NCBI RefSeq assembly: GCF_048593235.1
Contig: NC_133620.1
Location: forward strand, 292,531,765-292,595,764
DNA: 64,000 bases
Reading direction: 5' to 3'
From: Sminthopsis crassicaudata
Taxonomy: Eukaryota
A program made the translations under genes and the position numbers. Positions within the stretch are counted from its first letter, which is position 1, and each line of letters starts with the position of its first letter. Below are positions 1 through 64,000 of the stretch, in pieces. Below the pieces are notes generated by a model. It had not been told where the DNA came from, made no database searches, and saw only the letters and a program-made list of their open reading frames with translations.

Positions 1-674
1 ATCCATTATATGAGACTACTCAGCTCCCTCAACTAAAGTGGGCCCAAAGGCCAGCTATATTTCAGAGAGAATTATTGAGAATCAGATGGAAGTCATTACA
101 GACTAAACTCAATAGAGTTTACTTCGTCCTGCTTTTTAATTCTCACTGCTACTATAGTAGATATTCTTACTACCTTGCTTAGCCTATTCCAATAGCTTCC
201 TTGAGCTGTATTCCTTCCCACTTTCTCCCCTCCAAACTGTCACACTATTTGTCAAATTATTTTCCTTGTATACAAGTTTGGTCAATCCTCTGCTCAAAAA
301 CCTTTAGTGCCTCTCAGTTTCTTGAATGAAGTTCAAACTGCTCTTAACTCCAGTGCTATGACTTAGCTTTTTGACTTCCTTCCACATAAAGCCTAGCAAC
401 TCAACATTAAAGTTGTGTGGTAGGAGCTAGGTAGATAGAACATTTTAAAAAGACCAAAGTCTCAACCCTTATATTCTGTATAAGATACAAACATAACTTT
501 AATACACATTAGATGGTGTACAACCTGAACTGTGAGGCTCAGGATGGGAGTGGGGTGGCTGGTCATCAGGGAAAATTTTCATGAAGGTGGCACTTAAAGG
601 ACAATATGAGTTCAAGATGTGATGATGGAAAGGGAGGGTATTCTAGGCATTAGGAAAAGTGTAACTAAAGCAGA

Positions 675-820
675 GGCATCAAACTATTCATGCAGTATCA
701 GATTAAAATGTAATTAGGAAATGTTTAGCAAATAAAAACATAATACATAACGTTAATTTGTGGTTTTGTAAATCAATATGTAGCTCTCTGGCCAAAGGAC
801 CTTTCTATTGATTTGGACTC
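675..820. mobile_element. hAT-Charlie-like non-autonomous DNA transposon remnant
   Basis: tcaaac...gattaaaatgtaattaggaaatg...ttaatttgtggtttt...tttctattgatttggac resembles the short marsupial Charlie MITEs; family assigned by recognition only, boundaries approximate. Confidence 0.45.
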
Positions 821-854
821 TTGGTTTAAGGTTTAAACCAAAGGACCTTGGCTT

Positions 855-1050
855 CAACAGTGTAGTATTGTGAAAAGAATGCTATATCCACAAAGAACCT
901 GGGTTTGAATACGGACTCTGCCAGGCCTGAAACGTTAGGAAGTTATATAACTTCTCTGGGCCCTAGGTTCCTCACCTTAAAATGATGGAATCAGATTAGA
1001 TGACATTAAGGTGAGTTTCCTTCCAGCTAAAAATTTACGATCTTATGAGC
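855..1050 (+). mobile_element. MIR/MIR3-type CORE-SINE remnant
   Basis: gtgtagtattgtgaaaagaat...cctgggtttgaat...aacttctctgggccctaggttcctcacc ttaaaatg...gattagatg: degenerate A/B boxes plus CORE. Confidence 0.6.
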
Positions 1051-2839
1051 ATAAAATGATATAAGACAGCTGGAAAGGTAGGATGGTGCCAGATTAGACA
1101 TAATTGAAAGTTTAAGAAAACAATTCTAACTTTAGTCAGGAGCAAAGGAGAATGTCTAAAGATTTCTGAACCAAATTAAATTCCTAAGAAAGAATATTGT
1201 GATAGCAATATGACCATAACAGGAGAGAAGAGTTAATAGGGAAAGTTCAGATGGGTGGGTGGTAATGAAGACCTTATACAAGAAACTCTGTACTGTGTAG
1301 AAGAAAGACAAAAGAGGATATATAAAGATGAAGTAGTTTACGGGATTTGATAAGTAATAGAGTATGGGATATGAGTGTGTCAGATAATAATTCCAAAGTC
1401 ACAAACATGAGAGTCATCCTTATAACAGATTCCATAAATCAAATAGAGCAGATTTAAGGAGAAAAATGTTTAGCTTGATTTTGAGTTTGAGGTCCAAAGG
1501 AACATTCCACTGAAAAGGTCTTAAAGCTGGAGATGCAGGTTTAGCACTCAGAAGAGATAATGGGGAAGAGGGGTGGATAGAGAACAAGAGCAGGGAAAGG
1601 GATAGGATGACACTGCAAAATATTTATACAATGCTTTTTTTTTAAGACTTGCAAATTGTTTTACATATATTATTTCATTTGGCCACGTTATCTACATAGA
1701 GAGGATTAAAAAGAAGCTATGGGAGTAACAGCTACATAAGAAAAAGCATGTATGTTGAAAAGCAAATAACCCAAAGAAAGATTTAGGAAAAACTGACTTT
1801 AGGCAGGAAGAAAGGACAAAAAAATCAGGAAGGAAACAGATAGGAGAAGGAAGAACAGAGTATAAACTTTTCGAAGTCAAAATCAGGAAGATTAGGCAGT
1901 AGGAAGGAGTCAAGGTCTTTAGAAAAATATGGGTGAATTTCTTTTTAAAAGATGAAGGGGCTGAGGGGATTGAATTTGACTATTAGATCCTGGAGAGAAT
2001 GGTTCAGAAAGGCAGACATAGTAAATTGTTTTTATCATTTTATAAAATAATTTGGAATTGGGGCTTTAAAAAAAAAAGTTTAAAAAATGTGCATGTTTTG
2101 GAAAAATGTCTTCCTCCCATTGGTAGGTTATATCTCAAGGAAATAAAAGACAGAAATAAAGCTTCCAAATATGCTAAAATAATCACAGAAACTTTTTTTT
2201 TGGGGGGGGGTATAAAAGAACTAGAAATATAACAGATGCACATTGGCTGGGATTATAGCTAAATAAAATTTATGAACTTTTATGAAGGTTCTGTGAACCT
2301 ACCATATATCATAAAAAAAATATAAAATTTAGAATTCACAGAAATATGACAAAGAAACCATATGAATTTATATGGAATGAAATATCAAGAAAACAATATA
2401 CATGGAAAGAACTAAAAAATAACTAAATGCTATGAAATTATAATAGCAAAATGGCCCAACGAAAAGATAAGCAAATGAACCTTTTTTACACTTCTTTGCA
2501 AAAGTAGAAAATGACATGGCTATGGAATAATACATATATTATCAGACTTGGTTGTATATTTTTTTGAACAGATTTTTTTCCTCTTTTTTTATTCTTTGTT
2601 ACTGTGGATAGTTTGATGGGTAGGGTTTGAGGGAGCAATATATTTGGAAATGAAGGTGTGATATCTAAACAAAAAAATAACAATTTATTTTAAAAAATAA
2701 AAAGTTCCTTGTTAGAGAAAGTAGTTTCAGTAAAGTGGTTGGGGTTGAAACCAGATTATAAAAAACAGTAAGCAAAGTCCCGGGAATAGGTATAATTTTT
2801 TTCAAAGTTAACAATAAAGAGGATGAGGAGAGATTTCTT

Positions 2840-4240
2840 AGTGAACATTTATTAAAGTGTATCTGCCAGAATTATTACATGTTAGGCACTGAGTAAAGAG
2901 ACAAAATGAAACAATCCTTACTTCAAGGGCTTTGTATTCTATTGGTGAGAATCAACATTTACACATAGAAGTATATACAAAATAAATACAAAGTAATTTT
3001 TTTGGGGAAAGATATGAGCAGTCAGGAGGGGGAATGAGAAAAGGTTTCATGTAGAAACTAGCTATTGAGCTGAACTCTGAAGAAATTTAGGAATTTAAGA
3101 GGAAGGGATGAAGTGTTGGTATGTTCTACACATGGGAGATACTCTATGCAAAGACAGAGAGAAGAAAGACTGTATTGTATGTGAGGAATAATACTGGACC
3201 AAAGGGGATTAATGTATAACAAGATTAGAAGTGTAGGATGGGGCCAGGTTATGATGGAAATTACCAAATGGAAATGTATTTTATCCTAAAGGCAATAGAA
3301 AACCATTGAAGTATATTGAATAGAAGTTTATTGACATGGTCAAGCCTATGCTTTAGGAAAATCATTGCTAAGTTCCTTTTAAGAGAAAATACTTGAAGAA
3401 GGAATTAGAAACTTAACAGTAATTGTCCAGATGAGAGATGAAGTCCTGAACATATAAGTAGAGAGAAAGGGAAGGATATAAAGAAAAGTTCTGAAAGTAG
3501 ACTCAAAAAGACTTAGCAACTGATTAGACATGGGGATGATAGGAGTCAAGGAAGAGACTGAGATTGCAAATTTGAATGACTGGAAGTCTAGTACCATTGA
3601 CAAATACAGGAAAGATCAAAGAATAGATAGTTGGGGGGGGAGAGAGGAGAAGAAGATCAATAGTCCTGTTTTGGTCATGTTTGAAAGTTAGAGTTTGAAA
3701 TAAATTCCATATATCTAGCTGGAAATGCCCATAAGGCAAATGGAGCTAAAAAGAGAGAAAAAGGTTGGATATATAGCTATAAAGATAATTAGAGACATGA
3801 AAGTTGATGAAATCACCATGGGAGAGAATGTAGAAAGATGAAAATGAATATAGCTATGGAATACAACAATAGTCAGAATGTGATAAGGATATGATCCGGC
3901 AAAGAAAACTGAAAAGGAAACAAAGAGACAGGAGGCAGGTATGCCAAGTAAACTCAAGAGATAAAGAGGACTCAGGATGAAGGCAATCAACAGTGTCAAA
4001 TGTTGCAGAGAAGTTGAAAAGGATGAAGAGTGAATAAAGGTCACCAGATTTGACAATTAAGAAATCACTTGTAATTCTGGGAGTAGTTTGAAATGAGTGA
4101 TGAGGTAGGAAGTCAGAATGCAAAGAACTGAGAGGTAAGTGATAAAAGTGGAGTTAATGAGAGCAGAAATAATTTTTTTCCTAGAAGTCTGGATGTGAAA
4201 GGGAGGAGAGATTGGATGGATAAGGTCCAGAACAGAAACC
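2840..4240 (-). mobile_element. L2 LINE remnant (RT region plus 3' end)
   Basis: Minus-strand ORF 3854..4123 contains LFNFSATFDTVD, the L2 RT 'LDLSAAFDTVD' motif; an L2 3'-end-like gaacatttattaaagtg...taggcactg lies near 2842-2890. Confidence 0.65.
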
Positions 4241-5480
4241 ATTTTTTAAGACTCAGGAAAAAAAAATAGATGAGATCAGCCAAGAGCTATTTTAGTAACA
4301 AGTAGTCTCAAGACACAATAATTAATTCCCCACGCACCTACCAGCAAAGCCTCAAAGAAAAACACAATTTGGACACAAGTTCAACTAGAATTTTAAATAA
4401 GAGTTTAAAAAAAAACAACAACAAAAATTTATTTTATAAATAAAATAAGAGCACTAAACAAAATAATTTAAAAATTTGAGAATGTTAGGACAAAAACTTA
4501 AGAGACCTGAGAACAATGAAAGATAAGAATAGGGAAGAGAATAGAGAAGAAATATAAACCTTAACCAAGTAAAGGACTCCTTGAAAATTAGAATGCATCA
4601 ATTAGAAGTTAATGAATCTGAGTCAACAAGAAATTCTGAACAAAGTTAAAAAATTGGGGAAAAAAAGAAAAGTGAAAGATATTACATAAAAAACAGATCT
4701 AGAAAAAAATCTTAAATCAATTAACTACTAAAAGTCACAATCAATAAAAAAGCCTAACTAGTCTATTTTAAGAAATCATACAAGAAAACTGACCAGAGGG
4801 GCAGCTAAGTGGTGCAGTGGATTGAGAATCAGGAGTACCTGAGTTCAAATCTGGTTTCAGACATTTAATACTTCCTAGCTGTATGACCCTAGGCAAGTCA
4901 CTTAACCCCAATTGCCTCAGCAAAAAAAAGAAAAAAGAAAACTGACCAGATCTCTTGGAACCAGAGGACAACATAAAAACAGAAGCAATCTACCTTTTCT
5001 GAAAGAAACCTCCAAATAAAAATTCTCAGGAACATGATAGACAAATGCAGATTTTTCAGATCACAGGGAAAATATGCAAGCAACCAGAAAGAAAGAATTC
5101 AAGTGCTAAAGAAGCCACAGTCAGGATCATACATTAGCATAAAGAAGAGGAGACCTTGGTATGTAATATGCCAGAAAAATATAGGCTTACAACCAAGAAT
5201 AACTTACCTAGCAAAGCCAAGTATAATCCTACAGGGGAAAAATGGATCTTTAATGAAATAGAGGACCTTCCAATCATTCCTGATGAAAAGACCAGAACTG
5301 CGCAGATACTCTGAAGTGCAAAACATAGGAGTCAAGAGAAAAATAAAAAGGTAAATATGAGCAAACAATTATAAAGGATTAAACAAGATAAATGGTTTCT
5401 GTTTCAATATAGATCATGGTATATATCCTCTCAGAACCCTGTTATCATCAAGGGTCATAGAGGGTATCTATTTAGACAGA
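4240..5480 (+). mobile_element. Decayed L1 ORF1 remnant interrupted by a WSINE1
   Basis: A-rich coiled-coil-like sequence; 5034..5261 translates to an L1 ORF1 C-terminal-like peptide (GLQPRITYLAKPSIILQG); multiple frameshifts. Confidence 0.65.
4798..4934 (+). mobile_element. WSINE1 SINE with 16-bp TSD
   Basis: ggggcagctaagtggtgcagtgg...gagttcaaatc...ggcaagtcacttaaccccaattgcctcagc plus A-tail; TSD aagaaaactgaccaga at 4782-4797 and 4935-4950. Confidence 0.9.
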
Positions 5481-5851
5481 GGGCCTGAAAACAATTTCAT
5501 TAAGTCTTGATGGTCTTAAAATAAGAATGGGAAGGGAAGGAACAGTGGGAGAGAAATGAGAGGAAAATTATCTTACAAAAGCGGGGTGCCTAAGTTAAAG
5601 TCTATACAAAGGAGGAGGAAGTTGTTGGGGTGGTGGGGATATGGGTGACACTTAAACCTTCCATTCTCATCTGATCTGATCAAAGCAAAGAATACCTACA
5701 CATAGCCTCATAGTTAAACAAGGAAATACATTTTTCTGATTGTTGCATATCTGGAGAGAAGAGCAAGATTTTCAGTTTTGTGTGCAATATCCTTTTTTTT
5801 ATTGTATTATGGGGTAGAAATGCTTGTTTTGTTCCACGAATTGAAAATAAA

Positions 5852-5929
5852 TACATATATATATATATATGTACATATAAAATATATTTGTCTTTATATA
5901 TATATATATATAAAGACAAATATATTTTA
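5852..5929. repeat. (TA)n microsatellites within perfect palindromes
   Basis: 22-bp palindrome at 5852-5873 and 52-bp perfect palindrome at 5878-5929, both centred on (TA)n; checked base by base. Confidence 0.95.
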
Positions 5930-6029
5930 CCAAACAGGAAGAAAGGAGAGAAAAGTGAGAAAGAAATAAAAGGGAGGATAGATTATGGGAAGGATATGTC
6001 CTTAGCAAAAGAAATTCATTTCAGTTGAT

Positions 6030-6215
6030 TCTGTGACTTCATTGGGATTTTCTTGGCAAAGATTTTCTATTCCCTTCTTCAGCTGATTTTATAGTTAAGA
6101 CATTGAGGCAAACAAGGTTAAAATGACTTTCTTAGGGTCACACCCTGGATTTGAACTCATTTAGAGTAGTCTTCCTGATTCAGGCCTGGTATTCTATCCA
6201 CTGTGCTACCTAGTT
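6030..6215 (-). mobile_element. Mar1-type marsupial CORE-SINE
   Basis: gggattttcttggcaaagat...tccttcttcagctgatttt...gaggcaaacaaggttaaaatgactt...ggatttgaactc. Confidence 0.7.
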
Positions 6216-6650
6216 GGAATATATAAAAATATTCAAGGTAGATCATTTAATGGTGACAACTAATTAGAAACTGAAGGAGTATCCATCGAATGAAGAAAGC
6301 TGAACAAGTTTATAAATGTGATGGAATAACACTTTCTTTTAGAAAGAAAGAAGCAGAAGGATTACGGTGGAGACATGATGGCAAAAAAAGGGCGGCAATT
6401 CACCTGAGCTCTCCCCAAAAAACTTCAAGTAATGCCATAAAACGATTCCTATAGCACTAAAACACATAAAAGGGTGAGGTAAAATCATTTCCCAGTCAAA
6501 GTCAACTTAGAAGGTCAGCAGAAAAGATCTGTCCTAAGTGAGTGAAGAGTAGAACATTGTTCAGTGCAGGCCTTGCTAGTACACCCCAGCCCCAGCAAAC
6601 TAGAACAGGCCTTAGAAGTCACTGAATAAGTAATAGCAGCAGCAGCAGCA

Positions 6651-6745
6651 ATTTTTCTTTTCTTTTCTTCTGAAACAACATTTGAACTCAGGTCCTCCTG
6701 ACTTTCAGGGCTGGTGCTCTTTCCACTGCACCACCTAGCTGCCCC
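6651..6745 (-). mobile_element. Internally deleted WSINE1
   Basis: tttgaactcaggtcctcctgactttcagggctggtgctctttccactgcaccacctagctgcccc with T-rich tail; agcaattttt on both sides (TSD). Confidence 0.85.
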
Positions 6746-7639
6746 AGCAATTTTTTCTAGAGTTCTCAGTCCACAAAAAGCAAGGGGTGAAATAACTAGT
6801 CAAAAGGAGATTATAGGGGTCTCTTTGCTAGCACAGAACTAAGACTCTGTTGCTTTATCCATACTTTACCAGGTCTTAGTCCTGGAAGTCCCCAGATTGA
6901 AGAGGAGCATTAGGACACTAGAATTTGTAATTATAGTAGAGTGGGGACACTCAACAGTTCCAGGATAGAAAAGAGTGCTTGTGATGTCTCCCAGAGGATG
7001 GGCCAGGAAAGTAGTAAATATATCTTTCCTTAGATCATATCATCTTGCAAAAACTGATAACTTACAGGTCCCTAGAAGTATCTCTGAAAACAGCTGCACA
7101 AAACCCCTCAAGCTTAGGACAATGCTCCCTTCATTCTGGCAACAGAGCCCTACTTTAACAAAAGTTAAGAGTCAAGAAATGGTTTGGAAAAATGAAGAAA
7201 CAACAGAAAAAAATTCTATAGTCAGAATTTTTTCTGTTGTTTCTTCATTTTTCCAAACCATTCTGACTATAGACAAGTTAAGTGACAAGACTTGGTGACA
7301 AGTCAAAATCAAAACACAATCAGGAAAAAACAAGTCAAAGCTCCTCCATCCAAAGCCTCTAAGAAAAATATGAAACTATTTCAGACCATAAAGAACTCAA
7401 AAAGGATTTTGAAAAGCAAGTAAGAGAGGTTGAAGAAAAATTAGGAAGAGAAATATGTGCTATAAAAAAATCATGAAAAACAAGTAAACAATGTGAGAAA
7501 CAATACATGTTTCCATAGCAGGAAAAAAACAAAAACAAAACTGGAAGTCTGGAACTAGAAGTAGTCCAGAGAAGGAGAACTACTGAAACCAATTTCAGTT
7601 TACCTGAAACCTGGTAAAACTAGACAAAATTAGTTGTGT

Positions 7640-8090
7640 AGTTTGTAAAAAAAATTTTTCTCCCTTTCCCCAAGCCCTCCCCTAGATGGCAAGTAGTTCA
7701 AGATATGTTAAACATGGTAGAAATATATGTTAACTCCAAATATACATACATACTTATACAATTATCATGCCACACAAGAAAAAAAGAGAAGCAAAATAAA
7801 ATGCAAGCAAAAAAGAGTGAAAATACTATGTTGTGAACCATACTCGAGTGTAGGTGTAGATGGTTCTCTTTATCAATGAACAATTGGAACTAGTTTGAAC
7901 CATCTCATTGTTGAAGAGGGCCACGTCCATCAGAACTGATCATCATATAATCTTGTTGCTGTCATGTATAATGATCTCTTGGTTCTGCTCATTTTACTTA
8001 GCATCAATTCATGTCTCTCCTCGCCTCTCTGAAATCATCCTGTTGTTCAGAACATATTCCATATTAACATTCATATGCCATTATTTTAAT
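7640..8090 (-). mobile_element. L1 3' end, inverted
   Basis: ccctcccctagatggcaagtag...gggccacgtccatcagaactgatcatcatataatcttgttg: typical dasyurid L1 3'UTR, antisense. Confidence 0.75.
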
Positions 8091-8549
8091 GGTCATGCAA
8101 TGTAAGGACTGGAAAGGGATACATATTAAGGAATCTATATTGTAGAAGGATTCGGAAGAATGTTAATCTAGGAAGTTATTGGGGAGATGGGGAAGGAATT
8201 TCACAGCTGGGATCAGGAATGAAAGACAAATTCTTGCTCCTGAAACTGTGTGTAAGTTCATTTTGAGTTTTCACATCTTTCCTGCAGGAATGTATTAAAA
8301 GTTTAAACTGCTTCACTTATTCTGAGGTTGTTTATTTATTGCACCCTTATTTGAGGTTCAGAATTTTGTTTCCAACAATAGCTTAGTAAAGGAGACACAA
8401 AAAAAATACTAAATAACAACTTAAACAGACAAGGTCAAATGTTTTTTTAAAAAAGCAAATGAGAAGAATGCCTTAAAAAGTAGAATTGGCCAAATGGAAA
8501 AGAGGTTCAAAAGTTCCCTGGAGAAAATTATTTTTTAAAAATTAGAATT

Positions 8550-8704
8550 GGGGCAGCTAGGTGGCGCAGTGGATAGAGCACCAGCCTTGAATTCAGGAGG
8601 ACTGGAGTTCAAATCTAATCTCAAGACACTTAAGACTTCCTAGCTGTGAGACCCTAGGCAAGTCACTTAACCCCAGCCTCAGAAAAAAAAAAAGAAAAAA
8701 TAAA
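8550..8704 (+). mobile_element. WSINE1 SINE with 13-bp TSD
   Basis: Full ggggcagctaggtggcgcagtggatagagcaccagcc...cacttaaccccagcctcag plus A-tail; TSD taaaaattagaat at 8536-8548 and 8705-8717. Confidence 0.9.
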
Positions 8705-9992
8705 TAAAAATTAGAATCAAACAAATAGAAGAAGCTAATAACTTTAGGAGAAATAAAGAAACAATAAAACAAAACCAAAGGAATGAAAAAATAGAATATA
8801 AAATATCTCACTGAAAAAACATGACTTGGAAAATAGATCCAGGAGAAGGTATAATTGAATATGATAGGATGAAATCTAAAAAAATAAAATTAAGGGGTGA
8901 GAGGGGAATGTAGTAGAAGAAAAGGAAAGAAAGGTAGAATAGAGCAAATTATCTCACATAAAAGGGGAAGAAAAAAAAATTACAGTGAAGGGAAAAGGGA
9001 GGAGATGAGAGAAAGTGAATGTTACTCTCATCAGATCTGGTTTAAAGAGGAATAACATGTATAATCAATGGAGACTAGAAATCTATCTTATTCTACAGTA
9101 AAGTAGGAAGGAAAGAGGGTAGGGGATGGAATTGGGAGAATGAGTAGTCAGAAGTAAAACACTTTTGAAGATGGATAAAGAAAAAGGAAAGAGAAAAAAC
9201 AGGGAAGGAAATGGGATGTAAAGAAATACAATTAGCAATAGTAACTATGAAAAAAATTTAAGCATGATTCTCTGATAAAAACCTCCTTTCTAAACAGAGA
9301 ACCGAGTTAAATTAATTTTTAAAAAGAGCCATTACCTAACTGATAAACAATTAAAAAATACAAATTTTTCAGGTGAAGTAATCAAAATTATAGCCAAATT
9401 AAAAAGTGCTCTAACTCATCGTTTGGAGAAATGCAAATTAAAACAATTCTGAGGGATTACTTCATACTTGTCAAATCAGCTAATAGAACAGAAAAGGCAA
9501 ATAACAAATACTAGAAAGGTTGTGAGGAAAATGAAACATTTATGAATGCAATGTAAGTAAAGTTATAAACGGATTCAATCATTCTGTTGAGCAATTTGGA
9601 ACTATGTGTACCCTTAAGACTTAATACCACTAACTAGGTCTGTAAAATCAGAAAAAGAAGGTATATGTATAAAAATTATTTATAGCAGCTCTTTTTTGAT
9701 AGCAAACAATTGGAAATTGAGGGAGCTATCAAGTGATTATGATGAGTACTATTTTGTTATGAAAAATGATGAGCAGGATGCTTTTAGAAAAACCTGGAAA
9801 GATTTACATGAGCTGATGCAATAGACTATAGACAAAGTAACAGCAATATCGCGAAATGAACATCAGCTGGGGATGACTTAGTTATTGTCAGTAATACAAT
9901 GATTCAAGGCAACTCTGAAGGACTTATGATGAAAAATGCTATTCATCCCCAGAGAAAGAATTAATGGTATATGGACACAAACCAAAGCATAC

Positions 9993-10225
9993 TTTTTTTT
10001 TTTATTATAGCTTTTTATTTACAAAACATATGCATGGGTAATTTTTCAACACTGACCCTTGCAAAACCTTCTGTTCCAAATTATCCCCTCCTTCCCTACA
10101 CCCCCTCTCCCAGATGGCAGGTAGATCAATACATGTTAAATATGTTAATGTATATGTTAAATGAAATATATGTATACATATCCATACAGTTATTTTGCTG
10201 CACAGGAAGAATGGGACTTTGAAAT
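9993..10225 (-). mobile_element. Young L1 3' end, inverted
   Basis: poly-T, then attatagctttttatttacaaaacatatgcatgggtaatttttcaacactgacccttgcaaaacc...: dasyurid L1 3' terminus. Confidence 0.8.
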
Positions 10226-10228
10226 GGA

Positions 10229-10381
10229 CATTTTTTTTTTTTTTTTTTTGGCTGAGGTGATTGGGGATAAGTGACTTGCCCAGGGTCACACAGCCAAGTG
10301 TTAAGTGTCTGAGGCCAGTTTTGAACTCAGGTGCTCTTGACTTCAGGGTTGGTGCTCTATCCACTACACCAACTAGATGCC
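10229..10381 (-). mobile_element. WSINE1 SINE
   Basis: poly-T, then ggctgaggtgattgggg...aagtgacttgcccagggtcacacag...tttgaactcagg...ctctatccactacaccaactagatgccc. Confidence 0.9.
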
Positions 10382-12489
10382 CTTCATTTTTCTTGAAGTT
10401 TTTTTTTTTTTTTTTGTCCATTTTCTTTTACAACATATTAGTCATGGCAATATTTTACATGACTACACATATGTAACCAATATTGAACTGTTGCCTTCTC
10501 GATGAGAGAAGGTGGTAGAGAAAGAGGTAGAGAAAGTTTTAAAAACAAATAAAATCTGTTCTAACATATTAAAAGTGGGGGAAATAAAACACTAAAAAAA
10601 AAGCTTTTAAAAAATTAATGAATCACAATTCCAGATGACTTATGACGAAACGACACCTACATCTTGATAGAAAGGTAAAGGACATTAAGAGTACAAAATG
10701 ACTACTTTTTTGGACAATGCCCATTTGGAAAATTGTTTTTGTTTCACTATGTACGTCTCTGTAATAGGGGTTTTGTTTATGCTGCAAGATTGGTACTTAC
10801 ATTTCTTTGGTTATCCTCTATTTCCCCAAATTAGACTTTTTGACTGAAGGGCAGAACTATGGGGTACAGGCCTCTATTTGGAGTTTTTCCTCCCAATTTC
10901 CTTCCTGCCACACTGGTTTTAGACTTTATAGAACCTTCTACCATGCCCTAACAGCTAGCAACTTCTCTCCACATCATCTTCCCTTTTAGTTTCCTTTTTT
11001 GTCTTTCCCAATTAGACTGTAAGTAAGCATCTTTATGGATAGGGTTGTGTTTTTTTTTTTTTTTTTTTTAATTTAATTTTTATCCTAGTGCTTAGTACAA
11101 TATTGACACATGGTAAGTACTTAAATGTTTAGAACTGATTTTCTTTCTTTCTCAAACAATTACAAAAGACTCAACCACAATTCCAAAAGACTGATACTGA
11201 AGAAAGCTACTCACCTTTTGAGAGAGTGGTGATAAACTCAAGATGAAGAATTAGACATACATTTTTACATGGCCTATATGGCAATTTGACTCAGAAAGAA
11301 ACGTATGTTTGTAGACATTGAGGAATAAACCATTTGAGAAGAAGAGACCAAATGCATGAGAAAAAATAGTTGACTGGGCAAAGGCAGATGGGATCAAAGT
11401 CACATGTACCACATATGTGACTTTCCAAGGCTTACAAAGTGCTCTGCTTGAGCCCCACAAATTATTACCCCCTAATTCCAAAAGGAAAAGTTGAGACTAA
11501 GAGAATAGAAATGATTTGTCTATAGTCACACAGTTCATATACATTAGAGGCAGAATTAAGAACTCATCTGTGAGACTCAAGTCCTAGCATTCTATCCAAT
11601 GGGCTGAGTTGTCTCAAGTAGCATTAACCTTAGTGAGTAGGAATATTTCTTTTCCTATGAAGACAAGGAGGAAGAGGGAGTGATACCCAATTTTAGGTAA
11701 AGAAAAGCACTAAGAGGGCTTATTCATATGGTCTCAATCTTCTCAAATTGGAGATTCAAGTCATCAGCTCCCTAAGAATAAAGAGGTGGATTGGGAGAAA
11801 AATAGGCTTGTATTATTTAATACACAATATAAAAAATGAAGTCAATAAGTTATCTGTTTATGCCTAGAAAATCTGTTTATTGAACTGCTCTACCATACTT
11901 TATTCTGCCCTCAGTTATACAGGCTTTAAAGCTCAAATGCTTTAAATAATTATGAAGGTTCTCTTGAACCTCCAAAAGGTAAAACCCCCACTGTCTCTTT
12001 TATGCATGTTATTTTGTATTACATTTACTTGTATATGTATCCAATTCCACTAACATATAATTGGCTCTGTGGTGAGAGAATTCATGTATTATATTTAAAC
12101 TTTGTATAAACTCCTAATCAATCTGACAGTACTAATTTTGCTGTTAAAATAGGATTAGACTTCAAGAAGTTTCAATGCTTCAAACATTTGCGCTTTGTCA
12201 GTCTATTCCTTCCTTCATGGAAAGAAAACTGTAAACTTAGTGACTTAGTGGGATCTGTCTGACTGCTGTCTGAAAAATTTTGAAGATGGCTAACTTAATA
12301 AGTAAAATTCAATCATATATCTCCTTTCCTTCTCTCTATCCCTTTCTCTCTCTCACACACATTAATCCGAAATGAAATTAAGTGATGTTTTTCTTCTCTT
12401 TCCTCCTTTACCACCTTACATACAAAGGACTATTTCCCCAAAATGTAAAAGTTTCAAGGCACTTTTTTCCTTCTAAGCTTATAAGTTTC

Positions 12490-12850
12490 TGGGAAATAGA
12501 TTAGGTCACAGCTCGTTTCAACAATTAAATGATTCAGACCAGTTCCAATGGTCTTGTGAAAGCCATCTGCACCCAAAGAGAGAATTGTGCACACTGAGTG
12601 GGATTCACAACATAATATTTTTGTTGTTTGCTTTATTTTTTCTTTTTCATTTTTTCTCTTTTTGATCCAATTTTTCTTGCGCAGCATGACAACTGTGGAA
12701 AAATGTATAGAAGAATTGCACATGTTTAACATATATTAGTGAGGGGAAAAGGAGGGAGAAAAAAACTGAAACAGGTTCTGTAAGGGTGAATGTTGAAAAT
12801 GATCTATGCATGTTTTGAAAATTAAAAGCTTTAATAATTAAAAAAAAAAA
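12490..12850 (+). mobile_element. L1 3' end
   Basis: gccatctgcacccaaagagagaa...gggtgaatgttgaaaat...atgcatgttttgaaaattaaaagctttaat plus A-tail. Confidence 0.75.
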
Positions 12851-14759
12851 GTGCTAGAGAAGGAAAAAAAAAAAGCAACTAGCACAATATTCCATATGTC
12901 CTCAAGGAAAAAAAGAGATAGTTACAGAATAAAACTAGCAACCAAGTTTGACTTAAATTCACATCTCCTTTTCATAGATGTTTTCTGTCATTCCACTTAT
13001 AAAATTCAACATTCACTAAACACCTACTATGCTTGCTACAAAGCACTAACCTAGATGATTCATTAAAAGGGATAAATGAATGAATGAAAACCAAAAAAGG
13101 TCCCCAGGATTAAGATTCTTAGATTTTACTGAAACAAAATGCAGGTAAATATAATGTCTCTTTTACGGAGAGAACTGCCCCTCATTGCTAAGGAGACAAA
13201 GACCTATGTCCTATCTCTTTTCTAGGCAACTTTAAGACTTAAAATCAGAGAAATTGCTGACCTGTATTGTTAAGGAATTTCCTTTCCAGAACCTCCCTGT
13301 GCCAATGAAATCACAGGTTTCACCCCATCCCTGTAATGCAAAGTAGTTGTAATAAATAATGGGAGAGGGATGTAAAAAGAAGCCTGTATAAGAAGTTGTC
13401 CTTGTGTGGAACCAAGAAAGCAAACTTTATATTCCAGAAAGTGCAAGTGAAGAATCATTGTGGGTCAGTCTGGGAAAAATCATGGAGCCGGGAACTAGGC
13501 TATGATTATGTATGGGAAACTGAGTTGTGTCAAGTTAGCTGAAACATATATGTAAGGAAGTAAGGTAAATTAAATCTGGAAAGAGCCATTAGCCACATTA
13601 TGAAGGTATTTAAATGTCAAACAGGTTTTTTGTTTTGTTTTGTTTTTCCTATTTTATGTTACAGGCCATTGACGCTTCTTGAACAAAGAAGTGATGAGCT
13701 GCTTCAGGGAAAAGTTGATAATTCAAGTGAGAAGATCTACTGAGGAAGTAGAAGCAACAAGACTTGGTAAATGCTTGTATATTGGGATGGGAGGCAGAAA
13801 GGAAGGGCTGATAGTGGTAAGGAAAGAGGAGTCAAAGATGACTCAGAGGTTGTGAACCAAGGTGAATGGAAAAATGGTAGGCCCTTGATAGCTATGAGAA
13901 GATAAATATATTTCAAGGGAAAGATGAAAAATTGTTTTGACCATGAGTCTGGGATACCTTTGGGACATCCACGTAGAAATGTTCAGAAAGCAGTTGGTAA
14001 TTGGGCCTGCAGTTACAGAGAAATAGATAACTAGTACAAGTACTTTCCCTGAAAATATCTCCACAAATTGAATTGCCATGTTTTGAGGGCATCATGTAAG
14101 TGATAAACTGATGGAGAAGGGATTCCTAAGGGCTAGAGTCTTAACCACTAATTTTGGAACGTAAGTCACAAAACCATCAAATCAACTTAAAAAATGTAAT
14201 TCAGTTCGGGACTGTAGAACTGAAAAGGCCCGTCCGAATTCATGCATAGGATGGAGGAGTAAAGGGGAAGAAGTGACATCAGGTCAAACTAGGGCTGTGA
14301 GTTGCTCATCTGGAGAAAGCAATTTGACAGTTTTCCATTTTAAACAATTTTTATTAACTAAGCTGCGAAATTTAAGTTTCCGTCGACGGAAAAATGAACT
14401 ATAAACTCTCTCTAAATTTCAATGCCCTCTGGCAAATATTGGAATGCTCAGTTTCGGAACAGGCTCAGCTTTAATAAAGCCTTGTAGGGAGGGGTGAAGA
14501 GTCATCTTTTTGGGTCAGAATACAAAGATTCCGGGGTGTACTACCTGTAGAGAATGTCTCACTTTTGCCTGGAGTTGGTTTGCTAGACCCTCCAACCATT
14601 CTCAAACTCCACGGTCCTTCCGCCCTTCAATTCACCTCCAAGTTTCAGGTAAACTCCCGGATGCAAAGGGAGAAAGTGGGCCTGAGAAACCACCACATGT
14701 ATTCCTAAACTACTTGAGAAGTCACTCCCTCGCGAATTCCACGAGACCCGCATTCCTCC

Positions 14760-15480
14760 ATCAGTTGGGTGATCTATGGAACCCCAGTGTCACAGAGGTC
14801 CTCTGCTCCGGGAAGCCGGCGTGGACGGGAGGGAGGAAGGGTTGAGGGGAGTTGGTCGCCACTGCGCTTGCTCCCTCTGCTCAGAGGCGCGCACCGCCCA
14901 AAGCGAACAGCCCGAACAGCCACAGCAGCAGGAGTGCTTGCGCAGCCCTTTCTCCTTCCCCTCCCCTTCCTGTCCCTCACCTGAGGCCGGGCCTGGTAGG
15001 CACGGAGGCAGCGGCGGAGCCTTCGGGCCGCTCCTCGGCTTGGCTGGTACATTATTTTCAGGAGTGGGGAAGCTGTCTCCCCAATACAGCGTCCAGTATC
15101 CTCCGCAGACTGAGCTCGCCCTGAAGCCGGCTTCGTGAAAGGGAAGGGGGGAAGGGGGAAAGGTGAGGAGAGGGAAGGAAGGAAACGGACCACGCGCCTG
15201 CGCACTATAGACTCCAGAGGTAGCCGGCAGTGAGACAGGAAGAGCGCCTGCGCTTGGAGAGAAAAAAAGTGAGGGTTCTTCGCACTGCGTTTGCGCGAAA
15301 GGCTAACGGGAAGAGGCCAGGTGACTGTGGAAAGTGTACATGCGTACTGGCAGAGGCACATACTCCAGTACACAGCGCTGGACCCCAGGCGAAAAAGCAA
15401 GCAAAAATGTCAAGCTAAAGAGGAAATTAACGAACCACTACAAAAGGAAAGCCTGAGATACCGGGGTCGATAGAGACGAC
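14760..15480 (-). promoter_or_regulatory. C6orf136 CpG-island promoter
   Basis: CpG-dense; NRF1-like GCGCCTGCGC at 15194-15204 and 15244-15253; E2F-type TTTGCGCGAAA at 15290-15300. Confidence 0.75.
14981..15052 (-). CDS. C6orf136: C6orf136 orthologue, coding exon 1 (remainder lies beyond the window start)
   Basis: ATG at 15052: MYQPSRGAARRLRRCLRAYQARPQ, then CAG|GTGAGG donor; near-identical to the recalled human N-terminus; in a CpG island at the syntenic position after ATAT1. No exon-2-like sequence found in 1-14980. Confidence 0.9.
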
Positions 15481-15636
15481 GTGAATGTAGATGGGACTAG
15501 GACTAATTTTACTTCTCTCCGATTTTACATGTGAGAACACTATGGTTGGAAATGTCACCCGCCAAAAAGTCGATCCTGACCTTATAATGAATCTTCCCAA
15601 TACATCACACTGAAATCCAGACTCCTGACCACAGCC

Positions 15637-15642
15637 TTTAAT
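15637..15642 (-). terminator. Poly(A) signal ATTAAA for the ATAT1 long isoform
   Basis: tttaat on + strand about 190 nt after the TAA at 15833, immediately before the C6orf136 promoter. Confidence 0.55.
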
Positions 15643-15832
15643 ATTAAAAATAAAGTCTTCTATTTAAAATACAATTTGAACATCCCCAGTGGATGGGGAA
15701 AGGAAAGATGCCCAACTCCGATTGACCGACTGATGTTCCCCAAGGGCTGGGCTCAGTATTTCTCCAAGGAGCTGGGCCAAAGCCTCCTGGCCTTGGGGGA
15801 TTACCCAGTGAGGGACGAAAAGAGGGCCCAGG

Positions 15833-24450
<8,618 letters not shown>

Positions 24451-24823
24451 TAATCTCCTCCAGACACTTCATTTTAAAACACCCTACCTGCCTCTTGCCA
24501 TGGTAGTCTTCCTTTCTGCTCCAGATCTGAATTATCCCATTGCCCTGGGGACTTCATGCCTGATTTCCATCTTTAAAAAACCAATCAATCTATTTTTATC
24601 CATTTTCAACCCTAACCAAAAAAATCAATCTCAGGATGAGATTTGATCTGGATCTGTGATTTCATCAACATTGAAAACCACAATCATGATGCTCAGTGAA
24701 AATCTACCTTGTCTTTAACATTTACTAACCCTCCCACCCTACCCATTTTTAGAAGGAATGACTGAAGTTCAAGTATCTACCAACTCCAATCTAAAAACAG
24801 ACACATGAATAATAAAATAATTT

Positions 24824-24829
24824 TTTATT
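24824..24829 (-). terminator. Poly(A) signal AATAAA for MRPS18B
   Basis: tttatt on + strand about 265 nt after the stop at 25094. Confidence 0.6.
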
Positions 24830-25093
24830 ATAAAAGGTTGACTTGACAAGTTTGGTAACCCCTATACTTGCAACTTAAAAATATAGGGGGAGGGTGCAGC
24901 AGAAAGGGGAAATCAAAAACACTTATTGGTCTATTTTCTCATTTCTTCTAGACCAGAACTTGGACTATCCTACTCATTCTAAGAAGAGTAGGGGTAAGGA
25001 TCAGTTCCGTTTAGGCTTCAGGATTTTATCACATCCATCTCTTAAGCTCTAGAGCAACACAGAGTACATTCAACCCTTCTAGTGGCTTCCTTT

Positions 25094-28000
25094 TTAGTGG
25101 ACACTCTTGGATTCCTCTCCCTCTGGGAGAATATTAGTTTGAGATGGACTCATGGGCATCATTTCCAGAAGGGGTCCACTCTCTTCCTTAAGGTGGCCTT
25201 GATACAGACGTCGAAGTCGGGCCAGCTCTCTCTCAGGTGGCTGCTGCCAATTGTACCATGGATACCAGGAAGTACCTGCAGCTAAGGCAGGAGCCATTGG
25301 GGTATAGGTCACAGCTCCATGAGAATTGCTGAAATTAGTATCCCGTGGCTGTGTCAGGGGGATGTGATAACTGAGGAAACCTAAGGAGATGAAAAATATG
25401 GGGGGGAAAAGGAATAAAATAGAAGGCAATATAATTAAAGAATGTGATTAAATGGGGTGTTATTAGGCAAGGAAAAATTGAGAAATGAAAAATGAGGAGG
25501 AAGAATTAAGTTTGATGAACTTTAGGGATAAAAAGGCATTAATGAGACACTGAAATGCTAAGTGAAATTTATAGAGAAAGAACAGAAAGGGAAAGGTCTA
25601 TATCCTTTCTCAGATTTTCAGAATTGTAACTTTCTTATCCCTCCTCATTCCCACACACTCTTCCCACTTCTAAAACACTCTTTCCCCTTTCTGTGTCTTA
25701 CCATGGTCTCTAGCCTTCAGGATGGCCTCTGTCATCTTCTTATGCTGCTTCATACAGATACCTTGTAACAAGAAAAAATGAGAGAAAAAGAGAAGAGTGT
25801 CACTTATACTGTAGTAATATCAACTGCCATAATGGTATGTGGCAGACTAGGACTTCAAGAAGGATTCTTCCTACTGTACAGAATTTAAGGCCCAGAAACT
25901 CTCTATTTTGCAAATTTGGTTTTGAGAACATGTAATATTTTGCCCTTGTTTACATACAAGTCCTAATACATAAATTTATGTGTACTCTTTGTATCTTTGA
26001 TATTAGACTGGAAATTTTCCAAAAGCTGGAAGCTACATGTCTATACTTTCTTTAAAGAAGCCTAGATAAGGACAATTTTTGGGGGGGGGGGTAGAAACAG
26101 GAGAGTATAAGGGTAAACTCTTCAAGGGTCTGGGATCCAACCTGTGTATGGGGCATGGAAGATGACACCTGTTTGAGCACAGATAAACTGTTCCAAGAGC
26201 TTCACATTCTGAAAAGAAAGAAATAAAAGAAAATGGAGGCTGTGATATTAGAAAGCGGCAGTAGGAATAACATGCCCTTCTAAATTTTATTCCAAACTTT
26301 CCAATCTCTCCACCCCTTTTCAAACCTCAACTTATCAGTGAAATCTCCCCTGATTCTAAAACAATAGTGCTCTACCTTTTCTTGAATATATCTAGTATCC
26401 AAACCCTATTCCCAACAATATTTATCCCAAATTTAGATCTTTTCTATAAACTACTATTGCAAAATTCTTTAATCCCATCCTATGGGTTTGGCTAATTAAT
26501 CAAGAAATATTAGATGCCTACTATGTGCAAGGAACTGGGAATACAAGGACAAAAAAAAGTCCTTGACTGTAAAGAAGAACTGTAATTTCAAGACTTGCAT
26601 TCTAGTTCAGATTCTGCCACGTACTCACTTTTCTACCTTAATTTCATTGGACAGTTGGAGGGAAAAGAAAAATACTTTTGACCAAAGTTTGTTTCCATTT
26701 CTTTTCTTATGCTGACAAACCACCAAATGCAGAAATCCTGCAACTATGAAACTCACTCATTTATTGGGACCAGAAAAGATTTTATACTGTATTATTACCT
26801 TATCCACTTCAGAGTCTTTGTCACTGGAGGAGTGAATTGAGATGAGATGAACCCTCATAGGAAATTGTTGGAAGAGTGAATTTACATTTAAGGAACTGAT
26901 TAAATGACTTCTGGAGTCACTAAAATTCTGTGATGGTGATTAATGGCATGACTCCCTAGTTTCTAAAAGACTTAATTCCGAAGGCAGTTTATCTTTAATC
27001 CTTCCTTTATACTACTGCCCCCTGCTTTTCTATTGCCCCAGTCTTGGTTTACTCACATTACTCAAGCCTTCTGTTTTCCTGTGCATCTAAATGAAGTTAA
27101 AGGAAAACCACAAAACTGCTGATTTGGGTTCTCTATTTGGGATATTATGTTAAATAATATCAACTTAGCCCTCACTGAAACACTTTCACACCCTCTTAAA
27201 CAATACACTATCCCAGTCATCACACTGATTTTTTCCAAATGTTTTCAATCCTCCTAACACCTACTATGGCTTCTTCTATATGCCCTTCTTCATCCTCTCA
27301 GTTGAAAATGTTCACTCATCTCACTGAAAAATTTGAAGCCATTAGCCAAGAGTTTTTTTCCCCCTCATCCACTTATCATTTGGAATGCCTTTCCCAATTA
27401 TCTCCTTCTCTTATCTCTTCACCAGAAGAGGCCATCTCTCTTTTTGCAACTTGCACAAATGATCTTAGGCTATCCCATCTTCTCTGGCCGAGTGTTTCTC
27501 TATGCTTTCTTTCTCACTAACTTTCAATATCTGTCTATTGGCGGTTTTTCTGCTGCTATAAAACATGCCTATGTCTCTTCCATCTTCAAAAACATTTCCT
27601 TCACCCATCCATCTCTGATAGCTATTGTCTTATTCCTTTTGTAGTTTTTGTATCGATCCTTTAGTAGCTAAACTCTTGGAGAAGGCTGTTTACAACTGAT
27701 ACCTCTACTTCCTTTCCTCTCATTCTCTTAATTGTCTGCATTTTGGCTTTCAATTTCTTCATTCAACTGAAATTACTCTCGCTGAAGTTATTAATAATCT
27801 CTTAATTACAAAAATCCAACAGCCTTTTCTCAATTTTCATCCTTTTTGACCTGCAGCCTTTGATACTATCAATCAATCTCAGTGTAGGAAGGAATGATGG
27901 AGAAGTCAGGGAAGTCCCTAAGTAGGTGCAGCCAAGGGAGAAATGAAATCTACGAGCTGAGATCTCTTCTTAAATGGAGAGTTGGAGTTCACAGCCCACC

Positions 28001-31000
28001 TTCCAATCAGAGAAGGTGAGAATAGTGATTGCATAAAGGACCAAGGCTGATGAGATCTTGCAGAATAATTAGGTTATCCCAGCAATGACTTTCCTGGAAT
28101 AGATGATTAGTGTTGATCTGACTCTTCATGAAATTTTCTTGGCAAAGATATTGGAGTAGTTTGTGCCTATTCCTTCTCCAGCTCATTTTACAGATAAGGA
28201 AACTAAAGCAAACAGGGTTAAGTGACTTGCCTAGAATCTTATGGGGGAAGATAATTGGCACAGTAGATATAGCAATAGTCCTGAAGTTTGATTTTGGCTT
28301 CAGAATCTTAGCTATGTCACTTATCCTTGTTTGCTTCGGTTCTTAACCTATCAAGGCCATTATCAAGGCCATCTCCAGTTGTCCTGATCTGTATCTGGCC
28401 ACTGGACCCAGATGGCTCTGGAGGGGAAAGCGAGGCAAGTAACCTTGCACAGCTTTCCCTCACTTGAATCTAACTCACTTGCATGCCATGGCATCACCTC
28501 CCTGATGTCATGGTCCTTTTCAAAAAGGAAGAACAAACAATAACAATCTCAATCTGTGAAGTAAACTAGAAAAGGAAAGGAAACCACTCTAGTATCTTGC
28601 CAAGAAAAATCCCAAACAGCATCAAGGAGAGTTGGACATGATTGAAATGACTTTCAACAACAACCAGGGCTGCAGAACTACTAAATGACAGAGGCCAGAT
28701 ATGAATACATGAAGATGAATCTTCTTGACTCTAGAACTGGTACTCTATATACTGCCCTAACTAGCTGCCTCCAGAGAAATCAGAGAAATAGGAGCTAGAT
28801 GAAAAATGATACTAATATTCTCTCTTTTTTTTTTTTTTTGGCTGAGGCAATTGAGGTTAAGTGACTTGTCTTTGAGACCAAATTTGAACTCGGGTCCTCC
28901 TGACTTCAGGGCTGGTGCTCAATCCACTGCACCACCTAGCTGCCCAGTTCTTAAGTCTTCTTTGTTGTATATCCATCCAGATTATGCCTCCATGGCTCTG
29001 TCCTTTATCCAGATCTAACTTCTACCCTGGATCTCTAGCCTGACATCTCCAATTGCCTATTGAAGTTGAACTGCATATCCAACAAATCTTTTATTTATTG
29101 TATCTTTATTTTATTATAATAATATAATAATAAATATATTTATTCACTCTGTGCAAAACTGAACAATTCATTATCTTCCTCCCCAAACTCTTCCCCCTTT
29201 TCCTAACTTCCCTCTTACTATAGAGAACCACTATAATTCCAGTCCTTCCCAGGCTCATAATCTAGGTGTGAACCCTATCTCCTAATTCTTTCCCACTTCC
29301 ACATTTAATTTACCACCAAAGTCTATCAATTCTGTCTTCCTAATATTTCTCATATAAGCCCCTTTCTCTCCTTTGATACTGTCACTACCTTGACTACTAA
29401 CATCACTTCAAGTATGCACTACTGCAATAGTCTTAAATCTCTCTTTACTCCAGTCCATTCTCTAGTTAACTGCCAAAGTAACTTTTCTCAAGTAAGACCT
29501 GACCATGTCAGCTCTGCCCCTCCCCAATAAATACTAGTGAATCTTTAATACTTCCGAAATCAAATAGAAAAATCCTTTCTCTGGTGTTCAAAGCCCTTCA
29601 ATTCCTGGTTCCTTTCTCTTTCCAGTCCTCTAGAAGAAATAATTGATTACCTCCACAAACTCTGTGATCCAGTGACAATGGCTTCTCCAACTTCATATTT
29701 ATTATCCTAACTTCATACAACTAGTAGATTCATCTTCTTTATGCAATCCAATATATAATACAATTTGGAAGAGAGATGTGCATGAAAAGAGTAATATTAA
29801 CATTCTAACATTTGGATATCTATAACAAAGATTCATCTGTTTTGAATGCTACTTTTTATTATTTATTATAAGTTCTTGGGGGCAGAGATTGAAGCTTTTT
29901 AAGCAATACTCTAAAATTTACAAATATTAGCATACTTGTTTGACTCCCTTCTGCCATCATCAATCTGTGAAAAATCCTCCTTTTCTGAGTTTCAAGAAAA
30001 CCAGATATATTACTTTTCACTTTTACCTTTTAGAATTTATTTTCCCTCAAAGTTCAGGTCAAGTACTATATTATATAGATTTCCTGATGGTGCTGGTATT
30101 ACTATTTCTCTCAAAAGACTATCTTCTGTTTTGTACATTTTTTTAAAAATTTTTTTTCTCCTATTGCACCTATATTGGATTACTTGCTTTCTAGAGGCAG
30201 AAAGAATAGAAAAATTTGGAACCTAAGGCGAATGATGAAAACCATTTCTGCCTGTATTTTGGGGAAAAAAGGCTATAATTAGGGAAAAAAGAAAAAAAAA
30301 AAAAAAAAACAACAACATTTTTTCTTCCTAATAGAATAATAGAATGTAAACTTGTTGAGGGGAGGGAGTTTCTTTTCATATTTGTATTCTCACCTAGCCA
30401 CAGAAGTGAATTCTCAACTTAAATATGTACTTTCATGTTACTTCAAATACACTTAGCAACTGTCATATAGTTGATCTTACTATCACTCAAGGTATTCAAG
30501 CTTCTATTATCAAAAATTCTCCGAAGCCTCACTTGACTAATCATCCCTTTCATAGCCAAACTTCTAGTAATAGCGGTTGATACTTACCTTCATCTCATTC
30601 TCTTCTTAATCCTTTGTAATAATCTTTTAAACGCTTGACTTAAAAATATCTAACACTTGATCATCCTTTCTAATTGGACATCCTTTTCTCTCTGGATTTT
30701 CATGATATTGTTCTTTCTTCCCTTTTCTCCTGTGTCTGACCCCCTCCTCTTTCTTAGCCTCCATTGCTGGATCATCATTCATGTCACATTCCCTAACTTT
30801 GAGTGTACCCCTAAATTTGGCCTGGATTCTCATCATCTTTAAGTATTGGATAATACCCATAGTTACAGAGAGAGGTATGACCAACCAACCAGCAAAAAAA
30901 GAATCAAGGTTAGTCAGAAAGATATGAAAAGATTTAAGACAGAGTAGACTCAAAGCCAAGAAACAAAAGAATTTCTAGGAGAAGAGGTGGTGTTTGGAAG

Positions 31001-34000
31001 TTTCAAAAGTTCAAAGTTAAAGACTGTGCAAAGCCTTGAGATTTAGCAATTAAGACATTAATGATGACATTGGAGAAGACAGTTTGAGCTTAGTCATGGG
31101 GTCAGAAGCTAGGTTACCAAGGGCTGAGAAGTTATTAGGTGGTGAGGAAGTGGAGACAATGGCTACAAATGGTTTTTCCTAATTTTTAGACGTTTGTGAG
31201 AAATAGTTTCAGGAAATAATAGGGGGTCAAGTTTTTAAGGAAGAGAGACTTAATTATGTTTGTAGCAGCTGATAGCAAACAAGATTATAAAGGGGACAAT
31301 CAAGGTGGTAGCCTTTAGAGAATAAGATGAGAATAATAGCTAACATTCCCATAGTGTTTTATATATTGTGATTCATTTAGTCCTCACAGCCACCCTATAA
31401 GGTTGGTAATATTATTTTCCCCATTTTATAGATGAAAAAAGTGACAAATATTAAATGACTTATCTAAGGTGATACAGCCTAAGTATATGAGGCAAAATTT
31501 GACCTGAGGTCTTCCTGACTCTGAAGTTCTATGAACTATCCATCTAGCTTTCTGCAACGATGAGATAAAGGGTACAAGTAGAGAGATTGGCCTTGAAAGC
31601 ACATTCTTTTCAGAAAATGGAGCAATGGAGTTAAAATGAGTCATTTTGAGGTTTAAAGGAAGGGAGCAGGAAAACTATTATCACTAAGCACAGTTAAGCA
31701 CACTTAAGCACTAGTTCCTGAAGTAGGTAAAGAGGACTATGAAATTTGGAGGTTGCTTACTCTAAAGTCCACATGGAGCTTCTGATCCCGGCAGATGGGG
31801 CAAGGATTTCCAGCAACTTTGTTCCCTCGCTGTAGGGGATAAAAGAGATGGGCAGAAACTTCAGGAATAGCACACATGCCTTTTGTCAAGGTTCGTGCAA
31901 TCCCACCCTGTCATTCCTGAATCTCTGTGCCAGAGACCCAATTCCTTTTCTTTACTACTCACAATGCATGTCTTACGGGTTCGCTGTGGTGGAATGCCAC
32001 CTTTATGGTTTCTTTGATAGTCAGCCCAGACTGGACGGGAACCATATCGAGTCAGGTATTCTAAAAAGGAAAAGAAAGGAAGGGAAGAAAAAATAAGAGT
32101 TTATTAAACATTTACTATATGTCAAACACTTCAAAAATTTGATCTACCATATATCTGGTCTACAACAATTACTAGAATAATTACTTTTACAACTCCATTC
32201 TATTTTTGTAATCTTAAGTTCATATTTCCTTTTAGTTCAAACTAAGTCATACCACAAAATTGCCCTAGATATATCTATGCCTCTGCTAATACTATTCTCA
32301 ATGCCTGGAATATTTTCTCTTCCCTTCTAATCTATACCTTCTAATCCAATCCTTCAAAATCCAATTAAATTGCCATACCTTTCTTTGAAAAGCAATTCTT
32401 ACATCCACATTTGGTACTAATCTTTTCCTCCTTTCTCACCAGAGAAGTCTATAGTCTTTTTTTTTTGTACCTCTCCTATAGTAATCACTTTAAATTTTTT
32501 GTTCTGTTTTAGTAATTTTCAAAAACTTATTACCACCCTCATGTTTCCTTTAGACAGCATACCCTATTCATCTTTGCATTCTTTCATTATTTAATAAATA
32601 TCTAAGCCAAAGTTTAACAAAAAAAATAATTTTGTCTTAATGAAATTTATTTCCTATAAGACAAAGATTGATAGCTACAATACACAAGAATATATAACAA
32701 ACATATTAATGTCCCCAAACAAAATGTTATGTAAGAAAGAGTCAAAGAAGGGCACTTCTAAGGAGAAGTGGGATGGGAAGGATGTATAGAAATTCAACAT
32801 ATTTTGTTTATTGGATTACTTGCCATCTAAGCGAGGGGGGAAGAGAAAGGGAGGGAAGAAACTTGGAACACAAAGTTTTGCAAGGGTGAATGTTGAAATT
32901 ATCCATGCATATGTTTTGAAAATAAAAAGCTTTAATTAAAAAAAAAAAAAGAAAGACAGACATGTTGTAGGCATTCTAATCCCAGGAAACAGTGTGTGAA
33001 AAGGCTGATGTGAGAAGTATAGAATATATGTAAAAAGTGAAAAATAATAGATAAGGCTGGAGAAAAAGGGTATTGTTAGATTGTATAAACTTCAGGACTT
33101 TGACTTTGGTTCAGTGTTCACTGAAGAACAATTAAGAAGAAAGCATTCCTATCTGGTCCATTCTTTTTCTTGGGTTCAACACACCCATAATCTTTTGAAC
33201 TGATGGCTCTGTCTCCCCCTTAGTCTCCACATTTTCCTTTCCCTCTTCCCATATTTTCCTTATGGTGGTACCTTCTGTCTCCAGATATTCCCACGGAGCA
33301 TTCTGATAAGGGGAGACAGGAATGGAAGTTTCTTCCTCAGGGGAAACTTTGGTGCATAATGCCTGGGGAGTAGTCTATGAAAAAGAAAAGAGTAAGGTTT
33401 ATGAGGAAAATGAGATATCTTGGTTTTGTCCCCAATGATACTTAAGGTTTTGTAAACATGTCAAAAGTGGTAGAGTGATGTATAGAAGAATATGTACTAA
33501 TCTTGATCTTAGCCCCTTAAAGACCCAAAAGCACTGAAGTAATGTGAGTTGATAAATAATTAAATTTCTGGGAAAGCAGCTATATACATGGTGCCTCAAA
33601 AGTCTTAATACAGTTTTAAGCTTTCAAGGACAAAAACAACATTCCTACTCTGTTCATTCTTCTCTTTTAGGTTCTACCTGCAGGATTTAATTACCATTAA
33701 ATTAATACATAAGTTAATATTAAGAGAACTGACATTGAAAAAGATACCAAAAAAGATACCATTTTTTAATGGATATTCCTAAAAAAAAAGTAGTATCAGA
33801 AGAAAAATAAAGTGAATTTGGTAGATGTTTCTGGTGATAAAAGAGAAAGGAAAGAGATACCTAAATTCCTAAGCGTTTGATATAGTATCCCGAAAAAGAT
33901 TATGTTAGGATCACAAGATATGTGTGATGTACATGTGATTCCCCTATCCCAACTCTGTCTCTGAATTACTGACATTATCCTGCTTAAAAAAAAAAAAAAA

Positions 34001-34931
34001 AATCAGTTTCCCATTCCAGAAGAATGAGCAACCAGAGTCCCAAAGCTGAGATCAAAAACCTCAGACCTATAATTAATCCCATAGTGACCTTAATCTCCTC
34101 ACTCCTGAGGCTAACTTGCCCCATTTCAGGGAATAGCAACTGTGGGAAGCAGCTTTCCCCCCCTTTCCCCTCCATCTAAGGATCTTCCAGGTGGTGAGTT
34201 TTGAAGCCAGGGCTTCAAGAGACTTGGGCAGTGGGGAACCTGGTGGAAAGTTTATGGATAGTGTTCTCTCAGACAAGAAACCTTCAGGGCCAGAGAGCAG
34301 TATTTTGAGCTCCTCAGATCCTATCTACATTCAGAGGAGCGTAGAGATAAGTACATCAATGTAGTGGGAGGATCACTAGCCCCACATGTGCTAGTTAGGC
34401 CTGCATCTCCATGGATAGAAGGAAGTAGAGGAGTTTTCAAGAGTTAACTATCTGAGTGGGGCAGGAAAAGCATTCTCAGGTCAAGGGAACAAGGTACTTT
34501 GGAAGAGAAAGAAAGGGGGGAGGGGCTGCTACCGCAACTAGGAGAGCAAAGAGCTCCTCCTGGCGCTCCATGGCAACGCAGCACTGTGAATATAAACAAA
34601 CTTAAAGACTACGTAACACTCTTCAGTACGAGCCCTAAAACTAAGAACAGGATATAAGAGACTGGCTAGTGGGAGGGCAATAACCAAAACAAGACCAGAA
34701 AGGGGTGAGCTTTCTCCTTCCTCTCCCCAGCCGCAGGAAGGAAAACTCTTTCCGGGCAGTGTGCAGAAGGAAAGGCAGCCAGCCGGAGCCCATTCAAACC
34801 AGGGCTGCCCGCTGCAAAGAGGGAAGGAACGCGAGAGAGGAAACGGCAGATACCTGCACCCAGTAGACACCTCTGACAGGTGTGAGACCCAAGCGCCGCC
34901 TAAGCAGCAGAGTTAGGAGAGAGGACGCCAT
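25094..34931 (-). CDS. MRPS18B: Mitochondrial ribosomal protein S18B (mS40), 7 exons, 253 aa
   Basis: Exons 34854-34931, 33272-33374, 31963-32060, 31761-31829, 26142-26208, 25702-25761, 25094-25380; in frame, GT-AG. Motifs [56 protein letters not shown]; the Zn-ligand Cys residues are retained. Confidence 0.96.
27100..27880 (+). mobile_element. L2 LINE ORF2 remnant in MRPS18B intron 4
   Basis: ctaaactcttggagaaggctg...ttcaactgaaattactctc...catcctttttgacctgcagcctttgatact: degenerate L2 RT region. Confidence 0.6.
28100..28660. mobile_element. Cluster of marsupial SINEs (Mar1-type and RTE-associated Mar/WALLSI-type)
   Basis: ttttcttggcaaagatattggagtagtttg...cattttacagataaggaaact (Mar1); ccagttgtcctgatctgtatctggccactggacccagatggctctggagg...gaagaacaaacaataacaa (RTE-type SINE). 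Family names approximate. Confidence 0.65.
28820..28945 (-). mobile_element. Internally deleted WSINE1
   Basis: poly-T, then ggctgaggcaattgaggttaagtgactt...tttgaactcgggtcctcctgacttcagggctggtgctcaatccactgcaccacctagctgccc. Confidence 0.88.
32795..32950 (+). mobile_element. L1 3' end
   Basis: ttggattacttgccatct...ttttgcaagggtgaatgttgaaattatccatgcatatgttttgaaaataaaaagcttt plus A-tail. Confidence 0.8.
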
Positions 34932-35570
34932 CTTGGTGTACGTAGGAGTGGGGGAATCACCAGACTGAGCATGTCTGTTAGCAGGCTGGGTGGGGCTGAT
35001 GTGAGAAACGCACGTTGCCGAGACGTGGCTATGTGCGCATGCGTCAATGCGTAGGGGCGAAGACGACCAATTTTAACTGCGTCATAATAGAATTGGCCTT
35101 CAAAATTACCATTGCTGTAGCCACTTCGCTATGGTTCCTAGATCCATTACACAATCTTTTGCATATGAACAAATTTGTGGTTGATTTTTGGCTCCGGTTC
35201 TACTAGTGCGCATGCGCAGGGGCGATTAGGCCTACTTAGGGTGAGGTTTGACGGCGAAGGGGTGGGAAAGAAGATGATCGGGGAAGGAAGGGAGGGTGGG
35301 CCCCAACCAATCGTCGTAACTCTCGTCTCGAGCAGAGGGTTGGGTAGAGAGCGGAAGAGAGAGTTGAAGGATAAGTGTAGCATAGGTTGTGATACGACAG
35401 CCAATCAGCTTACGGTTCCTTGAAGTGGCTGACCAATTAGCTTGTGCCTCGCGCACAATGGCGCAGGGTGTCAGTATATCGTGAGCGCGCTAGTGTGCGC
35501 GGGGCGGTGCCCCTGTATAAAAGGTGTCGGCGGAGCGAGCAGTCGCCATTCTGGGGTTCGTTTAGAGGTA
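34540..35570. promoter_or_regulatory. Bidirectional CpG-island promoter of MRPS18B (-) and PPP1R10 (+)
   Basis: NRF1 TGCGCATGCG at 35034-35043 and palindromic TGCGCATGCGCA at 35207-35218; CCAAT at 35307, 35401 and 35433; GC box 35501-35507; TATAAAA 35516-35522; YY1-like CGCCATTCT 35544-35552; YY1 AAGATGGCG over the MRPS18B ATG; RFX-like GTTGCCATGGAGC (minus) 34565-34577. Confidence 0.85.
35541..35567 (+). other. PPP1R10: PPP1R10 non-coding exon 1 (5' end approximate)
   Basis: About 25 nt downstream of the TATA box; ends at the consensus donor GAG|GTAAGT. Confidence 0.7.
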
Positions 35571-35787
35571 AGTACTGGTTCTTTGTCGGTTGGTATGGTG
35601 CGTGGCGGCATAGTGGTAGAAGAAGCTAAAAAAAGGTGGTGGGGGTGAGAGTGGAGTTTGTTTTAGTGCTTCTTCTTGGAATCCAGAGGATGCATTTTGG
35701 AAAGCGTAGTGGGCTGTAAATGAGACACAAAAAGATTAAAGCCAATTAATGACATTATTGTTTCCTCCTTTATTTTCCTCTTCCCAG

Positions 35788-36261
35788 GTTCGAATTTAAT
35801 CGGAGGAAACAGACCAGCCACGAGGAAAAAAGCTGCCGTAACAGCACCTAAAGGATCCTTCGAGGGGGGGGAAGCAGCAGCTACCAACCCAACCACTTGT
35901 GTCTTCTCTGCCCCATCGCCCTATCTTGTTTCCCGCCCCTTCTCCCAGCCCAACCTGCTTGGGACTAAAATCTGGCTGAAGGACCATCACCACAAAATCT
36001 ATCAAAAATAATCAACCACCCTTCCTCCAACTCCCAAGTCCCGTCAAAGCTGCCCATCCAGCGTCTCCTTTTTGAATCCACTCAGTTTTTTGTTTTTTTG
36101 TTTTTTTTTTTGTTTCTAAGACCCTCTCCTTAAGTGGAGGGGGGGTAATGAATCCTGAGTTGGCTTTATTTTTTTAAAAGAGACTTTTTGATCCAATGAG
36201 GCCCCCAAGTAATTAAGCTTTGGGTCCTGGTTGGTTTTATTTTTTCTCCAAATTTTAACCC
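35788..36261 (+). other. PPP1R10: PPP1R10 non-coding exon 2 (runs into the assembly gap)
   Basis: Strong acceptor tttcctcttcccag|GTTCGAATTT; the sequence follows the recalled human 5'UTR (CCACGAGGAAAA, CCAACCACTTGTGTCTTCT, GACTTTTTGATCCAATGAGGCCCCC) up to the Ns. Confidence 0.75.
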
Positions 36262-36411
36262 NNNNNNNNNNNNNNNNNNNNNNNNNNNNNNNNNNNNNNN
36301 NNNNNNNNNNNNNNNNNNNNNNNNNNNNNNNNNNNNNNNNNNNNNNNNNNNNNNNNNNNNNNNNNNNNNNNNNNNNNNNNNNNNNNNNNNNNNNNNNNNN
36401 NNNNNNNNNNN
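36262..36411. other. Assembly gap (150 N)
   Basis: Run of N directly visible. Confidence 1.
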
Positions 36412-39400
36412 AATAATTGAGCTGGAGAACGACCAATCCGGTCGCTTGAGTCTCCATTAAAAAAACAAAACAAAACATTAGGTCTTAAAAGTCTTGTTCT
36501 CTCTCCCCTACCACCTCCCTCTTCCCTGCCCTGGAGCAGGCATGGAGAGGGTGGGGGGGCCGACAAGTGAGGATTTTCTTGATGGTTAACCCTTGGTAAT
36601 CCAGCCAATTTTCTAGACTGCCAAAGCCATAAAAGTTCGATACTTTTTATAAGGAGGAATGGGATCCCATCCTCTGGATGCCAGCAGTCTTTCGGAAGGG
36701 TTAATGAGCTCACATACAAAAGACGTGGATCTTGTGGCCTAAAAGTCCCACTTCTTTGTGTGTGAGACAAGCAGGGGCGCCTTTCAATTGGCCAGATTAA
36801 TAAGCAATCTGTACATAAAGATTGCAGGGTAAGGAGATGCGAAGATAAATATTAGCTGGCTACGGCTTAATGGTTAAATCCTCTCGTTAAATTTTAATGT
36901 AAGTTGCTTGAGGTATATAATTTGTGTGCTTTACATAGGTGGCAATCTGCGAATAAAGATTGCAAGACACTTAAGCCATAGTAAAATAGTGCCAATACAT
37001 CCAAGTATTAGTTGGGAAGGTAAAGAATGTCTTGTAATTGTTGCAGCTTGCAGAGCTTTTTTTTTTTTTTGAAGTTATAACTTTTAACTTGATTTTTAAG
37101 ATGGGTGCAGTTAACGGGGGAGGGATATAAAGTGGGAGGGGGGGCAATGTGGGGAATAAGGCGTGTAATTTTAAAAGGCCATTTAGTGCAATTTTGAATG
37201 CTAGATTTCTAAAAAATTTGTGTCGTTAAAAGGAATTTTTTTTTTCTTCCCTGCTTCAATATGGCGACTTTTCCTTGTCCTTTTGTCTCTTCCGAGCGGC
37301 GTTGCAGGTTGTGTCTTAAACCATATTTTTCCTCCTGTCTTTTACCCACCTTGACCTCCTTTGTTGGGAGGGGCCCAATTCCTCTCATTTGTAGTATAGA
37401 AACGGGGGTGGACTGTATTAGCAGTTTGATCTCCAACTGCAAATTATCTACCCCAGGCAGGAGAAACAACTTTTAAGTAACATTTTAAATTGTCTTTTTT
37501 TTTTTTTTTTAACCAAATCATGAGGTTTAATAAGTTAAACACAATTTGTTTTTGTTTTTACTGGGGACGGGTTTTAATGGGCTGTTTGTACTGTAACCTT
37601 TACGGCAAATCGTAGATATTTTTTTTCCTCCTTGAATCTCTTCTCCATTGCAAGATGGCGTCCCTGCTTTGTTGTTTTTCTCCTTCCTCTTCCCTCTGGC
37701 CAGCCAGAGCATAGTGTTAGTTTTGGAGGTTAGTTAAGGGGGAGGAGCAGTCTGGAAAGGTGATGTAATCGGATTTCTTTCACTCCCCTCCACCCTCCTG
37801 AAGCTCCACCCCCCTCAGTTTTGCTTTTTGAGCCATGATCAAACTTGGAAGTAGTGGAGTCCTGGCACTTGCATACCTTTTCCATCTCTACATATTTGAT
37901 CTTAAATTTTTTACCCCCATTCTTTTATTTCACAAAGCACCCCATTTTCTCCAGCAAGCTAGTAGAAATTTAACATATCTAGAGGTTGTTTCTTCAGTGG
38001 ATATTTATGGGTAGTTTTTCAATTTAGCAAAAGGATCATTTTTTCTCCAGTTTTAGAATATCCTAGAAATTCCTTCACATATACACAAACTGGGGAACAA
38101 TAAGTTTATTTCCCTTTAAGGATAACCCAAGTAGCATTGAACCCAAAGGATAGGAATAATCTGGGTGAGTTTATAGTCTTGAATAAGAGAAATCTCTAGT
38201 CTATGAATTTCTATTGTTAGGTTTTTACTGGAGCTAGTCTTTAGGCAAGGGACATTTTTACCTTTTGTAAGGTAAGGGTGGGTACTGGAAGGCTTTCCTC
38301 TAAAATTCCCATCTTTTCTGGTTTTGGGGTAAAACTCTTTTGTGTTCCGTGCTGTACCACCTCCAGTTGCTTAGCCTCCTGTACATTGGTACTAGGATGA
38401 GGAGTGAATCTTTAGGAAAAAGGCGGCAGTTGTAAACTCAAGGCAGGGGGAGTCAAGCTTCGTTTTCTGGTAAGCAAAACCTTTCTGGTATTACATTTCA
38501 CAACCTTCATTTCTGTTTTCCAATTAATCATTTTTAAAATATTTTTTACCTTTTTTCTCCTGCCCAAACTTACTGCTGATAATGGAAACATGGTGTTCTC
38601 CATTTTCAACTCATGCAGTGCTATAGCAACCAGTGCATGTCCAAGCCATGGCAGTGAGGCTGGTGTTTGTGACCTGTCCTTTTTTTTTTTTTTTCTAATT
38701 TTAAAAAACTTTTAGGTTCATGGCAAAGTTGAAAGGCCTGACCATGAATATTCCTTTGTATAGTACCACTTGTCCAGCTTAAGTAAGTCCATGTGCTCTT
38801 AAGATGGACCTATTTACACTCCTATTTACAGGAGGTTTTATTTTAAGAAAAACTAAACACAAATTGTGTGTTTGCTATATACCTGGGGATATGAATATAT
38901 TACCCCCTTGAATTCCTGAACTAGATAGGCAAGTAATTTTGGGAGACTGTCTGCAGTGTGAAAATTGAGGAATAAAGGAGTCTTAAGGAACCAACTTGGA
39001 AATGCCAATCTACTAATCAGTTTGAGATGTGTCTTGGGTACCATAACTGCCTTTTTACAAAGCTCTTGATTCTGCCATTTCTTAAAAGGCAAGCAGACCT
39101 GAATCCCTCTGTGACCCAAGAGTACTTGATAGATAAAAGTTTGGTAGAGATAACAGATGACAGAATGGGTCCACAACTTTATGGCTTAATGGTAGGCTAC
39201 AATTCATATCTTTCTCCTAGAGGGTATAGAGTTCGAAGTTTCTCTTATGCCAGGGAAATATACAACTCAAAATTATTTAACTCTTTAATAGGTGCCTTTA
39301 AGATCTCTAGGGGGAAAGGAATGTAAATTTTAGGCCATTAACAAAATTTAAATTTCCAGAAGTGCTGCAGCAAAGTAGGCTTATAAACTTCATTTCTCCT

Positions 39401-42400
39401 CTTTTTTATTAAAAGGAAATTTTATCTTTGGGATAGGCAATTTTAAGAGGTTTGAGTTTCACATGTTAACCCTGAACCCACTCAATTCATGAGATTTTAA
39501 TTTCACTCCAGCCAGTTAATTGATAAAGATTTTCACACTTTGTTTAGTGAAGCCAACAGAACTCTTCCAGAGAAAGGCTTTTTAATCCGGATCTCTTGAG
39601 AACCCCTAAATCATTTCTATATATTGCTCCAAATTTTCCCAGAACTTTAGAGGAAAGAAAGGCTTTGAGGATAGAGTATCCAGATCAGTATAATGATCTG
39701 GCAGCTAACGGCTCTTTAAGAATCAAGGCTAGGTAGACAATGGCTTAAAGAAAAAACCTGAAGGTTCTGAGAGAATTTGTTGATTTTTTCTTTACTTCTT
39801 TGGTCAGGGACTCTCTTGCTTTCCCTCAAAAACTTGACCCGGTAACTGGGATTTATGAATCTTGTCTTTTCTCAAAGGAGAGGAAAATTTATTATTTTCC
39901 TCATCTCTACCACATATTTTTCTAAGTTCTCTCATTAAGGAAATGAGCTTACATGGTTTCATATGACCTCAAACTTAATTACTCCTGATTTTTACATGCC
40001 AAGCTCTAAGACAGGAACATTTATTTTTAATATCCAGATACTATGTATTTGGGAGTCTTATCCAATTGAGAGCACTATTTTATGCTTAGCTTTTTTGCTG
40101 TAGTCCTGTAAAAGGAACACATAACTCTTAGTTTGCTCTCTGGTTTAATGGCTCACTGGTTCTGCTTTTATTATTACCCTCTTTGAGATTACATGTCATA
40201 TACAGTATTTGAAAGTGAAAGTTTGTAGATTAATTGAATCCTGAACTTCTAACTGGATGAAAGCTAGTTTTCCTGGGAAGTTACCTCCTTTTCTCCAGAG
40301 TCAAAAATGGTGAGAGTCCTTTTGTGGTAATTAAAACTACTCATTGGTTTGAGGAAGCTTGGGTCATCCCATGTTTAACCTCTTCTGCTGTGGTGGCTAC
40401 ATTTATTTGCTGCTATTTTTGTTGCTTAGCTTTTGTATGAGTGAGATATCTCAGTTATTTTCTGTTCCTGTTGATGATTTTAAATCTCTTGGCTTGAGTT
40501 ATCTTGTTTTCTATTTATTAATAACATAATAATTGGGATTTCCCTCAAGTCCTTGAAAATAAGAGCTGGGGGTCTATTGGAATAGCAGACCTAGTTTTTA
40601 CCATTAGTTGGAAATAGGAAAGATTCATTGATTTGGGGACAAAAAGAATAAATGTTAAGTATTGTGGGATTCCTATACTTGGTTCTTGGGTCAAGTATGT
40701 GTTGGAGTAGTATGGAAAACTTCCATTTTAAGTCTTCTGAGAATTGTTACTCCTCAGGTTCTGTATCCTCAACAGAAAATCTGGCATGAAGTATATGCAT
40801 TTTGCTTAACTGTCTCTTGGTGGTTGATAGTGTTTGTCATTCAAACTTAAGTTGCAACTTCACACCTATCAAAAAGCCTCTGTATAACTGCTCCATACTA
40901 ATTGAGAAAAAAAATCCTTTATTTTTGCACACTGAAGTTTACATAAGGATTAATAGATCTGACAAACCATCAAATTGATAATTTTTATCAGAATTTCATT
41001 CTACTAGAGAAATATTATTTGAATCTTCTTTTTCTCCCACCTTTGGTCCACCTTACTCCCTTCTTACCAGAAGAAACAAAGAGGCAACATTGGTAATTCA
41101 ATAGAAATCCCATACAATTTCTATAGCTGTTTTCCCCCTTCATTTCCATAATATTCAAAGCATCAAATTGCTAAGCCCAAGAAAGAGTTATCTGCAATTG
41201 TCTTTTTATCTTGTTCTTTGATTCCTATGCTCCTTCCATGTCCTTTGTTAACTCTTACACACTAGGGAGAACTGGAAGATAAGTGATCTTTGAATATAAT
41301 ATTAAGGGTGCTATCCTTAAAGCACATTTCTTTGTTTTCATGGGAAAGGCCTCCTTTCTCTGCCTCAGTTTACTAGAACTGGATAACTATAGATTTCCAA
41401 GGAAAACTAAGGTTTTTCCCCTGAAACATGTCTACACTGTCTTAGGGATGTTAGGTGAAACCCCTGGGCAATCATAGGAAAAGAATTTCCCCTTTTTTAA
41501 TAAGTTTATATCAGCCTTAAGCCCCATGCACAGATGTTCCTCTGGCTCTATAAAGGGCTCATGTTTGGAGAAATATTGCATGAAAACTATCTTATCAAAT
41601 CCTATATAATTTGTAGAATCTTCCATCATAACTATTCATACCTTAATCTTTCTCTTAATAGGAATGGTTCCTTTTGGTTCATTTTCTATCTTTTGACATA
41701 GAAATCTAATTATAGTCACTTTGTTTTTAACTTAACCATTTTTCACTTCTAGCTCCCATATATATTCAGGCTGTGAATTCCCATAAATAGACTTTCTTGG
41801 GAATTGAGGAAATTGATGAAATTCTTTTTCAGATTACCACCATTACTTAGGAAATTCCAAGCTGACCAAAAATTTAAGAAATAAAAATTATTCTAGTTAT
41901 TAAAGAGCAACTTCACAGAGCTCAAACCTTTGTTCCACGTGAAACAGAACAAATATCTCTAGTCTATAGCCTCTTTAATATTGTCAGTCTACTTTTTCCA
42001 GTTTTATGTTTCCCTTTCCAAGCATCAGTAGTCTTTTCATTGTAATCTGTCATATTCTATTTGTGCATTGTGATAATGCCTGAATCTTGGAGGACAACTT
42101 TTAAGAGCATCATTGTACTTTCCATTCTCTAAAGCTAAACTTACAAGAATTTAGAACAGAAACGTTCAAATGTGGTACTGTGATACTGTATTTCCTAGTT
42201 TTTAAGTCTTGTTATATAGGTAGCTACCTAGGAATAAATATTTCAGATCTAGAAATATTGAACCAAATAAATTAAAAAACCACACAGAAGATTCATCTGA
42301 CATGGTAAAATTAAGTGGCCTTTTTCTGGCTTTTTTTTTTAAAATAAGAGTCTTGGTCTCTTATCTGTAGCCTGAGGGAGTTCAGCCTTTCTAATAGAAT

Positions 42401-42694
42401 GAAATAGAAAAGAAAAGGAAAGATTTTTCCAATATTCACATCATATAAGTGTTTTATGCTTTGCCCTAATTTCTCTTATTAGTAACCAAAATATCTTGAT
42501 TCTCTTCACTTCTGAATCATTGACTTGGTGGTTAAATAACTTTGATCGCTTAATGGGTAGAATTTACATGTGCTATTTCATTTGTTAATATCAGATGGAT
42601 GATCAAAAAAAAAAAAAAAGGTATTATTGAAAATAATCTTGGTATAATCTTTGATACATTTATTCAATCTTCTCCCCACCCAGGTATTATCATC

Positions 42695-45600
42695 ATGGGC
42701 TCTGGCCCCATTGACCCTAAAGAACTCCTTAAGGGTCTAGACAGTTTCCTTGGTAGGGATGGAGAGGTCAAAAGTTCAGAGGGAATCACCAAGATCTTTA
42801 GGTATGTATAAATTGCCATTGGAATGTATTTTAGGATTAAATGAACAAAAAAGCATGGTGCATGACTACTTATGGTTGTAATAGGTAGGCTTAAGAACAA
42901 TGATGTTAGGAAACAAGTTTTTTTTATTAACAAGTTATTAAAACATTTCTGGTCACCATGGAGTTTTAGTAGCAGTGGCAGTTAATCTAACATTAAATAG
43001 CTATCATTACCTTCCCCTGATTTCCCATCTAAGGCCTGTATATGGAATCCATATATACAGGCTTTTGTCCCTTTTGGATTGCAGCTGATTATCCAGGACC
43101 CCAAATCCTAAAAGCTAGTTCAGTGATGGGATGTCTGATGCTATTTTGTATTATTGTCTTAGATCATATAATTTTATCTTTTACCAGCCTCAGTTTTACC
43201 AGCATGGTTGATTTTAGTTTAAAAAATGGAGGAGATTCAACAACACTTAGACCCTTGCTAAAAATAGGTTGACAGAGTAATATCAAGAACAAACACGGTG
43301 ACTAGTGTTGGTGGGTGTTAGATTGTGACTACTGATTACTTGGAAGGTGAAAATATAGTCTTTGCAAAGGAAATAATAATGCCTAATGCGCCAAGATCAG
43401 TTATATATTTCTCTCCTATCAGAGTACCCTCTATTGTCCTATAAATATCTATTTTTCTAGAAAGATATGTTTCCTCCTTGTTTCCTAGTTTTAGACCCCA
43501 AGTCCCAAGACAGTTATGTTCCTCTGGATGAAAGATGTGTTTCTAACTCTAACCTTAATTCACTTTCCCTTGTAGCCTGATGAAGGAAGCTCGAAAGATG
43601 GTGAGCCGCTGTACATACCTAAATATTCTCCTGCAGACCCGTTCACCAGATGTACTGGCCAAGTAAGTGGGTAACTAGATGTCTAGGAAGTAGAGATGGA
43701 GTAGAATAGGGGATTAAGGCATTGAGGGAATAGACGCATAGAACTTCTGAATTCTGATATTACTTAATATGTTTGCAGGTTTATCAGAGTTGGTGGTTAC
43801 AAGCTCCTTAATAACTGGCTAACTTACTCAAAGACGACCAACAACATACCTCTCTTGCAACAGATTCTGCTCACCCTACAGCACCTACCCCTTACTGTAG
43901 ACCATCTCAAACAGGTACCTCTTTAGGTTTTTAATCTTACCTGAATGTTTCCCATAACTGATAAGAAAATTGCATTTTGTCTGTAAATCAACCCCATTTC
44001 TGGGGCTTATAAGTAGGGGGAGGTAAATTGTAAGGATGGATCGAAACATTTTCTCCTTATACTTCTCTCTTTTTTCCCTTTTCTTAGAACAATACAGCCA
44101 AACTTGTGAAGCAGCTGAGCAAGTCAAGTGAAGATGAAGGTAGATTTTTTCTTTGTTCCCTTCATGTCTATTTTTTCTCCTTATCAGTTGATACCCCGTT
44201 TTTTATCCTCTCCACTTTCTTCTTAACTTCTTTCCTTTTTGGTCTTATACCTGACCAAATCCCTTTGTTTTTCTATAATCTCTAGAATCTAATCCTTAGA
44301 ATTCATTATTTGATGGTAAGGATTCTTTAATTGCATTTTTATCAGTAAATTTCATAGTAACAAAACATAATAACAAAATTAAGCACTTTTTTTTTGTTTG
44401 TTTGTTTTTGACTTTAATATCAGTTTCTCCTTCCCTCCACCTACCCTTTCTTCCCCTTCAAGAAAGCAAGAAAAACAGTACTAATTACTTAATTAGGCAT
44501 GTCAGTCAGCACTCTTAAATCCATCCCTTCTGTATCAGGAGTAGGATAAAGTATTTTTATTATGAGTTCTCTGTAATTGTGGTTGCTCATTGTGTTGATC
44601 AGAGTTCTCAAGACTGTATTTCCATATTGTGTAAATTGTTCTCCTGATTCTGCTCAATGCACTTTGCATCCATACAACTTTTTGAAATATTTTGAAAATT
44701 TCCTTATAATACCTAGTACATCTCTTCCACTTTTAAATTTTCATATGGTATGACTTCAAGTCTTAGTATTATCCTGATCACCACTTTCTGACTCACGCTA
44801 TGCTTCTAAAATGTAACATAGAATTTTATAATAGTTCTTCCAGATGTGTGGTCTCCATCAGTCCAAGTGCACAGGGATAATTCTGTTCTTTATTCTAGAT
44901 ATTTATGTTAATGTAATAGTTACCCTATTATTCTGTTGACTCATTGAGCTTAAGTTCACTAAAAACCACTTGATCTTTGTCATAAAGACTTTCTTGGCCA
45001 TGGCTTTTCCATGCCATTCTCTTTATTCAGTAGATTCTAAACCCCCAACCCAAGTCAATATTTCCTTTTCTCATCTTCTGCCCTTTCTACTTCACTGCCC
45101 ACTTTCCTTAAGAACTAGAATATTTTTATAAAGAAAGAGAAAAATGCATTACATTGAAGTAAAGTACCCAGCAACATATGGGGGACAGGAAAGACAAAAG
45201 AAAAGGAAGAGGACTGTAACTTTATGACGAGTTAAGTCAGTCATTTTGAGTATAATTGACTTCAAGTTGGTGATCCATGGAGGTTGCCCTTTGATTTAGG
45301 ATAGCAAATTATTCTGAATTATAACTCAAGAACGTCTACAGTGGTGGAATGATCTTTTATTTTCATAAAGGATATATATACGGAGCCATCTTTTTCTCCA
45401 TTCATATAATCTTTCTTGGGATGTTTGTTTCAAGTTGCTTATTGGGGTTATTTACAAAGGAGTTGTGAGGACAAGAGAGTAGGGCATAGAAATGGGCAGA
45501 AGTAGAGTAATAGGAAGGGAGTCCCCATGACTGTGTCCATCTCTGTCCTGTTCTTCTGTTTCTAAAATTACTTCTGTTTCCCTTGAAGAACTCCGGAAAT

Positions 45601-48600
45601 TAGCTTCAGTCCTTGTCAGCGACTGGATGGCTGTCATCCGTTCTCAGAGTAGCACCCAGCCCACTGGTAAGTTTGTTCTTCATCCTGGCACAATTAGCCT
45701 CTTAAGGGTTCTGGGAGAAGTTCCATCTCTTTGTTTCCTGGGTGAGATTATCCTTCTCACCATAACATAGCAGCTGGCATTTATTCAGTGGTTAAAAGTT
45801 TCAAAACTATTTACATATATTATCATTTATCCTCACAAACAATCCTAGAGATAAATACTACAGGATTCATTATGCCTATTTTTCAGATAATGAAACTGAG
45901 GCAAAAAACCAGATTTGCCCATAATCACACAACTTGTCTCAGAGACAAATGTTGAACCCAAGTCTTAATAGTCAGTTCAGCACTTTTGCCTACTATACCA
46001 TGCTTCTCTGTCTAAAATCTTTTTCCCTTTATCTATCTTTCTATAGAGAAAGATAAGAAGAAAAGGAAGGAAGAGGGGAAAGGACGAGCTGCTCCTCTTG
46101 AACGACCCCTCCCTGAAGTGAAGGCAGAAACGAGAGCTGAGGAAGCACCAGAGAAAAAGAAGGAAAAACCCAAATCATTGCGAACCACAGCTCCTAGCCA
46201 TGCCAAGTTCCGTTCCACTGGTAAGGCCTAGTCCTTGTCTTAGGAAGGTACTTAAGACATTTGTACATAGTTATATATGCATGCACATACATATACCCTG
46301 AGATTTGAACAGACTTTACCCTTCAAGGATGGAAAATGATTTGTGATCTAGTTAAGAGGGAGGAAAAGCATTTTAGGAATAGTAGTGCAAGATGCATTGG
46401 TAGTTTGGCAGAGAAATAAAAGGAAAATATAAAAGAACAATGTTAAGAATTCTAACCATGCCTACTCTTTTCAGGTTTGGAGCTAGAGACACCATCTCTG
46501 GTACCTGTGAAAAAGAATGCCAGTGCTGTAGTTGTTTCTGACAAGTACAACCTTAAACCCATCCCTCTCAAGCGTCAGAGGTATGTATTAGGATTGGTAG
46601 CAGGTATTACTTGAAGTAATTGTAATAAAAGGATTGTTGGGGAGGAATGCTGTACACTTTTAACTTATCTTTTTTCTTACAGTTCTGCAGCTGCACCTGG
46701 TGATGTGGCTCCCCCAGCTGAAAAGAAATATAAACCACTCAATACAACACCTAATGCCACCAAAGAGATTAAAGTGAAGATTATACCCCCACAGCGTGAG
46801 TAGGGATAGGGACAAGAGACAAGGAGACTTTGTAGCTTGGGGAATGGAGCTTGATTTTTTTCTCCCTATCTTTCCATTTTAGTCTATTTTCATTTTCCTA
46901 AGGCTTCCTAATAAAGTTTCTAATTTTGTCTTTATTTTTCTTGGATCTACCATTTTCCTAGCTTTTCTTTCCCTCTTTATGTGTGCCCTTCTGTCTCTGG
47001 TTTTTCAAACATCATTCCCTGGAATGTTGTTGGTTCATTCATTATATCCTTCTTCTCTTCTTTACTTCCCCTATATTTCACTTTTTCTTCACTTCTTTTT
47101 TCCCACTATCAGCTAACCAATACCAAGTTATATATAAAGCCCAAAATTATAGATTGCTGAAAGATGAGCCTAGTGACATTAAGAATTTCTTTTGTGGGGC
47201 AGCTAGGTCTCGAAGTGGATAAAGCACCAGCCCTGAAATCAAGAGGACCTAAGTTTAAATCTGGCCTCGAATACTTAACACTTCTAGCTGTGTGACCCTG
47301 GGCAAGTCACTTAACCCCAATTGGTTCAGAAAAAAAGAGAAAGAAATTTTTTTTTTGTTATATGTGCTTTCTGACATTATTATCATCTTATCTTGGTTGG
47401 AGATCTCACTGTCCTATTATTTGGCCAAGACTTTGTAATTGTGATGTAGGGAAATAATGTCATCTGTCAATCTTGTCTGTATGCTCTACTAATACTTTTT
47501 CTTTCCTTCTGTTTAGCTATGGAGGGCCTGGGTTTCCTAGATGCCCTCAATTCTGCCCCTGTACCAGGCATCAAAATCAAGAAAAAGAAAAAGGTTTTGT
47601 CACCCACGGCTACTAAGGTATGTATCCTGGGAGTTGTGGGGTAAGATGATGGAGAAGAAAATCCTTGGCTAGAGAGGAAAAAAAGATAGCATGTGAGATT
47701 GAAAAGTATTCAGTCTCTCTAGGAGCCTTTGAGGAGCCACAGGATTCCTGCCATGGTTTTTCTTATACAAAGCCCCTTTTTGCTGTTTATGGCTTTCCCG
47801 TCCTAATGATCTCTTTTTCTCCTATAGCCAAGCCCCTTTGAGGGGAAACAAAGCACTGAGCCAAACACAGTCAAACCTTCTTCACCAGAGCCAACAGCTC
47901 CTGCTGAGGCCATAGACATAGAGCGTCCTGGAACTCCTGTCCCTCCTGTTGAAATTCCAGAGCTTATGGACACAGGTAAGGTTAGAGATTGAATGTCTAG
48001 GGTTTGGGGTTTCTAGATCCTGAGAGAAAAGAACTGGGGCTAGAAAACTGGATATAGGAAACCTTTGATTTGAAGGCAGGACTCCTTACCAATTTTACTG
48101 GTAGTTCTGATGACTCAGTTCTGCTTGTGACTACCATTTTTCTATTCATGGTGACCTTAAGCTTAACCTGTGGGATCTCAGTTTCATCATCTGTAAAATT
48201 AAGGGTTGGGCTAAATTACCTCTAACTTTTTGCACTTAATCCTATAATCCTACACTACTTTCTTTTATAGCCTCCTTGGACACAGGAGTGCTGGATGCAA
48301 AACCAGTGGAGAGCCCTGGGGATCCAAACCAGTTGACAAGGAAGGGCCGGAAGAGAAAGACTGTGACATGGCCTGAAGAAGGTAAACTGAGAGAATACTT
48401 TTACTTTGAACTGGATGAGACTGAGCGAGGTAAGAGGGTAGATTGATACATAGGGGCATCTTGGAGCTGTGGAAGATGGAGGGTAATGGGATCTTGGAAA
48501 AGATCCATAAAGCCTAACTCCTCTATGTTCTTTTTCCTTTTATGTACTTTTTCGTCTCTTCCTTCCTCCCATCCCCCATCTCCCAACAAAACAAAAACAG

Positions 48601-50898
48601 TTAATGTGAACAAGATTAAGGACTTTGGTGAGGCAGCCAAGAGAGAAATACTGTCAGACCGTCATGCCTTTGAGACAGCTCGGCGTCTGAGCAATGACAA
48701 TATGGAAGAGAAGGTGGCTTGGGTATGTCCACGGCCTCTGGCCTTACCTTCACCCCTTGTGTCTCCGGGTGGCAATAGCCAAGAACGATATGTCCAGGCT
48801 GAACGTGTGAAAGGAATTCTGCAGGAGCTCTTCTTATCCAAGGAGAGGTGAGTAGGGATTAAAACTGATTTAGAATGGGATGAAGTGAGAAATTGGTTGT
48901 TGGAAATCTGTCTGGACTTAATGGAAAAGTAATTTTAACATTTCTTTCCTGCAGTGTCCCTGACAGTCCCCATGAGCCTGACCCTGAGTCATACGAACCT
49001 GTCCCTCCAAAACTCATTCCTTTGGATGAGGTAAAGTTATCTTTCATCTGTCTTTCAGGTTTTGTCTTAAGTGTCCTTGGTGGGGGTAAAAGGAGGAAAC
49101 AGTTATCTTAATGTTTCTCTCAATGTTTGACTCATTTTTGACTTTCTATAATTTTTTAGGAATGTTCCCTGGATGAGAACCCATATTCTGAGGCATTAGA
49201 CTCTGGTGGACCTGGGGGTTCCCCTGATGGGACAGGTGGCTCCAAGCTGCCTCCTGTCTTGGCCAATCTAATGGGAAGTATGGGTGCTGGAAAGAGCCCC
49301 CAGGGTCCAGGAGGTGGTGGCATCAATGTCCAGGAGATCCTTACCTCAATAATGGTGAGATGTAAACCTTTTTAGGAAGTTTTTTTGCCTTCTTTTTGTT
49401 TGTAACTTATAGTCTATCTTTCCTATGTTTCCCTCTTCCTCCTGAATTTATTCTTCCCTTTTTTGTTATATTTATGTTTCTGCTATCCATCTGTCTCATC
49501 ACTAACTTCTTTTCCAACCACTTTACTCCTTTCCACAGGGAAGTCCCAATAGTCACCCCTCAGAGGAGCTGTTGAAACAACCAGACTACTCGGATAAGAT
49601 CAAGCAGTTGCTGGGTAACATACAGGGCCAGTCCTAAGGGTCTGGGGGAGGAGGTGAGGGAAGTCCACTTTAGGTTTAGAGGTGAAATCAGTCAGGTAAA
49701 TTAAATTGGAGCAGGAAGGGGGCATCATGGGGGAGTGATCTTAGAAGGTTTTATAAAGAACCAGGAAAAAAGCCAGTTGGAAGAGTAAAGAGAGTATGGA
49801 ATAGTCCCCAGAATAATAGACTTTATTTGATCAGATTGAGTTCTCAATGTTTTTTAATTAGGCAATGTTAATAGATCTTCAGGATGGTAATATTGATCCT
49901 GTTACTGACACTTTTTATTTTGCCTCTTAATTCAGTGCCCCATGGAATTTTGGGACCTGCCCCAATGGCTAATGGTTTCCCCCCTGGAGGCCCAGGAGGC
50001 CCCAGTGGCCCTAAACATTTCCCTCCTGGCCCTGGAGGGCCTATGCCAGGTGAGTGGGATAGAAACTTCTTTTGTGGGTCTTGGAGGGAATGGGATTGAT
50101 TTAAACAGAGAAGTATGAGCATGGTCATAAATGCCTAATACCTGAATGTTTTTTTGTAGGTCCCCATGGAGGTCCTGGTGGTCCAGTAGGTCCACGACTT
50201 TTGGGCCCACCTCCCCCTCCCCGTGGTGGTGACCCCTTCTGGGATGGTCCAGGAGATCCGATGCGAGGAGGTCCAATGCGAGGAGGACCTGGGCCTGGGC
50301 CATACCATCGAGGCCGAGGGGGTCGAGGTGGGAATGAACCTCCTCCATTTCGAGGAGGCCGAGGAGGTCGCTCTGGGGGAGGACCTCCCAATGGACGAGG
50401 AGGCCCTGGTGGAGGAATGGGTGGTGGTGGTGGCCACCGTCCCCATGATGGCCCTGGTCATGGTGGACCCCATGGTCATAGGCCTCATGATGGCCCTGGC
50501 CATCGAGGCCATGATCACCGAGGCCCACCCCCACATGAACATCGTGGCCATGATGGGCCTGGTCATGGAGGTCACAGAGGACATGATCCCCATGGCCATG
50601 GAGGAGGTGAGTGTTCCCTATGAAGTAGCTACACAATTTTCCTCAATTATCCTCATTATCCTTAATTTCCTGTAATTTCTCATATTCTCCCTTGAATTGT
50701 CTTGCTGTGGTAACTAGAAGGAAGTAGAGTCATTTCTGAGAAAAGGGGTCTTTGATGTCTATCTAACACCCTACCATTATTCTAACAGATATGTCAAGCC
50801 GCCCTGTGTGTCGACACTTCATGATGAAGGGCAGCTGCCGCTACGAGAACAACTGTGCCTTCTACCATCCAGGTGTCAATGGGCCACCTTTGCCCTAA
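42695..50898 (+). CDS. PPP1R10: PP1 nuclear targeting subunit PNUTS (18 coding exons; 841 aa, or 837 aa with the distal exon-15 acceptor)
   Basis: Coding exons 42695-42801, 43576-43662, 43779-43914, 44088-44139, 45589-45666, 46047-46220, 46475-46580, 46683-46795, 47517-47617, 47828-47975, 48271-48429, 48601-48847, 48955(or 48967)-49030, 49160-49354, 49539-49614, 49936-50049, 50160-50606, 50789-50898. TFIIS-N-like N-terminus ([15 protein letters not shown]), RVxF motif KTVTW (W401, 48357-48371), RGG/His-Gly region, C3H1 zinc finger [20 protein letters not shown]. Confidence 0.97.
47196..47340 (+). mobile_element. WSINE1 SINE in PPP1R10 intron 10
   Basis: ggggcagctagg...gtggataaagcaccagccctgaaatcaagaggacc...ctgggcaagtcacttaaccccaattgg plus A-rich tail. 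Confidence 0.88.
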
Positions 50899-52074
50899 GG
50901 GTACCTATTTAGGGTACTCTATGGACTGCAGCCTCCCTCCCTCCTTGGCCCTTTTGTCCTGTTATGGCTTCTGTGAGGCCCATCTTTCCCTTTCCCCAGC
51001 TGATGAGCTGGACTCCTTCCCTCACCCAGTTGGGGTTTTGGGGATTTTCTAATCACTGGTGCGCATTGTTGTACATATTTTCCTCCAGTCAGGGGAAGAG
51101 AAAGACTGATACAACCTGTACCCCTGTACTGATGAAGAGGAGATCTAGTGGGCTTTGTCCTGTGAAGGGCACCTAGCCCTAACCTCCTTCCAGTATTATC
51201 CTGGACCCTGCATATATACCTATGACTGGTTGTCCTGAGAGGGAAGACCCCCTCTACAACCAAGATAGAAAAGGGGGACCTTTTCTATTTTGGTCACTCA
51301 CATGAACAGTCCCCTGATATGGTGTCTATTGCACTTAATTGTGAAATCACCCTATAATCAAACAGGTTCATTCATGTGGGATGGGGATGTAATGAGAAAT
51401 GCCCTCTTATCATCAAACTTGAGAGAGCTCCTCCTAGGGAACTGAGAGGCTAGGTGTGAACTATCCAACACATTCTATGCCCTCCTTCCTTTTTTTTTTT
51501 CCTAGATAATATATACATTAGGACCTGTTCTTTGCACTCTTTGAATCCTTTTTAACAATATGACACTGCAGCCTTGTATGAGCACCCAGACCAGCTTTAT
51601 CAGTCCTTTATCTCTTTTGACAAAAGTCATCTATATTCTTTATTTTTTCAGCTGGTATAGGTGAGATCCTTGGTGTCAGAACTCCCTTCTAACTGGGAGA
51701 TCTGTAAGACACTCTTAAGAGACTACTTTGTCAATATGTCAGTGATCCTAAGTCTGACATAAGTCACACTACATGCACTGCCTTTTGAGAGTTTTTCAGC
51801 TCCAGCCCCTCTTAACCCCAAACCATGTCAGTGTGAGGCCTCTCCAGTCTAACCCCATCTGTCACTTCTATAATTCCCCACCTGGCTCTTTCCAGGGTAG
51901 ATCCTGGACAGTATTGCTGCCCTTTCCCAATTTTCTTTGCCCCATCCCAGCGTCAGTTGTTTTCTGTGAAAACGGCAGTGGATGGATCGGGTTTTGTGCA
52001 GGGCCCCAGGTACAGAGCCACAATGGATTGAGGATGATTATTTTCTTTTGGTTTTGTATATTTTGTACATTAAT

Positions 52075-52080
52075 AATAAA
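52075..52080 (+). terminator. PPP1R10 poly(A) signal AATAAA
   Basis: ttttgtacattaatAATAAAcagtggaaag followed by GT-rich ctcttgtgtgccttg; gives a 3'UTR of about 1.2 kb. Confidence 0.8.
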
Positions 52081-55000
52081 CAGTGGAAAGAGAAGCTTAT
52101 TTAAACTCTTGTGTGCCTTGATTCCTTTGTAAGGACGAAGGACAAACAAGTGTGGTATATAGTAGGTGATAGTCCTAGGTTTCAATGTTTTCCCATTGTA
52201 AAATAGGAAAAATTATAAACTTGGTAAGTTAGTGTGAACTAACAACTGAATCCAATATGTAATTAATTATTGTATGAGACAGTACAGGAAAGAGTATGTA
52301 GAACTGGAATCCTAATAGTGGACCTAGAAAAGGGCTTGATAGGTAGCTCTTTATACATTCTGAAGGCATGAGGCCAGTTAAATTATTCCAGAGTTGAGAA
52401 AGGAGGGGGTCTTGTGAAAGTTATTTAAAAAAGAAAAAGTAAAACCTCAGCAAACTTTTTGTCCATGCTGCATTGTAATTGCACTTCATATTTTGTAGGT
52501 TCAGTTCAAAATGTTTGTCAGAAAGGGGTAGATAGAGATTCATGGTCATTCCTTGGCTAGTCATTGCATCAATCAAGAGTTCTTCAGTCTTTCCAAGTTG
52601 CTCTTTTTTTATAGTGATTTTATGTAAATGATTTGGGTTCTGTTCATTCCTATTCAGCTAATACGGGTTTTCCTCCTTGTATTCGTTTCTTTAAAGTACA
52701 ATAGTTTTCTGCTATATTCTTATAGTGCAATTTGTTTAGCCATTGCTCAGATAGATGGACACAACTTTAGTTTCCAGTTGTCACCACAGAAAGTATATTT
52801 TTGTAGATATCTTTTTCCTTTGAAGAGAATATTGTACTTTTAAAGAATTGGGTGTCGCCACCAATTTCCTGATGTGCTGTGCTTTTCCTCCTTTTATCCA
52901 TCTGCCTTTCTTCCTTCCCTGCAAAATGCCCTTAAGTTTTAAATAAATTCTAAAATGTTTATTAAACGGTTATATTCCTTGTTTTTTTAATCTTTAAAAC
53001 CTTTTTGATTTTTATGAAAGCTTTTTATACCAAAGCCAAAGATCCTCTTCTCTATTGCCCACATTTTTTACTCTCAGCAGGATTCATTCCCCAATTTTTT
53101 GGCTTTTTCCATTTTATCCTATTTAGCTCCTTATGTCTACAAGACCACCTGCATAGGTTGATCTGATCATTGGGTCTAGAGTGATCCTAAACTGTACTAT
53201 GTCCATCATTAATACCATTCTATGTAGTCTCATTACTGCTCTCTAGGCTTCAGTGTTGACAAGCTGCTGACCTGCCCCACCTCAAATTTATGCCAACACC
53301 CATTTTAAAAAGTCTTTAGCCTATTTCTTCATAGAAGTTATGCTCCCACTCTTAATCAATCTTATAAGTCACAAAAGAGATCACTTCATAAAAAGTGCTT
53401 TGTTGATCATCTTATCAATATCTTAAGACCAATTTGATATCTTTGGTATCAATATATTGATCTCAAAATTCTCTAAACCATTTGGGGGAAAAGTTCCTTA
53501 ATAAGAAAAAGGCAAATCTTTCTACTATCTTTACTTCTCACTTGCTATCTCCACTCATCTAGACCCACATTGACTCTGGCTTGGCCTACTGCAATAATTT
53601 CTACTATATTCACAATAAAAGCAAATTGCTTTTCTTAAGTTCAGATCTGATCATAACTCCACACTCCTAACAAAAGACCCAGTCCTTCAATGGTTTCCCT
53701 TTATCTAGCTGCTTCAGTTTGAGATTGGGAGTATCTCAGGCTGGAATGCAGTGGCCAGTTAAGTACCCTGATCCCAGTAACTTGAGTTTCCTCCCCAAAG
53801 GAGGCTCACTGAAATTGGTGGCAGATAATTACATGATTGGCTGTAACACTCCTGAAACTCATTCTGTAAATTCAGTTATCTCAATTATTCTACCAGCTTC
53901 AACCTTAAGTGAGCTGGGATTATAGAAGCCTTCCAAAGCTTGACCCCAATATGCCACTCTTGTTTTGATGCATGATATTTCTGTGTTCTCCAGCTAAACC
54001 GCACTACTTATTGAGGAACACAAGTGGTAAGGCTTCCTTTTCTACTGTTCCATGCTACAATGTAATTGACTATAGTCACTTCATATTCTTTAGGTGGAGT
54101 CCAAAACCTGTTTTAGGAAGAGGGTTGGGGGGTGGAAGGTTAATGGTCTTGGATCATTTTGTCTTACAAAGTCTTGTGTATATTAATCACCCCAGTAACA
54201 ATTCATTTTAATCTGTTAGAAACTTCCATGCTTCAGAAAAAGGGATTAGATGATGATCTGTTACATTGCTTCCAATTATGGTAGCTGAGGCAGGTGCAGG
54301 CTTGGTTCTCCATCTTTACAAGATGGTGTTGCCACTCCATCTAGGGTGCTACTAGTCCACATGCCATCTTGGTAGTTTCAACCCCTATGAGCCATCTAGA
54401 AGTTATCCTTTCCATGAGTTGCCAAATATCTGAAGAAATTTTTTAAGTTTTCAAGGATTCACAGAACTCTCATATTTAGCCCTTCCAAAAGACCTTTGAG
54501 GGCAGTGAATAAAGTCACTCAATAAGCCTCAAGTTCTATGAGTAAGCTATTTCTTTCCTCTCTGTTGTGTTGGTTAACTCACCACAAAATTACTTTTAGA
54601 AAGTACTTCTGTAGGAAATAAAATGGACAGAAAAATTTGAGTAAGTACCCTTTTCTATTTAGAACCAAAATAGGTTTTGCCTGGAGAAAAAAAAAAAATT
54701 TCACATGAAATTTTTATCCAACTCTTGTCAATATTAGACATATTAGACTTGCTGTTTTGCCCCAAAGGGCAGGAGTAGTAATAGATGATAAATATATAGG
54801 AAAATTCAGTTTGTAATACAAAGGAAAACTGCTTAACAATTAGCTTTTGACTTTTCCCTAAATGTATTCACTTTCTGAGAAGCCAAATGATGGCTTCAAG
54901 AATGCTATAGTAAAGAATTCCTTATTCTGTGAGACTAAGGGAAACGACTCCCTTACTGTGGAAGTATTATATTTTATATACTGATAAAGTGATGAATTTA

Positions 55001-56619
55001 GCAGAACTGAAAATCTCTTCACTGCACTGACCCTCTTCCCTCCCCTCCCCCATCCAACAACAAATTGAAGACCAACTCGTGATTACAAACGAGTAATTAT
55101 CCATTATCTTGTGAAAACCCAGTCCAAGTAAATTGGAGCACTCATTTCCTGTTTATATCATTCCCTATGTAGGATAGCGTATTCCATATATCTCTACCAA
55201 AAAATATGAGAATGTTACTTTGTAATTCATTAATTTGCACATCTGTGTAACATAGCATAGATGTGCTAAAGCACCTGCTTATAACGACTATCATACTTCA
55301 AATTCAAACATAGATCTACCCTATGCTGGAGAGGGCAGGGAGAACTTGCTTTGCTGTGCCATCCTCTTTCATTTCCATTGTAAACATTCTTGATACACTC
55401 ATACCTTCCCATTTCCAAAGCCCCTAAAATCTGGCTTGTGCCCTTCCTCAATCTTTAACCTAGCACCCTTATCAACAGATAAATGACATTTTCTTGACTC
55501 AATTCTCATTTCTCAGTATTTGATAAAACTAAAATAAAACTAAAATTTTTTCCCTTATTTCTAGTAATCAATAACTTCTAATTTACCTTTCCCCAATTCT
55601 ACTTCTTCCTGATTCTGAAATAAGTTGCTCATTTCCTTAGATCCAATCCAATGACTCCAACTATTATCTCCATAGATTTAATGTCTAAATTTCTTCCCAA
55701 ACTAGCACCTATCAACAGTACTTATTGCTGACCCCCTTACACTTTGTCCCAAGAGCCAATCATTCTTTCTTCTAAGTCTCCTTTATCCCTTTGCTCAATG
55801 AAATTTCAATGCTCCTTAAACCTTTTTAAAAATGCTACACACTGTGAATGTCTTCATTATTTCCTATACAGGGTTCCTGCTTCATGTCCTTAAAATGCTA
55901 TATTCATGATTAACCAATTCCTATCCCTCTTAACACAATTTACAAGTCAAAATAAATCCAAACTCCTTAGCCAGCAATGAATACTTCTTAGCATCTTCTT
56001 TACCTCAGCCAAATTAGTTTTCTCAATTATTTCCCTTAAACATCTTGCAATTTCCTATCTTAAAATTTTTGTTCAGCCATTCCTAAATGGAACAGATATC
56101 TTGCCGTTCTTCCTATCCTTCAAAAGCTACCTCCTTATATTATGTAGCAATGGTTAGCTTACTGATTTGAAGTCATCAGAGGCTCTGAGTTCTAATTCTA
56201 GCTGTTACTTCCTAATACTTGGGGTGTGATTCTCCCCAAGTAACCTAATTTCTCTGGGCCTATTTTCTTAAAAGGAAAATGAGGGGCTTTGGACTAGACA
56301 TCTTCAAGGTCTCAAGTGATGAACCTATAAGATTAAAAATCTTTCTGTATTCTTAAGTTATACATGCCCATACCACTCATCTGACACTCATTCTTAGGGG
56401 CATTTCATTTCTCATGCTGTCACGGGGAATGTCTTGAACCCAAGGACTTCTCTGTTGAATTCTTTCCAAATCATATTAACCTGACAAGAGGAAATTCGAC
56501 CATATTGCATATTTCTTCCTATCTTCCAGTACTCTGAACATGTTAGATGATCAATACTGTTGGCTTAGAAGAGATTTTCTTGGTTGTAGAGATCTTATTC
56601 CAGGTGTTATTTTAAATTC

Positions 56620-56638
56620 TGGCCACAGGAGGGCAGCA
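56620..56638 (+). promoter_or_regulatory. CTCF-like motif
   Basis: TGGCCACAGGAGGGCAGCA closely fits the CTCF core consensus. Confidence 0.6.
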
Positions 56639-56665
56639 TATGTTCTAATAAAGCCTAGTAATGTT

Positions 56666-56671
56666 TTTAAT
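56666..56671 (-). terminator. ABCF1 poly(A) signal ATTAAA
   Basis: Minus strand tttatttatggggctctgggtATTAAAaac, about 740 nt after the stop; resembles the recalled ABCF1 3' end. Confidence 0.6.
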
Positions 56672-57412
56672 ACCCAGAGCCCCATAAATAAAGATAGGTA
56701 ATGGCAATTCACTCTCCTTTATTCCCTCCCCTGGCAAACTGACAAAATTCAGCAGCATTCTTTCCCTGCCCCACAAATCCATAAATATAAGTCAACGTAG
56801 ACACCAGCACCAAATAGGCTCCATCCCATCTAAAGACCATGCATGATCCCTGTGATCCCTATTTGCCTCCATCTGTGGAATGTAGCTGGAGATTATCAAA
56901 TTTCTATTTGTGAATCAAATATAACATCACCCCTCAGAGTAGTGTTGGCAGTTGAACCAAAACTATGGTGCTTATATTTCGTGTTTCTATTCATTTTAAG
57001 TACCAATTAGACCAAATCTTGTTGTTGACTGGGGGGAAAGCTTAAGCTCCTAGTGCACAGATACTATTCTGTATCAGATGGAGTAGGTCATCAGGTAAAG
57101 TGGTGGTGAAAAACTTATTGGAATCAAAATATCAGAGTTGGAGGCTGAAAAAGTTTCCTTATATCAGTTCAATGACACATCAGGGCATCAATAGTTTTTC
57201 CACCTATACTGTAAAATAAAGCCAGTACTTCCATTTGAAGAAGGATCCTAGTCTTGTCTGGGCACACCAGGCAAAGCCCCAGCTCCAGAAGTCTTGATGG
57301 TTGTGGCACTGGTTAAGGATAAACCCTTATCTTGCAAATGGTGAGGGGGAAGGGAATCAAAGGTGCAGCCACACATGCCTAAATTAGCTAGCAGAGTGTA
57401 TAGGAGGAAATC

Positions 57413-60400
57413 TCACTCCCTAGGTCGATTCACCATGACTTCACCCAGGGCCTCCAGCACCTCTCTCTTGTAGTCCTCGAAGTCACCATCAATTTGGCTA
57501 ACACTTTGTTCCTCTACCACCCAAAGTTGGCAGTTGGTCTCTGTGATTAGCCGAGCATCATGACTGACGACAATTACAGCTTTTGAAGAAGGTGAAAGAG
57601 GAAAAAAAAAATTAGGACATTGCAAGAGAAAAGTTTGATCCCTATGGGAAACAGGAGATAGAAGGCAGGGCATTTGAAAGGAATTTGCTAAAGAAGGGGA
57701 AGTAGGGTTGTACTAAATAGACTTACCACCCTTATATTCATTGATGGCCTCTCCCAAAGCATCAATAGACTCTATATCCAAGTTGTTGGTTGGTTCATCC
57801 TATGAGAGAAGTGAGAGGATTCCATGGTTTGGTACTCCTAACTTCTATGCATTTCTTTTTCTCCTGTTCTCTTGGCCCCCTCCCTTTCAATATAGTTTAC
57901 TTACCAGTATGAGGACATCTGGTTCACGACAGGCCAGCTCAGCAAACACTACTCTGGCTTTCTGTCCACCTGGGGCAGGAAGAAATGGGAAACAAAGAGG
58001 GTAACCCCCTCATTATCTATCCTCAGAACTGTCTGTCATCTTAAACATCTGGTTTCTCTACAGTATTCAGATTATGTAAATCAGGTTTGTCATGGCCCTT
58101 CCCTTAGGAGATACCTGAGAGTTTGCAGATCTGGATGGTATGAGCATGGCTCTCCAAACCAAATCGCCCTAAACACTTTCTGGCATCCTGATAAGGTAAG
58201 TTGAAGCCCCGTTGTAAATATTCAGTGGCTGTCTCTTCCATACGTAGCTGCTCTGCATACTGCTGATTGAAGAAGCCAATTTTCTACCACAGGAAGAAAA
58301 TATAGTCAGAAAGGAACAGTATTTCTCCCACCAGCCTCTGTAATTCTGAGCCGCCAGTACCAACTTACCAGTCGGTGGTTCTTTCTCATCTCCCCTTGGG
58401 TCTGCACAGAAAAGTAGAACAAAGTGATTAAGATGGAGAAGACAACAATGAAGGTATTAAGGAGATGAAGCTCAAAAAAGTGAGAAGACATTCCCAGGAT
58501 CCTAATCTGGAAAAAGAGTCCAGACCTTCTAAATCCTAGCCTGGGCTCTAATCCACTATACTAATAATTTTTAAAAATTGCTTTTTACCTTTTATGAATT
58601 TAAATACCACAAAACAGCAAATTCCATCACCATACAGAATACAAAGAGAACTATGAAACCATGAATCTAGTTCCTTTACTTTTTTAAAAAAAGATGTATA
58701 AGAAATAAGAGGATTTAGGAAAACATGGAAAGATTTGGACTAATGAAGGAAGATGCTGTCAAACTTCAGAGAAATAGATTATAGGACATAATACATACAG
58801 TCTTACATATGTATATGTATGAGACTATATGTATGAGACTATGTGTGTCTGTTTATAGAAATCTATCTATATGGTACATACATATACCTCCATAGAAAAA
58901 AAAGCAAAGAAAAGCTGGGCACCTTTAAAACAATGTATAGTACTTGATGAAATGGAAATGGTTTTTTCTTTTTACTTTGTATTTAAATTTTAAAATTTAA
59001 AAGAGAAAAGGATATTAATAAACTGCACACCTAAGTTTTAAAAACCATTCTGCTTTTCATCTTTTTTTTTTTTTTGTGAACATTCTTCTGTGCATTTTAA
59101 AATGTTTCCACAGCACTTATTTTGGTTATCACTCTTGTTAGCTCCCCCCTCCACCAAAAAAACCCTTTTTACTATTAAAGAAGGGGATTATAAGTTCTCC
59201 CCTTCTCTCCTTCTGTTTTTAACAAATAATCTACACAGGGGTCATTTCTAAACATGAATATCTCTGAACCTTGAGTCTCTCACCCCTCTGAGTCAGAAGG
59301 TACTTCATCATGGATCATCTGGAGATTAGGTTGGTGATTAATTTTTGACTCCTTCAGAGTTTACTATGTTAATCTCAAGTTTTTCTCTCATACATCCTTA
59401 AGTTCTCACTAAATTTTTGGATGAAATCACCTGTAAATGTTTCGAAACCTTCCCTGTACTTTCTTACCTGTGTAATTCAAGGTAATGGAGTTATATTTAA
59501 ATGTAATTTGTTTTCTGTTATGTATTCTATTAGAATTTGTTATGGGATCTAATTAGTGATAAAAAAAGGAAAGAAAACAAGGGAGGATGATTTTTAAAAA
59601 GCCCAACAAACTATCTTTATCTAAGAATGCTGTTGAGAGAAAAAGAAAAGAGAGAGATGACTCATTAGTTCAGAAGAAAGAGCTTAAGGTCAAAGAGATG
59701 ATGTGGTCATTAATGACAAAAAAGAATACTATAATGTTCAGTAGCATTACACACATAGTTGTACAAGAAAACTAGCAAGTAACTAAAGCTTATGATCCTC
59801 AAAATACAATAAATAAGAAATTAACAATTTCCCCTATAGTTACGCAAATAATATGAAAAGTTTTCTTCAAATAGTAATAATAAATGTAAATCAGCATAAC
59901 ACTCAGGTTTCACCTCATACCCTGCAAATTGGCAAAAATGATAAATTACAGGATTAGTCACTATTGTAAGAAATAGGCATACAGGTGTATTGTTGGTGTT
60001 GTGAATTCAGTGCATTTTGGAAAACAATTTAGAATTATGTAAATAAAGTGACTAAAATATTCATATTTTCGACCCAGAGACTCTATTAGTAGCCAGTAAT
60101 AAGAAAGTTCCCATATCCATCAAAATATTTACAGCAACATGTTTTGAAAGCAAAGAAATTGTTTCCCCCCCTCCCCCCAGGCTGGGGTTAAGTGACTTGC
60201 CCAGGGTCACACAGCTAGGAAGTGTTAAATGTCTGAGATCAAATTTGAACTCTGGTCCTCCGAATTCAGGGCTGGTGCTCTATCCACTGCACCACCTAGC
60301 TGCCCCTAAAGCAAAGAAATTGTTAAGCTCTCTATGAATTAACGCAGAGTGGAAAAGAGTAAAGAAACCCAACAAACATGACTACAATAAAGTAAATAGA

Positions 60401-63400
60401 AAACTATTAAAAACAAAAATAAAAGTCAAAATTTCAAAATGAAAAGCAAGAAGCATGGCTCAAAAAGAGGAAACAGGAAAAGACCACACAAATGTTCTGT
60501 ATCATTTTACATGTATTTTCAAATTTTTTCAATGTACTGCTTCAATTATGCTAATTTTTCTCTTTCCTTTTTTTTTTAAAACTCTCTTACAGAATAGCTC
60601 TCAGAAAGGGAGGAGAAAGGATACTAAGGGGGACAGTATGAAGATGTAAAAAACTGAATAAAAAACAAAGTAAAAATATAACATCTACTCATTTTGTTTG
60701 TATAAATCTCTAGGGAAAATAGGATGAATTAACATACATTTAGAGTAGGGAATTATAAAACTTGCTCAGGGCAAGCAAGCAAACGAATGGGAGAATAAAT
60801 CATTGTTTCACACACTGTATATTCTAAGATTAGTTTATGTGTGGTACAGCAGCTACTTCTGAGAAGTATGTTTCTAGAACTACAACAGAAGAGGGGGAAG
60901 GCATCAGAACTAAGTTTATTACAGCCTTTAAAGGGCCAGGCATTTCCCATTTCCCAATTAGGGCCATCTCTCCCCAGTTAAAGTAAGCTCTTCTAAGGAA
61001 TATTAGGAGAAGGTTTACCTTACCAGTTAAAACTCAAAATAATGGGGTATGCGTGATAGTGTATAGCACTCATACATTAGTTAGGGAGGGAGGGAAAAAC
61101 TGTTGTTAAATCACATTTATGGGACAAAAGAGATTATGGGGTGGTGGCAGTGGAAAAGGATACTTAGCCCTAAGCAAACAATACCTATTAGTAAAAAAAG
61201 TTTTCCTAGAAACATCTATGTTAAGAAAAAAAAAAAACGCCACCAAACTGGTACATTTTCCGTATGGTGAGGACAGGAATATGGAGTTGGATTTGGCCTT
61301 TTAAAAACTGTGCATCATTCAGTAGCAGAGAACTCTGGGAAGACAGATTCCTGTTCACATGGGAAAAGATGGTCAAGATGCCAAGTCTTCTCCACTCTAT
61401 ATCGTTATTTACTTCAAGGTAAATCCTAAAATTTCACATACTAATCATATAATTAAGTCATACTTCACTCCCTCAGTTTTCTTAAATACTAAAAATTGTA
61501 GATAAAGATAAAGGACTGGGCCAATATGAGGATGGAATCCCCAAACTTACTGGAGTCAGCTTTCCTGTGAGCAGAAGCAGCAATGTACTCTTTCCCACAC
61601 CATTGGGCCCTACAATACAGACTGAAAAAAAAAACAAAAAACAAAAAAACAAAAAAAACAAATTCCTAGGGTAGTCTTCCTTTATTTCCCACTTCCATTT
61701 ACCCACAACCTTAGCAGTTCATGTCTTTCTACTCACTCCTTGAATCCATGTCAATTCCAAAGTCCAGGTTCTTGAAGAGTGGCTTCTGTCCCTCATAGCT
61801 AAATGTTACACCTAGGATTAAAAAAGGGGAGAGCCCAATCTTCAACATAAAGAAGAGCCAACTCACTTCCATTTGATCAATGATGGACAGAGGTAGCTAC
61901 ACCCAGAGAAGAAACACTGGGAAATGAATGTAAATTGTTAGCACTACTGTCTATCTACCCAGGTTACATGTACCTTCGGAATCTAATGCCTATTGTACAA
62001 CAAGAAAATGGTATTTACACACATGTATTGTATCTAGGTTATATTGTAACACAAGTAAAATGTATGGGATAGCCTGTCATCGGGGGGAGGGAGTAGAGGA
62101 AGGGGGGGGATAATTTGGAAAAAGGAATACAAGGGATAATATTATAAAAAAATATATAATAAAAAATTTAAAAAAAAAAAAAAAAAAGGGAGGAGAGCCC
62201 AATGGTCCTCACCAAGCTCCTTGGCCTACAAACACAATGAATCAGTCTTGTCTTCAGGCAAATTCTTGAGCAGGTAAAAAGATGTAATCAAGAATCGTTT
62301 TGCTAATCTAGAACTTTGCCCAAAGAGTTATAAAACTGCATACCCTTTGACCCAGCAGTGCTATTAGATGGTCTGTATTCAAACAAAATTTTAAAGGAGG
62401 AAAGAATGTACATGTGCAAAAATGTATGTAGTAGTTCTTTTTGGGGTAGCAAAGAATTGGAAGAGTGGATGCTCATCAATTGGAGAATGGCTGAACAAGC
62501 TGTGGTAAGTGAAAGAAATGGAATATTATTGTGCTATAAAAAATGATGCACAAGTTGATTATAGAAAAGCCATGGAAAAATGCTGAGGGAAACAAGCAGA
62601 ATCAAGGAATAATACATTGTACATAATAACAGCAAGAATGTGTGATGATCAACTATGAAAAGCTTGGTTCTTCTCAATGGTTCCATGATCTGAAGCAATC
62701 CCATAGACTTTGGACAGAAAATGCCATCTGCATCCAGAAAAATATCTAAGGAGACTGAATATAAATCAACACATGCTATGTTCACTTCTTTTTTCTGTTG
62801 CTTTTTTAAAAAAACACTCTCATGGCTTTTCCCTTTTGCTCTGATGTTTATCTCTACATGGTTCATAAAGCAACATGTATTAAGCATAAACTTGCAATTA
62901 AAAAAAAATTTTGCTAACTGGATTTCTTTGTTGCAAGGAGTACTGAATAAAAGGAACAATGGTGTAAAAAACCAAAAGCACAAAAAAAGCAAAACAAAAA
63001 GATAAAATGGCACTGGGAAAGGAAAAGTACTGGTGAGGGGTAGGAGCAGTAAGGAAAGTTTAGGGGTATGTGTAATATATAGTCCTGCCCTATAAGCTCT
63101 CTACTAACCATGCAGTCCCAGCACAGGGGGGCTGAGTGGTGGGGGGTCAGGGAAAGTGAATCGCACAGTATATTCCTTTGGTCGCTTCAAAAGCTCAGGT
63201 GCCTCTTGAGCCTCCTCATCCTGGTTTTTCCGACGGCATTTCTGTTGCTTCCGGGTAAGGGCCTCCTTTGTTTGCTTCTCCTGGAGAGGTTGGGAATGGA
63301 AGCACAAGTATCATGCATGGATCAATCTACAGAGACCTCTGGGCCAATCTTCTTACCCCACCATAGGATAGAATTGTATGTTCATCAAGGATCCCAGCTC

Positions 63401-63874
63401 CTTAAAGGAAAACTCCCTAGTCAGGATTGTTCAACAAAAGCCTAGTGTGCCATCTTGCTCCTGCCCCTGCATCTCACCGCCTGCTTGGTGGACTTGCCCC
63501 CAGCCTTGAGCTCTTTTAGCTTCTTTTCTTGCTTCTCATATTGCTTCAAAAGCTCTTTCTGCTTCTGCTGGTACATCTTTTTAAAGGTCACTATGACAGG
63601 AATGGAAAGTAATAATCAGCAATTGCTTTATAGGGGTCAGCAGAAAGATCCTTTAAGTACTGGTGGTATTACATCATCATTATGCCTTCTTCTCCATCCC
63701 CTTAGTGTTAAAAGTTATCAGGTATATGCCCCCCTCATTCCCTACTTACTATAGTTGCCTCTATAGTAATGGAGTCTCTGGGCATCCAGATGGATAATGT
63801 CAGTACAAACGTCATCTAGGAAGCCCTGGTCATGGGATACAATAAGTAGTGTCTTTCTCCAGCCCTGAAGATAG
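57413..63874 (-). CDS. ABCF1: ATP-binding cassette F1 (ABC50), last 10 coding exons (C-terminal ~353 aa)
   Basis: Exons 63750-63874, 63478-63590, 63109-63280, 61737-61811, 61551-61621, 58369-58401, 58115-58283, 57905-57969, 57727-57799, 57413-57579; in frame. NBD1 H-loop IVSHDQ, linker, NBD2 Walker [10 protein letters not shown], signature LSGGQ, Walker B LILDEPT, VSHD, ends EVMVNRPRE*. Confidence 0.97.
59800..60140 (+). mobile_element. Old L1 ORF2 3' remnant
   Basis: aactcaggtttcacctcataccctgcaaattggcaaaaatg...ttttggaaaacaatttagaattatg...gacccagaga. Confidence 0.65.
60164..60306 (-). mobile_element. WSINE1 SINE with 17-bp TSD and a G-rich tail
   Basis: Near-consensus body at 60181-60306; TSD aaagcaaagaaattgtt at 60147-60163 and 60308-60324. 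Confidence 0.92.
61841..62190 (+). mobile_element. Young 5'-truncated L1 with poly(A) tail and TSD
   Basis: gatcaatgatggacaga...ctacacccagagaag...tgtatctaggttata...aagggataatattata plus long A-tail; GGAGAGCCCAAT on both sides. Confidence 0.85.
62290..62920 (+). mobile_element. Older L1 ORF2 end plus 3'UTR
   Basis: tgcccaaagagttataaaactgcataccctttgacccagcagtg...aattggagaatggctgaacaagctgtgg...atgccatctgcatccaga. Confidence 0.8.
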
Positions 63875-64000
63875 CTTTGTTGGAGACAAAATAAAAACAA
63901 AAACAAAACAAACAAAGGTGGGGCAACTCATCAAACTTCAAATTAAAGAGGAGAGAGCTAAAAGGAAGACAATAGGAAAACGGAAAATTTGGGAGTATCA

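What the first reader, a model, noticed from the sequence alone, without database searches (positions are those of the whole stretch)
36804..36982. Twin hairpins displaying poly(A)-signal hexamers early in PPP1R10 intron 2: candidate autoregulatory attenuator
Seen: two 22-nt units 138 nt apart, GCAATCT-GTACATAA-AGATTGC (36804-36825) and GCAATCT-GCGAATAA-AGATTGC (36942-36963), 19/22 identical. Each is a 7-bp stem with an 8-nt G-NNN-ATAA loop. Unit 2 exposes AATAAA (36952-36957); unit 1 exposes CATAAA and TGTACATA (UGUA/Pumilio-type). A further helix (36859-36870 with 36971-36982, one mismatch) encloses unit 2, ATGTAA 36897-36902 can pair with TTACAT 36931-36936, and a second UGUA lies at 36898. 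Stems are fixed while only loop positions 2-4 vary, which looks like selection on structure. Known: PNUTS-PP1 promotes Pol II termination, and termination factors such as PCF11 and yeast Nrd1 limit their own expression through promoter-proximal premature termination. Inference: a structured intronic PAS ~1.4 kb from the TSS could be a PNUTS feedback sensor. Alternatives are a dyad DNA-binding site or an intronic ncRNA (an ANANNA at 36843 and ACA at 36967 are present, but the geometry is atypical for H/ACA). Weakness: the GU/U-rich tract (37028-37070) is farther from the hexamer than a typical downstream element.
Basis: partly seen in the sequence, partly recalled or inferred. Interest (0 to 1): 0.72.

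Follow-up and report, generated by a model that had tools for sequence, protein, structure and literature searches.

The report
Ancient twin hairpins in PPP1R10 intron
Two 22-base hairpin motifs with identical stems, early in a non-coding intron of the PNUTS (PPP1R10) gene, have identical stem letters in marsupials, placental mammals and a bird, so they are very likely a working control element; whether they act as an early stop signal for the gene's own transcript is untested.

Summary
GCAATCT-N8-AGATTGC stands at 36804-36825 and 36942-36963, and each copy folds as a 7-bp/8-nt hairpin.

A spliced mRNA contig places both copies about 500 nt into 5'UTR intron 2, inside a roughly 1-kb block conserved between marsupials and placentals at least as well as the first coding exon.

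Both units are present in Tasmanian devil, rat, tenrec and a crane. All 28 stem positions are invariant. Unit 1 is 22/22 identical everywhere. In unit 2 only loop positions 1-3 vary, so the AATAAA hexamer is untouched. In the crane the flanks have diverged, so the units themselves are the constrained core.

There is no Rfam hit and no paper describing them in the library searched.

Invariant stems give no covariation, so RNA and DNA action cannot be separated rigorously. A neighbouring hairpin (36709-36766) shows compensatory and wobble changes that favour the sense strand.

Estimates: functional cis-element about 0.9; RNA-level about 0.5; specifically a PAS attenuator about 0.2.

The parts
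36804..36825 (+). Unit 1 / hairpin HP1: stem GCAATCT/AGATTGC, loop GTACATAA. Holds CATAAA (36814-36819) and the Pumilio-type TGTACATA (36810-36817).
   Evidence: It is 22/22 identical in devil, rat, tenrec and crane.
36942..36963 (+). Unit 2 / hairpin HP2: same stem, loop GCGAATAA. AATAAA is at 36952-36957.
   Evidence: The stems and AATAA-A are invariant in 5 species. Loop positions 1-3 read GCG, ACG, AGG, AGG and AGC.
36826..36834 (+). 5' splice-site-like / U1-type site AGG|GTAAGG, directly 3' of HP1.
   Evidence: Read from the sequence. It lies inside the 49-nt run 36791-36839 that is invariant in 4 mammals. It is not kept in the crane.
36709..36766 (+). Upstream hairpin HP0: CA-rich 5' arm, UG-rich 3' arm, 12-14 bp.
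   Evidence: (I15). It is invariant in mammals. In the crane 7 pairs changed and 5 still pair (2 double changes, 3 wobble). The sense strand is favoured.
36873..36885 (+). Conserved single-stranded motif GTTAAATCCTCTC between the units.
   Evidence: Invariant in mammals. The crane has TGTTAAACTCCTCG just after its unit 1.
36898..36903 (+). TGTAAG: a UGUA motif that also reads as a GTAAGT-type 5'ss-like site, 54 nt before AATAAA.
   Evidence: UGUA is kept in the mammals. It reads GTAATT in eutherians and TGTAAA in the crane.
37025..37044 (+). Conserved GU-rich tract GAATGTCTTGTAATTGTTGC. It can pair with 36959-36969, which would compete with HP2.
   Evidence: (I21). It lies 70-90 nt after the hexamer, beyond the usual distance of a downstream element.
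36413..37384 (+). Conserved 5' part of intron 2 that holds all of the above. Places 36577-36613 were left out of all work.
   Evidence: 77-78% identity to rat and tenrec over about 770 nt, against 72-80% for the first coding exon. Profile.
35788..36262 (+). Non-coding exon 2. Its 3' end and donor lie in the masked N run 36263-36412, at about 36302 by offset from the devil. The N run was not read or filled.
   Evidence: The mRNA contig L005 aligns from 35786 and joins directly to the coding exon. The rat unitigs end at the exon-2 donor.
42684..42801 (+). First coding exon of PPP1R10 (ATG at 42695).

Best explanation
The two units are an ancient pair of cis-regulatory hairpins, at least as old as the amniotes. 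They act on the sense-strand PPP1R10 pre-mRNA, about 350-500 nt into 5'UTR intron 2.

Each is a 7-bp stem whose loop and 3' arm carry an invariant MAUAAA-GAUUGC. Together with an upstream hairpin (HP0) they form a structured module. This module most likely serves as a sequence-specific protein-binding platform that decides the fate of transcripts still carrying intron 2.

The mechanism I commit to is this. The hairpins gate recognition of a weak promoter-proximal poly(A) signal (AAUAAA in HP2, CAUAAA in HP1). In mammals a U1-type site next to HP1 helps. A fraction of transcripts is then cut and terminated early instead of being spliced to the coding exon, which sets the PNUTS level.

Shown: the sequence, the fold, the intronic position and the deep conservation. 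Inferred: action at the RNA level, any binding factor, use as a poly(A) site and feedback by PNUTS.

Probabilities: functional cis-element about 0.9; RNA-level element about 0.5; PAS or termination attenuator about 0.2; other RNA-level role, such as control of splicing, retention or the conserved alternative 5'UTR exons, about 0.3.
For: - Both units are present with invariant stems in the window, devil, rat, tenrec and crane. In the crane the flanks have diverged, so the units are the constrained core.
- Variation is confined to loop positions 1-3 of unit 2, and the invariant part begins exactly at AAUAAA.
- The constraint is asymmetric and has the same orientation in both copies. A symmetric dimer site on DNA would not predict this.
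- The hairpins fold well.
- HP0 keeps pairing in the crane through 2 double changes and 3 wobble changes. It is more stable on the sense strand: consensus -23.7 versus -13.6 kcal/mol.
- Sense-strand RNA signals are invariant in mammals: the U1-type site lies inside a 49-nt invariant run, and UGUA stands at -54.
- The position is intronic and 1.26-1.4 kb from the start.
- There is a precedent: the conserved first intron of PCF11 carries conserved tandem AATAAA signals that autoregulate by premature termination (PMC6458999).
Against: - The stems never vary, so there is no covariation. Invariance fits DNA recognition equally well.
- The HP0 arms are CA/UG-repeat-like, and slipped registers also pair.
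- Mammals have no GU/U-rich element within about 50 nt of the hexamer.
- The last A of the hexamer is base-paired.
- The U1-type site is absent in the crane.
- Conservation runs 400 nt past unit 2 and includes YY1-like DNA motifs.
- Rat RNA-derived unitigs run through the element without a branch. This is weak evidence, because contigs drop rare forms.
- No reads could be laid.
Confidence: 0.5

Rival explanations
1. DNA-level element. The palindromes are binding sites for a transcription factor, dimeric or composite, in a conserved promoter-proximal intronic enhancer or alternative promoter of PPP1R10 (or of the divergent MRPS18B). On this reading the hairpin-forming potential is a by-product.
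For: - All 28 stem positions are invariant over the bird-mammal split, as expected for direct base readout.
- The block lies 1.3 kb from a bidirectional promoter.
- The block also holds invariant YY1-like motifs: AATATGGCGAC at 37258-37268 and AAGATGGCG at 37652-37660, with a crane counterpart.
- Conservation extends beyond the units.
- The MATAAA core also resembles CDX, posterior-HOX or TATA-like motifs (own knowledge, untested).
Against: - I could name no known factor motif for AGATTGC. No motif library was available.
- Half-sites 15 bp apart centre to centre are unusual.
- The spacer is constrained asymmetrically, in the same direction in both copies.
- The neighbouring HP0 shows sense-strand wobble changes.
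Confidence: 0.3
2. The units belong to a stand-alone small non-coding RNA gene hosted in the intron, for example a snoRNA- or scaRNA-like gene or a Pol III gene.
For: Three ordered conserved hairpins (HP0, HP1, HP2) span about 280 nt.
Against: - No Rfam family at gathering score or E <= 10 in the window, and none in four orthologous loci.
- 22-nt hairpins are far too small for H/ACA arms, and there are no C/D boxes.
- The T-run at 37057 is not kept in eutherians.
- The spacing between the units varies: 123, 138 and 188 nt.
Confidence: 0.05
3. The twin units have no function as hairpins. They are either a chance or small-duplication product, or an exapted remnant of an ancient repeat conserved only as part of a generic conserved non-coding block.
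For: Twin same-stem hairpins arise in 5.5% of simulated 64-kb windows. Many conserved non-coding elements derive from old repeats (own knowledge).
Against: Both copies survive with invariant arms in five species while the crane flanks diverge. There are no other copies in the window or in the loci.
Confidence: 0.05

Closest known systems
PCF11 PAS1: conserved tandem AATAAA signals in the conserved first intron, autoregulating by premature cleavage/polyadenylation and termination (PMC6458999)
   Same: The host is a termination or 3'-processing factor gene. The setting is a conserved promoter-proximal intron. There are two conserved PAS-type hexamers. The logic would be negative feedback.
   Different: Use of PAS1 and its feedback are shown experimentally; here neither is shown. 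The hexamers here sit in the loops of two identical-stem hairpins 123-188 nt apart. One is CAUAAA. The mammalian downstream context is poor. The intron is in the 5'UTR.
Structured or U1-suppressed promoter-proximal poly(A) signals, such as the HIV-1 5' poly(A) hairpin with the major splice donor (own knowledge)
   Same: AAUAAA is held in a hairpin close to the transcription start, with a nearby 5' splice-site-type U1 site (in mammals) that could silence it.
   Different: That case is a viral leader, with a single larger hairpin. Here the U1-type site is missing in the bird, although the hairpins are kept.
U1A (SNRPA) polyadenylation-inhibition element: two similar structured boxes that bind two U1A molecules next to a PAS (own knowledge)
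   Same: A duplicated structured motif is associated with a poly(A) signal. The 3' arm plus the next bases read AUUGCAG and AUUGCAA in mammals, 6/7 of the U1A heptamer. AUUGCAG matches the first 7 bases of the U2 stem-loop IV loop.
   Different: Here AUUGC lies in the stem, not in a loop. Positions 6-7 are not kept in the crane (AUUGCGG, AUUGCUA). The location is an intron, not a 3'UTR. I do not file it here.
Palindromic dimeric transcription-factor sites in conserved non-coding elements
   Same: Perfect inverted heptamers, invariant over about 320 million years, in a promoter-proximal conserved block.
   Different: No matching factor is known to me. The spacer is long (8 bp) and has directional constraint. 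There are two copies in direct orientation.

Membership tests
Autoregulatory intronic poly(A)/premature-termination attenuator (PCF11 PAS1 type) | Lies in a promoter-proximal intron of a termination or 3'-processing factor gene | tested here: met
   The units are about 500 nt into 5'UTR intron 2 of PPP1R10 and 1.26-1.4 kb from the start.
Autoregulatory intronic poly(A)/premature-termination attenuator (PCF11 PAS1 type) | Conserved canonical hexamer(s) | tested here: met
   AATAAA in unit 2 and CATAAA in unit 1 are invariant in 5 species.
Autoregulatory intronic poly(A)/premature-termination attenuator (PCF11 PAS1 type) | Competent PAS context: a U/GU-rich element within about 40 nt of the cleavage zone and upstream UGUA | tested here: inconclusive
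   UGUA stands at -50 to -54 in mammals and is absent within 100 nt in the crane. Positions +15 to +50 are A-rich in mammals, and the conserved GU-rich tract lies only at +70 to +90. The crane has U-rich runs at +12 to +45.
Autoregulatory intronic poly(A)/premature-termination attenuator (PCF11 PAS1 type) | Polyadenylated 3' ends map just downstream | not testable with these tools
Rat RNA unitigs pass through unbroken, which cannot exclude rare ends.
Autoregulatory intronic poly(A)/premature-termination attenuator (PCF11 PAS1 type) | Usage responds to the dose of the encoded factor | not testable with these tools
   This needs a PNUTS degron or overexpression with 3'-end or nascent-RNA sequencing.
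Rfam RNA families (snoRNA, scaRNA, miRNA, cis-regulatory) | Covariance-model match at or near the gathering score | tested here: not met
   There are 0 hits at gathering score in the window, only chance-level hits at E <= 10 in 36300-37500, and none in the orthologous regions of 4 loci.
Evolutionarily supported RNA secondary structure | Compensatory base-pair changes in the stems | tested here: inconclusive
   HP1 and HP2 show 14 pairs x 5 species with no change at all. The neighbouring HP0 has 2 double and 3 wobble changes in the crane, but its arms are repeat-like.
Dimeric palindromic transcription-factor site | Symmetric half-sites with an unconstrained or symmetric spacer, and a match to a known motif | tested here: inconclusive
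   The half-sites are perfect inverted heptamers, which meets the first part. The spacer is constrained asymmetrically, which does not meet the second part. No motif library was on hand, so the motif match was not tested.
Pumilio response element | UGUANAUA in an accessible part of a cytoplasmic mRNA | tested here: inconclusive
   UGUACAUA at 36810-36817 is invariant in 5 species, with 7 of its 8 nt in the loop. However, it is intronic in the main mRNA, and unit 2 lacks it.

The most novel reading that the evidence does not exclude
The twin hairpins are a bistable RNA switch kept since the amniote ancestor. Each presents or hides a poly(A)-signal hexamer. Together with a U1-type site and a competing downstream helix (36959-36969 with 37028-37038), they would let the cell's termination capacity (PNUTS-PP1) set how many PPP1R10 transcripts end about 1.4 kb from the start. 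That would be a second autoregulated termination-factor gene after PCF11, and one that works through a structured poly(A) signal.
Probability: 0.2. Interest if true: 0.85.

Novelty: new variant of a known kind. Interest (0 to 1): 0.62.

Why it matters
PNUTS-PP1 is a central brake and termination factor for RNA polymerase II, yet I found no paper describing how its own dose is set.

This is a 22-nt motif kept letter for letter in duplicate from birds to marsupials, sitting in the first kilobase of the gene's 5'UTR intron. It gives a small, sharply defined target for testing.

Stem, loop and hexamer mutants could show directly whether the gene is attenuated like PCF11, whether a new hairpin-binding protein is involved, or whether this is a DNA control site.

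The same intron also holds other deeply conserved pieces: HP0, YY1-like motifs, and an alternative exon with a conserved intronic tail. The PPP1R10 5'UTR therefore looks like a dense regulatory hub.

Tried and rejected
- **Read laying.** The N run 36263-36412 was not filled.
- **Exact look-ups of ORFs.** ORFs around the element from the window, devil and rat were looked up to reach RNA contigs. All were absent except one rat ORF, P0244.
- **Rat contigs.** The rat contigs are unspliced pre-mRNA covering the whole intron. They show neither a splice nor a poly(A) branch at the element, and so give no support for a special retained or terminated isoform.
- **Other marsupials.** Possum, wallaby and wombat loci returned no DNA. 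Opossum isoform X2 was not on record.
- **Turtle and anole.** Their 5'UTR region lies outside the 10-kb flank, so they are uninformative and do not show absence.
- **Third unit.** The unit at 37188-37209 was rejected.
The enclosing helix and the ATGTAA/TTACAT helix are marsupial-only.
- **H/ACA reading.** Rejected.
- **ATG at 36660.** It gives MGSHPLD, which recalls the true N-terminus MGSGPID. The ORF stops after 27 codons and the rat reads differently, so this is coincidence.
- **ORF from ATGGCG at 37261.** A 2-nt indel in the rat breaks the frame, so it is not coding.
- **U1A/U2B''-type heptamer reading of AUUGCA(G/A).** Positions 6-7 are not kept in the crane and the bases lie in the stem.
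- **Metagenome pattern scan.** I did not run one for unit 1, because an amniote-invariant 22-mer would mostly return host, possibly human, contamination.
- **Human sequence.** No human contig was fetched or used. L005 is a non-human contig: its product is 880 aa like bat isoforms. L008-L015 match the rat genome at 99.8%.
- **Literature.** The searches found no description of this element.
Full report
**What is in the sequence.**

- Reading 36500-37300 and the repeat finder confirm two 22-nt units. One is at 36804-36825 (GCAATCT GTACATAA AGATTGC). The other is at 36942-36963 (GCAATCT GCGAATAA AGATTGC).
- The units are 138 nt apart and 19/22 identical. They differ only at loop positions 2-4.
- Each folds on its own as a 7-bp stem with an 8-nt loop: -9.5 and -9.4 kcal/mol, z about -4.
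- AATAAA is at 36952-36957, so five of its bases are in the loop and the last A is the first stem base. CATAAA is at 36814-36819. TGTACATA is at 36810-36817.
- The degenerate pattern is expected 0.01 times per shuffled window.
- In an unbiased count, twin perfect 7-bp hairpins sharing a stem within 500 nt occur once in the window and in 5.5% of simulated windows. Chance alone is therefore not excluded for a scan of many windows, and conservation has to decide.
- A weaker third copy at 37188-37209 does not fold.

**Gene context.**

- The genome is a marsupial. The window is 88-98% identical to the Tasmanian devil locus L001, so it comes from a close relative of the devil, not the devil itself.
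- A TATA-like box at 35516-35522 is followed by exon 1 (donor 35567/35568). Non-coding exon 2 starts at 35788.
- The first coding exon is 42684-42801, with ATG at 42695.
- A spliced Logan mRNA contig from a non-human mammal (L005; its product of 880 aa matches bat isoforms) joins exon 2 directly to the coding exon.
- By offset from the devil, the exon-2 donor lies at about 36302, inside the masked N run 36263-36412. I did not fill that run.

**Conservation.**

- I reached orthologous loci through the protein. One exon was sent to the search of protein representatives. The full-length hit went to the search for homologous proteins. Isoform lists came, and the loci from the look-up of encoding contigs.
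- Window 35762-37384 is one long block conserved with rat and tenrec at 70-78%. That equals or exceeds the first coding exon at 72-80%.
- In the four-mammal alignment, the longest invariant run between 36614 and 38500 is 49 nt (36791-36839). It holds unit 1 and the following AGG|GTAAGG.
- Both units are present in the devil, both rat assemblies, the tenrec and the crane Grus americana.
- Unit 1 is 22/22 identical everywhere.
- Unit 2 keeps both arms and AATAA-A. Its loop positions 1-3 read GCG, ACG, AGG, AGG and AGC.
- In the crane the flanks have largely diverged and the spacing is 188 nt, against 138 in the marsupials and rat and 123 in the tenrec. The two units are thus the most constrained pieces of the region.
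- The turtle and anole loci do not reach the 5'UTR region, so they are uninformative.

**RNA or DNA.**

- The 14 stem pairs never change in five species. There is no covariation, and invariance fits base-specific recognition of either DNA or RNA.
- Three observations lean towards the sense RNA:
  - The constraint inside the spacer is asymmetric and points the same way in both copies. The invariant part is MATAAA plus the 3' arm.
  - A neighbouring hairpin, HP0 (36709-36766), is predicted independently in the window, rat, tenrec and crane. In the crane 7 of its 14 pairs changed, yet 5 still pair, through two double changes and three wobble changes. It is clearly more stable on the sense strand. 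Its arms are CA/UG-rich and slipped registers also pair, so this is a lead, not proof.
  - Sense-strand processing signals are invariant in mammals: a U1-type site right after HP1 and UGUA at -54.
- Other observations point to DNA:
  - The block continues 400 nt past unit 2.
  - It contains invariant YY1-like motifs at 37258-37268 and 37652-37660, with a crane counterpart.

**The poly(A)-attenuator idea.**

- In its favour:
  - The hexamer boundary coincides with the boundary of variation in unit 2.
  - The position is promoter-proximal, and the host gene is a termination factor.
  - PCF11 is a precedent. Its conserved first intron carries conserved tandem AATAAA signals that autoregulate by premature termination in human cells and zebrafish (PMC6458999).
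- Against it:
  - In mammals the 15-50 nt after the hexamer are A-rich. The conserved GU-rich tract (37025-37044) lies 70-90 nt away.
  - The U1-type site is missing in the crane.
- The GU-rich tract can pair with 36959-36969 (11 bp including one G-U; the rat keeps it through a U-G). That pairing competes with HP2, and in the window and tenrec the extended fold prefers it. A switch is therefore conceivable but unproven.

**Transcript evidence.**

- Twenty runs, two of them on record as RNA and several very small, hold 69-94% of the sampled words of 36413-37412. The intron start is therefore present in assembled RNA.
From then on I worked beside those places.
- Rat Logan contigs that carry an intronic ORF (P0244) are collinear with the genome over the whole of intron 2. 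They stop at the k-mer overlap with the exon junctions. This is what unspliced pre-mRNA gives in RNA-seq assembly graphs.
- Those contigs show no branch at the U1-type site or after AATAAA. Contigs drop rare forms, so this is only weak evidence against abundant use.

**Known families and literature.**

- There is no Rfam match in the window, at gathering score or up to E = 10 around the element, nor in four orthologous loci.
- Full-text searches for PPP1R10 or PNUTS combined with ultraconserved, intronic polyadenylation, detained intron, autoregulation, premature cleavage and polyadenylation, IPA isoform or telescripting found no description of this element. Searches for the unit sequence itself also found none. 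PPP1R10 is not named in the PCF11 paper or in its supplementary files held in the library.

**Verdict.**

- My best reading is a sense-RNA hairpin pair that controls processing of intron 2 (about 0.5). The PAS-gating version is my committed mechanism, at about 0.2 absolute.
- A DNA-level factor site is a serious rival (about 0.3).
- Nothing here shows feedback by PNUTS.
- The element is a compact, directly testable candidate for how a core termination factor sets its own level.

Noticed in passing
window 36709-36766: A conserved hairpin (HP0) lies 38 nt upstream of unit 1, with a CA-rich 5' arm and a UG-rich 3' arm. It is invariant in 4 mammals. In the crane 7 of 14 pairs changed and 5 still pair (2 compensatory, 3 wobble). 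The sense strand is favoured. Its 3' arm overlaps a possible polypyrimidine tract and AG at 36773.
   Followed up: partly
window 38367-38515 (crane L007 about 7900-7960): A second deeply conserved island lies in the same intron. It looks like an exon: acceptor CTCCAG|T at 38366/7 and donor TCTG|GTAAGC at 38469/70, 103 nt long. About 45 intronic bases after the donor are almost invariant from marsupial to crane. The exon body is conserved in mammals and carries a short upstream ORF whose frame is not kept in the rat. It is probably a regulated alternative 5'UTR exon.
   Followed up: partly
window 37258-37268, 37302-37313 and 37652-37660: Several further motifs are conserved. AATATGGCGAC and AAGATGGCG are YY1-like. 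TTGCAG|GTTGTG is 5'ss-like and invariant in mammals, and the crane has counterparts (CAAGATGGCGCGG, TTACAG|GTTGGG). Together they could mark an internal promoter or first exon.
   Followed up: no
window 36959-36969 with 37028-37038: An 11-bp helix (one G-U) forms between the 3' arm of unit 2 plus AAGACA and the conserved GU-rich tract. It is mutually exclusive with HP2. The rat keeps it through a U-G. It is the preferred fold of the extended segment in the window and tenrec.
   Followed up: partly
L007 6678-6697 (crane): In the crane, a loop change and a flank change together create a competing perfect 8-bp hairpin, CUAGCAAU-AAAG-AUUGCUAG, over unit 2.
   Followed up: no
window 36263-36412: The masked N run covers the 3' end of exon 2 and its splice donor, at about 36302 by offset from the devil locus. 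It was left unfilled.
   Followed up: no
window 34000-42900 vs L001: Identity to the Tasmanian devil varies by segment. It is 87.8% in the distal intron, 91.7% around the promoter, 95.1% over 36614-38500 and 98.2% over 36413-36576. The window species is a close relative of the devil, and the start of the intron evolves more slowly than its surroundings.
   Followed up: partly
L003 19991-20059, 23238-23306, 23603-23671 (rat): There are three weak tRNA-model hits downstream of rat Ppp1r10. They are most likely tRNA-derived SINEs and are unrelated to the finding.
   Followed up: no
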